Shown piece after piece: positions 1 to 64,000 of a stretch of DNA of 64,000 nt. Source of the stretch: an uncultured delta proteobacterium. GTDB lineage: Bacteria > Myxococcota > UBA727 > VGSZ01. The notes beneath the pieces were generated by a model. The model made no database searches. It was not told the origin of the DNA and was given only the letters and a program-made list of their open reading frames with translations. The DNA lies in the NCBI GenBank assembly GCA_963775425.1, contig CAVZJB010000002.1:64001-128000 (forward strand), written 5' to 3'. A program made the translations under genes and the position numbers. Positions within the stretch are counted from its first letter, which is position 1. Each line of letters begins with the position of its first letter.

Positions 1-582
1 ATCGGCTTCGACGTCGTCGAGCTGCACTGCGCCCACGGCTACCTGCTGCACTCGTTCCTCTCGCCGCTGTCCAACACGCGCAACGACGGCTACGGCGGCG
101 CGCGGGAGAACCGCATGCGCTTTCCGCTGGAGGTGTTCGAGGCCGTGCGCGCCGTGTGGCCGGCGGACAAGCCCCTCGGCGTGCGGGTGTCGGCCACCGA
201 TTGGGTCGAGGGCGGCTGGGACGTCGACGACACCGTCGCGTTTTCCAAGGCGCTCGTCGAGCGCGGCTGCGACTTCGTCGATTGTTCGTCGGGCGGCGCG
301 TCCCCTCGACAGAAGATCGAGGCCAAGCCCGGCTTCCAGGTGCCGTTCGCCAGACGCGTGCGGGAGGAGGCGGGCGCCGTCACCGTCGCCGTCGGCATGA
401 TCACCGAGCCGAAGCAGGCCGACGACGTCATCGCGTCCGGCGCCGCCGACCTCGTCGCCCTCGCCCGCGGCATGCTCTGGGACCCGCGCTTCGGCTGGCA
501 CGCCGCCGAAGCGCTCGGCGTCACCGTGCGCGCGCCGCCGCAGGTGTTGCGCGCGCGCCCGTCGGTGCTGGTCGCGAAGTGA
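1..582 (+). CDS. NADH:flavin oxidoreductase, Old Yellow Enzyme family (5' truncated by window edge)
   Basis: Frame 1 from base 1 reads [52 protein letters not shown], which are classic OYE motifs. Confidence 0.92.
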
Positions 583-589
583 TCAGACG

Positions 590-1192
590 CTAGCCGCCGA
601 GCAGGCCGCGCACCGTGCGCTTGAGGTCGTCGATGACGCCGGCGCGCTTCTTCACCACGATCTCGACGCTGCCGAGCGTGGCCTTGCCCACGACGCGCAG
701 GCGCCGTGTGTCCCGGCGCGACGCCGGCTCCTGCGCCAGGTGATCGAAGCTGCCGAGGAGCGCGTCGCCCTCGGACTCCACCGAGAGGCCCTCCGGCACC
801 GTCAGCGTCACGCTGCCGAGCAGCGCGCGCACCTCGAGGACGGTCTCGCCCGCCGACAGCTCCGCGTCGCTCAGGTCGAGCTCCACGGACCCGAGCACCG
901 CGCGCACCTTCACGAGCGAAGGCACGCGCCACCGCCCGCGGCGCGTGGCCGAGCCGAGCGTGGCGCGCACCGTGGCGGTCACCCGGCCGGGCGGCGGCGC
1001 CGGCGGCTCGAGCGACGGCAGCCCGTCGAACAGCCGCACCAGCTCCTGGTCGTTGGTGGCGCGCTCGGCGCGCTCGACCAATTGCTCGAATTCCTCGACG
1101 TCGAGGTCGTTGCGCGCGTAGTGGTCCTGAAGCCGCTCGATCGCCTCGTCGCGCGCGATCAGCCGCACAGGCAGCTTCTGCTCATCCACCAT
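590..1192 (-). CDS. DUF1707 (SHOCT-like) protein with LiaF/DUF2154-like C-terminal domain
   Basis: N-terminus RDEAIERLQDHYARNDLDVEEFEQLVERA; C-terminal (A/T)LLGSV repeats and 'RRGRWRVP'. Start placed at ATG 1192. Confidence 0.75.
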   Translation of the reverse strand: MVDEQKLPVRLIARDEAIERLQDHYARNDLDVEEFEQLVERAERATNDQELVRLFDGLPSLEPPAPPPGRVTATVRATLGSATRRGRWRVPSLVKVRAVLGSVELDLSDAELSAGETVLEVRALLGSVTLTVPEGLSVESEGDALLGSFDHLAQEPASRRDTRRLRVVGKATLGSVEIVVKKRAGVIDDLKRTVRGLLGG

Positions 1193-1311
1193 GGGGGTCG
1201 TGTAGTGCCGGTCCCCGCGCGTGCGTAGGGGGGGCGCGCGCGGCGCCGCCCCGGCGCCGGCACATATCATTGCTGGCGGGCAAAAGGCGTGCATAGAATA
1301 TATACAAGAAA

Positions 1312-1923
1312 TTAGCGCGAATTGTGCTTGAGACAGTTGGTGCGCAGCTCGTGGTCCGCGAAGGCCGCATCGTACGCGCTGCAGGCGTGGGGCAGGCGGT
1401 CGTCGCCGGTGGTGTCCGGGAGGAAGTGCGTGCAGGTGAGGCAGGTGCGCGTCACGCCGAGCACGTCGTTGTCGTCGAGGGCGCGCAGCATCTCGGCGAC
1501 GCACCTCAACAGGTGCTCGTGCTTGCGCTGCTCGACCGCGGCGATGGCTTGGATGAAGACGTCGCGCCAACGCTCGGCGTAGGGCGCTTCCCTGCGGCCG
1601 TCGCCGGTGAGGTCGAGGCGCACGGCGCGCCCGTCGGTCGGGTCGCGGCCCTTCTCCACGAGGCCCTTGGTGACCAGGACGCGCACGGCGTCGCTGGTGG
1701 TGGCGGTGCTCACGCCGAGCACGGCGGCGACGTCGGACAAGCGCAGCGGACCGCGCGCGAGCTCGGCGATCACCTGCGCCTGCGTCGCGGACAGGCCGCG
1801 CGCGTTGGCCTGGTGCCACGCCGCAACCCGGCCTGCGTCGACGAGGCGCGCGAGGCCGTCAGCAATCCTCTTTTCGATCGGCTCCGAAGGGAGAACCCGA
1901 AGCTGCTTCTTCACGTGCGCCAT
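1312..1923 (-). CDS. MarR-family winged-helix regulator with Cys-rich C-terminus
   Basis: GLSATQAQVI..LSDVAAVLGVSTATTSDAVRVLVTKGLVEKGRDPTDGRAVRLDLT, then CLTCTHF..HAC..LRTNC. Confidence 0.85.
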   Translation of the reverse strand: MAHVKKQLRVLPSEPIEKRIADGLARLVDAGRVAAWHQANARGLSATQAQVIAELARGPLRLSDVAAVLGVSTATTSDAVRVLVTKGLVEKGRDPTDGRAVRLDLTGDGRREAPYAERWRDVFIQAIAAVEQRKHEHLLRCVAEMLRALDDNDVLGVTRTCLTCTHFLPDTTGDDRLPHACSAYDAAFADHELRTNCLKHNSR

Positions 1924-2236
1924 ACGAACCATCCGCTCGATAACCTGAATCTCTAAAAAAGACAAAAAGAACAGGAACCTTCGGACTCCTAGTTGCGACT
2001 TGGTCGGCCCGAGCCCCGTGAACGAAGTGAACCCGCGCCTCTCGCCTCCGCGCGAAATCACCTCGGTAGAGGAACAAGCGTCTTTGCTCGCAAGCCGATC
2101 CGGATGTCGCCGCCTCCTCCCGGCTGCTTCGCTGACGGTTCGGTCAGGACAAGCATCTCGCTCGTCGACGCCTCCCTGCCCCTACGCGTGCCGCGCCCGA
2201 GATGGATCGAGGGCCCGGATGGAGTAGCTTTGACCC

Positions 2237-5200
2237 ATGCTCGCGTTCACGCTCAACGGGACGCCGGTGCAGCTCGACGACGTCGATCCCGCCTCGACGC
2301 TGTCGCAGTGGCTGCGCAGACACGGTCGTACCGGCACCAAGGAGGGCTGCGCCGAGGGCGACTGCGGCGCCTGCACCGTGCTCGTCGGCGATGAGGACGC
2401 GAGCGGGGAGCCCGCGTGGCGCGCCGTCAACGCGTGCATCGCGCTGCTGCCGTCCTTTCACGGCCGCCACATCATCACCGTCGAGGGCGTCGCCCCCGCC
2501 GACGGCTTGCACCCGGTGCAGGCCGCGATGATCAAGCACGGCGGCGACCAGTGCGGCTACTGCACACCGGGCTTCGTGATGAGCATGGCCGAGCTCTACG
2601 AGCGCCCGGACAGCGCGGCCGCGCCCGAGACGCTGTGCGCCGCCCTCGACGGCAACCTGTGTCGCTGCACCGGCTACCGCCCCATCCGCGACGCCATGCT
2701 CGAGGCCCTGCGCTGCCGCGACGGCGGCGCCTGCGACCTCGTCGGCATCGGCGGCCGCGCCCGGCGCCCGCCGCCGGCGCCCGCCGCGGCGCCTGTCGAC
2801 GTCACCGGTCCCGCGCCCGGGGGCGACCGCCGCGGCAATCGCTTCGTGCGGCCGACGACGCTCGCGGAGCTGCTCGCGCTGCGCGCCGCGCATCCCGAGG
2901 CGCGCCTTGTCGGAGGCGCCACCGAGATCGGCGTGGAGCTCCGAAAGAAGCTCGCGCCGCTGCCGTTCCTCATCGCCACCGACGGCGTCGCGGAGCTCCG
3001 CCGCGTCGAAGACACGGCCGACGCGTGGGTGGTGGGCGGGGCGGCCACCCTCACCGCCCTCGACGAGCTCCTCGCGGCCTCCTCCGCGCCTTCGCCGGTG
3101 GCGCAGGGCGTGCGGCGCATGCTGCGCGTGTTCGCGTCGCGGCCCATCCGCAACCGCGCCACGCTCGCGGGCAACATCGTCACCGCGTCGCCCATCGGCG
3201 ACATGGCGCCGGTGCTCCTCGCGCTCGACGCCGAGGTGGTGTGCGCGTCCGCCGCCGGCGAGCGCCGCGTGCCCATCGACCGCTTCTTCACGGGCTACCG
3301 CAAGACCGCCCTCGCCGCCGACGAGATCGTGCGGGCGGTGGTGATCCCCAAGCACGCCACGCCGAGTGGAGCGGCGCTGCGCTTCGACACCATCAAGGTC
3401 AGCAAGCGCCGCGACCTCGACATCGCCATCGTCGCCGCCGCCTTCCGCGTCGAGCTCGATGAACAGGGCGCCGTCACCGCCGCCCGCCTCGCCTACGGCG
3501 GCGTCGCGCCCACCCCGGCGCGCGCGCACAAGGCCGAGGCGCTGCTCGTCGGACGAAAGCTCGAGGCGGGCGCCGTCGCCGACGTGCTCGAGGCCCTCGA
3601 CAACGAGTTCACGCCCATCGACGACGTGCGCGCGGGCAAGGCGTACCGCAAGGGCCTCGTCGCTTCGCTGTTCGCGCGCTTCGTGCGCGGACAACGAAGC
3701 GAGGCGTTCGAGGACGGCGGCTTCGTCGAGGTCGGCGTGTGGCCCGCGCCGTCGAAGTCGCGGGCGCTCAGCCACGACAGCGCCCGCGGCCACGTCACCG
3801 GCGAGGCGCTCTACGTCGACGACGCCGCCCAGCGGCGCGACATGCTCGAGGTGTGGCCCGTGACCGTGCCGCACGCGCGCGCGCGCATCACGAGGCGCGA
3901 CGCCGCCGCCGCGCGCGCCATGCCCGGCGTGCACGCGGTGCTCTTCGGCGAGGACATCCCGGGCAGAAACGACGTCGGCGCCGTCAAGCCCGACGAGATC
4001 CTGCTCGCCACCGAGGACGTCTACTTCCACGGCCACCCCGTGGCGCTGGTGGTGGCCGACACCGTCGAGCAGGCGCGGCGCGCCGCCGCCGCGGTCGTCG
4101 TCGAGGCGCAGCCGCTGCCGGCGCTCCTCGGCGTTCGCGCGGCGGTGGACGCGGACAGCTACCACAACGAGCCCCACGTCATCCGCTGCGGCGACGTCGA
4201 CAAGGCGCTCGCGGCCGCCAAGCACCGCATCGACGGCGAGCTCGACATCGGGGGCCAGGAGCACTTCTACCTGGAGACGCAGGCCGCCTTCGCGGACGTC
4301 GTCGAGGACGAGGTGCAGGTCTGGTCCTCCACGCAGCACCCGAGCGAGATCCAGGCGGTGGTGAGCCACGTGCTCGCCCTCCCGCGCCACCGCATCGTCG
4401 TCACGTCTCCGCGCATGGGCGGCGGCTTCGGCGGCAAGGAGACCCAGGGGAACACGTGGGCGGCGCTGGCGGCGCTCGCGGCGTGGCGCACCCGGCGGCC
4501 CGTGCGGGTGCAGCTCGACCGCGACGTCGACATGGAGGTCACCGGCAAGCGCCACCCGTTCCTCGGCCGCTACTCCGTCGGCTTCGACGACGACGGCAGG
4601 ATCACCGCGTTCGACGCCGTCGTGGTGTCGGACGGCGGCTGGGCGCTCGACCTGAGCGAGTCCATCCTCGACCGCGCGCTGTTCCACCTCGACAACGCCT
4701 ACTCCTTCGACAACGCGCGCTTCGAGGGCCGGGTGGCCAAGACCAACGTCGTGTCGCACACGGCGTTTCGCGGCTTCGGCGGGCCGCAGGGGATGCTCGT
4801 GGTCGAGGACGCGCTCGCGCGCGTGGCCGGTCGCCTGGGCCTGCCGGCGGAGGTGGTGCGCGCGCGCAACTTCTACGCGCCCTCCGGGCAGCACACGCCC
4901 TACGGCCAGGCCGTCGACGACAACCGCGTGCCGCGGATGTGGAGCGAGCTGCTCGAGGACGCGAGCTTCGACGAGCGCCGCCGCGCGGTGGACGCGTTCA
5001 ACGCGGGCTCGGCGCACGTGAAGCGCGGCCTCGCCGTCACGCCGGTGAAGTTCGGCATCTCCTTCACCGCCAGCTTCTTGAACCAGGCGGGCGCGCTCGT
5101 CGTCATCTACCGCGACGGCACCGTGCAGGTGAACCACGGCGGCACCGAGATGGGGCAGGGGCTGCACGCCAAGGTGCTCGGCGTCGTCATGCGCGAGCTC

Positions 5201-6079
5201 GGCGTGCCCGCCGAGGGCGTGCGCGTGATGCGGACGCAGACGGACAAGGTGCCGAACACGTCGGCGACGGCGGCGTCGTCGGGGGCGGACCTGAACGGCG
5301 CGGCGGTGAAGGCGGCGTGCGAGGAGCTGCGCGCGCGGCTGCAGCCGGTGGCGGCGGGGCTCCTCGAGAGGAAGCTCGGCGGCGCCATCGTCCCCGGGGA
5401 CGTGCTGTTCCTGAACGGCTACGCGATGACCACGACGTCGGCGGGGGTGAGCGTCCCGCTCGCCGACGTGGTGGAGGCGGCGTACCTGCGCCAGACCCCG
5501 CTGTCGGCCACGGGCTTCTACCGAACGCCGGACATCGGCTACGACCGCAAGGCAGGACGCGGCAAGCCGTTTCACTACTTCGCGTACGGCGTGGCGGTGT
5601 CGGAGGTCGAGCTCGACGGCGACACCGGCATGAAGCGCGTGCGGCGCGTGGACATCCTCCACGACGTCGGCGACTCCTTGAACCCGGCCATCGACCGGGG
5701 ACAGATCGAGGGCGGCTTCGTGCAGGGCATGGGCTGGTTGACGTCCGAGGAGCTCAAGTGGGACGACGCCGGCCGGCTCCTGTCGCACTCGGCGTCCACG
5801 TACCAGATCCCGACGATGTGGGACGCGCCGCCCGAGTTTCGCGTGCGCATCCTCCCGGACGCTCCGCAGCACAACGTCGTGCACGGCAGCAAGGCCGTCG
5901 GCGAGCCACCCTTGATGCTCGCCATCTCGGTGCGCGAAGCGCTGCGCGACGCCGTCGCCGCGTTTGGTGGTAGCGGCGAGGTGGTCGTGCCGTCGCCGTT
6001 GACGCACGAGACGCTGTGGCACGCGGTGCGGCGCCGGCGCGCCGCGGCGAAGGCAGCCAAGCGCGCCGCCGCGGAGTAA
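2237..6079 (+). CDS. xdhAB: Xanthine dehydrogenase, fused Fe-S/FAD (XdhA) and molybdopterin (XdhB) subunits
   Basis: GTKEGCAEGDCGACTV, QCGYCTPG, GNLCRCTGY, FAD region (IRNRATLAGNI), GGQEHFYLETQ, GGGFGGKETQ, TAFRGFGGPQG and SKAVGEPPLML all lie in one 1280-aa ORF. Confidence 0.93.
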   Translation: MLAFTLNGTPVQLDDVDPASTLSQWLRRHGRTGTKEGCAEGDCGACTVLVGDEDASGEPAWRAVNACIALLPSFHGRHIITVEGVAPADGLHPVQAAMIKHGGDQCGYCTPGFVMSMAELYERPDSAAAPETLCAALDGNLCRCTGYRPIRDAMLEALRCRDGGACDLVGIGGRARRPPPAPAAAPVDVTGPAPGGDRRGNRFVRPTTLAELLALRAAHPEARLVGGATEIGVELRKKLAPLPFLIATDGVAELRRVEDTADAWVVGGAATLTALDELLAASSAPSPVAQGVRRMLRVFASRPIRNRATLAGNIVTASPIGDMAPVLLALDAEVVCASAAGERRVPIDRFFTGYRKTALAADEIVRAVVIPKHATPSGAALRFDTIKVSKRRDLDIAIVAAAFRVELDEQGAVTAARLAYGGVAPTPARAHKAEALLVGRKLEAGAVADVLEALDNEFTPIDDVRAGKAYRKGLVASLFARFVRGQRSEAFEDGGFVEVGVWPAPSKSRALSHDSARGHVTGEALYVDDAAQRRDMLEVWPVTVPHARARITRRDAAAARAMPGVHAVLFGEDIPGRNDVGAVKPDEILLATEDVYFHGHPVALVVADTVEQARRAAAAVVVEAQPLPALLGVRAAVDADSYHNEPHVIRCGDVDKALAAAKHRIDGELDIGGQEHFYLETQAAFADVVEDEVQVWSSTQHPSEIQAVVSHVLALPRHRIVVTSPRMGGGFGGKETQGNTWAALAALAAWRTRRPVRVQLDRDVDMEVTGKRHPFLGRYSVGFDDDGRITAFDAVVVSDGGWALDLSESILDRALFHLDNAYSFDNARFEGRVAKTNVVSHTAFRGFGGPQGMLVVEDALARVAGRLGLPAEVVRARNFYAPSGQHTPYGQAVDDNRVPRMWSELLEDASFDERRRAVDAFNAGSAHVKRGLAVTPVKFGISFTASFLNQAGALVVIYRDGTVQVNHGGTEMGQGLHAKVLGVVMRELGVPAEGVRVMRTQTDKVPNTSATAASSGADLNGAAVKAACEELRARLQPVAAGLLERKLGGAIVPGDVLFLNGYAMTTTSAGVSVPLADVVEAAYLRQTPLSATGFYRTPDIGYDRKAGRGKPFHYFAYGVAVSEVELDGDTGMKRVRRVDILHDVGDSLNPAIDRGQIEGGFVQGMGWLTSEELKWDDAGRLLSHSASTYQIPTMWDAPPEFRVRILPDAPQHNVVHGSKAVGEPPLMLAISVREALRDAVAAFGGSGEVVVPSPLTHETLWHAVRRRRAAAKAAKRAAAE

Positions 6080-6193
6080 CGCGAAGCGCTCGCTCGCGAG
6101 GCCCTTCGACCTCGACGAGCTCTGCGGCGCGTGCGCGCGTCGCTCGACGCCCGAGGCTTCCGCGCCACGCGTTTTTGACGCACCATCGGGCCC

Positions 6194-8497
6194 ATGGCCG
6201 ACGATCCGCAGGACGCCGATCCCGAGCACGCCGCCATCCCCGCGGCCGGGATGCGCGCGATGTTGGAGCGCTGCCCGGACATGGTCACGCTCATCGATGA
6301 GCGGGGGTCGATCCGTTACGTGAACGACGCCTGCCGGCAGCTCCTCGGGTGCGCGCCGGGCGACTTGCTCGGCAACGGCATGCGGCGCTTGCTCGACCCG
6401 GCCGAGGACGAGGTGCGCGCGACGCGCCTGCGCGGTGTGACCGCGAGCCGCGGCGCCGCGTTCCAGTTCCGCTACCGATGCCGGCACGCCGACGGCACGT
6501 GGCGCACGCTCGAGGCGCGCTCCTACAACGGGCTCTCCGATCCGGATCTGCGCGGCGTCGTCTCGTTCTCCCGCGACGTCACCAACGCCGACGAGGCGGC
6601 GCAGGCCCGGGGCGAGCTGCGCTTCCGCGTCGTCGCGGAGAGCATGCGGGACGGGCTGTTGACCATCGATCCCGCCGGAAACGTCCTGTACATCAACGCC
6701 GGCGTCTCCCGCATCATGGGCTACGCGCCCGAGGAGCGGGTGGGCGGCCACATGATCGACGTCATGCACCCCGACGACCTGGACAACGCCAGGCGCCGGT
6801 TCGCCGCCGCGATGGACAACGGGTCGGCGCAGTTCGACGCGCGCATCCGCCGCAAGGACGGCGCCTGGCGCGTGGTCGAAGGGCGCGCCGATCGTCTCCC
6901 GCCCGGCAACGACGCGGCCGCGCTGCTCATCACCTACCGCGACGTCACGGAAGAGCGCGCCATGCGGGAGCGGCTCGAGAGAAACGAGCGGCGCTTCCGC
7001 GCTCTCACCGAGAGGAGCGCCTCGAGCGTGATGATCGTCGGCGAGGACAAGATCATCCGCTACGCGAGCCCCCACATGTCGCTCCTCGACTTGAGCGAGG
7101 ACGAGCGCGTGGGCCGGCCCCTCGCCGGGCGCGTCCACCCCGACGACGTCGCGCGGGCGCACGCGCTCTTCGACGCGGTGGTGAAGGAGCCTGGCGGCAC
7201 GCGCCGCGGCGACTTTCGCGTCCGCCACGCCGACGGCACCTGGCGCTGGCACGACATCACGCTCGCCAACCTCCTCGACGACGACGCCGTGGCCGGCGTC
7301 GTCGTCAACCCGCGCGACGTCACGGAGCGGATCGCGGCCGAGGAGCACATGCGCACCGCGCGCAGCCTCGAGGCCATCGGGCGCCTCGCCGCCGGCGTCG
7401 CCCACGACTTCAACAACCTCCTCACCGGCATCCTCGGCAACGCGTCGCTGCTGGCGGGCGCGGTCACCGATCCACGCCAGCGCGAGGACGTCGAGCAGAT
7501 CCGCGTGGCGGGAGAGAAGGCGGCGGAGCTCACGCGACAGATCCTCGCGTTCTCCCGGCGCCAGGTGCTCAAGCGGGAGCACGTCCCCGTCAACGATCTG
7601 CTGCGCGGCCTGGTGCGCCTGTTGCGACGGGTGACGCGCGCCAACGTCAAGATCGAGCTCGTCACAGCCGACGAGGTCGGCACCGTCTACGCCGACCGGA
7701 GCCAGCTCGAGCAGGTGGTGGTGAACCTCGCGGTCAACGCCAGCGACGCCATGCCCGCCGGTGGCACGCTCACCATCGAGACGTCCCTCGTGGACGCCGA
7801 CGACGTCGCGGCGCGCGAGGAGGGCCGGCAGCAGAGCGCCGTCGGCGACGGACGCGCGGAGAAGCTCGTGTGCATTCGCGTGAGCGACACCGGGATGGGC
7901 ATGTCCCCCGAGGTGGTCGCGCACGTGTTCGAGCCGTTCTTCACCACCAAGGAGCTCGGGCGCGGCACCGGCCTCGGCCTCGCCACCGTGCACGGCGTCG
8001 TGCACCAGCACGACGGGCGCATCCTGGTGAAGAGCGCGCCCGGCGAGGGCAGCGCCTTCGAGGTGTTGCTGCCGGCGAGCGGCGGCGTGGCCGCGCCCGT
8101 GCGTCGCGAGCGGCCGCGCGGACCGGTGGCGCGCGGCTGCGAGCTGTTGCTCGTGGCCGACGACGACGAGGTCTCGCGCCGCATCACGGTGCGCCTCCTC
8201 GAGGACGCGGGCTATCGCGTGCTGGTGGCCTCGAGCGGCGAGCAAGCCCTCGAGCTGTTCGTCGCGCACGCCGACGACATCGAGCTCGTGATCCTCGACG
8301 TCGTCATGCCGGACCTGGGCGGGCCCGCCACGCTCACGCGCATGCAGGAGCTGAAGCCCGACGTGCCCTACCTCTTTGCCAGCGGCTACGCCTTCGAGCC
8401 TAGCGAGGCCGACGCGCGCATCGCGCGGCACTCTCTGCCCAAGCCCTTCGATCTCGACGAGCTCCTGCGCCGCGTGCGCGCGGCCCTCGACGCGTGA
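6194..8497 (+). CDS. Hybrid sensor histidine kinase (3 PAS, HisKA, HATPase, receiver), CckA-like
   Basis: PAS motifs (HPDD), LAAGVAHDFNNLL H-box, NLAVNASDAM, FEPFFTTK..GTGLGL, C-terminal receiver LDVVMP..KPF. Confidence 0.93.
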   Translation: MADDPQDADPEHAAIPAAGMRAMLERCPDMVTLIDERGSIRYVNDACRQLLGCAPGDLLGNGMRRLLDPAEDEVRATRLRGVTASRGAAFQFRYRCRHADGTWRTLEARSYNGLSDPDLRGVVSFSRDVTNADEAAQARGELRFRVVAESMRDGLLTIDPAGNVLYINAGVSRIMGYAPEERVGGHMIDVMHPDDLDNARRRFAAAMDNGSAQFDARIRRKDGAWRVVEGRADRLPPGNDAAALLITYRDVTEERAMRERLERNERRFRALTERSASSVMIVGEDKIIRYASPHMSLLDLSEDERVGRPLAGRVHPDDVARAHALFDAVVKEPGGTRRGDFRVRHADGTWRWHDITLANLLDDDAVAGVVVNPRDVTERIAAEEHMRTARSLEAIGRLAAGVAHDFNNLLTGILGNASLLAGAVTDPRQREDVEQIRVAGEKAAELTRQILAFSRRQVLKREHVPVNDLLRGLVRLLRRVTRANVKIELVTADEVGTVYADRSQLEQVVVNLAVNASDAMPAGGTLTIETSLVDADDVAAREEGRQQSAVGDGRAEKLVCIRVSDTGMGMSPEVVAHVFEPFFTTKELGRGTGLGLATVHGVVHQHDGRILVKSAPGEGSAFEVLLPASGGVAAPVRRERPRGPVARGCELLLVADDDEVSRRITVRLLEDAGYRVLVASSGEQALELFVAHADDIELVILDVVMPDLGGPATLTRMQELKPDVPYLFASGYAFEPSEADARIARHSLPKPFDLDELLRRVRAALDA

Positions 8498-8579
8498 CCG
8501 GCGCCTCCGGGAGGGGCGGCCGCGCCGGGGCGTTCGCGCCGGCATTGACGGGCACGGCTCGTTCGGCGACGACGACGCC

Positions 8580-8837
8580 ATGGCCGAAAAGGGAAGCGGC
8601 GGCAAGCAAGACGGCGAAGACAGCTTCGAGAAGGTCTTGAAGAAGCTCGAAGACGTCGTGGTCCGCCTCGAGAAGGGCGACCTCCCGCTCGAAGAGAGCC
8701 TCAAGGCGTACGAAGAGGGCGTGGGCCTGGTGCGCGCGGCGCAGGGGCGCCTCGACGGCATGGACAAGCGCCTCGAGCAGCTCCTGAAAAACGGCGCCAC
8801 GGCTCCGATGGCCGCGCCCGCCGACGACGAGCGATGA
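8580..8837 (+). CDS. xseB: Exodeoxyribonuclease VII small subunit
   Basis: SFEKVLKKLEDVVVRLEKGDLPLEESLKAYEEGV; overlaps ispA as in the conserved xseB-ispA pair. Confidence 0.92.
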   Translation: MAEKGSGGKQDGEDSFEKVLKKLEDVVVRLEKGDLPLEESLKAYEEGVGLVRAAQGRLDGMDKRLEQLLKNGATAPMAAPADDER

Positions 8838-9694
8838 GCGCGCGCGTGTTCGACGACGCGCTCCTCGGGGCCCTGCGCGCGCGCGCCGAGGAGGCGCTGC
8901 GCGCGTCCCTCGACGCCCCCGCCGACGGGGTGCGCGCCGCGCCCGAGCGGCTGCGCGAGGCCATGCGCTACAGCCTCCTGGCCGGCGGCAAGCGCCTGCG
9001 TCCGGTGTTGGCGCTCGCCTGCGCCGACGCCGCCCGCGGCGCCGTCGACGACGCCGTCCCCGCGGCGGTGGCGGTGGAGTACGTCCACACCTACTCGCTC
9101 ATCCACGACGACCTGCCGGCCCTCGACGACGACGACATGCGCCGCGGCCGGCCCACGCTGCACAAGGCCTTCGACGAGGCCACCGCCATCCTCGCCGGCG
9201 ACGCGCTGCTCACCGACGCGTTCGCGGTCTTGTCGGGCGCGCCGAGGAACGCGGCGGCGCAGGTGCGCGAGCTGGCGTACGCGGCGGGCAGCGCCGGCAT
9301 GGTCGGCGGTCAGGTCGACGACGTCGCGCACACGGGCCGAGACGTGGAGACGCTCGCGGACGTCCACGCGCGAAAGACGGGCCGCCTGTTCGTGGCCGCG
9401 TGCGCGCTGGGCGGCCTGGCGGCGGGCGCGAGCGACGACGTGGTGACGTCGCTGCGGGACTTCGGGCGTCACTTCGGCCTGGCGTTTCAGATCGCCGACG
9501 ACGTCCTCGACGTCACGGGCGGGCGCGGGCGCGACGCGAAGAACGAGCGCGTGACGTTCGCGACGCTCCTGGGCGTGGACGCCGCGCGGGCGCGTGCGCG
9601 CGAGTCGGCGTCTGCGGCGGTGGCGGCGGCGGACGCGCTGGCGGCGCCGGCGCTGCGGGCGTTGGCGTCGTTCGCGGCGGCGCGGGACCACTGA
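8834..9694 (+). CDS. ispA: Polyprenyl (farnesyl/geranylgeranyl) diphosphate synthase
   Basis: GGKRLRP, FARM SLIHDDLPALDDDDMRRG, GGQVDD, SARM FQIADDVLD. Confidence 0.93.
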   Translation: MSARVFDDALLGALRARAEEALRASLDAPADGVRAAPERLREAMRYSLLAGGKRLRPVLALACADAARGAVDDAVPAAVAVEYVHTYSLIHDDLPALDDDDMRRGRPTLHKAFDEATAILAGDALLTDAFAVLSGAPRNAAAQVRELAYAAGSAGMVGGQVDDVAHTGRDVETLADVHARKTGRLFVAACALGGLAAGASDDVVTSLRDFGRHFGLAFQIADDVLDVTGGRGRDAKNERVTFATLLGVDAARARARESASAAVAAADALAAPALRALASFAAARDH

Positions 9695-10302
9695 TGGGGC
9701 CCGCGGCGCTGGCGTTGCTGGCGGCGTTGTCGTTCGGGGGGCACATGCGCTCCGAGGGGCGCTCGAGCTTCTCCATCGACGACACGGGCCTCGTGGAGAT
9801 CGAGATCGAGATCGGCTTCCTCGACGTCCCCGAGCTGTGCAACGCCGACCTGCTGGTGGAGCCGGCGCGGGCCGACGAGATGCGCCGGCGGCTGGCGGCG
9901 TGCCTGACGCGGGACATGCCGCAGGTGCTGCGGGTGCGCGGCGACGAGCGGGCGTGTCCGGTGGTGTTCCTGCGCACCGAGGACAAGCCTGCGCCCGGCG
10001 ACGCCCGCGGGGGAACGCTGCGCATCTTCGCGCGCGCCGACTGCGGGGCGTTGCCGCGCGCGCTCATCGTCGACTGGGGCCTGTTTCGCGGCAGCAGCCT
10101 CGACCATGTGAGCATCGCCAAGATCGAGCAGCCCTACGACAAGCCCAGGCTCGCGATGCTCTCCAAGCGGGCGCCTCGCTTCACCCTCGAGATCGCCCGC
10201 CCGCTGTGGCCTCGTGTGGCGGCGGGCGCCGGTGTCGCGGTCCTTTTGGGCGCGGGCGCAGGCGTCTTGTTCGGGCTGCGGCGTCGCCGAAAGCGTGCTT
10301 GA
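9694..10302 (+). CDS. Hypothetical exported protein with C-terminal membrane anchor and basic tail
   Basis: ATG overlaps the ispA stop; signal peptide MGPAALALLAALSFGGH; C-terminal TM followed by RRRRKRA. Confidence 0.7.
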   Translation: MGPAALALLAALSFGGHMRSEGRSSFSIDDTGLVEIEIEIGFLDVPELCNADLLVEPARADEMRRRLAACLTRDMPQVLRVRGDERACPVVFLRTEDKPAPGDARGGTLRIFARADCGALPRALIVDWGLFRGSSLDHVSIAKIEQPYDKPRLAMLSKRAPRFTLEIARPLWPRVAAGAGVAVLLGAGAGVLFGLRRRRKRA

Positions 10303-10307
10303 GGGAT

Positions 10308-10386
10308 GGGCCGCGCCGCCTGTCCGGCGGCGAGGCCCTTCCCCTGCGGGCGCCCAGGTTCTCTTCGCGCCGAGAGTGCGCGCAAG
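10308..10386 (+). repeat. Dispersed intergenic repeat family A, copy 1
   Basis: About 80 bp, highly similar to 43798-43881; identical 29-bp core GGGCGCCCAGGTTCTCTTCGCGCCGAGAG. Confidence 0.8.
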
Positions 10387-10483
10387 AATGCCCGAACGGT
10401 GCCGGTGGCGGGCGCCCTGCGGGGAAGACTCGGCGCTCGCGCGAACCCGGCCGGCCGCGGGGCGTACGCCTGCAAGCCGTCGG

Positions 10484-12031
10484 TCAGCGGGTGAGGGCGA
10501 AGGCGCGGTTGAGGCGGTCGTTGGCGGCGGTGTAGCGGCGCTGGACCACGAGGCGGGCGACGTCGCGCTGGAGCGAGAGGATCTTCGCCTGGTGAGACGC
10601 GGGGGCGCTCTCGCTCGCGTAGGTGAGCCGCTTTTCCTTGGCGTTGATGAAGCCGCGGTCGATGCGCGTGTGCAGGGCCACGCTGCGCGCCTTGGACCAG
10701 AGGGCGTCGGCGTTGTTTCCCTGCGCTTCGAGGCGATGCGCGCGCGCGGCGAGCGCGTCCACCGTGGGCACGTCGCCGGGGAGCACGCCACGCCGCTTCA
10801 TGGCGGCGGCGAGGCGAACGCTCCCGGCGGACCCGCTCTTGACCTTGTCGTGCACGCGGGCCGAGCCGCTGTTGGTCACGCCGGCGTCCGGGCTGCCGGT
10901 GCCCCCGGCGCCGGCGACGCCGGCGTCGGCCGCGTCGCCGGCCGCCTCCGCGCTGCCGGCGTCCTCGGTGTCCCCGGCGCGCGGTGCGCTCGCGGGCTTG
11001 GCCTCCTGCGGGGGCGTGGGCGGGGGCGGCGCGGGCTTGGCCATCAGCGCCGCGACGACGGCCACGGCGACGACGGTGACGACGACGACGGCCGTGATCA
11101 GCGCCGCGCGCGGCACCGCCGGCTCGACCGCGACGGCGGGCCCCTCCTGCGAGGACGCCGCCGCCGACGCCTCGCGCACGAGCACCGTCCCCGTCGACGA
11201 CGTCGGCTCCTCGCCGTTCACCGCGCGCGCAAACGCACTCAGCAGCGCGTCGGCGTTGGCGTAGCGGTCGCTCGGGCGGCGCGCCATCGCCCGCCGCACC
11301 ACGGCGTCGACGGCGGGGCTGACGTCGGGGTTGTGCTCGAGCAGCGACGGCGGCCCCTGCTTTTGCGCCTTGAACGCCTCCGCCGGCGTCGACGCCTCGA
11401 ACGGCAGCCGCCCCGCCATGCACGCGTACAACACGACGCCGAGCGCGTAGAGGTCGCTCTGCGAGGTGGCCTGCTCGCCCTGCCAGACCTCCGGCGCGAT
11501 GAAGCGCAGCGAGCCCACCGTGCGCCCCGCCTGCGTGATGCGCGTGACGTCGTTGCCGGTGGCCATGCCGAAGTCGAGGACGCAGACGCTCCCGTCCGGC
11601 TTGATCATGATGTTGCCGGGCTTGAGGTCGCGATGCACCACGCCCACGTCGTGCGCCGCCTGCAGCGCCGGCACGATCCCCCGCAGGATCTCGAGCACCC
11701 GCGCCGGCGGCTGGCGCCCCTCGCGGTGGATGAGCGCCGCCAACGTCTCCCCCGCGACGTACTCCATGGTGATGAAGGTGTGGCCGTCCTCCTCGTGGAG
11801 GTCGTGCAGCCGGGAGACGCCCGCGGAGTTGATGCGGCGGGTGAGCACGATCTCGCGCTTGAAGCGCTCGCGCACCTCCGGGTCGTCGACGAGCCACGGG
11901 TGGAGGACCTTCAGCGCCACCGCCTGGTCCAACAGCGTGTCGCGCGCGAGGTACACCACGCCCGACGCACCCTTCCCGAGGGTCTCCTCGAGGAGGAAGC
12001 GCGACAGCCTGCTGCCAGGACCTAGGTCCAT
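10484..12031 (-). CDS. Hanks-type Ser/Thr protein kinase with TM helix and extracytoplasmic C-terminus
   Basis: LGKGASGVVY, VALKVL, HRDLKPGNIMI, DFG, APE; hydrophobic TM ITAVVVVTVVAVAVVAALM. Confidence 0.93.
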   Translation of the reverse strand: MDLGPGSRLSRFLLEETLGKGASGVVYLARDTLLDQAVALKVLHPWLVDDPEVRERFKREIVLTRRINSAGVSRLHDLHEEDGHTFITMEYVAGETLAALIHREGRQPPARVLEILRGIVPALQAAHDVGVVHRDLKPGNIMIKPDGSVCVLDFGMATGNDVTRITQAGRTVGSLRFIAPEVWQGEQATSQSDLYALGVVLYACMAGRLPFEASTPAEAFKAQKQGPPSLLEHNPDVSPAVDAVVRRAMARRPSDRYANADALLSAFARAVNGEEPTSSTGTVLVREASAAASSQEGPAVAVEPAVPRAALITAVVVVTVVAVAVVAALMAKPAPPPPTPPQEAKPASAPRAGDTEDAGSAEAAGDAADAGVAGAGGTGSPDAGVTNSGSARVHDKVKSGSAGSVRLAAAMKRRGVLPGDVPTVDALAARAHRLEAQGNNADALWSKARSVALHTRIDRGFINAKEKRLTYASESAPASHQAKILSLQRDVARLVVQRRYTAANDRLNRAFALTR

Positions 12032-12052
12032 CCGCCCATGTTAGACCGGCGC

Positions 12053-13237
12053 ATGCTGGTTGCGCTGAAACCGGGCAAGGACCGTGCGGTGCGCCGCCGT
12101 CACCCGTGGATCTTCTCGGGGGCCATCGCCCGCACCGAGGGTGATCCGCAAAGCGGCGACACCGTCGACGTCGTCGACGACAAGGGCGCCCTCCTCGGCC
12201 GCGGCGCCTTCAGCCCGTCCTCGCAGATCCGCGTGCGCATGTGGACCTTCGACGACGCCCCCGTCGACGACGCGCTCGTCGCCGCCCGCGTCGCCGGCGC
12301 CGTCGAGCTCCGCAAGGACCTCGTCCTCGACAAGGACACCACCTGCGCCCGCCTCGTGTTCGCCGAGGGCGACTTCCTCCCCGGCCTGGTCTGCGACCTC
12401 TACGACGACACGGCCGTCATCCAGTGCCAGAGCGCCGGCGCCGAGCGCTTCCGCGACGCCGCCGTGGCCGCCCTCCGCGCCGAGACCGGCGCCGCTCGCG
12501 TGGTCGAGCGCAGCGACGCCGACGTGCGCGGCCTCGAAGGCCTGCCGGCACGCACCGGCGTCCTGCACGGGCCCGCCCTCGAGGGCCCCCTCGCCGTGCT
12601 CGAAAACGGACTGCGCTTCCTCGTCGACGTCGAGCGCGGCCACAAGACCGGCTTCTACCTCGACCAGCGCGACGCCCGCGCCCGCGTGCGCGCCATGGCC
12701 CACGGCCGCCGCGTGCTCAACTGCTTCGGCTACACCGGCGGCTTCGCCGTCGCCGCCCTCGCCGGCGGCGCCGACAGCGCCGTCACCGTCGACAGCTCGC
12801 TGCCGGCCCTCGAGATGGCCGAGAAGAACGTGGCCGCGAACGGCCTCGACGAGGCGCGCCACACCGGCCTCAAGGGCGACGCCTTCGACGTGCTGCGCGG
12901 CATGCGGGACGACGGCGAGCGCTTCGGCCTCATCGTGCTCGACCCGCCCAAGCTCGCGCCCAAGGCGGCCCATGTCGACAAGGCCGTGCGCGCCTATCGC
13001 GAGCTCGCCCACAGCGCGCTCCTGCTGCTCGAGCCGGGCGGGATCTTGTTCACCTTCTCCTGCTCGGGCGCGGTGGACCGCGATCTGTTCCGCCAGATCA
13101 CGGCGCAGGCGGCGCAGAAGGCCCGGCGAGACGTGCGCGTGCTCGGGCACCTCGGTCATCCGCCGGACCACCCCGTGCCCCTCGCCTTTCCCGAGGGCGA
13201 GTACCTCAAGGGCCTGATCTGCGTCACGTCCACCTAG
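12053..13237 (+). CDS. rlmI: 23S rRNA m5C1962 methyltransferase, RlmI-like
   Basis: PUA-like N-terminus RRHPWIFSGAI, GHKTGFYLDQRD, VLNCFGYTGGF, IVLDPPK, TFSCS, EGEYLKG. Confidence 0.88.
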   Translation: MLVALKPGKDRAVRRRHPWIFSGAIARTEGDPQSGDTVDVVDDKGALLGRGAFSPSSQIRVRMWTFDDAPVDDALVAARVAGAVELRKDLVLDKDTTCARLVFAEGDFLPGLVCDLYDDTAVIQCQSAGAERFRDAAVAALRAETGAARVVERSDADVRGLEGLPARTGVLHGPALEGPLAVLENGLRFLVDVERGHKTGFYLDQRDARARVRAMAHGRRVLNCFGYTGGFAVAALAGGADSAVTVDSSLPALEMAEKNVAANGLDEARHTGLKGDAFDVLRGMRDDGERFGLIVLDPPKLAPKAAHVDKAVRAYRELAHSALLLLEPGGILFTFSCSGAVDRDLFRQITAQAAQKARRDVRVLGHLGHPPDHPVPLAFPEGEYLKGLICVTST

Positions 13238-13389
13238 GCGATTCGTCGTCGTCACCGTGACCGGGGGGGCGGCTCCCCCCGGGCCCGTCGGAACGCGTGT
13301 AGGTTGCGTCCTGACGCCGTCTCCTCGGCCTACCGACGGACGGTGGCGTTGCGGACGGGGGGAGAGCCCCACCCGATACGTGCATTGTC

Positions 13390-14118
13390 ATGCACTCCAC
13401 ATCCCACGAAGGTGAACCCGAGACCAGCCGCCCGCGGGAGCGACCGGTGCTCGTTCGTCCCATCCCCGCGACCCCCTCCGCCGCGCCCTCGGGCGGGCGC
13501 CTGGCCAAGACCAGCGGGGACGGCCCCGCGATCCGGCCGCCGCCGGTCGCCCAGCCCGCCGCCCCCGTGGTCGCGCCCGTGCACCGCTTGCTGCGGCACC
13601 GCTTGACGTCGCCCGAGAAGCGCACCGTCAAGCGCATCCAGGCCACCCGCGTGGAGCTCTTCACCGCGCTCGAGCGCCCGTCCCAGGATCTGGTGCGGTC
13701 GCGCATCCTGCAGATGCTCCGCGAGGATCGCGGGCTGCAGCAGGGTCTGCCGAGCGCGGAGTCCTACGACATCCTCGCCGGCTGGCTCACCGACGACGCG
13801 CTCTCCGGCCGCACGGCCGCCGAGCTCGTCGGGCTGTTCCTCCGCGAGATCGGCGCCATGGAGCGGCCGGAGCTGTCGGCGCCGCGCGTGAAGGCCGCGC
13901 TGCGCGTGCTCAACGAGGTCCTCTACGGCGACCAGCAAGACGGCGCCATCCCGCAGGGCGTGCGGGAGCTGCGCCTCGAGAAGCGCGACGGCGGCCTCCA
14001 GATCGTCGGCGTGCTCCGCGCCGGCGCCGACGAGAGCCGCGTGCGCCAGGCGTGCCGCGAGGCGCTCCGGGCGTCGAGCTACCCCGACGTCGACGTCAGG
14101 CTGGTTTCGCGCCGGTAG
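13390..14118 (+). CDS. Hypothetical protein (Pro-rich N-terminus, helical core)
   Basis: 242-aa ORF with coding-like GC3 bias; no family recognised. Confidence 0.7.
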   Translation: MHSTSHEGEPETSRPRERPVLVRPIPATPSAAPSGGRLAKTSGDGPAIRPPPVAQPAAPVVAPVHRLLRHRLTSPEKRTVKRIQATRVELFTALERPSQDLVRSRILQMLREDRGLQQGLPSAESYDILAGWLTDDALSGRTAAELVGLFLREIGAMERPELSAPRVKAALRVLNEVLYGDQQDGAIPQGVRELRLEKRDGGLQIVGVLRAGADESRVRQACREALRASSYPDVDVRLVSRR

Positions 14119-14136
14119 CTGCGGCATCATCGGCGG

Positions 14137-15414
14137 ATGGTCGGCACCGTCCGCCGCGGCCACAACGTGGGGAGCGTCGGCGCCGTCGATGACGGCGCCG
14201 TTCGCGTCGGCGCAGGCAGCTCCGCCGGCAGCCGCGCCGCCCTCGCGGGCCTTCACGCCACGCGCCCGAACCGGCGTCGCCTCCGCCGCGCGGTGACGGC
14301 GGCGCTGTTCGGGCTCTCCCTCCTCGGCGGCCAGCCGGTGCAGGCGCACCCGAACGACCAGCGCCCGCTCCAGACACAGCACAACGAGCTGGTGCTGCCG
14401 CCCGCGCCCCCGCCCCGGTGGCTGATGCCCGAGCTGGTGCCGGTGTGGCACGAGGTGCAGGCGGGTCAGACGCAGGTGTCGGTGCGGGCCAAGCCGCCGG
14501 CTCACGAGGTCGATCCGGGCAAGCCGCACCAGGGCTTGCCGGACACGCTGGCGACGCTGTCGGGCGGCACCACCGTCGTGCACGGCACGGATCCGGGCGA
14601 CTTCTACTGCGAGCACGCGTTCTTCACGACGACGGAGGTGGCGCGCGCCCCGGGATCCACGGTGCTGCGCGACGCCCAGGGCGAGGTGCTCACCGGCTTC
14701 CTCCACAGCCCGGGCGACGCGTACACATACGACGCCTCGCAGATCCCGGTGCAGGCCGAGCGCCATCGGGAGCGCGCCGAGGTGGTGGGCGCCGCCATCC
14801 GCGGCTTCTTCGAGAGCGCCCGCGACCAGATCGGCGACAAGCCGTTCAAGATGCTGCTCACGGGCTACGGCGCGTGGGGCGGCACGGTGAACAACCCCAC
14901 CGGCGACTTCGTGCTGCACACCGAAAACGTCGACGCCGCCATGAAGGCCGCGTTCGGATCCGCGCTGACGACGCCGCAGGGCACGGTCGTCGACGGACCG
15001 CGCTCGTCGGGCGGGGGCGAGAGCACGGTGTTGCGTTACCGGATCCTGGATCCGCAAACGGGGGCGCCGCGCACGGTGACCATCGACGCCGCGCTGCTGC
15101 CGGTGAGCGACGCGGCCATCAACGGCAGCCCGGTGTCGTTACAAGCGCTGATGGACAAGCTCGGGCCGCACGCGGTGCTGTCGATGGGCGTGTCGGGCGG
15201 ATCCGGCTCGTTCGTCGCCGAGTTCCACGCCGACGACGGCGGCCTCGCCGTGGTGGACGGGAAGCCCGCCCACGACGACGCCAAAGACCCCGATCGGAGC
15301 CAGCCCGACAACTACGCGCTCGCCCGCGCCATCCTCGCCGGCCGCCTCGCGGTGTCGGGGGGCGACCCTACGGACCCGCGCGTGACGTCGATTGGCAGCG
15401 GAGGAGGACCGTGA
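14137..15414 (+). CDS. Pyroglutamyl-peptidase I (C15)-like protein, apparently circularly permuted
   Basis: DPGDFYCEH (Cys motif) and GFLHSP (His motif) precede MLLTGYGAW..NNPT, LLPV, VLSMG and FVAEFH (Glu motif). Confidence 0.65.
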   Translation: MVGTVRRGHNVGSVGAVDDGAVRVGAGSSAGSRAALAGLHATRPNRRRLRRAVTAALFGLSLLGGQPVQAHPNDQRPLQTQHNELVLPPAPPPRWLMPELVPVWHEVQAGQTQVSVRAKPPAHEVDPGKPHQGLPDTLATLSGGTTVVHGTDPGDFYCEHAFFTTTEVARAPGSTVLRDAQGEVLTGFLHSPGDAYTYDASQIPVQAERHRERAEVVGAAIRGFFESARDQIGDKPFKMLLTGYGAWGGTVNNPTGDFVLHTENVDAAMKAAFGSALTTPQGTVVDGPRSSGGGESTVLRYRILDPQTGAPRTVTIDAALLPVSDAAINGSPVSLQALMDKLGPHAVLSMGVSGGSGSFVAEFHADDGGLAVVDGKPAHDDAKDPDRSQPDNYALARAILAGRLAVSGGDPTDPRVTSIGSGGGP

Positions 15415-15846
15415 GCGAGTTGCCGACCAAGGCGGCGCTGGCCGCCGGCAAGGACATGGCCAAGCGGGCCCTCGAGGATTCTGACGCTCTCCGACGAGGA
15501 CAAGGAGAAGCGCTCCGAGGAGCGCGCGGCCAAGCGCAAAAAGACGCTGGTCAAGTACGGCCTCATCGGCGTCGGCGGCGTCGTGTTGTTGCTGTCGTTG
15601 ATGAGCGTGCTCGCCAAGCTCTGGGTGTACGCGCTCGGGCTGCTCGTCGTCGCCGGCATCGGCGGCGCCGGCTACTTCTACGCCAAGCCCAAGCTGCGCG
15701 CGCTGAAGGAGAGGGCCACCGCGCGCCTGACCGAGGCGCGCGAGGCGGAAGAGGCGGCGGAGCGCGACAAGGCCGTCGTCGACGCCGCCGCGGCCAAGCA
15801 GAAGAAGCTCGAGGACGAGCTGGCGGCGCTCAAGAAGAAGGCCTGA
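15411..15846 (+). CDS. Small hypothetical membrane protein with an apparent 1-nt insertion frameshift at about 15480
   Basis: GTG overlaps the upstream stop. Removing one T in 'gaggattctgacg' gives MSELPTKAALAAGKDMAKRALEDLTLSDEDKEKR...two TM...LKKKA. Confidence 0.65.
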
Positions 15847-15847
15847 C

Positions 15848-16201
15848 GTGCGGGTGCATCACATCGCCGTCCAGGTGCACGACCTCGCGCGCGCGCGCGC
15901 GTTCTACGTCGACCTGCTCGGGCTGCCCGAGCTGCGGCGGCAGGCGCATTCGATCTGGGTGGACGCCGAGGGCACCGTCGTGATGCTCGAGCGCGGCGGC
16001 CCGAGCGAAGAGGGCCGCGCGGCGCGCGCGGGGCTGAAGGCGCTCGCGTTCTCGATGGAGCCCGGCGCGCGCGAGCTGTGGCGGGAGAGGCTCATCGCCC
16101 ACGGCCACCCCGTCGAGGACGAGACGGACTACACGCTCTACACCCGCGACCCCGACGGCACCCGCGTTGCGCTGTCGAGCTACCCCGACAAGTCGCGCTG
16201 A
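15848..16201 (+). CDS. VOC/glyoxalase family protein
   Basis: VHHIAVQVHDLARARAFYVDLLGL..TLYTRDPDGTRVALS. Confidence 0.88.
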   Translation: MRVHHIAVQVHDLARARAFYVDLLGLPELRRQAHSIWVDAEGTVVMLERGGPSEEGRAARAGLKALAFSMEPGARELWRERLIAHGHPVEDETDYTLYTRDPDGTRVALSSYPDKSR

Positions 16202-16518
16202 AGCGAGACCAGGCGCGTGCGGTATCGCGCCTTCGCTGCGGCGCTCTTCATCCACGCCCTGTACGGGTCCAGCCGTGGATCAGGCTTCTGGTGCTTGCGG
16301 CGATCGCCGGCCCCGCGCGGCCGAGGCGGTTGAAGTGGTTTCGCGTCGGCGAGCACCATGGAAGGCGCGCGGCCGAGCAGACGAGCTGAGATTCTCGGCG
16401 GGGCGACGTGCTCGCTGACGATGACGTCGTGCCCCGCCGCGAATGTCTACGCCGCGCGCCTTCGGCGCCTCTCTCGCATCGCGGCGACGGTCGCCGCCGT
16501 CGTCGCGGCGTGACGACA

Positions 16519-17888
<1,370 letters not shown>

Positions 17889-17892
<4 letters not shown>

Positions 17893-19322
17893 CCGACCTC
17901 CTTTGGGTCTTGTCTCAGTCGCAAGACGAAGCGCGCGCCGCCGCGGGCCCCCGCGGCCTCGACCGCCTCGACGGGCTCGACGTACTCGAGATCGCCGCCG
18001 TTGTCGCGCATGAGCCGCCGCGACCCGGCGAGGCCGAGGCCGGTGCCGCGCTGCTTGTTCGTCGCGAACGGCACGAAGAGCTGCGCGCGCATGGCGGCGG
18101 CGACGCCGGGGCCGTCGTCGACGACGTGGACCTCGACGCCCACCGCGCCCGCCGCGCGCACCGAGAGCGTCACCGTGCGCGCGCCCGCCTGCGCCGCGTT
18201 CTGCACGAGGTTCAAGAGCACCTGCTGCAGGTGCCCCTCGTCGACGCGAGCCCGCGCCGCGTCCCCCTCGACGACGACGCGGCCGCCGGTGAGTGGCCCC
18301 CCCGGGAGCGCCGCGCGCGCCGCCGCCTGCTCGCACGCGGCCTTGAGGTCGACGTCTTTCGTCTCGGGCGCGCGCGGGCGCGCGTAGGACAGGAGCGCTT
18401 CGAGCGTGCGCGAGAGCCTCCGCACCTCCTCCTCGACGATGGCCGCCGCCTGCTGCCGCGCGGCCAGGGGCTTGTCCGCGTTGCCCACGATCTCCGCCGC
18501 GCCGAGCACGATGCCGAGCGGGTTCTTCAGCTCGTGCGCGATGACCGCGGTGGCGCGGCCGATGGCCGCGAGCGACTCCTTCTCCGCGAGCGCGGTGGCG
18601 GCGTCGTCGAGGGCGCGGGTCATGGCGTTGAAGTCGGCGGCGAGGCGCGCGAGCTCGTCGTTGCCGCGCACGTCGACGGTGACGTCGCGGTCGCCGCCGC
18701 GCACCTTGGCCGCGGCGTCGGCCACCGTGCGCACGCGACGCACCACCGAGGTCATCAAGAGCCCCGCGCCGAGGAGCCCGAGCAGGCCGAGCCCGAGCGC
18801 GGCGAGCACGATCTCGCGCCGGGTCCTGCGCTGGATCTCCTCGGTGGCGGTCGACGAAAACAGCGCGCGCACGGCGCCGATGGTGCGCGCCTCCGCGGGC
18901 GCGGCCACGCCGAACGCGGCGAGCTCGCCGTCGTCGCCGGGGGGCGCGGGGCGCGTGGTGACGGGCGCGCGCACCTCTACGCCGCCGGCCGCGCGCGCCG
19001 CGCCGGCGGGGCCCGCCCGCGTGGCGAGGACCTTGTCGTCGACGATGACGTCGACACGCACCAGGTCCGGGTTCTTGGCGAACGCGTCGAGCGCGGGGGC
19101 GGCGAGCGCGTCGCTGCGCGCGAGGACGCCGTAGCTGACGGCGTCGGCGAGCTGGGCGGCGGCGGCCCGAAAGCGCGCGCGCTCGACGTCGTGGAGCGCG
19201 CTGTCCGAGCGCTTGACGACGACGACGGCGAGGAGCGTGAGCGCGAGCACGAGCACGAGCACGGCGAGCGAGGCGCGCCCGCGCAGGCCGAGGCCGACCC
19301 GTTCGTTCGGCGCGCGGGTCAT
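17889..19322 (-). CDS. Membrane sensor histidine kinase with HAMP domain
   Basis: Two TM helices, HAMP (GNDELARLAADFNAM), IAHELKNPL, NLVQNAAQA, DDGPGV, GTGLGL. Confidence 0.9.
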
Positions 19323-20279
19323 CGGCGCACCTCCACGCCGGGGCCGCTGCGGACGGCGATGCCGAGGCGCTCCGCGAGGCGGCCGTCGACGACGAGGTGG
19401 CCGCTGGCGGGCGCCACCACCGCGGCCTGCCGTGCGCCGCCGTCGCCCCGCGCGCCGGCGGAGACGGCGAGCGCCAGCGCCTGGCGCGCCATGGCGGCTG
19501 CGTCGACGTCGACGGCGGCGATGGCGCCGACCTTGAGGAAGTACGTGGAGAAGCCGGCGACGGGGGCGCGGGCGGCGAGCGCGTCCTGCACGAGGGGGGC
19601 GACGGTGTCGGGCGTGACGGCGACGGGGTCGGGCACGAGCAGGATGATCGCCGGGCCGCGCTTCTTCAGGGCGGCGTCGACGGCGGGGACGCACTCGCCG
19701 GCGCTGTCGACGTCGACGAGCTCGAGCGTGAGGCCGGCGGCGCGGGCGGCGGCGGCGAGGCCGACGTCGTCGTCGCGGCGGCCGCGCGGCACGATGACGC
19801 GCGTGCGCCCGGGGAACGCGGTGCGCAGCCACGTCATCTGCGAGGCGAACGGCGCGTCGAGGGTGACGGTGGGGACGCCGGCGGGCGCGTCGCGCGCCTT
19901 CACGAGGAACGCCGCGCGCGTCGGGCGCTTGAAGGCGGCGAGCGCGCGCGCGCTGCGGGGGCCGGCGGCGAGGACGACGGCGCCGCTGCCGCCGTCGACG
20001 CTGCCGCCGTCGACGCTGCCGCCGTCGACGCTGCCGTCGATGACGCGAGACCGGACGCCGGCAGCACGCGCACGTCGACGGCGCGGCCGTCGTGCGCGAG
20101 GCCGGCGAGGGCGTCGTCGAGGAGCTTGCTCCGCGCGTCGGCGACGACGAGGACGTGCTCCCCGGCCGCGCGCGCGGGCGCCGCCGTCGACGCGACGGCG
20201 CACAACAGCGCCGCGACCCACGCTCCACGGGGGCCGCGGACGATCCGCCGCGCCGCGCTGGGGGATGGGGGGCGCGTCA
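19319..20279 (-). CDS. Periplasmic ABC substrate-binding-like protein; apparent 1-nt deletion at about 20047; start uncertain
   Basis: One frame encodes the signal peptide WVAALLCAVASTAAPARA plus ..VDVRVLPASG. The adjacent frame continues VVLAAGPRSA..AAGLTL..LLVPDPVAV..PVAGFS..KVGAIAA..LAERLGI. Confidence 0.6.
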
Positions 20280-22313
20280 GAGGTGCGCCTCCACGGCGAG
20301 GGTCACCACGCGGCCCGGCGACGGCAGCAGCAGCGGGTCCGCCTGCGGAGGCGCGAAGCGATCGACGGACGGCTCGTCCCCGTCGAGGACGTTGCGCACG
20401 GAAGCGGTGAGCCCGAGCGTGTCGCCGAAGGGAAACAACGCGCACCACGCGTCCACCAGCGCGCTCTGCCCGGCCGAGCGCAGCACCGCCCGCCCGCGCA
20501 CGCCGGCGCTCACGCCCGAAAACGGCGAGACGCGAACGCCCGCCACCGCCTGCGCCAGGTCCTCGTCGACGGACGGGCCAAAGACGGTGCGCGCGCCGGC
20601 CAACGCTCCCTCGAGCGACAACGCGTCGCCGAACGGCTGCACCGCGCCGGTGAGCTCGCCGCCCACGACAATCCGCGCCGCCAGGTTCTTCGGCACGAGC
20701 AGCCCGCCCTTCACCACGTCCGCCAGCGCGTCCTCGTGGCGCAACCCGTACGCGCGCGCATCGAGCCGAAGCCGCGGCGACGGCGACCACGACGACGACA
20801 GCTCCAGCGTGCGCACGTGCTCGGGGCGCAGGTCGTCGGCGGGCCCCGCGCCCGCGACGCGCCCGTCGACGACGGTCTGCGCCAGCGCCGTCACGTCGTA
20901 GAGGTCCGGCGCCCGCGTCCCCTCCGCGTACGACGCGCGCAGCGCGACGTCGCCGGGCGTCCACGACAGCGCCGCGCGCGGCGACAACGACAGCGGGAAC
21001 GCGGTGCGCAGCTCCGCCGCCACGCCGGCCGTCGCGTGCAGCCCGAGGCCGAAGTCGCCCTGCCACTCGAGGGCGGCGGCCGCGGTGCCCGTGGTGTCGT
21101 CGAGGCTGACGGTGTCGGGCAGCACGCTGCCGTTGCGCGGATCGCGCGAGTCGCTGTGGGCCGTGAGCCCCGTGCCGTCGCCGAAGGCCGCGGCCACCAG
21201 GCGGTGGTCGCGCGACAGCGGCACGTCGACGCGCACGAGCGCCCCCGCCGTGTCGGTGCGCTCGTCGACGTTCAGCGCGCCGCCGTCCTCGAAGATGCCG
21301 CGCGTGGGGTACAGCGGGCCGTCGTCGCTGCGCTCCTCGTGCGCCACCCAACCCGCCGCCTCGAGGTGCACCGGGCCGAGCCAGCGCTGCCAGAGGAGCC
21401 GCGCGCGCTCGACGTCGCGGGTGGCGGTCTGCGGGTCGTCGGCGACGAGGCCGTGGCTGAAGGCGCTCACCGGTTGCCGCGAGACGCCGTGGGCCACCGA
21501 GGCGTCGGCGACGAAGTCGCTCCACTGGCCCACCGCGCGCACCGTCTCGCTGTCCTCGTCGACGCTGACGTCGAGGTTCTCCTTGGTCACCGGCAAGGTG
21601 GCGCCGCCCACGGTCTGGTAGCGCACCGGCACCCCGCGCAGCCGCCACAGCTCGGGCGCGCCGCGCCTCACGCTGCCGCTCACGCGTACGCCGGCGCCGC
21701 CGACGCGCGCCGTCGCCGCCCCGGACACGTCCTGCTCGCCGAACAGCGGCAGGCCGCTCGCGAGCCACGAGCCCGCGGCGCGCGCAGAGCCGCCGGTGAG
21801 CCCGGGCTTCACCGTGATGATGCGCACCACGCCGACGAGCGCGCCCGCGCCGTGCAGCGCCGTCACCGGGCCGCGCACGATCTCGACGCGGTCGACGTCC
21901 ACGAGGCTCACCAGGTCGTCGACGTCGAGGACGTCGCGCTGCCCGTCCACCACCTGCGGCACGTCGTCGACGACGAGGAGCACGCCCGCGGGCACGCCCC
22001 GCAGCGCGTAGCGATAGCCGCGCGACGTGCGCTCACGGGAAAAGCCCGCCACCTGCGCGAGCGCCTCGCCGAGCGTGCGGTAGCCCTGGCGCACGAGGTC
22101 CTGGCCGAGGAGCACCTGCGTGTCCCGCGGTGAGAGGTCGGTGAGGACGGGGACGGCCGCGACCTCCCCATCTGCGGAGGGCCCATCTGCGAAGGAGCCG
22201 TCGGCGAAAGGCCCGTCGGCGAAGGACCCGGCGGCGAAAGGGTCGTCGTCCTGCGCGCGCGCCGTCGTCGCGGTGATCGCACAGAGCACGAGGGCGAGGG
22301 CAACGGTGCGCAT
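20277..22313 (-). CDS. TonB-dependent outer membrane receptor
   Basis: Signal peptide; plug motifs GYRTLGEALAQVAGF, LLVVDDVP, VDRVEIVRGPVTALHGAGALVGVVRIIT; barrel motifs LSPRAAL, LRPE, VRNVLD, PGRVVT. Confidence 0.85.
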   Translation of the reverse strand: MRTVALALVLCAITATTARAQDDDPFAAGSFADGPFADGSFADGPSADGEVAAVPVLTDLSPRDTQVLLGQDLVRQGYRTLGEALAQVAGFSRERTSRGYRYALRGVPAGVLLVVDDVPQVVDGQRDVLDVDDLVSLVDVDRVEIVRGPVTALHGAGALVGVVRIITVKPGLTGGSARAAGSWLASGLPLFGEQDVSGAATARVGGAGVRVSGSVRRGAPELWRLRGVPVRYQTVGGATLPVTKENLDVSVDEDSETVRAVGQWSDFVADASVAHGVSRQPVSAFSHGLVADDPQTATRDVERARLLWQRWLGPVHLEAAGWVAHEERSDDGPLYPTRGIFEDGGALNVDERTDTAGALVRVDVPLSRDHRLVAAAFGDGTGLTAHSDSRDPRNGSVLPDTVSLDDTTGTAAAALEWQGDFGLGLHATAGVAAELRTAFPLSLSPRAALSWTPGDVALRASYAEGTRAPDLYDVTALAQTVVDGRVAGAGPADDLRPEHVRTLELSSSWSPSPRLRLDARAYGLRHEDALADVVKGGLLVPKNLAARIVVGGELTGAVQPFGDALSLEGALAGARTVFGPSVDEDLAQAVAGVRVSPFSGVSAGVRGRAVLRSAGQSALVDAWCALFPFGDTLGLTASVRNVLDGDEPSVDRFAPPQADPLLLPSPGRVVTLAVEAHL

Positions 22314-22423
22314 GCGCGCGCACGCGTGCAACCTCCACGCCGCCCGACGCCCGGCGCCGGGCCGTCCGTCCGGGGCGCTGCCCGGTGGCGCTGCGCGAAG
22401 GAAGGGGTGGAGCAGTTGAGCCA

Positions 22424-22443
22424 GGTGGCTGACCTCAGCCACC
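22424..22443. promoter_or_regulatory. Palindromic candidate enhancer (UAS) for the neighbouring sigma-54 activator
   Basis: Perfect 9-bp inverted repeat GGTGGCTGA-CC-TCAGCCACC, about 55 bp upstream of a -24/-12 promoter. Confidence 0.55.
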
Positions 22444-22496
22444 GACTCTAGGTGGAAACCACGGCACAGCGCGCGTACGCTCGCGGTTGCGGCCCG

Positions 22497-22512
22497 TGGC
22501 ACATGGGTTGCG
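22497..22512 (+). promoter_or_regulatory. Sigma-54 (-24/-12) promoter
   Basis: TGGCACATGGGTTGCG matches TGGCAC-N5-TTGC with exact GG-N10-GC spacing, about 60 bp before ATG 22575. Confidence 0.8.
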
Positions 22513-22574
22513 AAGGCGAGGGCATCGCCGGGGCTTCGCCGGCGCAGCGAAACCACCAAGACAGGACGACCGCC

Positions 22575-23675
22575 ATGACCCCGCGCTTCATCCGCCTCGC
22601 TCTCGCCCCCCTCGCCCTGCCGCTCATCGGCGCGTTCGCCGGCTGCAACGGCGCCGTGCCGCGCGTCAGCGGCCACAACCTCGTCATCCCCGATCGCTCG
22701 CCCACGCGCCAGGTGCAGGCGCTGTCGTCGCCGTCCACCGACGACACCGAGTCCGGCTCCGGCAACGACGCCCAAGCCTACTGCCTCGACGGGCAGGCGG
22801 GCCCGTCCACCAACGATCCCGACGGCACCTTCACCTCGGAGTGGGACTGCGCCCCCGGCGGCGGCATCGCCAGCATCTCCAACGCCGGCTTCTCGGACCC
22901 CAACACCGGCGACGGCCACTACGACCAGACCACCGTCTTCGAGGACGGCACCCTCAACGTGTGGCACTTCACCTTCGACACGTCCGACGACTTCCTCTCC
23001 ACCACGTACACCGGCGTCAGCGACGACGGCACCGAGAGCTACGTCGGGACGTACACGTACTCGGCGGACCACCCGAACCAGTCGCAGATGCACGAAGAGT
23101 GGAACCTCCACGAGGGCACCTACGTCACCGACGGCCTCGTCTCCAACGACGGCACCTCCTTCGACGGCACCGAGACCTTCGATGACCCCGCCACCGACGC
23201 GAGCCCCGACTGGAGCCTCGACGAGGTCACCAACCCGGACGGCACCTTCTCGCAGGACGTGCACTTCGCCGGCGACGGCTTCGTCAGCGACTACACCTAC
23301 GCCGTCGACGCCGCCGGCGCCGCCGACTACAGCTTCGCCACGGACCTCACGGACACCGACGCCAACCCCGACTACGACGGCGCGTATCACTACGCCGCGG
23401 ACGGCTCCGGCGAGGGCGGCTACCGCCAGCTCTTCGACGACGGCTCCACCGACGACGTGCACGACGTGATCAACGCCGACGGAAGCGTCGACGAGTCCTG
23501 GAGCTTCGACGACGTGGCCACCGAGCAGAGCGTCGACCAGGAGGGCTCCATGCACTGGAACGTCGACGGCAGCGCCGACGGCACCGTCACCAACCACATC
23601 GTCGACGGCGGCGACCAGACCTGTGAGGTGCACATCGACGCCGACGGGTCGCAGACGGTGGACAACTGCGGCTGA
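22575..23675 (+). CDS. Highly acidic Asp/Thr/Gly-rich lipoprotein, predicted all-beta
   Basis: Lipobox AFAGC after a hydrophobic leader; repeated DGT/DGS turns; RBS AGGA. Confidence 0.8.
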   Translation: MTPRFIRLALAPLALPLIGAFAGCNGAVPRVSGHNLVIPDRSPTRQVQALSSPSTDDTESGSGNDAQAYCLDGQAGPSTNDPDGTFTSEWDCAPGGGIASISNAGFSDPNTGDGHYDQTTVFEDGTLNVWHFTFDTSDDFLSTTYTGVSDDGTESYVGTYTYSADHPNQSQMHEEWNLHEGTYVTDGLVSNDGTSFDGTETFDDPATDASPDWSLDEVTNPDGTFSQDVHFAGDGFVSDYTYAVDAAGAADYSFATDLTDTDANPDYDGAYHYAADGSGEGGYRQLFDDGSTDDVHDVINADGSVDESWSFDDVATEQSVDQEGSMHWNVDGSADGTVTNHIVDGGDQTCEVHIDADGSQTVDNCG

Positions 23676-23722
23676 CGACGTGACGCGACGCACGCGGCGT
23701 CGACGGAGACGCCGCGGATCGC

Positions 23723-23754
23723 GGCCGGCCCGGGTGGCCGGCCTCTTTCTTTTC
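23723..23754 (+). terminator. Intrinsic terminator
   Basis: GGCCGGCC-CGGGT-GGCCGGCC hairpin followed by TCTTTCTTTT. Confidence 0.7.
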
Positions 23755-23769
23755 GGGTATCGGCCGGCC

Positions 23770-24672
23770 ATGCGCCCACCTCTCGTCGCCGCCGTCGCCG
23801 TCGTGCTCGCGTTTCCGCTCGTCGGAGCGGGCTGCTTCGGGCGGGCCAACCCCCGCATCCAGAAGATGGTGCGCGAGCAGGGCGGGCAACGAACCACCAC
23901 GCAGTTTCGCTACGACGACAGCGGGCACCCGAGCGAGGTGTCGGTCGACTTCGGCGGCGTCACCGAGACGCTCACGCTCACCTTCGACGGCGGCCAGCTC
24001 GTGAAGCTCGACAACAAGCACCAGGCCGGCGGCGGCGCCACCGTCGACAAGACCAAGCTCGAGTACGACGGCGGCCGCCTGGTGAAGGCCAGCACCGACG
24101 TCGGCAACTCAGACCAGACCGTCACCACCACGGTCGACTACGACGACAGCGGGCGCGTCTCGCAGGTGGAGCGCACCAACGACTTCGGCGACGGCGCGGC
24201 GGTGGACACCACCACGTTCGACTACGGCGACAACGGCCTCGAGAGCTTCACCACCAAGAGCACCTTCTCTACGGCGGGGCAGGGCGGCGCCACCAGCAAG
24301 GTCACCACGGACATCACGTACAAGGACGGGCGCATCGACAAGCTCGACAGCGACAACGGCGAGAGCACGCAGACGGCGCGCGCCTCGTACGTCGACGGCG
24401 TGCTCGACACGGTCGAGGTCGAGGGCCAAAACGGCCGCTCCGCCAAGGCGTCGTACGACTACGAGGGCGGGCGCATCGTCGGCGTCACGCAGTCCGGTGA
24501 CAACGCCGAGGACATCAACTTCGCCATCGACTACGACGACGGCGACGCCGCCGACCTCGACATGGCCCCCAACGACGTCACGCTCGGCGGGCTGTGGGAC
24601 CTGCGCGGCGCCGCGTTCAACGGCTTCGACGCGCATTCGCAGGCCGCGCGCCTCGCGGGCGTGAGCTGGTGA
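23770..24672 (+). CDS. Lipoprotein with YD-like beta-hairpin repeats
   Basis: Lipobox GAGC; repeats FRYDDSG, LEYDGGRL, VDYDDSGR, ITYKDGRI, YDYEGGRI. Confidence 0.75.
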   Translation: MRPPLVAAVAVVLAFPLVGAGCFGRANPRIQKMVREQGGQRTTTQFRYDDSGHPSEVSVDFGGVTETLTLTFDGGQLVKLDNKHQAGGGATVDKTKLEYDGGRLVKASTDVGNSDQTVTTTVDYDDSGRVSQVERTNDFGDGAAVDTTTFDYGDNGLESFTTKSTFSTAGQGGATSKVTTDITYKDGRIDKLDSDNGESTQTARASYVDGVLDTVEVEGQNGRSAKASYDYEGGRIVGVTQSGDNAEDINFAIDYDDGDAADLDMAPNDVTLGGLWDLRGAAFNGFDAHSQAARLAGVSW

Positions 24673-25097
24673 AGCAGAGCGCCGGGCTCCTCCTGTGGCG
24701 CCGCGGCGACGGCGGCGGCCTCGAGGTGTTGCTCGTGCATCCGTCGGGCGCATACAACCGCAAGGCCCCTTGGAGCATCCCCAAGGGCGAGCCCAACCCG
24801 GGCGAGGAGCTCGAGCCGTGCGCGCGGCGCGAGGTCGCCGAGGAGACCGGCGTCGTCGTCACCGCGGCGGTCTCGCCGCTCGGGCACATCGACTACAAGA
24901 AGTCGCGCAAGCGCGTCTTCGCGTTTGCGGCGCCGCTGCCGCCCGAGCAGCTCCCGCGCTGCGCGCAGTGGGAGATCGACAAGGCCGAGGTCCTCTCCGC
25001 GGCGGAGGCGCTGCGGCTCATCCACCCAGACCAGGCTCCGTTCGTCGAGCGGCTCGAAGCGCTCCTCGCCGGCGGCGCATCCGGAGGCACGACATGA
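24669..25097 (+). CDS. NUDIX hydrolase
   Basis: SAGLLLWR..EVLLVHP..WSIPKGE..CARREVAEETG (Nudix box). Confidence 0.9.
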   Translation: MKQSAGLLLWRRGDGGGLEVLLVHPSGAYNRKAPWSIPKGEPNPGEELEPCARREVAEETGVVVTAAVSPLGHIDYKKSRKRVFAFAAPLPPEQLPRCAQWEIDKAEVLSAAEALRLIHPDQAPFVERLEALLAGGASGGTT

Positions 25098-25837
25098 GCG
25101 GCACTTCCATCACGCGCGACGGCGACGTCGCCGTGCTTCGGCTCGACGAGGGCCGCGGCAACGCGCTGTCGTCGTCGACCATCGAGGCCCTCGCGCGCGC
25201 GCTCGACGACGTCGAACAAAGCGGCGCGCGCGCGGTGATGCTCACCGGGCGCGGCAAGGTGTTCTCGGCGGGCCTCGACCTGCGCGCGTGCGCGCGCTTC
25301 AATCGTGCCGAGATGGTGCGCTACGTCGACGCGTTCGAGGCGCTGTTCGAGCGCGTGTTCTCGTACCGCCTGCCCATGGTGGCGGCGGTGAACGGCGCGG
25401 CCATCGCCGGCGGTGCGGTCATCGCGCTCGCCTGCGACCTGCGGGTGATGGCGCCGGGCGCGGTGCTCGGGCTCAACGAGGTGGAGCTCGGCCTGCCGTT
25501 TCCCTCCATGGCCCTCGAGATCGCCCGCTTCGGCGTGCCGCCGGCGTCGCACGCGGACGCGCTGCTGCTCGGGCGCACGTTCTCCGCCGCCGACGCCGTC
25601 GCGCGCGGCATCGCGCACGCCGAGGGCGGCGACGACGAAGCGCTCTCGCGCGCGCGTGAATTCCTGGCGCGCGGCACGGCCGCGGTGGGCACGGTGAAGC
25701 TCTCGCTGCGCGCGGGCGGCCTGTCGCGCGCGCGCCGCGAGGCCATCGCGAGCCGGCGCGCCTTCGTCGACGCGTTCTTCTCCGACGACGCCCAGGCGCG
25801 CATCCGCGGCGTGGTCGCCAAGCTCGAGAAGCGCTAG
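25094..25837 (+). CDS. Enoyl-CoA hydratase/isomerase family protein
   Basis: FSAGLDL, PMVAAVNGAAIAGG, LACDLRV, GLNEVELG. Confidence 0.9.
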   Translation: MSGTSITRDGDVAVLRLDEGRGNALSSSTIEALARALDDVEQSGARAVMLTGRGKVFSAGLDLRACARFNRAEMVRYVDAFEALFERVFSYRLPMVAAVNGAAIAGGAVIALACDLRVMAPGAVLGLNEVELGLPFPSMALEIARFGVPPASHADALLLGRTFSAADAVARGIAHAEGGDDEALSRAREFLARGTAAVGTVKLSLRAGGLSRARREAIASRRAFVDAFFSDDAQARIRGVVAKLEKR

Positions 25838-25914
25838 CGCTGGATCGGTGTTCTACGGGCCGGGGACCACGCCGCAGGCCGCGCCGGTCGCGGCGGAAGA
25901 GACCACGGCGGCGC

Positions 25915-25956
25915 CGGGGACGAACGCGCCGGCGTCGCCCGACGCGTTCGTCCCCG
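25915..25956. other. Intergenic 14-bp inverted repeat between convergent genes
   Basis: CGGGGACGAACGCG...CGCGTTCGTCCCCG; no U-tract. Confidence 0.6.
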
Positions 25957-26048
25957 CGATGCACACGCGCGGTGCGGTGATGTCGCCGTCGGCACGTGTT
26001 GGGGTCTACGATGTCTGTATCGGCGCGCGGGCGCGAATGTTCACGTCG

Positions 26049-26927
26049 TCAAGACGCGCGCGATGTCTCCCACATCTTCGTCGCGCGCGCGGTGAGCACG
26101 AGATACGGCGGCGCGAACGCCACCGCGTACGCGCAGAGCCTGACGTCGTCGCGCGCGTACAGCGCGAGGAGGACGAAGAAGAACGCGGCCGCCGGCGCGC
26201 GCAGGAGCAGGTCGTCGAGGCGCAGCCGCACGGGGCCGCGCGCGGCGGCGACGGCGAGGCCGGCCGACAGGAGCCAGGCGACGACGACGAAGGGCGTGGC
26301 GTCGACGCCGCGCGGCAACCAGCGCAGCGCCAGCCACCACGACGCGAGCAGGAGCGCGTGCGCGGCGAGGGGGCCGGCGACGACGACGCCGAGGTCGCGG
26401 ACGACGGCGCGGCGCGGTTGGGCGCGTGTCCGCTCGAGGAGCAGCGCGGCGCCGAGCGTGAAGAAGCCCCAGCCGAGCACGCCGACGACCGGGACGTGGA
26501 AGGGCCCGGGCTCCGTCCATGACCACAGGCCGCTCTTCACGGCGATGGGCTCGATGAGCGAGGCGTCGGCGATGACGAGGAGCATCGCCGTGAACGCCGT
26601 AAGGGCCGGCCCGCGCTTCGCGCGCGGGCGCGCACGAACGAGGGCGCGCGCGAGATCGAGCGCCGACAGCACCACCACGGGCCAGATGCACACGATGGCC
26701 AGCGGCACGCGGTCGAGGAACGCCGACCACCCCGGCGCGTAGCCGTAGAAGTCGTAGAGCCGGATGGACGTCTCCTCGCCGATCCACGCGGCCGCCGCCA
26801 CCGCCGCCAACCGGGCCGCGAACGCCGCGCGCGCGCCGGGGGCCTCGCGCCGGACGCGCATCACCACCCACGTCGCCACGATGACGGCGCACGCGGGCTC
26901 GAGCGCGCCGCTCGACAGCGCGCTCAC
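26049..26927 (-). CDS. Carotenoid biosynthesis (CruF/DUF422-like) membrane protein
   Basis: Multi-TM; GEETSI..YGY..VPLAIVCIW..D..IEPIAVKSGLWSW..VPVVGVLGW pattern. Confidence 0.65.
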   Translation of the reverse strand: MSALSSGALEPACAVIVATWVVMRVRREAPGARAAFAARLAAVAAAAWIGEETSIRLYDFYGYAPGWSAFLDRVPLAIVCIWPVVVLSALDLARALVRARPRAKRGPALTAFTAMLLVIADASLIEPIAVKSGLWSWTEPGPFHVPVVGVLGWGFFTLGAALLLERTRAQPRRAVVRDLGVVVAGPLAAHALLLASWWLALRWLPRGVDATPFVVVAWLLSAGLAVAAARGPVRLRLDDLLLRAPAAAFFFVLLALYARDDVRLCAYAVAFAPPYLVLTARATKMWETSRAS

Positions 26928-26949
26928 GCCCGCCCCCGCGCCGCGGGGA

Positions 26950-27885
26950 TCACGCGCCGCTCCCGGGCAGCCCGAGCGCTTCCCACACGTGGTAGCCCGC
27001 GAGCAGCAGCACCCCGGCCCACGTCACCGCGATGCAGTCGCGCGTGGTGATGGGCGGGCGGCGGCGGATGCGCCACAGGAACGCGAGCTGCACGAGCGGC
27101 GCGGCGCCCATCACCGCCACGCGCCACGGCAAGACGCCCGCGACGTACGCGCCCGCGTCGACGACGAACGACGCGATCATCAAGCCGGCGGCGACGCGCC
27201 AGCCGGTTTCGACGCCGAAGAGCACCGGCCACGTGTGCACGTCGGCGAGGCGATCGCCCTCGACGTCGCGGAGGTCGTAGAGCACCTCGTACGACAGCTC
27301 GAACAAGAAGAAGAACAGCGCCGCCGCCGCCACAGTACCCACGGTGACGTCGGCGCGCCGCGAAAACACCGCGAGCGGGTAGCAGAACACCGTGAGGAGA
27401 AAGCCCGTGGCGCTGGCGCTGTTCTTCCAGAACGCGAGCTGCTTGATGCGCCGCCGCCCGGGCAAGAGCGGCCAGTTGTAGGCGAAGCCGAGGGCGTGAA
27501 AGGCGACGCGGAACGGCAGCAGCACCGGCGCCACCGCCGCCGTGGCCGCGAACGACGCCGCGAGCGCGCCGAAGCCCACGGCGAGCACCAGGCGCTTGTG
27601 GCGCGCCACGAGCTCGGTGCCGGCGATGGCGTTGGCGGCGTCCTCTTGGAGGTCCACCACGCGGTTCAGCAGGTTGACGACGAACCAGTCGCAGGCGGAG
27701 ACCGCGGCGAGCGCCAGGGCGGCGGCGGACGTGGGGCGGGCGCCGCAGAGCGCGAAGGCGAAGGTGAGCGTGCCCATGGCGCCGATGGCCACGATGTGGA
27801 TCCGCGCGATCGACAAGGCCGCTCCGACCGCGCTTGTTCGCGGCTCTCCGGGCCCGAGAGGCGCGCTGCGAGGGGCGATCTCCAC
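26950..27885 (-). CDS. UbiA-family prenyltransferase
   Basis: Multi-TM; NRVVDLQED (NxxxDxxxD) and YDLRDVEGD..TWPVLFG motifs; YN..P..RIKQ..KN. Confidence 0.82.
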   Translation of the reverse strand: MEIAPRSAPLGPGEPRTSAVGAALSIARIHIVAIGAMGTLTFAFALCGARPTSAAALALAAVSACDWFVVNLLNRVVDLQEDAANAIAGTELVARHKRLVLAVGFGALAASFAATAAVAPVLLPFRVAFHALGFAYNWPLLPGRRRIKQLAFWKNSASATGFLLTVFCYPLAVFSRRADVTVGTVAAAALFFFLFELSYEVLYDLRDVEGDRLADVHTWPVLFGVETGWRVAAGLMIASFVVDAGAYVAGVLPWRVAVMGAAPLVQLAFLWRIRRRPPITTRDCIAVTWAGVLLLAGYHVWEALGLPGSGA

Positions 27886-28002
27886 GGCGCGGAGGCTACA
27901 CCGATGATTTCTCCGCGCGGGATCGGTCTCGATGGGTGACTCGCTGAACGACCGACACCCGCGGCGCTTCGACCGACGCGCCGCAGCACAAGGAGAGACC
28001 CC

Positions 28003-28674
28003 ATGGACCTGCCCGTCATGCTCACCGTCCGCGGCACCCGCACCCCACGCTCCGTCGAGGAGGCCCGCGCGCTCCACAACACCACCGCCGGCTCCCCCCA
28101 GGGGATCGAGGGCGCACGATCGTTGAGCGACATCAGCCACTGCGTCTTCCTCCCCGCCGCCGGCGCCGGGAAGCTCACGGGGGCGAAGCCCGAGGAGATG
28201 CTGTTCATCGACTACTGGACGGACCCCGCCGGGCTGCAGCGCTTCTTTTCGAACCCGCAGGTGGTGGAGCAGGGCGCCAAGCTCTTCTCCGACAAGGACG
28301 CGGCGGTGTGGATGCCCGCGCGGGGCGCCTTCGCGTTCCGCGTGCCGCCGACGTCGGGGAAGCGCCCGGCGTTCGTGGGTCTGTTGCGCGCGCCGGTGAA
28401 GTCGCCGGAGGCGGCGATCGAGGCCTTCGCGGCGGTGCAGGGAAAGGGGCTGCAGGCGAACCGCCGCCGCGGCCAGCTCTCGCACGAGCTGTACGTGAAG
28501 CTCGGCGCGCCCGACGAGCCCGTCGAGGTCATCGGCGTCGACACGTGGTCGAGCCTCGAGGGCCTCGTCGAGGCCTACGCCGACCCGCGCGAGATGGCGC
28601 CGCTGATGGCGGCGTTCGCGGGGGCGCCGGCGGCGTCGGTGTGGGAGCAGGCCACGGGCTTCAACGAGTGGTGA
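28003..28674 (+). CDS. Hypothetical protein, probable tandem ABM-like (dimeric alpha/beta barrel) domains
   Basis: RBS AAGGAG; internal duplication EMLFIDYWTDPAGLQRFFSNP / EVIGVDTWSSLEGLVEAYADP. Confidence 0.7.
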   Translation: MDLPVMLTVRGTRTPRSVEEARALHNTTAGSPQGIEGARSLSDISHCVFLPAAGAGKLTGAKPEEMLFIDYWTDPAGLQRFFSNPQVVEQGAKLFSDKDAAVWMPARGAFAFRVPPTSGKRPAFVGLLRAPVKSPEAAIEAFAAVQGKGLQANRRRGQLSHELYVKLGAPDEPVEVIGVDTWSSLEGLVEAYADPREMAPLMAAFAGAPAASVWEQATGFNEW

Positions 28675-28888
28675 CGGCTCAGGGGCGCGCGGTGGCCCAC
28701 GAGGGGTCGCCGCGCGGTCGACGAGGCCGCTTCGCCTTGCGCCGGTGCGGGAGGGCACGCGGCGAAGAAGGGACGGCGAAGGCGAAGGCGAAAAAGGCGA
28801 CGCGCACCTCTTGAGTGTCCGCCCCGCAGGGAGACCGCTCAAGCGGTGCGCGTCACCAGAATCCGCCGGTGTGACGACGGTGTCGCGA

Positions 28889-30346
<1,458 letters not shown>

Positions 30347-30351
30347 CGTGT

Positions 30352-31317
30352 CTATCCTCTCTGACCGACTGCGATCTGCAGCGGCTTGTCGTGTGAACCG
30401 GGAACGGGGTGGAGTGCGACGACGTCGAGGCCGGCACCCTCGATGAGCGCCCTCAGGCGCGCGGGATCGAAGCCGAGCCAGACGTCGCCTTGCTCGCGCA
30501 TGCTCTCGTCGTCGTGCGGGAGGTAATCGAGCACGGCGAGGTGTCCGCCGCGCTTCAACAGCGCTGCTGCCGCGGCGAGCGCGTCCTGCGGGCGGGCCGC
30601 GTGGTGGAGCACGCGCGCCATGGTGACGATGTCGGCGCCGCCCTTGCGCTTGACGTCCTCGAAGACGGCGGCGTCGTCGACGTCGCCCTCGAGGAGGCGC
30701 ACGTTGGCCAGGCCGAGGGTGGCGACGCGCTCGGCGCATCGGGCGAGCCGCGCGGCGCTGCGGTCGACGGCGACGACGCGCTCGTAGAGGGGCGCGAGCA
30801 GGGGCACGAGCGCGCCCTCCCCGGTGCCGACGTCGACGGCGAGCGCGCGGCCGGGCAGGAGCGGCGCGACCATGGGCAGGAGCGCGAGCGCCTCGCTCGC
30901 GAACGCGCCTCCGGGCACGGCGGGGCGCGCGGCGCCGTCGCCGTCGGCCCCGGCGGCGTCGTCGAAGAAGCGGCGCGCGTGCTCCTCACGCTGGCGCACG
31001 ACCACGGGGATGCGCGCGAGGCTGCCGTCGCGGACGCACAGGGCGCGGCCCTCGGCGAGGGCGGCGTCGACGACGGGGTCGGCGGCGGCGACGGCGGCGG
31101 ACAGGAGCGTGCGCGTGCCGTCCTTGCGCGCGTGCAGCAGCCCGGCCTCGCGCAGCGGCTGCGACTTCTTGGTGACCTGCGGCTGGCTCTCGTCGAGGAG
31201 CCCCGCGAGCTCGCCGACGGTCAGCTCCTCCTCGGCGCACAGCGCGAGGAGCCGCAGGCGATCGACGTCGCCCAGCAGGCGAAAGAGCTCCACGCGGGGG
31301 GCGGCGGCGGCGACCAC
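30352..31317 (-). CDS. sahR: ArsR-HTH plus SAM-binding regulator (SahR-like)
   Basis: N-terminal ArsR HTH ([24 protein letters not shown]), [22 protein letters not shown]; lies directly upstream of ahcY. Confidence 0.82.
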
Positions 31318-31335
31318 GGCCCCACTCTATTCCTC

Positions 31336-31361
31336 CATTGGAATATTGGCAAGTATCAATG
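31336..31361. promoter_or_regulatory. AT-rich palindromic candidate SahR operator in the sahR promoter region
   Basis: CATTGGAATATTGGCAAGTATCAATG (ATTG-N8-CAAT), immediately upstream of TAGAGT-N6-GTG. Confidence 0.45.
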
Positions 31362-31394
31362 AAACGGCATCTCAACGCCGTTTCCCGGCGGCCG

Positions 31395-31646
31395 CTACGA
31401 GCGCCGGGCGAGCCCGAGGACCAACATCAAGAGCACGGCGCCGATCACGCTGCCGATGAAGCCGGCGGTGTGCAGCGAGAACAGTTGCACGCCGTAGACG
31501 AGGTTGCCGAGGAGCCCGCCGACGAAGGAGCCGCCGATGCCGACGAGCGTGGTGAGGATGAATCCGAGCTTCTGCGGCCCCGGGATGACCGCTCGCGCGA
31601 CAAGCCCGACGATGAAGCCGAAGAGGATCCAGGCGATGATTCCCAT
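31395..31646 (-). CDS. GlsB/YeaQ/YmgE (transglycosylase-associated) membrane protein
   Basis: MGIIAWILFGFIVGLVARAVIPG..GIGGSFVGG..GSVIGAVLL; RBS GGAGG. Confidence 0.92.
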   Translation of the reverse strand: MGIIAWILFGFIVGLVARAVIPGPQKLGFILTTLVGIGGSFVGGLLGNLVYGVQLFSLHTAGFIGSVIGAVLLMLVLGLARRS

Positions 31647-31744
31647 GGGAGACCTCCATGGGAAACATCACGTCGCGCGGGGCGGGGGACAAGCGTCCGG
31701 ATCAAGCGCCGCCGCTCCCCCCGGTCGCTGATCAAGCGGCGCGG

Positions 31745-33037
31745 CTACTTGACGAAGGGGCCCCACGCCGGGCTCGAGTGCTCGCCGGCGCCGGTCACCA
31801 CCGTCTGCGTGGTGCCGTCGAGGTTGCTCACGACGAGCTGGCGCGAGCCGTTGCGCGTGGTGGAGAACACCAGCATGCGGCCGTTGGGCGAAAACGAGGG
31901 CTCTTCGTTGCTGCCCTGGTCCTGCGTCACGCGCTTGATCTGGTTGCTGCGCAGGTCGAGGACGAAGATGTCGAAGACGTTGCGCTCGTCGCGCGCGGTG
32001 AACGCGATGTGCGTGCCGCGCGGCGAGTACGAGGGCGTCTGGTTGTAGGTGCCCTGGAACGTCAGGCGCTTGGGCTCACCACCCGTGGCGCTCATCAGGT
32101 AGAGCTGCGGGTTGCCGGCGCGCGACGAGACGAACGCGATCTGCTTGCCGTCGGGGCTCCACGACGGCGACGTGTCGATGCCCCACGACGACGTCAACCG
32201 CTTGATGGGGGTGCCGCTGCGGTCGAGCAGATACACCTCGGAGTTGCCGTCCTGCGAGAGCGTCAGCGCGATGCGCGAGCCGTCGGGAGACATGCGGCCG
32301 CCGGTGTTCAGGCCGGGCCGCGACGAGATGCGCTTCAGCGAGTGATCGCTGAGCGAGATCTCGAAGAGGTCCGGGTTGTCCATGCGGTACGACGTGAACA
32401 GCAGGCTGCGCCCGTCGGGCGAAAACGACGGGAGCAGGTTGAGCCCGCCGCCGTGCGTGACCTGCGCGGCGCCGTGGCCGTCCATGTCCATCACGAAGAC
32501 CTGCTTCTCGCCGCCCACCTTCTGCACGTAGGCGATCTTGGTGCGGAACACGCCCGGCTCGCCGGTGAAGTAACGGAAGATCTCGTCGCTGATGGTGTGC
32601 GCGAGCAGCCTCACGTCTTCCTTGGTGCCGCCCAGGCTCTTGGTGAGCCCCTCCTTGGCCGACGCCACCTCGAAGCCGTGCAGCTCCACGGTGAGCTTGC
32701 CGTCGTTCTTCACCTGGCCCTTCACCAACCCCGCCGCGCCGACGTTCAGCCAGTCGGGGAATTTCACCGTAGACTGCGTGATGCCGTCGGTGTCGATGAA
32801 GCTCTTGGGGTCGAGCACGTGGAACGCCCCGCATAACGTGAGGTCGTCGCGCACGATCTTGGTGATCTCGGCGGCGACGGCCTTGTCCTTGGCGGCGCCG
32901 GCCGCGACGCGCAGCTCGGGCACGGCGATGGGGAACGGGCGGAACTCGCCGCCTTCGACGTCACCGATGATCGGACCGCCCTGCGCGTGCACGGCACCGG
33001 ACAAGAGGAGGGCGGCAAAAACGGAGAGACGGATCAT
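31745..33037 (-). CDS. tolB: Tol-Pal beta-propeller protein TolB
   Basis: Signal peptide, PIAVP, FTGEPGVFRTKIAYV, PD40 repeats (SPDG, WSPDGKQIAFVSSRAG). Confidence 0.92.
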   Translation of the reverse strand: MIRLSVFAALLLSGAVHAQGGPIIGDVEGGEFRPFPIAVPELRVAAGAAKDKAVAAEITKIVRDDLTLCGAFHVLDPKSFIDTDGITQSTVKFPDWLNVGAAGLVKGQVKNDGKLTVELHGFEVASAKEGLTKSLGGTKEDVRLLAHTISDEIFRYFTGEPGVFRTKIAYVQKVGGEKQVFVMDMDGHGAAQVTHGGGLNLLPSFSPDGRSLLFTSYRMDNPDLFEISLSDHSLKRISSRPGLNTGGRMSPDGSRIALTLSQDGNSEVYLLDRSGTPIKRLTSSWGIDTSPSWSPDGKQIAFVSSRAGNPQLYLMSATGGEPKRLTFQGTYNQTPSYSPRGTHIAFTARDERNVFDIFVLDLRSNQIKRVTQDQGSNEEPSFSPNGRMLVFSTTRNGSRQLVVSNLDGTTQTVVTGAGEHSSPAWGPFVK

Positions 33038-33073
33038 GGGACCTCGATGCACGGCCGCGCGAGCGGTCGCGCG

Positions 33074-33856
33074 TCAATTACAACTGACGGGACAGAAATT
33101 GATGCCGACGCCGGCCTCGACGAGGTCGCGCACCGGGGGCGGCGGCGCCGGCACCGGGGAGCTGCGCTTGGCCGCGGTGATGACGTCGTTGTCGAAGATG
33201 CTGTTGCCCGACGACTTGGCGATCTTGGCGTCGAGGACCTCGCCGTCGGCGCCGACCTTGATGCTGAGCGTGGCCTTCAAGCGGATGCGCTCTTCGTCGG
33301 TGATGGTGTTGCTCACTTCCATGTGCCTGCGGATGTGCGCGATGAGCGAGGTGAAGTAGGTCTTCTTGATCTCGCCGTCGAGGGCGGAGCCGTCCTTGTC
33401 GCCGTCCTTCTTGCCCTCGTCCGTGGCCTCGCCGATGCGATCCTTGATGATGTCGGTGACGCTCTTTTCTTCGTTCTTCTTCTCGAAGTCCTTGAGGATG
33501 TCGGCCGCGGTGGGCTTGTCCTTGGCGTCGGGCTTCTCCTGGTCGGGCTTCTTCTTTTCGTCCTGCGGCTTGGCCCGCTTGTGCTTGGGCGGCGGCGGCG
33601 GCGCGGCGTCGATGCGCGGGAGCCAATCGGGCGGTCGTTCTTTGCCGAGCTTGACCAGGCGCGTCTTCACGATGGCCTGGTCGAGGTCGACCGCGGGCTT
33701 GGCGCGCGAGGGCGCGAAGATCCAGCCGGCGACCAGGCCGATGTGCAGGCCCAGGCTCAGCCCGCAAAACACCAGGAGCAGCCGCCGCTGGCGCGCGCGC
33801 CGGCTCTCCAGGGAGGCGACGCTCGTCGGGGGCAGGGTGCCCGGGACCTCACTCAC
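33074..33856 (-). CDS. tolA: TolA/TonB-like protein (TM with SxxLH, Pro/Lys-rich linker, TonB_C domain)
   Basis: SLGLHIGL; C-terminal SSGNSIFDNDVITAAKRSSPVPAPP; located between tolR and tolB. Confidence 0.8.
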   Translation of the reverse strand: MSEVPGTLPPTSVASLESRRARQRRLLLVFCGLSLGLHIGLVAGWIFAPSRAKPAVDLDQAIVKTRLVKLGKERPPDWLPRIDAAPPPPPKHKRAKPQDEKKKPDQEKPDAKDKPTAADILKDFEKKNEEKSVTDIIKDRIGEATDEGKKDGDKDGSALDGEIKKTYFTSLIAHIRRHMEVSNTITDEERIRLKATLSIKVGADGEVLDAKIAKSSGNSIFDNDVITAAKRSSPVPAPPPPVRDLVEAGVGINFCPVSCN

Positions 33857-34281
33857 TTCTTGGGCTCCGGCGACTTCTCCGGGTCCGTGACCATCGCCAG
33901 CGTCTCGGCGCCGCCGGCCTTGGCCGCGGCCATCACCTTCACCACGAGGCCGTAGGGGAGTGTCTGATCGGCGTGCAGATACAGCTCCTTGTCGCGCTTC
34001 AGCTTCTCGTTGGCCGACAGGAGCTCCGTGATCCTGTCGATGGGGACCTCGGTCTTGCCGATGTACGCCTTCCCGTCCTTGGTGAGGGTGAGAACGATCC
34101 GCTCCTCGGTTGAGGTCTTCATCGGCTCGGCGTTGGCGTCGGGCAGATCCACCTTCACGCCCTGCTGCAAGAGCGGCGCCGTCACCATGAAGATGACGAG
34201 CAGCACGAGCATGACGTCGACCATGGGCGTCACGTTGATTTCGGCCATGGGGCCGCCGGTGGGCCGCGAAGAGAAAGCCAT
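33853..34281 (-). CDS. tolR: TolR/ExbD family protein
   Basis: AEINVTPMVDVMLVLLVIFMVTAPL..VDLP..ADQTLPYGLVVKVM. Confidence 0.92.
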   Translation of the reverse strand: MAFSSRPTGGPMAEINVTPMVDVMLVLLVIFMVTAPLLQQGVKVDLPDANAEPMKTSTEERIVLTLTKDGKAYIGKTEVPIDRITELLSANEKLKRDKELYLHADQTLPYGLVVKVMAAAKAGGAETLAMVTDPEKSPEPKK

Positions 34282-34343
34282 GGCGTCCGTTGTTAGCGAA
34301 GGCGGGATCGAATGTCACGCCGCACCGGTGCTACAACGACCGG

Positions 34344-35018
34344 GTGCGCCAGGTGCTCCTCGCCGCGCTCGCCGTCGGTGTCGTGGTGGGAATCCTCGGC
34401 TGCGCCCCCGCGTTCGAAGAAGGGGACGACTGCCAAAACGGCTTCGACGACGACGGCGACGGGTTCATCGACTGCGACGACCCGGACTGCAAGCTCACGC
34501 CGGCGTGCGGTTTGTGCGGCAACGGCAAGGTCGACTCCGCCGAGACCTGCGACGACGGCAACCGCGTGGACGGCGACGGCTGCTCCTCGCGCTGCACCCT
34601 CGAGCTGTGCGCCAACGGCCACCTCGATCCCGGCGAGGAGTGCGACGACGGCAACCTCATCCCCGGCGACGGCTGCTCCGCCGCCTGCACCATCGACACC
34701 TGCGGCGACCGCGTGCTGCAACGGGACACCGAGCAATGCGAGGACGGCAACCACAACGACGGCGACGGCTGCTCGTCGAGCTGTCGCGCCGAGCCCATCC
34801 CCGGCTGCGGCAACGGCGTCCTCGACTTCGACCCGCAGACGGGCATCCCCACCGAGGACTGCGACGACGGCAACAACACGAGCGGCGACGGCTGCTCGTC
34901 GGCCTGCAGGTTCGAAGGCTGCGGCGACGGCATCGTCGAGCCCACGCTCAACGAGCAGTGCGACGACGCCGACCCGTTCGCGCCCGCGGGCTGCCAGTTC
35001 TGCCAGCTCGCGCCCTGA
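34344..35018 (+). CDS. Myxococcal Cys-rich repeat (DUF4215) lipoprotein
   Basis: Lipobox ILGC; CGNG..E.CDDGN..GDGCS..C repeats. Confidence 0.88.
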   Translation: MRQVLLAALAVGVVVGILGCAPAFEEGDDCQNGFDDDGDGFIDCDDPDCKLTPACGLCGNGKVDSAETCDDGNRVDGDGCSSRCTLELCANGHLDPGEECDDGNLIPGDGCSAACTIDTCGDRVLQRDTEQCEDGNHNDGDGCSSSCRAEPIPGCGNGVLDFDPQTGIPTEDCDDGNNTSGDGCSSACRFEGCGDGIVEPTLNEQCDDADPFAPAGCQFCQLAP

Positions 35019-35045
35019 TGAGCGCGGCCCCTCCCCGGTGTCCGT

Positions 35046-36620
35046 TCAGGGCGACGCCTCGCCGAACCACACGCCCGGGCCGGTCGCGGCGGCCCGCGGC
35101 CGGCGCCGTGGCAGCACCAGGGAGAACGAGGCGCCGCCGTGCTCGCGCGCCTCGTACGCGAGCCGGCCGCCGTGGCGTCGGGCGACGGCGGCGGCGACGA
35201 ACAGGCCGAGCCCCAACCCGCCGCCGGGGAGCGCCGCGCGCGCGAGGTTGAAGCGCTCGAAGAGGTCCGCGGTGCGGTGGCCGGGCACGCCGGGGCCTCG
35301 GTCGGAGACGCGGACGACGTCTGCGTCGTCGCTGTCGAGGAGCTCGACGTCGATGACGCCGGCGCCGTGCACGACGGCGTTGTCGACGAGCTCCTCGACG
35401 GCCTGTTGGATGAGCGCGCGGTCGCCGGAGATCGGCGGCGCGCCGCCGGCGACGTTGATGGTCCGGCCCGAGCGATGCCGCTGCGTCACCGCGGCGACGG
35501 CGTCGACGACGGCGTCTCCGACGTCGATGGTCTCGAAGCGCAGCTCGTGCTCGGACTGCAAGGCGGCGGCGGCGAGGAAGTGATCGACGAGGTCCGAGAG
35601 GCGCTCCACCTGACGTGCGACGTTGCGCGCGGCGGGGGCCTCGCGCTCCTCGTTGTGGAGCCGCCGCAGCAGCGAGTGCACCGAGAGCCGCAGCGCCGTC
35701 ACCGGTGTGCGCAGCGCGTGCGAGGCGATCTCGATGACGGCGGTCTTGTACGCCTCGACCTCGCGGTCGCCTGTGACGTCCTGAAAGACGGTCACCGAGC
35801 GCTCCGACAGCGGACGTGAGCGAACGATGTACGTGGTCACCGTGCCCGGCCGCTGGATGGAGATCTCGGTGGCGTCGACGGGCTCGCCGGCGAGCCCGCG
35901 GTCGATGGGGCTGTCCGCCGGGCCGAGGGGCTTGCCCTCGCGATCGAGCAGCGCGCGCAGGCCGTTGGCCGCCTCGTTGTCGGCGAGCACGACGCGGGCG
36001 AAGCGGTTGGCCAGCTCCGGCACCTCGCCGGGCACCCCGACGAGCACGCCGACCGGGAGCTCCTCGAGGACCTCCTCCATGAAGCGCCGCTGCTCGGCGA
36101 TCCTCTCCTGGCGGCGCGCGTTTTCGATCGCGAGCGCGAGGGTGGCGGCGAACCAGTCGACGAGCGCGCGGTCGTCGTCTTCATAGTGGGCGGGGGCGTC
36201 GTGGTAGAGCGTCAGCGCGCCGACGACCTCGCCCGCGTAGACGAGCGGGACCAGCGCGATGCCGTGGAAGCCCTCGTGCCGCGCGGCCGCGCGCAGCCAG
36301 GTGTCCGGCTGCGCGTCGTCCTCGATGTCGTCGATGACGATGGTGTGCTTCGTGGCCTCGGCCAGGCCGCCCGGTCCGCGGCGGTAGTCGGCGACGACGG
36401 ACTCGAGGTAGCGGCGGCTGAGGCCGTGCGCGGCGACCGGCCGGATGGGCGGCCCGCGAAACGCCGCGCAGCGATCGGCGTGGACGGCGGTGGCGAGCAG
36501 GGAGACGGCGGCGTCGAGGAGCGGGTCGATGGGCATGCCGGACGTGACGACGCCGGCGAGGTCCTCCATGGCGCGTTGGCGGCGCTGCGAGCGCTCGGGG
36601 GACGTCGGAGCGCGGGGCAC
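35046..36620 (-). CDS. Cytoplasmic GAF/PAS sensor histidine kinase
   Basis: GAF (VPLVYAGEVVGALTLY), H-box SHALRTP, ELVDNA, VSDRGPGV, GGGLGLGL. Confidence 0.85.
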   Translation of the reverse strand: MPRAPTSPERSQRRQRAMEDLAGVVTSGMPIDPLLDAAVSLLATAVHADRCAAFRGPPIRPVAAHGLSRRYLESVVADYRRGPGGLAEATKHTIVIDDIEDDAQPDTWLRAAARHEGFHGIALVPLVYAGEVVGALTLYHDAPAHYEDDDRALVDWFAATLALAIENARRQERIAEQRRFMEEVLEELPVGVLVGVPGEVPELANRFARVVLADNEAANGLRALLDREGKPLGPADSPIDRGLAGEPVDATEISIQRPGTVTTYIVRSRPLSERSVTVFQDVTGDREVEAYKTAVIEIASHALRTPVTALRLSVHSLLRRLHNEEREAPAARNVARQVERLSDLVDHFLAAAALQSEHELRFETIDVGDAVVDAVAAVTQRHRSGRTINVAGGAPPISGDRALIQQAVEELVDNAVVHGAGVIDVELLDSDDADVVRVSDRGPGVPGHRTADLFERFNLARAALPGGGLGLGLFVAAAVARRHGGRLAYEAREHGGASFSLVLPRRRPRAAATGPGVWFGEASP

Positions 36621-36673
36621 GAAGACTCCTCCCTCGGGCCTAGCGATGCCGAGGAGACGAGCCCAGCGGATCG

Positions 36674-38896
<2,223 letters not shown>

Positions 38897-39031
38897 AGCT
38901 GCCACCGCCCCTGCGTTGCACGATCCGCGGGCGAGTGCCAGATGTTCCGCGCCTGCCGGCGGCCGTCGCGCTCGCCTGTTCGTCGTCGTCGACGGCGCCG
39001 CCGCGCCCGCGCCCGCGGGACGCGAAGCCCG

Positions 39032-39078
39032 GGGCCGGGTCTCTCCGACGCGGGGGACAAGCCCCCGCCCGACGGGTC
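39032..39078 (-). repeat. REP-like element (family B)
   Basis: GTCG-GGCGGGGG-CTTGT-CCCCCGC-GTCGGA, near-identical to 52714-52760. Confidence 0.75.
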
Positions 39079-39152
39079 GGCGCCTCACCCGGCGCCGGTG
39101 GCCGGGGTGCCGCCGTCGTGCGAGCCTGCGCGCGCCCAACCGGGGGACCAAG

Positions 39153-42100
39153 ATGCGCACGTTCCAATCCGCCGCCCGCTCCTCCGTCGCCGCCGCCGCG
39201 CTCGCGCTCCTCGCCGGCGCGTCCGCGGCGAGGGCCGCGGACCTCGACACGACCGGCGTGCCCGACGCGCTCAAGCCGTGGATCCCGTGGGTGCTCCACG
39301 GCAGCGAGCGCGATCGCTGCCCCGAGCGCACCGACGGCGCGCGCGTGTGCGAGAGCCCCGGGCGCCTCGAGCTCGTCGTCGAAAAGACCGGCGGCTCCTT
39401 CACCCAGTCCTGGCGCGTCGACGCCAAGGCGCTCGTGCACCTGCCCGGCGGTCAGAAGCACTGGCCCCTCGACGTCGACGTCGACGGCCACCCCGCGGTC
39501 GTCGTCGAGCAGGGCGGCGTCCCCACGGTGGAGCTGCCGCAGGGCGAGCACGCCGTGCGCGGGCGCTTCTCGTGGGACGCCGAGCCCGAGTCCGTCGTCA
39601 TCCCCGCGGCCACCGCGGCGGTGCGCCTCGTCGTCGACGGCAAGGACGTCCCCTTCGTCGACCGCGGCGACGCAGGCGACCGCGTGTGGCTCAAGCGCGA
39701 CAGCGGCGGCGAGGCCCGCGAGGAGGACCGCCTCGACGTCACCGTGTTCCGCAAGGTCACCGACGGCGTACCGCTGCTCGTCGAGACCCAGGTGCTCCTC
39801 GAGGTGAGCGGCAAGGGCCGCGAGGTGGTGCTGCCCGGCGTCCTCCTCGACGGCTTCGAGCCGCTCTCGCTGGACAGCGAGCTGCCCGCGCGCCTCGACG
39901 GCGCCGCGCTCAAGGTGCAGGTGCGCCCCGGCCGCCACCTCGTCGACGTCGTCGCCCGCCGCGCCGTCGACGACCGCGCGCTCGTCGCGCCCGCGAAGAT
40001 GAACGGCGACGAGGAGGTCTGGGTGTTCCAGGCCGACCACGCCGTGCGCGTCGCCAACGTCACCGGCGTCCCGTCCATCGTCGCCGAGCAGACCCGCCTG
40101 CCCGCCGCGTGGCGCGCGCTCCCCGCGTACCGCGTGCTCCCCGGCGAGAAGGTCACCCTCGAGCAGCAGCGCCGCGGCGACGAGAGCCCGCCGCCGTCGC
40201 AGCTCGTGCTGCGGCGCACGCTCTGGCTCGACTTCGACGGCGGCGGCTACACCGTCCACGACGAGCTCGGCGGGCGCTTCACCGGCGACCGCCTCGTGAT
40301 GGGCAAGGGCACCACCCTCGGCCGCGCCTCCACCGGCGACGGCCCCGGCGACGCGTTCATCACCACCACGGCGAGCAAGGGGGAGAGCGGCGTCGAGGTG
40401 CGCTCGCCGAACCTGCGCGTGAGCGCCGACAGCCGCATCGAGGGCGGCGGCTCGTTCCCGGCGGTGTCGTGGGCCCACGACTTCCAGAGCGTCACCGAGC
40501 TGTTGCACCTGCCGCCCGGCTTTCGCCTGTTGCACGCCTCGGGCGTCGACGAGGTCGACAGCACCTGGGTGCGCTCGTGGACGCTGTTCGAGCTGTTCCT
40601 CGTCGTCGTCATCACGCTGGCCATGGCGCGGCTGTGGGGGCCGCTCGTCGGCGGCGCGTCGCTCGTCACGCTGGTGTTGACCTTCCAGGAGCCGGGCGCG
40701 CCGCGCTGGCTGTGGGTGGCGGTGGTGGCGCTGGCGGCGCTGCACAAGGTGTTGCCGCCGTCGTGGGAGACGCGGGCGGTGGCGCGCGTCCTGAAGCTCC
40801 TGCGCCTCGGCGTGGCCATCACGGTGGCGTGCGTGGCGGTGGCGTTCGCGGTGCAGGAGGTGCGCGTGGGCATGTACCCCGTGCTCGCGCAGGAGTACCG
40901 CGCCGTCGGCGACGGCAGCACCGGCTATGGTGACGTCGGCGGCGCCGGCAACGGCATCCTCACGCTCACGCCGCAGGCGGAGCCGCCGCCTCCGCCGCCT
41001 CCGCCGCCTCCGCCGCCGAACCAGATGAACCAGATGAACGCGCCGGCGATGCCCAAGGGCGGCGCGGTCGACAACGACGGCAAGGACAACGCGTCGCCCG
41101 TCGAGGACGAGCTGCAGATCCAGGGCGATGGCGGCGGCGGCGGCGGCGGCCTGCGCGCGGGCTGGCTCTCGAGCGCCGACGACACGCGCGGCTCGTCGGC
41201 GTACGCGCAGAAGGTCATCCTGAAGAAGCAGAAGCTGCAGCAGATCGACCCGAACGCGGTGGTGCAGACGGGGCCGGGCCTGCCGCAGTGGGACTTCCAG
41301 TCGGTGCACCTGCGCTTCACCGGGCCCGTCACCAAGGACCAGCGCATCTCGCTCTTGCTCCTCGGCCCGCGCGTGAACCTCGCGCTCGCGTTCCTGCGCG
41401 TGTTGCTCGTGGCGTTCCTCGTCGTCGTCGCGTTCGGCTTCCCCGGCCGGAGCTGGCCCGGCGCCATCCTCAGGGCGTTTCGCGGCAAGGGCGCGCTGTT
41501 CGGCGCCGGCGGCGCGGCGCTCCTCGTCGCTGCGCTCGGCAGCGCGCCGGCGCACGCGCAGGGGGCGCAAGCGACGCCGCCCGCCGCCGTCCTCACGGAC
41601 CTCAAGGCGCGGCTCCTCGAGGCGCCCACCTGCGCGCCCGGCTGCGGCTCCATCGCCCGCGTCGCGCTCGAGGCCGACGACGTCCGGCTGCGGCTGCGCG
41701 CCGAGGTGCACGCGCAAGCCGCCGTGGTGGTGCCGCTGCCGGGCGGGGACAAGCAGTGGAGCGCGGCCACCGTCGTCGTCGACGGCAGGCCCGCCGCGGG
41801 CGTGTCGCGCGACCAGGGCGCTTTGTGGGTGGTGCTGTCGCCCGGCCGCCACGACGTCGTCCTCGAGGGGCCGCTGCCCGGGCGCGACACCGTGCAGCTC
41901 GCGTTTCCCTCTCGTGCCGCACCACGCGACGTTCTCGTCGTCGACGTGGACCCTCGACGGCGTCCACGAAGACGGCGTCCCGGACGCCAACCTTCAGCTC
42001 TCCCGCCGCGCGAAGGCGCCCGTGGGGGGCGCCGCGGCGGACCTCGCGGGGGAGGCGCCCGTGTTGCCGCCGTTCCTCTCCGTGGAGCGCTCGCTGCTCC

Positions 42101-43497
42101 TCGGGCTCTCCTACGAGGTGGAGACGCGGGTGTCGCGGCTGTCGCCGCCGGGGACGGCGGTGGTGCTCGAGGTGCCGCTCCTGCCGGGGGAGAACGTCAC
42201 CACCGAGGGCGTGCGCGTGCAGGGCAAGAAGGCGCTCGTGTCGCTCGGGCCGAACGACGTCGAGGCCACGTGGTCGAGCGTGCTCGCGCCCACCGACGCC
42301 ATCGACCTCGTCGCCGCCAAGGACGCGCCCTTCGTCGAGGTGTGGAGCCTGCAGGCGAGCCCGGTGTGGCACGTGGAGGAGGCGGGCATCCCCCCGCTCC
42401 ACGACGAGACGCCGCGCGAGGGCGGCGCGCGCGCGTGGCGGCCGTGGCCGGGCGAGAAGCTGTCTTTGAAGGTGACGCGGCCGGCGGGCGTGCCGGGGCA
42501 GACGGTGACCATCGAGCGCACGTCGCAGACGGTGGCGCCGGGGCTGCGCTCCACGGACGTGACGCTCACCGTGGACATGCGCGCCTCGCGCGGCGGCGAG
42601 CACGTCGTCGCGCTGCCGGCGGGCGCGGAGCTCCTGAGCGCGACGGTGAACGGCGCGCAGCAGCCGCTGCGGCCGGCGGACGGGAAGGTGACCGTGCCGC
42701 TCGTGCCCGGGAAGCAGCGGGTGGTGTTGTCCGTGCGGGTGCCGACGGGGGTGTCGCTCTTGTTCCACACGCCGCGCTTCGACCTCGGGCAGAAGACGGT
42801 GAACGCCGAGATCCTGGTCTCCGTGCCGCAGGACCGCTGGATCCTGTTCGCGACGGGGCCGCGGGCCGGGCCGGCGGTGTTGTTCTGGAGCTTCATCGTC
42901 ATCCTCATCCTCACGGGCATCGGGCTGTCGCGCGTGCCGTTTTCGACGCTGAAGACGCACCAGTGGGTGCTGCTCGGGCTGGGGCTGACGCAGGTGCCGC
43001 TCGTCGTCGCCGCGCTGGTCGCGGGGTGGTTGCTGGCGCTCGGTTGGCGGCGGCGGCAGGTGGACCTGCACCCGGTGCTGTTCGACCTGCGCCAGATCGG
43101 CCTGGCGCTGTGGACGCTGGCGGCGCTCGTGGGGCTGGTGGCGTCCATCCACGAGGGCCTGCTCGGCGCGCCGGACATGCAGATCGCGGGCAACGGATCG
43201 TCGGCGTCTCACCTGCGCTGGTTCGCGGACCACACCGAGGCGCTGTTGCCGTCGGCGACGGTGCTCACGGCGCCGATGCTCGCCTACCGCATCGCGATGC
43301 TCGCGTGGGCGCTGTGGCTGGCGTTCTCGCTCTTGCGCTGGCTACGCACGGGCTGGGCGGCGTTTTGCGAGGGCGGCCTGTGGCGCGCGATCCCGAAGGC
43401 GCGGCCGAAGCCCCCGCCGGCCGCCGCGAAGCTGCCCGAGGCGCCTCCGGGCGCGCCCACGAGCGCGGCGGTGCCCTCGGCGACGCCCAAGGAGTGA
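39153..43497 (+). CDS. Very large (about 1450 aa) exported/membrane protein of unknown function; apparent 1-nt insertion at about 41910
   Basis: Signal peptide, VPDALKPWIPWVL start, two beta-rich modules each followed by TM bundles. Removing one base in 'ccctctcgtg' joins ..QLAFP to LVPHHATFSS.. (ORF 41914-43497). Confidence 0.75.
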
Positions 43498-43574
43498 GCG
43501 CAAACCCGGGACTTCCCAGGCCGCGCCGGCTCTGCTACCCGAGCCTCGTCCTTCACCCTCGACGGGAGTCGACG

Positions 43575-43784
43575 ATGGCTGTCTGCGCGATCACCGGTAA
43601 GCGTTGGATGAACGGGAGCAAGGTCTCCCACTCCAACATCAAGTCCCCCAAGCGCTCCCACGCCAACATCCAGAGCAAGCGGGTGTTCGACGTCGAGAGC
43701 GGCCGCTGGGTGCGCGTCAAGATCTCGGCGCGCGGCCTCAAGGTCCTCAACAAGAAGTCCCTTCGCGAAGCCCTGCTGGGCTGA
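43575..43784 (+). CDS. rpmB: 50S ribosomal protein L28
   Basis: MAVCAITGKRWMNGSKVSHSNIKSPKRSHANIQSKRVF..VRVKISARGLK; RBS GGGAG. Confidence 0.93.
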   Translation: MAVCAITGKRWMNGSKVSHSNIKSPKRSHANIQSKRVFDVESGRWVRVKISARGLKVLNKKSLREALLG

Positions 43785-43797
43785 CCCCGAGAGGTAC

Positions 43798-43881
43798 GGG
43801 CCGCGCCGCCTGGTCCGGCGACGAGGCCCTTCCCCCTCCGGGCGCCCAGGTTCTCTTCGCGCCGAGAGGGGGCGGCGCAAG
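43798..43881 (+). repeat. Dispersed intergenic repeat family A, copy 2
   Basis: Matches 10308-10386. Confidence 0.8.
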
Positions 43882-44045
43882 CAACGCCGCCGCCGTCCCC
43901 GCCGGCGGCGCTCCTTCCACGAAGCACCTCGCCGCGCACGCCTTGGGGACTCCGGCTCTCCTCGCTCTGTGCCACGCGACGTTCGCGGGCCCACGACATT
44001 CGTGGGCGGCACGAATTCGTGGCGCACGCGGCGGCGCGGGTACGG

Positions 44046-44351
44046 CTAGAAGCCGAGCTCTTTCTTGCGGTCTTCGGCCGTGGGCAGCGGCGTGCCCTTG
44101 GAGGAGATCACGGGCAGGCCCGCGGCGCGCTCCGCGTTGACCGCCACCCACTCCGTCTCCTTGGCGGGCACCTGGCGATCCTCGTAGATCGCGTGCACCG
44201 GGCACTGCGGCTCGCAGGCGCCGCAGTCGATGCAGGCGTCGGGATCGATGTAGAGCATCTCGTCGTCGCCGTGGAAGCAGTCGACGGGGCAGACGGTGAC
44301 GCAGTCGGTGAAACGGCACTTCTGGCAGTTGGACGTGACGACGTAGGGCAT
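44046..44351 (-). CDS. fdxA: FdxA-type dicluster ferredoxin
   Basis: MPYVVTSNCQKCRFTDCVTVCPVDCFH..IDPDACIDCGACEPQCPVHAIY. Confidence 0.92.
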   Translation of the reverse strand: MPYVVTSNCQKCRFTDCVTVCPVDCFHGDDEMLYIDPDACIDCGACEPQCPVHAIYEDRQVPAKETEWVAVNAERAAGLPVISSKGTPLPTAEDRKKELGF

Positions 44352-44442
44352 GCGCCCCCCATAGCGACAACGACGCGGAAAACGCAAGTGCCGAGGGGGC
44401 GCCCTGCACCGCCAAAACGAAGGGCGGGTGGTAATAAGCCTC

Positions 44443-46875
44443 ATGCCCGTCGTCACCCGCCGCTCGACCCCCTCTCCCCGCGCCACCCGCGGCGCAAGCG
44501 GGTCGGCGCCCGCCGCCGCCGCCACCGCGTCGACGGCGCGCGCGGTGACGGCCCCCCGGCGCGGCCGCAGCGGGTCGCAGGCCGGCGACAAGGCCGTCCC
44601 CGTCGTCATCAACGGCTTCGGCGGCAAGCCGTTCCCCACGGTGAACCTCACGCTCGTCCCCCAGCCCGGGCAGGTGGGCAGCCGCGAGGCGCACGCCGAC
44701 ATCGGGAGCGGCGGCTGGGTCAGCCGCGGCTACATCGACGTGCGCTACACCCCCGCCGTGGGCGGCGTCGACGTCGAGGTGGAGAGCCGGCACAGCAAGC
44801 CGTCCGACCCGAAGAAGTACAAGGGCGACGACATGGCCGTGTACCTCCAGGCCCGCGTGCGCGACCGCGGCAAGGAGCGGGTGGTCACGCTGGCCACCAT
44901 GTTCGACGGCGTCTTCAACGACAAGGGCACCTCGTCGGCGGTGCGCCGCTTTCACGTCGACTACGACGCGGTCAACAAGTGGCTCAAGAAGAAGGCGCCG
45001 CACCTCGAGCTCAAGGTCGGTGACCCGCTCGCCGTGCACGCCGTCTGGAAGGGCACGGGCCACCAGTGGGGCGGCTTCATGCGCGAGGGCTCGTTCGACG
45101 CGCCCGCGCCCATCGGCCGCGCCAACGCCGTCGACGCGCGCGCCGGCCGCATCGGGCAAGCGCCGACACCGGTGAGCGTCAGCGACGTGCAAAAGCCCAT
45201 CGACATCACGCACAAGGTGCCGCCCGACCTGGTCAAGGCGTACCCGTTGGTGCTCGACAAGGGCGCCAAGCTCGTGTCGCGGCGCGAGCACGAGACCAAG
45301 TTCTGCCCGCGCTCGATGACGGAGCTCAAGAGCGTCACCAAGAAGCTCCTCGCCGTCTGCGACGGCGACGACAAGGCGCGCGAGAAAGCGCTGCTCGACA
45401 TCTTCGGGCCCGACAAGGCCCTGTCCAAGGCGCGCGGCTACCCCGTGAGCGGCTGGAAGATCTCCACCACGGACCGCTACTACGAGCACGACGAGGACGG
45501 CGCCGTCGTCGTGGGCAAGGACGGGCTGCCCGTGGTGGCGCCCATGTTCGACGTCTATCAGGACGATCCGAGCCCCTCCGCCGGCAACAGGTTCCCGTTC
45601 GCGTCGAGCAACATGGCGGTGCGCTTCAGGGACGGCGAGATCGCCCACGGCGCCGTCGTCGGCAGCATGGGCAAGCTCAACATGAAGACGCCGCGGGTGG
45701 CGGACCCGTTCAGCCTCATCCAGACGGGCCTCGAGCTGTCGCTCGACACCATCCCGGGCATCTCCAAGAACGAAGCGGCGATGAAACAGCTCGGGGACTT
45801 CCTCGACAACGCGCCGGCGCCGTACAACCCGCTCCTCGAGCAGCGGAAGGTCGACGCCAACCTCGACGGCGCCAACGTGCAAAAGAGCGCCGTCGACAAC
45901 CTCGCCGACCGCTACAAGCTCACGCTCGAGCACGAGACCGGCATGGAGATCGAGGTCTCGCTCGACTTCGTGCACGCGGGCTTCATCTTCGAGGACAAGG
46001 TCGTCGAGGCCACCAAGGGCTTGAGCGACGCCAAGAAGTACGACCACTACGCGGCGCTTTTGAAGAAGCCCGACGCCGCCGTGGTGTGCGCCTCGGGGCC
46101 GCGGAAGACCGACCGCGGTGAGCTGAACACGGTGGTGTTCAAGGACGACAAGGGCCACCTGGTGATGGCCAACTTCTGGCTCGACGACAAAGGCAAGAAG
46201 CACGCGAGCGAGCACCCCGCCGTGCAGTTCCCGCAGGTCGAGATGGAGATGGACCACGTGCAGGCGCGCACCGTGGGCCCGGTGCAGGCGGCGTACGTGA
46301 ACCCGAGCGAGGTGAAGACGCTCTCCGACGACGCCACCCAGGACAAGTTCCTCGCCGGTCTCTCGGACAAGGCGAGCATGAACGGCCCGCCCACGGCGCA
46401 CGCGTGGGAAGACCTGAAGAACGCCAAGCTCTACGAGGAGCACAACTACCAGGAGCTCGCGCAGGCGGTGACGGCGTTTCGCACGCACTTCTTCCCGAAG
46501 GGCGTGAAGCCGGCGCGGCAGAAGGCTGCGCAGGCGCTGCAGCTCGGGGGGTACGTGAAGAAGCGGCCCCTCACCCTCGCGGGGAGCATCCCCTGGGTGC
46601 AAGGACGCGGCGTGTCCGTGAACGTCGACTGGCAGAACCACGATCGCATCCTCATCTCGGGCATGCCCGGCGCCACGCTGGGCGAGCCGGCGACGATGGC
46701 GCTCGACTTCGACGGTTTCCCGCTGACCATCCCGCTCAAGAAGACCGCGACGGCCAAGGACGTCGCCGAGGCGGTGAGGGCCAGGCTCGCAGAGGCGGTC
46801 CTGTACGAGGTCGACGTCAAGCAGAGCACCGCCGACGGCCGCACCACGTACACCCTGACGGTGAGCGAGCGCTGA
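44443..46875 (+). CDS. Large orphan protein with a divergent CYTH/triphosphate-tunnel-like domain
   Basis: EHETKF (ExExK), MFDVYQD, AVRFR, LNMKTP, IEVSLDFV and QVEME in CYTH order; low-complexity N-terminal leader. Confidence 0.6.
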   Translation: MPVVTRRSTPSPRATRGASGSAPAAAATASTARAVTAPRRGRSGSQAGDKAVPVVINGFGGKPFPTVNLTLVPQPGQVGSREAHADIGSGGWVSRGYIDVRYTPAVGGVDVEVESRHSKPSDPKKYKGDDMAVYLQARVRDRGKERVVTLATMFDGVFNDKGTSSAVRRFHVDYDAVNKWLKKKAPHLELKVGDPLAVHAVWKGTGHQWGGFMREGSFDAPAPIGRANAVDARAGRIGQAPTPVSVSDVQKPIDITHKVPPDLVKAYPLVLDKGAKLVSRREHETKFCPRSMTELKSVTKKLLAVCDGDDKAREKALLDIFGPDKALSKARGYPVSGWKISTTDRYYEHDEDGAVVVGKDGLPVVAPMFDVYQDDPSPSAGNRFPFASSNMAVRFRDGEIAHGAVVGSMGKLNMKTPRVADPFSLIQTGLELSLDTIPGISKNEAAMKQLGDFLDNAPAPYNPLLEQRKVDANLDGANVQKSAVDNLADRYKLTLEHETGMEIEVSLDFVHAGFIFEDKVVEATKGLSDAKKYDHYAALLKKPDAAVVCASGPRKTDRGELNTVVFKDDKGHLVMANFWLDDKGKKHASEHPAVQFPQVEMEMDHVQARTVGPVQAAYVNPSEVKTLSDDATQDKFLAGLSDKASMNGPPTAHAWEDLKNAKLYEEHNYQELAQAVTAFRTHFFPKGVKPARQKAAQALQLGGYVKKRPLTLAGSIPWVQGRGVSVNVDWQNHDRILISGMPGATLGEPATMALDFDGFPLTIPLKKTATAKDVAEAVRARLAEAVLYEVDVKQSTADGRTTYTLTVSER

Positions 46876-46955
46876 CCGCCGCGCGCCCGCCGCGCGCGCC
46901 GCTTCCTGCGGGGCGCTCCGTTCCCGCGCGCGGCGCCGGCGGCTATACGTCCACG

Positions 46956-48839
46956 GTGCCGCGCCCCTGCGTCTTCGTCGTCCTCGCCGTGCTCCTCAGC
47001 GGTTGCGCGCTGCACGAGAGCGGCGATCAGTGCGACGACGACCAGGACAACGACCTCGACGGCGCCGTCGACTGCGCCGACTCCGACTGCCTGCTCGCGC
47101 CCGCGTGCTCGCCGTGCGGTGACGGCGTCCTTGACGACGCCGAGGCGTGCGATGACGGCAACCGCAAGGACGGCGACGGCTGCTCCTCCACCTGCGTCCT
47201 CGAGAAGTGCGGCAACGGCGTCGTCGATCCCGGCGAGCAGTGCGACGACGGCAACCTCATCGCCGGCGACGGCTGCGACTTCCGCTGCACCGTCTCCTTC
47301 TGCGGCAACGGGCGCTTCGATCCCGGTGAGCAGTGCGACGACGGAAACGCCGTGTCCGGCGACGGCTGCTCCTCCCGCTGCCTGATCGAGTCGGCCGTGC
47401 CCGCGGGCTGCGGCAACGGCGTCTTCGATCCCGGCGAGGGCTGCGACGACGGCAACACCCGCGACGACGACGGCTGCTCGCACCTGTGCCAGGTCGAATT
47501 CTGCGGCGACGGCATCGTGCAAGCCGGCCGCGGCGAGGAGTGCGACGGCGTCGCCGGCACGCCCCCGGGCGAGCTGTGCAGCGTCAATTGCATCATCCAG
47601 CACTGCGGCAACGGCGTGGTGGAGCCGGAATTCGGCGAGAGCTGCGACGACGGCAACCAGGTCTTCGGCGACGGCTGCAGCCAGTGCCACGTCGACCGCT
47701 GCGGCGACACGCTCCCCGGCCCAGGCGAGCAGTGTGACGACGGAAACCTCGTGAGCGGCGACGGCTGCTCGTCCACGTGCCGCACCGAATTCTGCGGCGA
47801 CGGCGTCCGCGAGGCGCAGCTCGGCGAGATGTGCGACGACGGCGGCGCGGACTGCGTCTCCTGCACGCCGCTGCGCGTCTGCGCGGGCCCGCTGTGCTTC
47901 GCGGTGGATCGGGTGGAGCCGAGCGTTCAGCCGACGTCGGCGGCGGCCACGCGCCCGCCGGGTGGTGCCCCGGTGCTGTTCCTCGGCGCCGGCACGAACG
48001 CGCCGCTGTTCCGCTACGACCTGGTCGACGGCGCGCTCTCGAACGGCACCTTCGGCAACAGCTTCGTCACGGCGATGCGTGGCGTGGACCTCGACGGCGA
48101 GCTCGCCGTCGTCGCCGGCAGCAACGACGGCGGCGCGGGGATCCTCGGCGCGGCCGGGAGCCTCGCGCAGCGCATGTTCCTGACGGCCCGCGTGGTCGAC
48201 GTCGCCGCGGGCGCGATCGGCGGCGACCCCGGGACGGACCTCGCCGCGGTCTCCCAAAGCGCGCTCCTCGGCGTCTTCCTCGACGGCGTCACGCTCCTGA
48301 GCGTGTCGCTCGACGCGGTGGCCACGCGGGTGGTCGCGGCGCCGCTCGAAGACGGCGCCGGCGTGGTGGTCGCGAGCGGCTCGCACCTGCGCGGCTTCGT
48401 CGTCGCCGGCGGCGCCCTCGTCCCCGCCGGCGACGCTGCGCTCGGCGCGCAGGTCCTCGACCTCGCCGTGGTCGACGTCGACGGCGACGGCGCCGACGAC
48501 CTCGTGGCCCTCACCATCGCCCCCGATCAGCTCCTGGCGCTGAAGCTCGACGGCGCCGGCCTCCCGGCAGACGCGGTGCTCCTCGACGACGCCGCGGGCG
48601 CGGACTTCGTCACCACGGGCGACGTCGACGGCGACGGCGCCGCCGACCTCGTCACGAGCCACCGGGACACGATCGTGCTCCGGTTGGCGAAGGACGGCTT
48701 CGCGCTCTCGCCGCCGCTGCCGGCGCCGCTGGGCGCCACGCGCGTCGACGCCCGCGACATCGACGGCGACGGCGACGTCGACCTGTTCGTGGGTGGCGGC
48801 TTGTCCCGACCCGACGCGGTGTTGTTCTCGCGCGAGTGA
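46956..48839 (+). CDS. DUF4215 Cys-rich repeat lipoprotein with C-terminal FG-GAP/VCBS repeats
   Basis: Lipobox LSGC; about 8 CG(N/D)G..CDDGN..DGCS repeats; DVDGDGADDL, GDVDGDGAADL, DIDGDGDVDL. Confidence 0.88.
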   Translation: MPRPCVFVVLAVLLSGCALHESGDQCDDDQDNDLDGAVDCADSDCLLAPACSPCGDGVLDDAEACDDGNRKDGDGCSSTCVLEKCGNGVVDPGEQCDDGNLIAGDGCDFRCTVSFCGNGRFDPGEQCDDGNAVSGDGCSSRCLIESAVPAGCGNGVFDPGEGCDDGNTRDDDGCSHLCQVEFCGDGIVQAGRGEECDGVAGTPPGELCSVNCIIQHCGNGVVEPEFGESCDDGNQVFGDGCSQCHVDRCGDTLPGPGEQCDDGNLVSGDGCSSTCRTEFCGDGVREAQLGEMCDDGGADCVSCTPLRVCAGPLCFAVDRVEPSVQPTSAAATRPPGGAPVLFLGAGTNAPLFRYDLVDGALSNGTFGNSFVTAMRGVDLDGELAVVAGSNDGGAGILGAAGSLAQRMFLTARVVDVAAGAIGGDPGTDLAAVSQSALLGVFLDGVTLLSVSLDAVATRVVAAPLEDGAGVVVASGSHLRGFVVAGGALVPAGDAALGAQVLDLAVVDVDGDGADDLVALTIAPDQLLALKLDGAGLPADAVLLDDAAGADFVTTGDVDGDGAADLVTSHRDTIVLRLAKDGFALSPPLPAPLGATRVDARDIDGDGDVDLFVGGGLSRPDAVLFSRE

Positions 48840-48960
48840 TCCGCCGCTCGCCCGGTGCTGCGCCGGTGAAGCATCACGTGCGATCTCGACCCCGCACCCT
48901 TCGCGGGCGCTCCGGCGGCTGCGCGCGGCGCGCGCGGCATGCGGACGCGGTCGCAGCGGG

Positions 48961-48976
48961 TGGCACGGATCCCGCT
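48961..48976 (+). promoter_or_regulatory. Probable sigma-54 promoter
   Basis: TGGCACGGATCCCGCT (GG-N10-GC), about 33 bp before ATG 49009 with RBS GGAGAG. Confidence 0.55.
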
Positions 48977-49008
48977 TTGGGGTCGCTCACCTTCTGGAGA
49001 GCAAACAC

Positions 49009-50157
49009 ATGAAAGCAGACGTCCTCCTCCGTGCCCTTCCCCTCTGTTGTCTCTTCCTCGGCGCCGCCGATCAACGCGACTGCACCATCCACATCGTCAC
49101 CGACAACGGCGAGGGCGAGGGCGAGGGCGACGAAGGCGAAGGCGAAGGCGACCCCGGCGAGGGCGAGGGCGAAGGCGAAGGCGAGACCTGCCAGACCGAC
49201 GCCGACTGCGGCGACAACCAGTTCTGCGCCCTCGAGACCAACTGCCCGCCCTGCACCAACGGCGATCCCGCCTGCGAGGCCCCGTGCACCGTCGACGGCC
49301 GCTGCGTCGACATCACGCCCGACCCGTGCTCGAACGTCGACTGCGGCCCCGGCTTCATCTGCGAGGACGAAAACGGCCAGGCGCAGTGCGTGCCCGTCAA
49401 CACCGGCGACTGCCGCACCGACTCCGACTGCGGCCCGAACGCCTTCTGCGACTTCTCCCAGTGCGGCGCGGCCGGCGGCGGCACCGACGGCTCCGGCGGC
49501 TCCAACGATCCCACCGATCCGAACGGCGGCGGCGCCCAGCCCGCGCCTCCCCCGTGCGACACCGGGACGTGCGTCGAGCTCCCGCCGCCCCCGTCGTGCC
49601 TCGACGTCGACTGCGGCCCCGGCTTCCACTGTGTCGAGGCGGACTTCGGCGCCCAGTGCGTCCCGGACGGCGACGGCTGCACCACCGACGACGACTGCGG
49701 CCCCGGCAGCCACTGCGAGACCTTCTGCGGCGCGGACCCGAATTGCCCGAACTGCGACGTCTGCGTCCTCGAGGGCCAGTGCGTGCAGGACGCCTGCCCC
49801 GAGCTGTGCGGCCCCGGCGGTGAGTGCGTCGTGAACCCCGACGGCAGCTTCGGCTGCGTGCCCGTGACGCCCCCGAACTGCACCTCGGACGCCGACTGCA
49901 ACGGCGGCACCTGCAACGCCAACGAGGTCTGCCTGCCGGACCCGAGCTGCGCGCCCGACGCCAACGGCATCGTCGCCTGCACGGACATCTGCTGGGGCTT
50001 CTGCCAGGACCCGCCGCCCCCGCCGCCGTGCCAGGCGGACAGCGACTGCCGCGACGGCGAGATCTGCGAGCTCACGACGAGCTGCCCGCCCTGCGCCAAC
50101 GGCGACCCCGCCTGCGACGCCCCCTGCCTCGTCCAGGGCCAGTGCGTCGCCCGCTGA
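49009..50157 (+). CDS. Secreted Cys-rich repeat protein with (GE)n linker
   Basis: Hydrophobic leader, GEGEGEG tract, C..D.DCGP..C repeats; N- and C-terminal CPPC.NGDPAC.APC.V.G.CV duplication. Confidence 0.82.
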   Translation: MKADVLLRALPLCCLFLGAADQRDCTIHIVTDNGEGEGEGDEGEGEGDPGEGEGEGEGETCQTDADCGDNQFCALETNCPPCTNGDPACEAPCTVDGRCVDITPDPCSNVDCGPGFICEDENGQAQCVPVNTGDCRTDSDCGPNAFCDFSQCGAAGGGTDGSGGSNDPTDPNGGGAQPAPPPCDTGTCVELPPPPSCLDVDCGPGFHCVEADFGAQCVPDGDGCTTDDDCGPGSHCETFCGADPNCPNCDVCVLEGQCVQDACPELCGPGGECVVNPDGSFGCVPVTPPNCTSDADCNGGTCNANEVCLPDPSCAPDANGIVACTDICWGFCQDPPPPPPCQADSDCRDGEICELTTSCPPCANGDPACDAPCLVQGQCVAR

Positions 50158-50439
50158 CCCGCGGCGCTCGTCCATGACCCGACCCGGCGCGGCCCCCTCC
50201 CCGAGGGGGCCGCGCTCTTTTCTGCGACCGGCCGCTCCCTCCCGCCGGTCGCAATTCGAGCGATCGTGCGGTGGCGGGAGGAACGCCGGGCGGAGGGCTT
50301 TTCCGCGGGGGCGGGCGCGGATCCGATCGGCGAAGTTTGTTTTTGATCACGCCGGCTTGACGCAACAGATCTCGACCGAGTGCGATACGGTGGGTGGATG
50401 TAGCATCCGACGTTTGCCCGATGTATGAGGTCGCCTACC

Positions 50440-52569
50440 ATGTTGCGCCGATCGCTTCCCCTCGCCCTCCTCGCTTCCATCGTCCTCGCTGCCGGCTGCG
50501 ACGGCTGCCAGGAGCCGCTCACCGAGGTCCCGGGCTCGGAGCTGCCCGTCGGCGACCAGCACCAGGGGCGCGTGCTGACGTACGTCGGTGAAGAGCCGCT
50601 CACGCTGTTCCACGGGGACAACACCACCCTCCGCTTCACCCGCAAGAACGCCGACGGCACGCCGGTGAAGAACGATGACATCACCATCGAGGTGCACGGC
50701 AGCGCGGTCAGCGTCCCCGGCGACACCTTCGTCACCGACAGCGGCGGCGGCGTCGACGTGCCGGCCGCGGCGGGGCAGGTGGACGGGCAGGCCACCGTCG
50801 TCGCGCGCGCCACCGACCTCGACGGCAGCATCGACGAGGCCGTCGTCCACATCAACGTCGTGCCGAACCCCGCGGCCACCCTCGTCGTCACCGTGGACAG
50901 CGACACGCGCATCCTCGTCGAAAACGCCGCGGCGCGCGTCATCGTCGGCGCCCAGCCGCCGTCGTGCGCCGACCTCCTCGCGGGCGCGCCCGAGCCGTCG
51001 CCGCAGGTGACGTCCACGTTCACGTACTTCCCGTCCACGCAGTCCTTCGCCGACATGCCCACGGGCGCCAGGGCCGTCGTCGTCGTCGACGGCCTCAACG
51101 CCGCCGGCGCCGTCATCGCGCGCGGCTGCGGCGAGACCGACGCGCTCCCCGGCGGCGGCGAGGCCGACGTCAACATCCTCCTCAGCCAGGGCAACACCAC
51201 GCTCGCCGGCGACTACGACGTGCTGATGCACATGGCCCTCGGCGACGCGCTCCCGCACCCCTACGACGACGACATCGAATTCGTCACCGCGCTCCTCGCG
51301 GACCCCGGCGGCTTCGCGCTCTACATGGCGCTGCGCGAGATCGATCGGCAGACGGGCTTCACCACCTTCGTCACGCACAACGGCGTCGAGGCCACCTACC
51401 GGCAGGTGGAGCAGGCCACGCTCATCGACCCGAGCAGCTACCCCACGTGGTCGTTCGCGCGTGAGCAGCTCGACCAGCTCCTCGTCAACACGCTGGGGCA
51501 GACCTACGTCGACGTCACCAACGTCGGCGCCGGCATCCGCGACGTCGTCACCGACTTCGAGGTCGGCGCCCGCTTCGGCGTCACCGACAACGACGACGGC
51601 ACGCTCGGCGTCAACGAGCAGTGGAAGGACATCGTCCTGTACTGGCCGCTCCCGTGCGCCGCCGGCGACCTCGCCTGCGCCCGCCGCCCGCTCACGCTCG
51701 ACGACCTCAACCTCGCGCCGGTGACCACGTCGTACGGCGCCGGCTACGACTACGCGCCCGACGCCGACGTCGCCGAGCGCTACGCGGTGACCACGGATCC
51801 GCACGGGCTCAACGTGCGCTACGGCGCGCTCCTCGTGGCCATCCTCGAGCAGGTGGTGTTCCCGAGCCTCCCCGGCGGCAGCCCCGGCGACAACTTCGGC
51901 GACTTCCTCGACAACCTCGTCGGCTGCAGCAACATCGCCGCCTCGCTCACCAGCGACCCGACGGCGTCGCAGTTCATCTCGGGCGTGTGCAGCACCGCCA
52001 TGCAGGTGGCGGGCACCGAGATCGAGACGCGCCTCGAGGACCTCCAGCTCGACGCGTCCGATCCCTCGGTGCAGGGCCTGCAGTCGAGCGGCACCTTCGC
52101 GCTGCTCGACAAGGACCAGGACCTCACCACCGAGCTCGTCGCCGACTACGACTACCAGGTCGGCTGGTTCGACCCGAACAACCCGGGGACCTTCGACGAC
52201 ATCTCGACGCCCATCACCGGCGACGGCGTCCGCGTGCGTCCCGCCTGCGACAACGACGGCGACTGCGTCGACGGCCTCGTGTGCACCCCGCGCCCGAGCT
52301 ACCTGAAGATCGCCCACGCCGACCTCGGCTGCAGCGCGGCCAAGGGCGTCGTCCCCGGCGGCCAGGCGTGCTCGGGCGACGCCGAGTGCGCCACCGGCCT
52401 GTGCGCCCCCGTCGGCGCCGGCGGCGCGCTGCAGTGCTACGCCGCGTGCAACGCCATGGCCGACTGCAGCGTCGGCGACATCTGCAGCGACACCGGCGCC
52501 GTCATGGACTTCGACCACGTGCTCAACGGCCTCGGCGACGTCCCCGTGCAGGGCTGCGCCGCTCCGTAG
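50440..52569 (+). CDS. Large acidic lipoprotein with Ig-like N-terminus and Cys-rich C-terminus
   Basis: Lipobox LAAGC; beta-rich N-terminus; C-terminal C..D.DC..GL.C motifs. Confidence 0.8.
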   Translation: MLRRSLPLALLASIVLAAGCDGCQEPLTEVPGSELPVGDQHQGRVLTYVGEEPLTLFHGDNTTLRFTRKNADGTPVKNDDITIEVHGSAVSVPGDTFVTDSGGGVDVPAAAGQVDGQATVVARATDLDGSIDEAVVHINVVPNPAATLVVTVDSDTRILVENAAARVIVGAQPPSCADLLAGAPEPSPQVTSTFTYFPSTQSFADMPTGARAVVVVDGLNAAGAVIARGCGETDALPGGGEADVNILLSQGNTTLAGDYDVLMHMALGDALPHPYDDDIEFVTALLADPGGFALYMALREIDRQTGFTTFVTHNGVEATYRQVEQATLIDPSSYPTWSFAREQLDQLLVNTLGQTYVDVTNVGAGIRDVVTDFEVGARFGVTDNDDGTLGVNEQWKDIVLYWPLPCAAGDLACARRPLTLDDLNLAPVTTSYGAGYDYAPDADVAERYAVTTDPHGLNVRYGALLVAILEQVVFPSLPGGSPGDNFGDFLDNLVGCSNIAASLTSDPTASQFISGVCSTAMQVAGTEIETRLEDLQLDASDPSVQGLQSSGTFALLDKDQDLTTELVADYDYQVGWFDPNNPGTFDDISTPITGDGVRVRPACDNDGDCVDGLVCTPRPSYLKIAHADLGCSAAKGVVPGGQACSGDAECATGLCAPVGAGGALQCYAACNAMADCSVGDICSDTGAVMDFDHVLNGLGDVPVQGCAAP

Positions 52570-52575
52570 CCGCCC

Positions 52576-52760
52576 GTGGGGCGCCCCTTGTCGGGCGCGT
52601 CGGAGCGCGCCGGCAACGTCCAGGCTCAGCACGTGGGGCGCCCCCTTGTCGGGCGCGTCGGAGCGCGGGGACGGGCGTCACGGGGTCGTCGGTGCCGACG
52701 TCGCGAATGGCGCGGGCCGGATCTGTCCGACGCGGGGGACGAGCCCCCGCCCTACGGGTC
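52576..52760. repeat. Cluster of three REP-like elements (two direct, one inverted; family B)
   Basis: GTGGGGCGCCCC(C)TTGTCGGGCGCGTCGGAGCGCG at 52576-52609 and 52633-52667; GTAGGGCGGGGGCTCGTCCCCCGCGTCGGA on the minus strand within 52714-52760. Confidence 0.8.
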
Positions 52761-53084
52761 GTCGACGGTGTCGTTGGCCGCCAGTCGATAGAGCGTGAAG
52801 CCGCCGACGGCCGCGCCGGCGATTGCGCCGAGGGGCACGGCGAACGTGCCGATTTGCAGGCCGGCCATCGGGCCGTTGAGGTCGTCGGTGCACACGACGC
52901 CGGCCCGGCGGCACGGTGAATTCGCGCCGACAATCGCCGCGCCGATGAACGCGACGGCGACGCCGGCGGCCGCCCCGCCGACCCCGCCCAGCACGACGCC
53001 AGCGACCGCGGCGGCGGCGGGCGGCGGCTTGCTGTCGTCGACGGAGACCGGGCCCGCGGCGAGGGCAAGGGCGAAAAGCAGCAT
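52752..53084 (-). CDS. Small hypothetical membrane protein (Gly/Ala-rich TM hairpin)
   Basis: MLLFALALAAGP leader, two glycine-zipper-like TMs, TACGCT-N6-ATG upstream. Confidence 0.6.
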   Translation of the reverse strand: MLLFALALAAGPVSVDDSKPPPAAAAVAGVVLGGVGGAAAGVAVAFIGAAIVGANSPCRRAGVVCTDDLNGPMAGLQIGTFAVPLGAIAGAAVGGFTLYRLAANDTVDDP

Positions 53085-53168
53085 TGCTCGAGCGTAGCGC
53101 GCGGACTCCGCGCGGTCATCGCCGGCGCCGCTGCCATCATCGACGACGGGGGCGCGCCCCCGACGAGG

Positions 53169-54008
53169 TCAGCGGGCGACGGCGGGCAGCGGCGACGGCC
53201 GGGGGGCCTTGGGCGCGGCGAGCGTCCGGGTGCGCTCGCGGAGGGCGTCGAGCAGGGCCCTCTCGTGGACCGTCAGCGCCCGCTTCGGCGACGACACCAA
53301 CGCAGCGCCGGCGTCTCCGGGGACGTCGACGGCGACGGGGCCGCCCACGAACAGCGACTCGCGCGTGTCCGCCGACGGCGCGTTGTCCGTCACGAGCAGC
53401 GCGGCCCAGCCGACGGCGCCCTCGGCGAGGTCGGCCGTGAAGCGCTCCCACGTGCGGCCGTCGATCACCGTGCGCGACGACTCGTCCGCCGCCAGCGGCA
53501 CGGTCTGCTCGCCGCCCTCCACGAAGAGGCCGGCGAATTCGGCGTCGGCGTGGTCGAAGTTGCCGTCCTCGCCGGCGCGGCCGAGCCAGACCTCGACGTG
53601 CAGCGGCTTGGTCGAGCTCTTGAGCTGCCCGATCACCGTCGCGCCCTGCGGGTTGCCCGACTTGGACATCAGCAAGAACGGCGTCTGCGTCGGGCTCGGC
53701 GCGACGACGCGCTCGATGTCGCCGTAGCTGCGGAAGTCGTTGGAGAAGCCGTACCAGCCGGTGCCCGTGAAGGTGACGAGCGGATCCTGGAAACGGTTGT
53801 CGACGGGCATGGTCCCGAAGAGCTTCTTGTGCTGCAGCGCGCGCACGTGCGGCGGCGGCGGCGGCGTCACCGTGGCGTCGTCGTTTCGCGCCACGAGGGG
53901 GTCGCGGCCCTGACAGCCGGTGACGACCGTGGCGCCGAGGAGCGCGCAGGCGAGAGCGGCGCACAGCGAGGGCGCGACGGACGGCGAGGGCGGCTTTACG
54001 TTCAGCAT
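53169..54008 (-). CDS. Hypothetical lipoprotein, co-transcribed with the upstream S41-like gene
   Basis: Lipobox VTGC; 5-bp gap after the upstream stop; coding-like codon usage. Confidence 0.72.
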   Translation of the reverse strand: MLNVKPPSPSVAPSLCAALACALLGATVVTGCQGRDPLVARNDDATVTPPPPPHVRALQHKKLFGTMPVDNRFQDPLVTFTGTGWYGFSNDFRSYGDIERVVAPSPTQTPFLLMSKSGNPQGATVIGQLKSSTKPLHVEVWLGRAGEDGNFDHADAEFAGLFVEGGEQTVPLAADESSRTVIDGRTWERFTADLAEGAVGWAALLVTDNAPSADTRESLFVGGPVAVDVPGDAGAALVSSPKRALTVHERALLDALRERTRTLAAPKAPRPSPLPAVAR

Positions 54009-54013
54009 CGTTT

Positions 54014-56206
54014 TCACTCCGCGAGCCAGGCCTTGGCGGCCTCGATGACGGTGTCCTTGCCCTGCACGGCGTCGCTCTGCCGCTGCAGGACGTTCGTGTC
54101 GGGGCGCTCGCCCGTCGACGTGGGGAAGTCGGTGTTGGCGTCGTCCTGGCTCGTCAGGAACAGCGTGTCCTGCACCTGCAGGCTGCCGCCGGCGAGCTCG
54201 CCGATGTGCGCCGGCAAGGACCAGATGACGCCGAACGCGCCCCACGTCGAGCCCGCGCCGAACACGCGGGTCTGGCCCGTGCGGCCGCGCAGGATCTTCG
54301 TGAGGTAGTCGTTGCCCGACACGTCGAGGCCGATGAGCACGGCGAGCTTGGAGTCCCCGGCGACGCCGAGGTGGTTGGTGGCGACGGAGCCGAACAGCCA
54401 GCGGAAGCCGTTGCCGCAGCCGAAGTAGTCCTGGCTGTTCGCCGAGCAGTCGACCACCGCCTGGCGCGCGGCGGCGAGGTCGTCGCCCTCGAGCCCGGGC
54501 AGGAAGTCCATGGCGTAGAGGTCGCCGGGGCTCGACAGCTCTCCACCAATCCAGTCGACGGCGTCGATGCCGCCGCCGTCGCCGGTGCGCTCGTCGAGCA
54601 CGAGCTCGTTCGGGTCGTCGCCGAGGGCGCTGTCGACCTGATCGAACCACGCCTGGCCGCCCTGGCCGTACTGTTGGGGCACCCCGTTGATCACGAGGAA
54701 GCGCACGCCGTCGACGTCCTTGTGGCCGGCGAAGGCGTAGTCGGTGCTGGCGCCGGTGCTGTTGTCGGGCACCGGGCGCACGAAGCGGTAGTCGCAGGCG
54801 GCGACGTCCTCGTACTGCACGGGCGACTCGCCGTTGAGGACGGCGTCGCCGACGAGCGCGCCGAGGTCGAGGTCGATCTGCTGCACGTCGCCGGCGGCGC
54901 AGGGCGTGCCGTCGGTGTGGTCGCAGCGGGCGAAGGTGGCGACGGCGCCGGTGTCGAGCGCGGCGACGAAGATCTGCGGCGCCGTGACCACCGCGCGGCC
55001 CTCGGGGTCGCCGGGGTGCGTGACGAGCCGGCCGGCCTGCGCCGCCCAATCGGCGGTGGGGATGCCGTCGATGGCGACGAGGGCGTCGCCGGGCTCGAGC
55101 CCCGCGGCGAGCGCGTTGGCGCCGGTCTGGAACACGAGCGGCACCTCTTGCGCCGCGCCGTCCACGGGCGGCAGCAGATCGGCGACGCCCTGGTGCACGC
55201 ACACGCCCGCGTTCTGGAACGCTGGGTAGCCGACGGTGGGGGCGCTCGCGTGCCCGTCGACGAGCAGCGTGTACGCCTGGGTGAAGGTCGGCCAGAACGT
55301 CGACGCCTTGGGGTTGTCCTTCAGCGGCGTGAGCGCGTCGGCGACGAGCGACGCGCGGCTCTCGGGGGCGCGCCCGCCTTCGAACAGCGAGACCTCGAAG
55401 ATGCGGCGGTCGACGTAGTCGTTGCGCAGGTCATCGTCGATGAGCGGTTGGCCGACGTGGATGGCGGCGTCGACGCAGCGGCCGAGGTTGCACAGGCCGG
55501 CGTCGCCGCAGTCCTGGCTCTCGGTGGGGAGCGTGCAGGAGACGGCGGGGACGAGCGCGTCGCCGAGGTCGACCGCGTACAGCCCGTCGATGAGCGCGCG
55601 CGCGCCGCTGTTTTCGGCGAGGCCGCCGTAGGCGCCGTAGACGGCCTCGTCGATGAGGTCGAGGCTGGTGGCGGGGACGGACTCGGCCCACGCGAAGTCG
55701 ATGGGGCCCGAGGTCCACTCCTCCCAGCCGTCGTCGGTGACGTTGCCCGTCTGCTGGAAGGTGACGGCGCCGAGGTACATGGGCGCGGTGACGTCGCCGC
55801 CGTACCAGGTCATCGACGGGATCATGCGCGTGCCCTGCGGCTTCTCCCAGAGCGTGAGCTGCACCCGGTGCCCGATGAGGTCGGTGAGGCCGGAGACGGG
55901 GATGCTCAGGTAGTTGAGGTCGCCGCCGGCGGCGAGCGCGCCGTCGCCCTCGAGGGCCACGCCGTCGTCGCGGGTGATGCGGCCGGCGACGCCGGCCTCG
56001 TCGAACTGCTGGTTGGTGAAGGCGTCGTAGCCCTGGATGCCGAGGCCCTCAAGGGCGGCCGCGTCGTCGAAGGACAGCGAGAAGGCCGCGTCGTCGTTGA
56101 CGACCCTGCCGGTGGTCTCGTCGAAGCCCGCCGCGTGCGCGGGCGCCGCCAGGAGGGCGACGCCGGCCGCGACGAACGGGGGGAGCGAGAGAGCGAGGGC
56201 GCGCAT
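54014..56206 (-). CDS. Secreted PDZ-containing, S41 peptidase-like protein (degenerate motifs)
   Basis: Signal peptide AHA; GLEPGDALVAIDG (PDZ); LVLDERTGDGG, VLIGLDVSGND, VFG..TWGAFG and GERPD resemble S41 motifs. Confidence 0.6.
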   Translation of the reverse strand: MRALALSLPPFVAAGVALLAAPAHAAGFDETTGRVVNDDAAFSLSFDDAAALEGLGIQGYDAFTNQQFDEAGVAGRITRDDGVALEGDGALAAGGDLNYLSIPVSGLTDLIGHRVQLTLWEKPQGTRMIPSMTWYGGDVTAPMYLGAVTFQQTGNVTDDGWEEWTSGPIDFAWAESVPATSLDLIDEAVYGAYGGLAENSGARALIDGLYAVDLGDALVPAVSCTLPTESQDCGDAGLCNLGRCVDAAIHVGQPLIDDDLRNDYVDRRIFEVSLFEGGRAPESRASLVADALTPLKDNPKASTFWPTFTQAYTLLVDGHASAPTVGYPAFQNAGVCVHQGVADLLPPVDGAAQEVPLVFQTGANALAAGLEPGDALVAIDGIPTADWAAQAGRLVTHPGDPEGRAVVTAPQIFVAALDTGAVATFARCDHTDGTPCAAGDVQQIDLDLGALVGDAVLNGESPVQYEDVAACDYRFVRPVPDNSTGASTDYAFAGHKDVDGVRFLVINGVPQQYGQGGQAWFDQVDSALGDDPNELVLDERTGDGGGIDAVDWIGGELSSPGDLYAMDFLPGLEGDDLAAARQAVVDCSANSQDYFGCGNGFRWLFGSVATNHLGVAGDSKLAVLIGLDVSGNDYLTKILRGRTGQTRVFGAGSTWGAFGVIWSLPAHIGELAGGSLQVQDTLFLTSQDDANTDFPTSTGERPDTNVLQRQSDAVQGKDTVIEAAKAWLAE

Positions 56207-56249
56207 GGCCGTGTGCCTCCGTGCGTGAAGCGATCAGACCGTGCACGTC

Positions 56250-56265
56250 TGCAACCTACATGCCG
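56250..56265 (-). promoter_or_regulatory. Sigma-54 (-24/-12) promoter
   Basis: Minus strand CGGCATGTAGGTTGCA (GG-N10-GC, TTGCA), about 44 bp upstream of ATG 56206 with RBS GGAGG. Confidence 0.72.
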
Positions 56266-56502
56266 CATCTGTGAAGGCGCCTGTCGGCGCCTCCACTTGC
56301 GCCTGGCGGCGCGGCGCCCTCCGGGCGCGGCGGCGTCGGCAGCGTCCGAAGTCGCGCGCGCCGCGCTCCGTGTTCGATCGGCTGCCAGGGCGACTTCGGA
56401 GGCTGCCTCCGCCGCGCTTCTTTTTGGGGCTTGTCGGTCACGACAACGTCCACCGCGCGCAGAGAGGTGCGGCGCGTTTACGTGGGCCGCATCGTCGCTG
56501 CC

Positions 56503-58209
56503 TCAGGGGATGACGCCGTCGTAGGCGCGGTGGGCGCGTACGGTGCCGATCGGCGTGGTCGCGGGCAGGGCGGCGGTGTCGACCGCGGCGCCGTCCTTGT
56601 CGAGGGCCAACAGCACGAAGCGCACGACGCCGCCGTCGTGGCTCGAGGCCGCGACACCCTGGAGCGCGAGCGGGGCGTCGGCACAGACGCGCGAGATGGG
56701 TTGGAAGTCGACGCCGTCGACGCTGCCTTCGGCGGTGGCGCACAGGCCGCCGTCCTCGACGACCAGGCGGCCCCAGGGCACGCTCTCCTCGTCGACGGTG
56801 TTCGGGGGCGCGAGGTCCGCGCGCGTCACCGTCGTCCCGCCGCCCGCCGTCGTGCGGCTCTGTGCGCGCAAGGGCTCGTTGTCCGCCGGGCGGCACACGG
56901 CGACGTACGGCGCGCCCGCCCCCGTCGACGCGCGCGCCATCAGGCAGACCTTGGCGAACTCCTGCACGTGGCTGTTCTCCGTCGACAACAGCGCCGTCCA
57001 TGTGGCGGCGAGGGTCCCGTCGGCGAGGTCGTCGTGGAGGAACACGAAGTCGTCGCTCGTGCCCTCGATGTCGCCGGAGTCGACCTCCACCGCGAGCGCG
57101 CGCAGGTCCTCCGCGCGGCCGGCGCAGTCGGCGGCGGTGAAGCACGAAAACGGAAAGCCGTTCGCCTGGTGCGTCGTCGCGAACAGGTCCCGGTTCAGGT
57201 TGACCTTGTCCGTCGCGAGGATGGCGATGTCGTCGGCGAGGACGCCGTCCCACGTGCCCGCGTCGTTGACGCCGAACGCGCGCGCGACGAGGCCGGCGGC
57301 GTGCACGCCGCTCGCGAGCGCGCGGTCGCCGGCGTCGACGTTCAGGAACACCACGCCCGGCCGCGCGTCGTACGCGGCCAGGCCGCACGTGGTGTCGAGC
57401 TGCGGGGCGACGAACGCGTCGCGGGAGGCGCCGTCGTCGTCGCCGACGTAGGCGTCGAGGGCGCCGCCGAGGCCGCAGGCGCGGCCGCCGGTGAGGACGG
57501 CGAGGAACTTCCCGCGCAGCTCGACGTCGGTGGGCCAGCCGCACGACGTCGTCACCGCGTCCCTCAAGGACGTCGCCGCCGGGCAGCGCTCGAGGAGCGC
57601 GCGCGCCGGGAACAGCGCGTCGCCGAGCCCGCCCTCGAGCGCGGCGTCGAGGTCGTCGGTGCCGTGGCCGTCGGCGGCCGTGAAGGCGCTCTTGACGTCG
57701 ACGAAGATGGTGATCGGCTCGTGGTTCGGCGCCGCGCGATGAAACGCCATCAGGTTGCCGAGGCAGTCCGACAGGCGGTGGCAGGTGGTCCCCGTGTCGT
57801 TGTTGTCGTGGAACACGAACCACTCGCCCGGCGTCGTCGTGAAGCCGCTCTTGTCCCGGTGGATGTCGAGCTCCAGGCTCCTGACGTCGTGGTAGCCGAG
57901 CATGTCGACCAGCGCCTCGTCGCGCTGGAACGCGTTGTGCGCCGACTTCTGGATGAGCGCGTCGTAGGGCACCCCAAGGTCACCTTCACCTTCGCCCTCG
58001 CCTTCACCTTCGCCCTCGCCTTCACCCTCGCCCTCGCCCTCGCCCTCGCCCTCGCCCTCGCCTTCACCTTCGCCTTCGCCCTCGCCCTCGCCTTCGCCTT
58101 CGCCCTCGCCGGCGGCGGGCGTGCCGGGGCACCCGGCCGCGGTGACGACGGCGACGGCGAGGGGGAAGGCCAGGGGGACGGCGAGCACCAGGGCGAGCGA
58201 CGCGCGCAT
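56503..58209 (-). CDS. Lipoprotein, PI-specific phospholipase C-like (PLC/GDPD fold), with (GE)n linker and C-terminal beta-sandwich
   Basis: Lipobox AAGC; SAHNAFQ, RSLELDIH, VFH, HEPITIFVDVK, WPT..LRGKF, ILATD. Confidence 0.8.
   Translation of the reverse strand: MRASLALVLAVPLAFPLAVAVVTAAGCPGTPAAGEGEGEGEGEGEGEGEGEGEGEGEGEGEGEGEGEGEGEGEGEGDLGVPYDALIQKSAHNAFQRDEALVDMLGYHDVRSLELDIHRDKSGFTTTPGEWFVFHDNNDTGTTCHRLSDCLGNLMAFHRAAPNHEPITIFVDVKSAFTAADGHGTDDLDAALEGGLGDALFPARALLERCPAATSLRDAVTTSCGWPTDVELRGKFLAVLTGGRACGLGGALDAYVGDDDGASRDAFVAPQLDTTCGLAAYDARPGVVFLNVDAGDRALASGVHAAGLVARAFGVNDAGTWDGVLADDIAILATDKVNLNRDLFATTHQANGFPFSCFTAADCAGRAEDLRALAVEVDSGDIEGTSDDFVFLHDDLADGTLAATWTALLSTENSHVQEFAKVCLMARASTGAGAPYVAVCRPADNEPLRAQSRTTAGGGTTVTRADLAPPNTVDEESVPWGRLVVEDGGLCATAEGSVDGVDFQPISRVCADAPLALQGVAASSHDGGVVRFVLLALDKDGAAVDTAALPATTPIGTVRAHRAYDGVIP
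57979..58110 (-). repeat. 6-bp tandem repeat encoding about 21 GE dipeptides
   Basis: GGCGAG/GGCGAA/GGTGAA units. Confidence 0.9.
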
Positions 58210-58318
58210 CGCGCGAGCATAGCCCGCGCGGTGGAAGGCCCGGTCCGCGCGTCGCCCGAGGACGAACGGGGCCGCGCGCTGCTCCGCGTGCGCGCGCCGC
58301 GTCGTCGCTCCGGTTGCG

Positions 58319-58882
58319 CTACAGCGACTCGTAGTGGGCGCGGGCGACGGGCTGGGCCTGCAGCCAGCGCAGGGCGTAGTCGACGAACGCCTCGGCGAGG
58401 GTCTCGGCTTCCCCGTGCTCGACGGCGCCGCTCTTCACCAGGCGCTCGAAGGTGGCCACGCGCTCGGTGACCTCGTAGAGGCGGCGGCGGTCGAGGGGGC
58501 CGGAGGTGTTGTCGTTGAACCAGAGGATGAGCTGCTCGACCATGTCGAGCGACCACGGCCTCGTCGACAGCGGCGCGTACTGCGGGTGCTCCGCGAGCCA
58601 TTGGTAGCCGCGCGCGATGAAGGTGCGCGCCAGGGGCATGGCGTCTTCCTCGACGCCGCCGCCCTCGACGCGGTGGACGAAGCGCAGGAAGTCGCGGACG
58701 TGTTTGCGGATGCCGTCGTCGTCGTAGGGCGGCACGCGGTCGATCTCGTGGAACGCGAGCACGGCGCGGCCGACCATGGCCTTGGTCCAACGCCCGTCGA
58801 CCGGGCCGTTCGGCGCGCGCAGGACGGGTGACACCCGCTCCGCCGCCGCGACCGCCCTCGACTTTGCCGCGTGCTTGGCCAT
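58319..58882 (-). CDS. Hypothetical helical protein
   Basis: 187-aa ORF with internal similarity (LARTFIARGYQWLAEHP / LAEAFVDYALRWLQAQP). Confidence 0.68.
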   Translation of the reverse strand: MAKHAAKSRAVAAAERVSPVLRAPNGPVDGRWTKAMVGRAVLAFHEIDRVPPYDDDGIRKHVRDFLRFVHRVEGGGVEEDAMPLARTFIARGYQWLAEHPQYAPLSTRPWSLDMVEQLILWFNDNTSGPLDRRRLYEVTERVATFERLVKSGAVEHGEAETLAEAFVDYALRWLQAQPVARAHYESL

Positions 58883-58898
58883 GGGGAGTTGTACCGCC

Positions 58899-59999
58899 TC
58901 AGCGGAGCTTGAGGGGCCCGATCGACTCGGTGATCGCGCCCGGCCCGCCTGTGCGCTCGACGTAGAATTCGCGCACACGGTTGGGATCGACGTCGGGCGC
59001 GTTCACCGTGAGCGGACCGAGGGGGATGAAGCCCGTGTACGCCCACCCGGACGTGGCGTCCTGCCCGAGGCTCAGCCGGGCGAAGCGCTCGCCACGGTGG
59101 GCTTCGATGACGCTGCCCTTCTTCCACGACAGCGAGCCGTCGTTCGCGCGCCCGAAGGTCCTGCGGATGGCACCCGCATGCGCGGCAGACACGTGGTGCT
59201 CCTTGCGCCCGCCGGTGACCGCACCGCCGCCGTCCTCGTTGTCGGACGGGTACTTCATCGAGGTCATGGTGTGACCGGGCGGCGACGACGACGTCCCCGG
59301 GTCTTCCTCGTCGGACGGGTACTTGATGGTGAGCCGCGGGAACATGCCGAGCGCGTGTGCGGCGCCGGCGATCTCCGGCAGCGGCGCCGCCAACCACGCG
59401 CGCAGCTCCTCGAGCTCGACGCGCTTGAGCGGCATCGTCCTGGCGTGCGCGATGAGCCGCTCGAGCTCGGCCGACGCGTCGTGCAGCTCGCGCTCGGCGG
59501 CGCGCAGCTCGCGGGTCGCGGACTTCGCGGCGTGGTCCGCGAGGCGAATGACCTGGGCCTTGGCGTGGTGCACGTCGGCGGCGGCGGCGTCCAGCCACGC
59601 GTGCACCTGCGCGAGGCCCCCGCGCACCGCGCGCGATCCTCCTCCGCGGACGAGCTGCTGCAGCCGCGCCCGGGCGCGCTTGAGCTTGTCGCCGGCGTCG
59701 GCGGCCTCCTCGCGTGCGGCCAGCCGGGCCTCGAGGGCGCGGGTGCCGGCGGACGATTTGCGCCCGGCGCCCTTGACGAAATCGACCAGGACCTGGCGCG
59801 CCTTCTCCGAGAGGTGGGTGGCGTCCTTGCCGTCGAGGAAGCGCTGGACGATGGCGGCGCCGTCGTCGGCCTCGCCGAGCTCCTTCAGGGCCTTTTCGGC
59901 TTCGGTCTTGGTGATGGTCGCCCGGCCCTGGGAGCGCGTCCGCCGCGCGGCCTTGAGGGAGGTGGCGAAGGCGGTCTCGGGGGCGACGGGGCGGGGCAT
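58899..59999 (-). CDS. Hypothetical protein with coiled-coil and two (T/S)xKYPSDxED motifs
   Basis: LTIKYPSDEED and TSMKYPSDNED; C-terminal FYVERTGG domain. Confidence 0.72.
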   Translation of the reverse strand: MPRPVAPETAFATSLKAARRTRSQGRATITKTEAEKALKELGEADDGAAIVQRFLDGKDATHLSEKARQVLVDFVKGAGRKSSAGTRALEARLAAREEAADAGDKLKRARARLQQLVRGGGSRAVRGGLAQVHAWLDAAAADVHHAKAQVIRLADHAAKSATRELRAAERELHDASAELERLIAHARTMPLKRVELEELRAWLAAPLPEIAGAAHALGMFPRLTIKYPSDEEDPGTSSSPPGHTMTSMKYPSDNEDGGGAVTGGRKEHHVSAAHAGAIRRTFGRANDGSLSWKKGSVIEAHRGERFARLSLGQDATSGWAYTGFIPLGPLTVNAPDVDPNRVREFYVERTGGPGAITESIGPLKLR

Positions 60000-60128
60000 C
60001 ACGGGTTGTTCTAGCGCGCGCGCGGGGTGTTTGGCGCCACTGGACAAACACCGGGGCGCGCGGGATCTTTCGCGTTCCTAGGGGGCCGCAGGGCCCGTAC
60101 ACGCGCTCGCGTAGTTGGGAAAGAAGAC

Positions 60129-60422
60129 ATGGCGAACAACGACAACAACCGTCTCTACGTCGGAAACCTCCCCTTCAAGACCACCGATGACGACCTCGGG
60201 AGTCTCTTCAGCTCCTTCGGCACCGTGGGTCGCGCTTCGGTGGTGACCGACCGAGAGACCGGCCGCTCGCGCGGCTTCGGCTTCGTCGAGATGGGGACCC
60301 CCGACGAGGCGCAGGCGGCCATCTCCGCGCTCGACGGCAAGCCGTTCGAGGGGCGCAACCTCCAGGTGAACGTCGCGCGCCCGCGCGAGGATCGCCCCCG
60401 CCGCGGCCCCGGACGCTTCTGA
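60129..60422 (+). CDS. RRM (RNP-1) RNA-binding protein
   Basis: LYVGNL (RNP2), RGFGFVEM (RNP1), [10 protein letters not shown]. Confidence 0.95.
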
Positions 60423-60446
60423 GCCGCGTCCTCGCTGTGAAGAAAG

Positions 60447-60471
60447 AGCGCCCCGACGAGGGGCGCTTTTT
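60447..60471 (+). terminator. Intrinsic terminator
   Basis: AGCGCCCC-GACGA-GGGGCGCT followed by TTTT. Confidence 0.8.
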
Positions 60472-60518
60472 CGTGCCGCCGCGTCCCGTGAAGATGTCGG
60501 TAACGCCGCTCCGCGCAG

Positions 60519-61655
<1,137 letters not shown>

Positions 61656-61794
61656 GTGACGAGCATAGCTCCGGGGCAACGGCGATGGATGGCCCATCCT
61701 CCCAACGTCCGTGGGGTAACGTGCGCGCGAGGCCTCCCGCAGGGAAGGCGCGCGAGAGAGAGAGACGGCCGGAGGGCACGTGGACGAGCGGGAG

Positions 61795-62265
61795 ATGATC
61801 ATTCACAAGGACACCGTCAGCGTGGAGCTGTGCTCCACGCACGGCGCGCAGTCCCGCGGCGAGGTGTTCCTGCGGCCGCCCCAGGAGGGGACCGACCGCG
61901 GCGAGCGGCTGCTCGACGTCCTGGCCGAGCGCTGGTTCGTCCCGCTCAAGACACCGGAGCGGCTCACCTTCGTGGCAACACGCCACATCGCGTGGGCGCG
62001 CATCGACCTGCTCGCGGCCATCGACGAGCTCGATCCCGAGGCCGAGGACGACGAGAGCAGTTGCACCGCCACCGTCGTCGTCGAGCTCAACTTCGGCGCC
62101 AAGCTCGAGGGCGTCGTGCGCTACGCGCTGCCGCACCCGATGCGGCGGCTGGGCGACTACCTCGAGCGGCTGCCGTCGTTCTTCCCGCTCAGGACGGACG
62201 ACTGGCTTTACCTGGTGAGCTCCACCTGCGTCTCGTCGGTGACGCCGCTCGAGGAGAAACGCTGA
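61795..62265 (+). CDS. DUF6812-like protein (two tandem small beta domains)
   Basis: RGEVFL..ERLLDVL..FVPL repeated as EGVV..RRLGDYL..FFPL; stop overlaps the pilT start. Confidence 0.65.
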   Translation: MIIHKDTVSVELCSTHGAQSRGEVFLRPPQEGTDRGERLLDVLAERWFVPLKTPERLTFVATRHIAWARIDLLAAIDELDPEAEDDESSCTATVVVELNFGAKLEGVVRYALPHPMRRLGDYLERLPSFFPLRTDDWLYLVSSTCVSSVTPLEEKR

Positions 62266-63911
62266 TGTTCCGCGCCATCGACCGCTTCGTCGCTGCCATT
62301 CGCCGCGGGGAGGGCGAGGAGATCATCTTCGCCACGGGCCAGCCCGTGCGTGCGCGCAGCGGCGCGCAGGTGCGCGTGCTCCTCGCGCAGCCCGTCCGCT
62401 CCGACCAGATCCAGAGCATCCTGCAGGAGGTGGTGCCGCGCAGCATCGACCGCGGCTTCACCCTCGACGGCGACGCCACCTTCACCTTCGACGCGCCCGG
62501 CGGCCCGGTCACGGTGCACCTGCGCCGTCACCAGGGGCGGCTCGACGCCGTGCTGCGCCCCGCCCCGGAGACGCCGTCGCCGCCGCCGGCGCCGGCGCCG
62601 TCGGCGTCCTCGTCGCCGTCCTCCGCGCCGTCCTCCTCGTTGGGGGCGTCGCCGTCGTCCTCGCCGCCGCCGCCGTCGGTGGCGCGCTCGCCGTCGCCGT
62701 CGTGGTCGTCGACGCCGCAAGCGGCTCCCGCGTCGCCGGCGGCGCAGGCGCCTGCCGCCCCATCCCAGCTCGAGCAGGGGCCGCCGCGCAGCGACACGCG
62801 GCCGGTGCCGGCGTTTGCGCCCGGGCGCAAGCAGATCGATCCGCTTTTGCACGCGCTCGTCGCGCAGAAGGCGAGCGACCTGCACCTCACGGCCAACATG
62901 CAGCCGCGCATGCGCAAGGACGGCGACATCGGGCTGCTGCCGGGCTTCGAGCAGCCGCTGTCGCCGGACACCATCCGCAGCATGTTGATGGAGCTCGCCA
63001 CCGCGCCGTCACGCGAGAAGTTCGAAAAGACCAACGACGCCGACTTCGCGTACGAGATCGAAGGCCTCGCGCGCTTCCGCGTGAACGCCTTCAAGGATCG
63101 CCGCGGCGTCAGCGGCGTCTTGCGCGTCATCCCGTCGAAGATCTTGACGGCCGACGAGCTCGGCCTGCCGCGCGCGGTGCGCGAGATGTGCTCGCTGCAC
63201 AAGGGCCTCGTGCTCGTCACCGGGCCCACCGGCTCCGGCAAGTCCACCACGCTCGCGGCGATGATCGACCTCATCAACGGCGCCCGCAACGACCACATCA
63301 TCACCATCGAAGACCCCGTCGAGTTCGTGCACCACACGCGGGGGTGCCTGGTGAACCAGCGCGAGGTGCACGTCGACACGGTCAGCTACGCGGCGGCGTT
63401 GCGCGCGGCGTTGCGCGAGGACCCCGACATCGTCCTCGTCGGCGAGCTGCGCGACCTCGAGACCGTCGCCATCGCCATCGAGACCGCGGAGACCGGCCAC
63501 CTGGTGTTCGGCACGCTGCACACCACCACGGCGCCGTCCACCATCGACCGCATCATCGACCAGTTCCCCTCGGACCGGCAGTCGCAGATCCGCGTGATGC
63601 TCTCGGAGAGCCTGCGCGGCGTCGTCGCGCAGACCTTGTGCAAGAAGGTCGGCGGCGGCCGCTGCGCCGCACTCGAGATCCTCGTGTGCAACACCGCGGT
63701 CGCGAACTTGATCCGCGAGGCAAAGACGTTTCAGATCCCGAGCTTGATGCAGACGCAGAAGCAGATCGGGATGCAGACGCTGAACGACGCGCTCTTCACG
63801 CTGGTGAAGGACGGCGCCGTCGCCCCCGACGAGGCCTTCCACAAGGCCGTCGACCGCACCGGCTTCAAGATGATGCTCGACCGCGCGCAGATCAAGCTGG
63901 GGGCGCATTGA
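62265..63911 (+). CDS. pilT: Type IV pilus retraction ATPase PilT with an extra N-terminal PilT-N-like domain
   Basis: ASDLHL, ARFRVNAF, GPTGSGKSTT, TIEDPVE, ALREDPD, GHLVFGTLHT, AVANLIRE, GMQTL. Confidence 0.92.
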   Translation: MFRAIDRFVAAIRRGEGEEIIFATGQPVRARSGAQVRVLLAQPVRSDQIQSILQEVVPRSIDRGFTLDGDATFTFDAPGGPVTVHLRRHQGRLDAVLRPAPETPSPPPAPAPSASSSPSSAPSSSLGASPSSSPPPPSVARSPSPSWSSTPQAAPASPAAQAPAAPSQLEQGPPRSDTRPVPAFAPGRKQIDPLLHALVAQKASDLHLTANMQPRMRKDGDIGLLPGFEQPLSPDTIRSMLMELATAPSREKFEKTNDADFAYEIEGLARFRVNAFKDRRGVSGVLRVIPSKILTADELGLPRAVREMCSLHKGLVLVTGPTGSGKSTTLAAMIDLINGARNDHIITIEDPVEFVHHTRGCLVNQREVHVDTVSYAAALRAALREDPDIVLVGELRDLETVAIAIETAETGHLVFGTLHTTTAPSTIDRIIDQFPSDRQSQIRVMLSESLRGVVAQTLCKKVGGGRCAALEILVCNTAVANLIREAKTFQIPSLMQTQKQIGMQTLNDALFTLVKDGAVAPDEAFHKAVDRTGFKMMLDRAQIKLGAH

Positions 63912-64000
63912 CGACGTCCGCGCGCTTCTCGCTCGCCGCCGCGCTCGCCGCCGCCGGGTGCGCCACGCCGCACCTCGACGATCCGCCGATGGCCGTGGAG
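63908..64000 (+). CDS. Probable lipoprotein (3' truncated by window edge)
   Basis: TTG overlaps the pilT stop: MTTSARFSLAAALAAAGCATPHLDD.. with lipobox AAGC. Confidence 0.5.
   Translation, partial: MTTSARFSLAAALAAAGCATPHLDDPPMAVE

Follow-up and report, generated by a model that had tools for sequence, protein, structure and literature searches.

Two microviridin-type cores in a large two-domain protein

How could two microviridin-type cores come to lie inside a large protein, at a locus where neither the leader nor the ligases of such peptides are apparent, and might they be modified there all the same? The protein that raises this question (P0001) is encoded on contig C2 of the genome G000, on the minus strand of the window (the whole 64,000-nucleotide stretch of DNA that was analyzed): as delimited by the list of open reading frames and the translation, its coding sequence of 366 aa spans 58902..59999, the stop codon occupies 58899-58901, and an alternative TTG start at 60047 on the same strand would yield 382 aa. 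Its gene, with a GC content of 0.94 at third codon positions, translates to a sequence containing ...FPRLTIKYPSDEEDPGTSSSPPGHTMTSMKYPSDNEDGGG..., and two cores were recognized in the protein. The first, TIKYPSDEED (T224-D233; 59301..59330, minus strand), is marked out by the translation, HMM matches, a genome-wide regular expression and invariant alignment columns; the second, SMKYPSDNED (S247-D256; 59232..59261, minus strand), is marked out by the translation, a second HMM stretch, the same regular expression and invariant columns. The first-pass annotation had noted two microviridin-like cores in this 366-aa ORF, and the translation bears it out, with the cores ending exactly at the ends of the interval that it gave; its spacing of 22 residues needs a small correction, as the two lysines actually lie 23 apart.

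Both cores display the motif TxKxPSDx(D/E)(D/E), as it is given in PMC12848669, with all the ring-forming residues, the second core having a Ser in place of the consensus Thr. At the profile level, P0001 is matched by the Pfam family Inhibitor_I10 (PF12559) at 25.1 bits (cut-off, 21), and in two stretches by the NCBIfam family microvirid_RiPP (NF033738) at 28.6 bits (cut-off, 26). In a six-frame translation of the whole 8.26 Mb genome (16.5 million residues), the pattern [TS]xKxPSDx[DE][DE] has an expectation of 0.04 occurrences given the composition and is seen twice, both times in the P0001 ORF. A looser core expression is expected 2.1 times, and the bare pentapeptide [KR]YPSD 4.3 times against two seen, again both in P0001. 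As the bare pentapeptide is thus not rare, the excess over chance lies in the full ten-residue pattern and in its occurrence in two copies within a single frame. Other proteins with the core motif, which the first-pass annotation had proposed to look for, are absent from the genome.

We recovered eight homologs of P0001, and the motif with its cross-linking residues is retained across homologs that are 35-43% identical. Across nine aligned proteins that are otherwise only 26-52% identical, the T, K, P, S, D, E and D of the first core are invariant, as are K249, P251, S252, D253, E255 and D256 of the last one, while the eight full-length homologs have between 2 and 5 cores, and the giant precursor P0009 discussed below has about 10. 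Hence the conservation on which the earlier proposal had been made to hinge is found for the ring residues, save the first position of the last core, with copy number being the variable feature. Judged by this alignment, the cores are under selection; the profile scores and the genome-wide count mark them as genuine microviridin-type motifs. By analogy with the ring topology of microviridin chemistry (PMC7823629), the first core is inferred to form the esters T224-D230 and S229-E232 and the amide K226-D233, and the second is predicted to form the esters S247-D253 and S252-E255 and the amide K249-D256; the predicted P1 residues are Ile225 and Met248, respectively. No PFFARFL-type leader is present in cis in P0001 or its eight full-length homologs, and with its 366 aa and two folded domains P0001 differs from the precursors of published surveys, where the limit for candidates was set at 150 aa or less (PMC8939145).

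The AlphaFold2 model of P0001 comprises three regions. The N-terminal domain (residues 1-218; 59346..59999, minus strand) is helical between residues 7 and 218, matches no Pfam family, and terminates in a conserved helix-kink-helix, ...LRAWLAAPLPEI.... It is followed by an interdomain linker (residues 219-266; 59202..59345, minus strand) that bears both cores and is predicted to be disordered, with a pLDDT of 31-36 across residues 222-266, and then by a compact C-terminal domain at residues 272-364. The model, therefore, agrees with the earlier reading of a flexible segment between a coiled-coil and a C-terminal globular domain, and on its terms both cores sit in an accessible, disordered segment. 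The translation has no signal peptide. The N-domain is kept in the homologs and also in core-less orthologs: those of genus g2 retain both the N-domain and the C-terminal domain, whereas the linker with the cores is missing and the cores are entirely absent. This implies that P0001 performs a function independent of the cores, which are an insertion into the protein.

The immediate neighborhood offers no partner for the cores. The downstream gene for a 187-aa protein (58319..58882, minus strand), which starts 17 nt past the P0001 stop, has no Pfam or NCBIfam family match, adjoins none of the homologous loci in tblastn searches, and is probably outside the microviridin system. We considered a partner role for it and for the other neighbors, namely an S41/PDZ-like secreted protein, a PI-PLC-like protein and an RRM protein, and rejected all of them, as none adjoins any homolog from genus g4. 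Likewise, a ligase is found beside none of the eight P0001-type loci within the flank examined.

A rare C-terminal domain shared with cis-encoded precursors

The C-terminal domain of P0001 (hereafter Cdom; residues 262-366; 58902..59216, minus strand) is modeled by AlphaFold2 at a pLDDT of 90.9 as a single helix packed on a four-stranded antiparallel sheet. A profile of this domain matches 140 of 1.84 billion representatives, defining a rare family of about 100 residues. Pfam returned nothing for the P0001 version; the Emfourin profile (PF20242) weakly matched 3 of 19 Cdom sequences with a best E of 0.15, far below its cut-off, and a search of the G000 genome with it did not pick up the Cdom. 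Against PDB sequence profiles only a short uL11-like stretch emerged (E 0.02). Structure comparisons were similarly unrevealing: Foldseek retrieved nothing at E <= 0.001, VIA-align gave a best Z of 4.5 with cystatin-type and propeptide rows at Z 3.3-4.2, and the best ESM Atlas score, 0.87, stayed below the 0.9 threshold for a lead.

More informative are the domain architectures. The Cdom also constitutes the N-terminus of cis-encoded multi-core microviridin precursors of myxobacteria, as at locus L013, where the order is Cdom-PFFGRFL-7 cores, directly before the ligases; other versions are fused to chagasin I42 domains, and about 120 Cdom proteins are devoid of cores. Given that its only recognized fusion partners are inhibitor modules of the I10 and I42 types, the Cdom is a candidate for a new protease-inhibitor or protease-targeting domain.

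A ligase pair and a leader protein encoded elsewhere in the genome

The first-pass annotation had found neither a PFFARFL leader nor an MvdD-like ATP-grasp gene in the window, and both prove to be missing from the whole contig as well. The genome search that it called for did uncover a pair of ATP-grasp ligases, MdnB-type (lactam) and MdnC-type (lactone), on another contig, C3 (G000:C3:366293-368343), with overlapping stop and start codons and no adjoining precursor. They score 328.7 and 193.4 bits against TIGR04184, both below the NCBI equivalog cut-off of 475. The best solved relatives of one are 5ig9 (MdnC; E 6e-70) and 7mgv (CdnC), and those of the other are 5ig8 (E 4e-58) and 7m4s (AMdnB); on this homology, the pair is probably of the right type for microviridin. 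The core gene on C2 is thus not adjacent to the ligase genes, and within 19 kb around the latter there are no matches to the core or leader expressions.

The gene order around the C3 pair is TldD-PmbA-MdnB-MdnC-(nitroreductase)-FolD-GcvT-GcvH-GcvP. At locus L027 of G031, a genome of the same order as G000, it is TldD-PmbA-(oxoprolinase)-P0009 precursor-MdnB-MdnC-FolD-GcvH-GcvP. P0009, the giant cis-encoded precursor of a sister family, hence occupies a syntenic slot that holds no precursor at C3, and this synteny points to the loss of a precursor gene there.

A leader without a core is encoded on a third contig, C8 (G000:C8:194656-195159), as a 168-aa protein that has a C-terminal PLPFFARYL and terminates in PLPFFARYLVKQ.... 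The GC content of its gene at third codon positions is 0.96-0.98, and the motif PFFAR[FY]L is expected only 0.006 times in the genome. In all six members of its family the C-terminus reads PFFAR(F/Y)LxxQ..(K/R)R-stop, and the P, F, F, A, R and L are invariant at 38-64% identity (n=6). Profile comparison with the leader region of P0009 gave an hhalign probability of 94.9% (E 4.8e-8), and in G031 and G006 the leader profile matches a leader that is fused to cores. The C8 protein is, by these comparisons, homologous to the leader of the cis-encoded giant precursor of the sister family.

Co-occurrence of the three parts

The core-bearing protein, the ligase pair and the leader protein are found together in 4 of the 11 genomes of family f1 (G000, G037, G038 and G040), while in the other seven the core-bearing protein and the leader protein are both absent, as is any ligase belonging to that clade. 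Even within genus g4, all three parts are present in three genomes and absent from three. Related genomes are not independent, and this pattern may therefore reflect only one or two evolutionary events. In a quick tree, the MdnC-type ligases of the four genomes form one clade (SH-aLRT 94), for which the member taken from G037 was the ligase that is not linked to a precursor; G037 additionally carries a canonical cluster in complete form, and this one might conceivably act on the trans cores too. Ligases of genus g2 were considered as counter-examples to the co-occurrence and set aside, since they form a separate long-branch clade and the g2 genomes lack cores, implying that they belong to another system.

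A proposed split pathway and its alternatives

Taken together, the ligases, the motif conservation and a co-occurring leader protein elsewhere in the genome favor the earlier suggestion of an embedded graspetide substrate that is modified in trans. We propose a naturally split microviridin pathway, with a leader acting in trans on cores housed within a folded protein to give a serine-protease inhibitor, and put the probability of this reading at about 0.6. Points that weigh against it are the core-less orthologs of genus g2, the ligase scores below the equivalog cut-off, the Ser in the second core, the shared ancestry of the genomes compared, the canonical cluster of G037 and the leader-binding site of the ligases taken up below. 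Here, P0001 would display its two leaderless cores in the disordered linker between its folded domains; the translationally coupled ligases of C3 would be the remnant of a locus from which the ancestral precursor gene was lost; and the C8 protein would represent the long leader of that ancestral precursor, now without a core. Its C-terminal PFFAR(F/Y)L helix would dock on the ligases and activate them in trans, whereupon they would add two omega-esters and one omega-amide to each core, amounting to six dehydrations in total. The product would be either the whole protein, carrying two tricyclic cages, or microviridin-like peptides set free from it by proteolysis. Since Ile and Met occupy the position that determines P1, serine proteases of the subtilisin, elastase or chymotrypsin type are the likely targets. 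We infer the interaction of the three parts, the ring topology, the inhibition and the fate of the protein, whole or not, from the genes and their products as described above. A more specific version, in which three unlinked genes and a trans leader protein furnish cages in the linker of a cytoplasmic protein that stays whole as a multi-headed inhibitor, with the Cdom as a new inhibitor or targeting module, is as a joint claim distinctly more tentative and would be somewhat surprising if it held in every particular.

One alternative is that the C3 ligases cyclize the cores without the C8 protein, being either leader-independent or recognizing the N-domain or Cdom of P0001. Ligases of microviridin biosynthesis depend on the leader (PMC7823629), and a role in leader recognition is described for the acidic pair Glu191/Asp192 of MdnC (PMC7823629, PMC12848669), of which Asp192 binds the Arg of the leader in the system of known structure (PMC7823629). 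The MdnC-type ligases of our clade lack this pair, which speaks for this alternative and against a trans leader: His203 and His204 stand at these positions in the G000 enzyme, and Ala-Ala in the three from genus g4. One might read this as an adaptation to a leaderless substrate, and we rejected it as proof of such co-evolution, given that 11 of 46 MdnC-type ligases are non-acidic at the Asp192 equivalent and 4 of those 11 have a cis precursor as neighbor; nor does a consistent signature emerge at the corresponding site of the MdnB-type partners (AGD, DDD, DDD, DQA). Furthermore, the leader proteins have retained the Arg despite the loss of the Asp192 equivalent in the ligases of this clade, their PFFAR(F/Y)L is invariant, and their presence tracks that of the other parts in four of four genomes against none of seven. 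The Cdom, which accompanies cores in two domain orders, would be a possible recognition module, but the approximately 120 Cdom proteins without cores speak against it. So it is with the helix ...VRxWLAxPLPEL, 14 residues ahead of the first core, which is equally conserved in the core-less orthologs. A MAFFT alignment even placed WLAxPLPEL under the PFFARFL of P0009, and its reading as a degenerate cis leader was discarded on account of its conservation in the core-less proteins of genus g2 and the presence of a canonical leader elsewhere. A complex prediction of the MdnC-type ligase with P0001 residues 186-266 scored 0.00, was run without controls and is counted neither way. On balance, we consider cyclization without the leader protein unlikely.

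Alternatively, the motifs might stay unmodified, serving as a linear inhibitory or bait sequence, as the first-pass annotation had offered for its second option, or simply as an acidic, flexible linker, with the ligases and leader being relics or having another use. The window, with neither a cis leader nor a ligase, would suit this explanation, as would the fact that the parent protein family works without cores; moreover, since the Cdom is fused to other protease-inhibitor modules, P0001 could inhibit proteases without any cross-links. Against this, the ring residues do not vary, and among them are the Lys and the two acidic residues at the end of the core, which a linear bait could do without; the all-or-none co-occurrence of the three parts also extends down to a single genus. 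In G000 the cores of P0001 are the sole candidate cores for an intact, coupled ligase pair, and the activity of microviridins is tied to their cage structure in the account of the review PMC7823629. An unmodified function thus strikes us as improbable.

Least probable is a reading of P0001 as an ordinary RiPP precursor of the multi-core, class II-like kind with irrelevant folded domains, trimmed by TldD/PmbA to exported tricyclic peptides: TldD and PmbA do lie directly upstream of the ligases (<60 nt before the first), with the same neighborhood and a 68% identical TldD at L027, and one of the three TldD/PmbA pairs of G000 could be dedicated to trimming, but their adjacency is part of a longer housekeeping synteny (TldD, PmbA, FolD, GcvTHP) common to L027 and no such genes surround the precursor-less ligase pair of G037, which together led us to downgrade them as dedicated maturation proteases, while no transporter, C39 peptidase or acetyltransferase is seen in the 19 kb ligase locus and P0001 has no signal peptide for export.

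Comparison with known systems

Genome mining for RiPPs is geared to small precursors that are encoded beside their enzymes and unite leader and core in a single chain, and a three-part system of the kind proposed here would be invisible to it; the survey of Makarova, for instance, restricted its candidates to 150 aa or less and to a distance of at most two genes from a ligase (PMC8939145). We found no description of such a split architecture in a full-text literature search covering the main texts of papers.

Like the class II multi-core microviridins (Anabaena AMdnA/B/C and chryseoviridin CdnA/B/C), our system features tandem TxKxPSDx(D/E)(D/E) cores, two paralogous ATP-grasp ligases and a PFFARFL-type leader motif. 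Unlike in those, the leader and the cores are on separate polypeptides and contigs, with neither gene adjoining the ligases, the carrier of the cores is a 366-aa two-domain protein rather than a peptide of 150 aa or less, and no transporter, peptidase or acetyltransferase accompanies the ligases. The three-gene arrangement suggests a split form of a pathway that is normally encoded as one cluster. A parallel comes from the laboratory, where Li et al. and Reyna-Gonzalez et al. in 2016 reportedly reconstituted microviridin biosynthesis with a leader that was either provided in trans or joined to the ligase as a fusion. The logic is the same, with the PFFARFL helix activating the ligases on a core that has no covalent leader; however, those systems were engineered and in vitro, whereas the present one would be natural and genomically fixed, with its leader on a protein of about 130-170 aa. 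If this mechanism is true, it would be the natural counterpart of the trans-leader trick used for microviridin libraries, it would mean that folded proteins are among the natural substrates of graspetide ligases, it would account for at least some ATP-grasp pairs without an adjoining precursor, and it would provide a ready-made leader-free scaffold for the display of protease-inhibitor cages on proteins.

Closer in taxonomy is the myxomiditide (myx) cluster from a deep-sea Myxococcota MAG (PMC12848669), which belongs to the same phylum and is described there as having the same core motif, a PFFxRFx leader and cooperative ligases, one of which, MyxD2, lacks the leader-recognition residues Glu191/Asp192 of MdnC and is inactive alone. 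The genes of that system form one compact cluster, which encodes small cis precursors and four ligases, and KxxE lactams occur in addition (PMC12848669); here there is a pair of ligases, and both a cis precursor and the KxxE motif are lacking. A large, repeat-bearing myxobacterial substrate is likewise known from corallotide and other large graspetide precursors, but corallotide is assigned to another graspetide group with isopeptide and hydroxylation chemistry and is encoded within its own cluster (PMC13097080).

Among the myxobacteria, Table 5 of PMC12766979 records "microviridin" clusters of the antiSMASH type in Archangium, Cystobacter and Sorangium. The Cdom-PFFxRFL-(core)n precursors of Myxococcaceae and Archangiaceae (L013 and relatives) share with P0001 the same cores and the same Cdom of about 100 aa, at 28-31% identity, and their ligases fall with those of G000 into one larger clade in a quick tree (SH-aLRT 98). 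They lie directly before a ligase pair at 8 of the 11 genome loci, three of those being cut by contig ends. In these precursors, the order of the parts is reversed relative to P0001: an N-terminal Cdom is followed by a canonical leader and then by up to seven cores on a single polypeptide, encoded directly before the ligases.

Two microviridin-type cores in a folded protein

The 366-aa protein P0001 (window 58902-59999, minus strand), which contains ...FPRLTIKYPSDEEDPGTSSSPPGHTMTSMKYPSDNEDGGG..., carries in translation two cores: core 1, TIKYPSDEED (T224-D233; window 59301-59330, minus), and core 2, SMKYPSDNED (S247-D256; window 59232-59261, minus). Both conform to the microviridin signature TxKxPSDx(D/E)(D/E) as published (PMC12848669), with a Ser for the first Thr in core 2, and P0001 scores over the curated cut-offs of both Pfam Inhibitor_I10 (25.1 bits; cut-off 21) and NCBIfam microvirid_RiPP (28.6 bits in two stretches; cut-off 26), bearing out the first-pass annotation of two microviridin-like cores in a large ORF. 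That annotation had also proposed searching the genome for further cores: when all 8.26 Mb of the assembly are translated in six frames, the only copies of the strict ten-residue pattern are the two in P0001, against 0.04 expected. The pentapeptide [KR]YPSD by itself, seen twice where 4.3 are expected in the genome, is not improbable. AlphaFold2, run on an alignment of 8 homologues (mean pLDDT 78), models residues 7-218 as long helices, residues 222-266 as disordered (pLDDT 31-36) with both cores inside, and the C-terminal end as a compact domain, in keeping with the earlier placement of the cores in a flexible segment before a C-terminal globular domain. Translation and motif search found neither a signal peptide nor a PFFARFL motif in P0001.

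A word-indexed search recovered 8 relatives among 8000 scored candidates. Seven are full-length, 35-43% identical to P0001, and all seven keep the three-part layout, with between 2 and 5 cores each. In the first core T, K, P, S, D, E and D never vary; in the last, the same holds for K, P, S, D, E and D. The motif conservation on which the first-pass annotation had staked its reading is thus evident even among relatives this distant. The eighth, P0009 (479 aa), has a long helical N-terminal region followed by RPFFARFLENQ and about 10 cores; the C-terminal domain of P0001 was not found in it.

Elsewhere in the window, two minus-strand genes (56503-58209 and 60519-61802) code for predicted proteins with a hydrophobic N-terminus and a long (Glu-Gly)n linker of about 20-25 repeats, the former with a PI-PLC-like domain (PF16670, E 3e-9). 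A small bacterial RRM-type RNA-binding protein (60126-60422, plus; PF00076, E 3.8e-24) is encoded divergently from P0001, and an ORF with the Walker A motif GPTGSGKST (62700-63911, plus) resembles, by eye, PilT/PilU-type twitching-motility ATPases. The 730-aa protein with a signal peptide encoded 2.7 kb from the P0001 gene (54014-56206, minus) weakly matches the N-terminal domain of S41 peptidases (E 3e-4) and PDZ (E 4e-3), both under cut-offs; its gene is not conserved beside P0001 homologues.

A rare domain that accompanies microviridin cores

The C-terminal domain of P0001 (Cdom, residues 262-366), folded alone on 19 sequences (pLDDT 90.9), is predicted to comprise a single helix against four antiparallel strands, and no convincing known fold or family was found for it. 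At E <= 0.001 the Cdom profile matches just 140 proteins out of 1.84 billion representatives, and as many as four copies stand in tandem. When one genome was scanned for each species, 50 loci came up, three of which (L007-L009, all Myxococcota MAGs) encode full-length P0001 relatives and 11 of which, from Myxococcaceae and Archangiaceae, match P0001 in cores and Cdom only, in each case with Cdom upstream of the cores. In L013, for instance, a 299-aa ORF has the order Cdom-EPFFGRFLEG-7 x HTMKAPSDNEDGGG and stops 1 nt short of the first ATP-grasp gene. The ligase pair directly follows the Cdom-core gene in 8 of these 11 loci; one of the others shows the first ligase's start, and the remaining two are truncated where the contig ends. 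As Cdom precedes the cores here and follows them in P0001, it accompanies microviridin cores in two orders.

Cores were detected by regular expression in 20 of 145 Cdom-bearing proteins, and by Pfam in P0054. A Pfam scan of 98 of the 137 new Cdom representatives (the longer ones picked by eye; P0129 left out as too long) recovered just two families among convincing Cdom proteins: Inhibitor_I10 in five, and the chagasin-type Inhibitor_I42 in five over the cut-off and one under. The apparent partners Ig, LRR and GEVED all fall on weak, multi-stretch Cdom matches and are probably spurious. The Inhibitor_I42 fusions occur in either order (P0016, P0037, P0071, P0076, P0095 and P0116), and P0010-P0012 contain 3-4 tandem Cdoms. 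Fusion to chagasin-type domains and presence in tandem copies suggest that Cdom is a protease-inhibitor or protease-targeting module in its own right. The source genome, G000, also has two core-less Cdom paralogues outside the window (C11:106059-106394 and C17:132997-133269, both minus), one at the end of a ~290-aa protein and the other at the end of a long protein of repeated ~60-aa helical modules (...RRITLAEV...NGVISKTEK...).

Ligases and a stand-alone leader on other contigs

MvdC/MvdD-like ligases, for which the first-pass annotation had looked to the rest of the genome, are present as a tandem pair on contig C3 (G000:C3:366332-367270 and 367321-368277), with MdnC, CdnC and AMdnB as closest solved relatives. 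Both match TIGR04184 (328.7 and 193.4 bits) under its equivalog cut-off of 475; C14 has an unrelated weak match. The upstream ligase is closest to 5ig8 (E 4e-58) and 7m4s (AMdnB), and the downstream one to 5ig9 (MdnC, E 6e-70) and 7mgv (CdnC); the stop and start codons of the genes overlap. No core or leader motif was found in 19 kb around them. The locus, ordered TldD-PmbA-MdnB-MdnC-(nitroreductase)-FolD-GcvT-GcvH-GcvP, is syntenic with L027 of G031, a genome of another family in the same order, which reads TldD-PmbA-(oxoprolinase)-P0009-MdnB-MdnC-FolD-...-GcvH-GcvP: where G031 has the giant cis precursor, G000 has an empty slot.

The sole PFFAR[FY]L in G000 (0.006 expected) lies at the C-terminal end of a frame on contig C8, whose last ~168 codons have a GC3 of 0.96-0.98, as genuine genes in this genome typically do. 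The 168-aa product (G000:C8:194656-195159, L002:1483-1986, minus; outside the window) has the C-terminal motif PLPFFARYLVKQDGLRRQR and ends ...GSGRPLPFFARYLVKQDGLRRQR-stop, with no core. Homologues occur in G037, G038 and G040 and as two metagenome proteins; all six family members end in PFFAR(F/Y)LxxQ..(K/R)R-stop and, at 38-64% identity overall, share P, F, F, A, R and L without exception. Since the family profile aligns to P0009 residues 114-260, its leader as far as PFFARFLENQ (probability 94.9%, E 4.8e-8), and in G031 and G006 matches only leaders fused to cores, the C8 protein appears to be a leader no longer attached to its cores.

Co-occurrence of the parts

Among the 11 genomes of family f1, the core protein, an MdnB/MdnC pair and the leader protein occur together in G000, G037, G038 and G040, whose MdnC-type ligases form one clade (SH-aLRT 94; quick IQ-TREE search on 51 rows, three divergent L026 rows having been dropped beforehand); G037's member belongs to a pair on C62 with no adjoining precursor. 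The genomes of genus g2 (G032, G033 and G034) have an orthologue with the helical N-terminal domain and Cdom but no cores, one ATP-grasp each, in a separate long-branch clade, and no leader protein. G035 and G039 have a Cdom match only, with neither ligases nor leader protein, and G036 and G041 lack core protein and ligases as well as leader protein. Within genus g4, three genomes have all the parts and three (completeness 94, 95 and 88%) have nothing. A ligase or leader-protein gene is found in none of the 8 loci of P0001 architecture (G000's own, L007-L009 and L121-L124) in the flanks covered, of 1.5-10 kb. Because the genomes are kin, no more than a few evolutionary events may underlie this pattern. 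The parts list and the coupling of the parts have strong comparative support; the chemistry is proposed.

G037 additionally holds a canonical cluster (L101/L089, C78), with a cis precursor bearing PFFARFLEGQ and cores TLKYPSDADE and TMKYPSDDDE, alongside the precursor-less pair (L113, C62) and the split parts; the presence of both makes it a natural test system for cross-talk. In the g2 genomes, where no microviridin cores were found, a single very divergent MvdD-like ATP-grasp immediately follows a 669-aa ORF of no assigned family (L112, G032:C14:113000-130000; ORFs 8258-9229 and 9256-11376, both minus) and may be a further ligase with a large protein as substrate.

Proposed mechanism

In the characterized system, the ligases leave the core untouched without the leader; its PFFARFL helix, which attaches to a hairpin in MdnC and MdnB, activates both (PMC7823629). 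We propose that the C8 protein would supply a PFFARFL-type helix in trans, after which the C3 ligases would cyclise both exposed P0001 cores, through esters T224-D230 and S229-E232 and amide K226-D233 in core 1, and esters S247-D253 and S252-E255 and amide K249-D256 in core 2. At the position that determines P1, core 1 has Ile and core 2 has Met; Met, Leu and Val there favour subtilisin and elastase in microviridin variants (PMC7823629). That P0001 acts as an intact multi-headed inhibitor is at least as likely as its being a chopped precursor, given the existence of core-less orthologues with the N-terminal domain and Cdom and of Cdom-chagasin fusions.

One feature fits this mechanism poorly. 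MdnC reads the leader Arg through Glu191, Asp192 and Asn195 (PMC7823629); the G000 MdnC-type ligase has His-His at the positions aligned to Glu191/Asp192, and the three g4 members of its clade have Ala-Ala, yet the leader proteins keep the Arg. Loss of the acidic residue at the Asp192 position is not unique to this clade: it is absent from 11 of 46 MdnC-type sequences, four of them beside cis precursors. The MdnB-type partners have AGD, DDD, DDD and DQA at the matching site. In the myx pathway, a ligase without these leader-recognition residues shows no activity by itself and needs partner ligases (PMC12848669); by analogy, it is possible that the MdnC-type ligase here depends on the MdnB-type enzyme.

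Comparison with known systems

As far as the selection rules described in two surveys go, one took short candidates adjoining a ligase (PMC8939145) and the other demanded a motif-bearing precursor near one (PMC12848669), so a split arrangement would go unreported there. The closest known systems are the class II multi-core microviridins, the myxomiditide cluster and laboratory reconstitutions with trans or fused leaders. The present arrangement differs from these in that leader, cores and enzymes lie physically apart and the cores are embedded in a folded protein.
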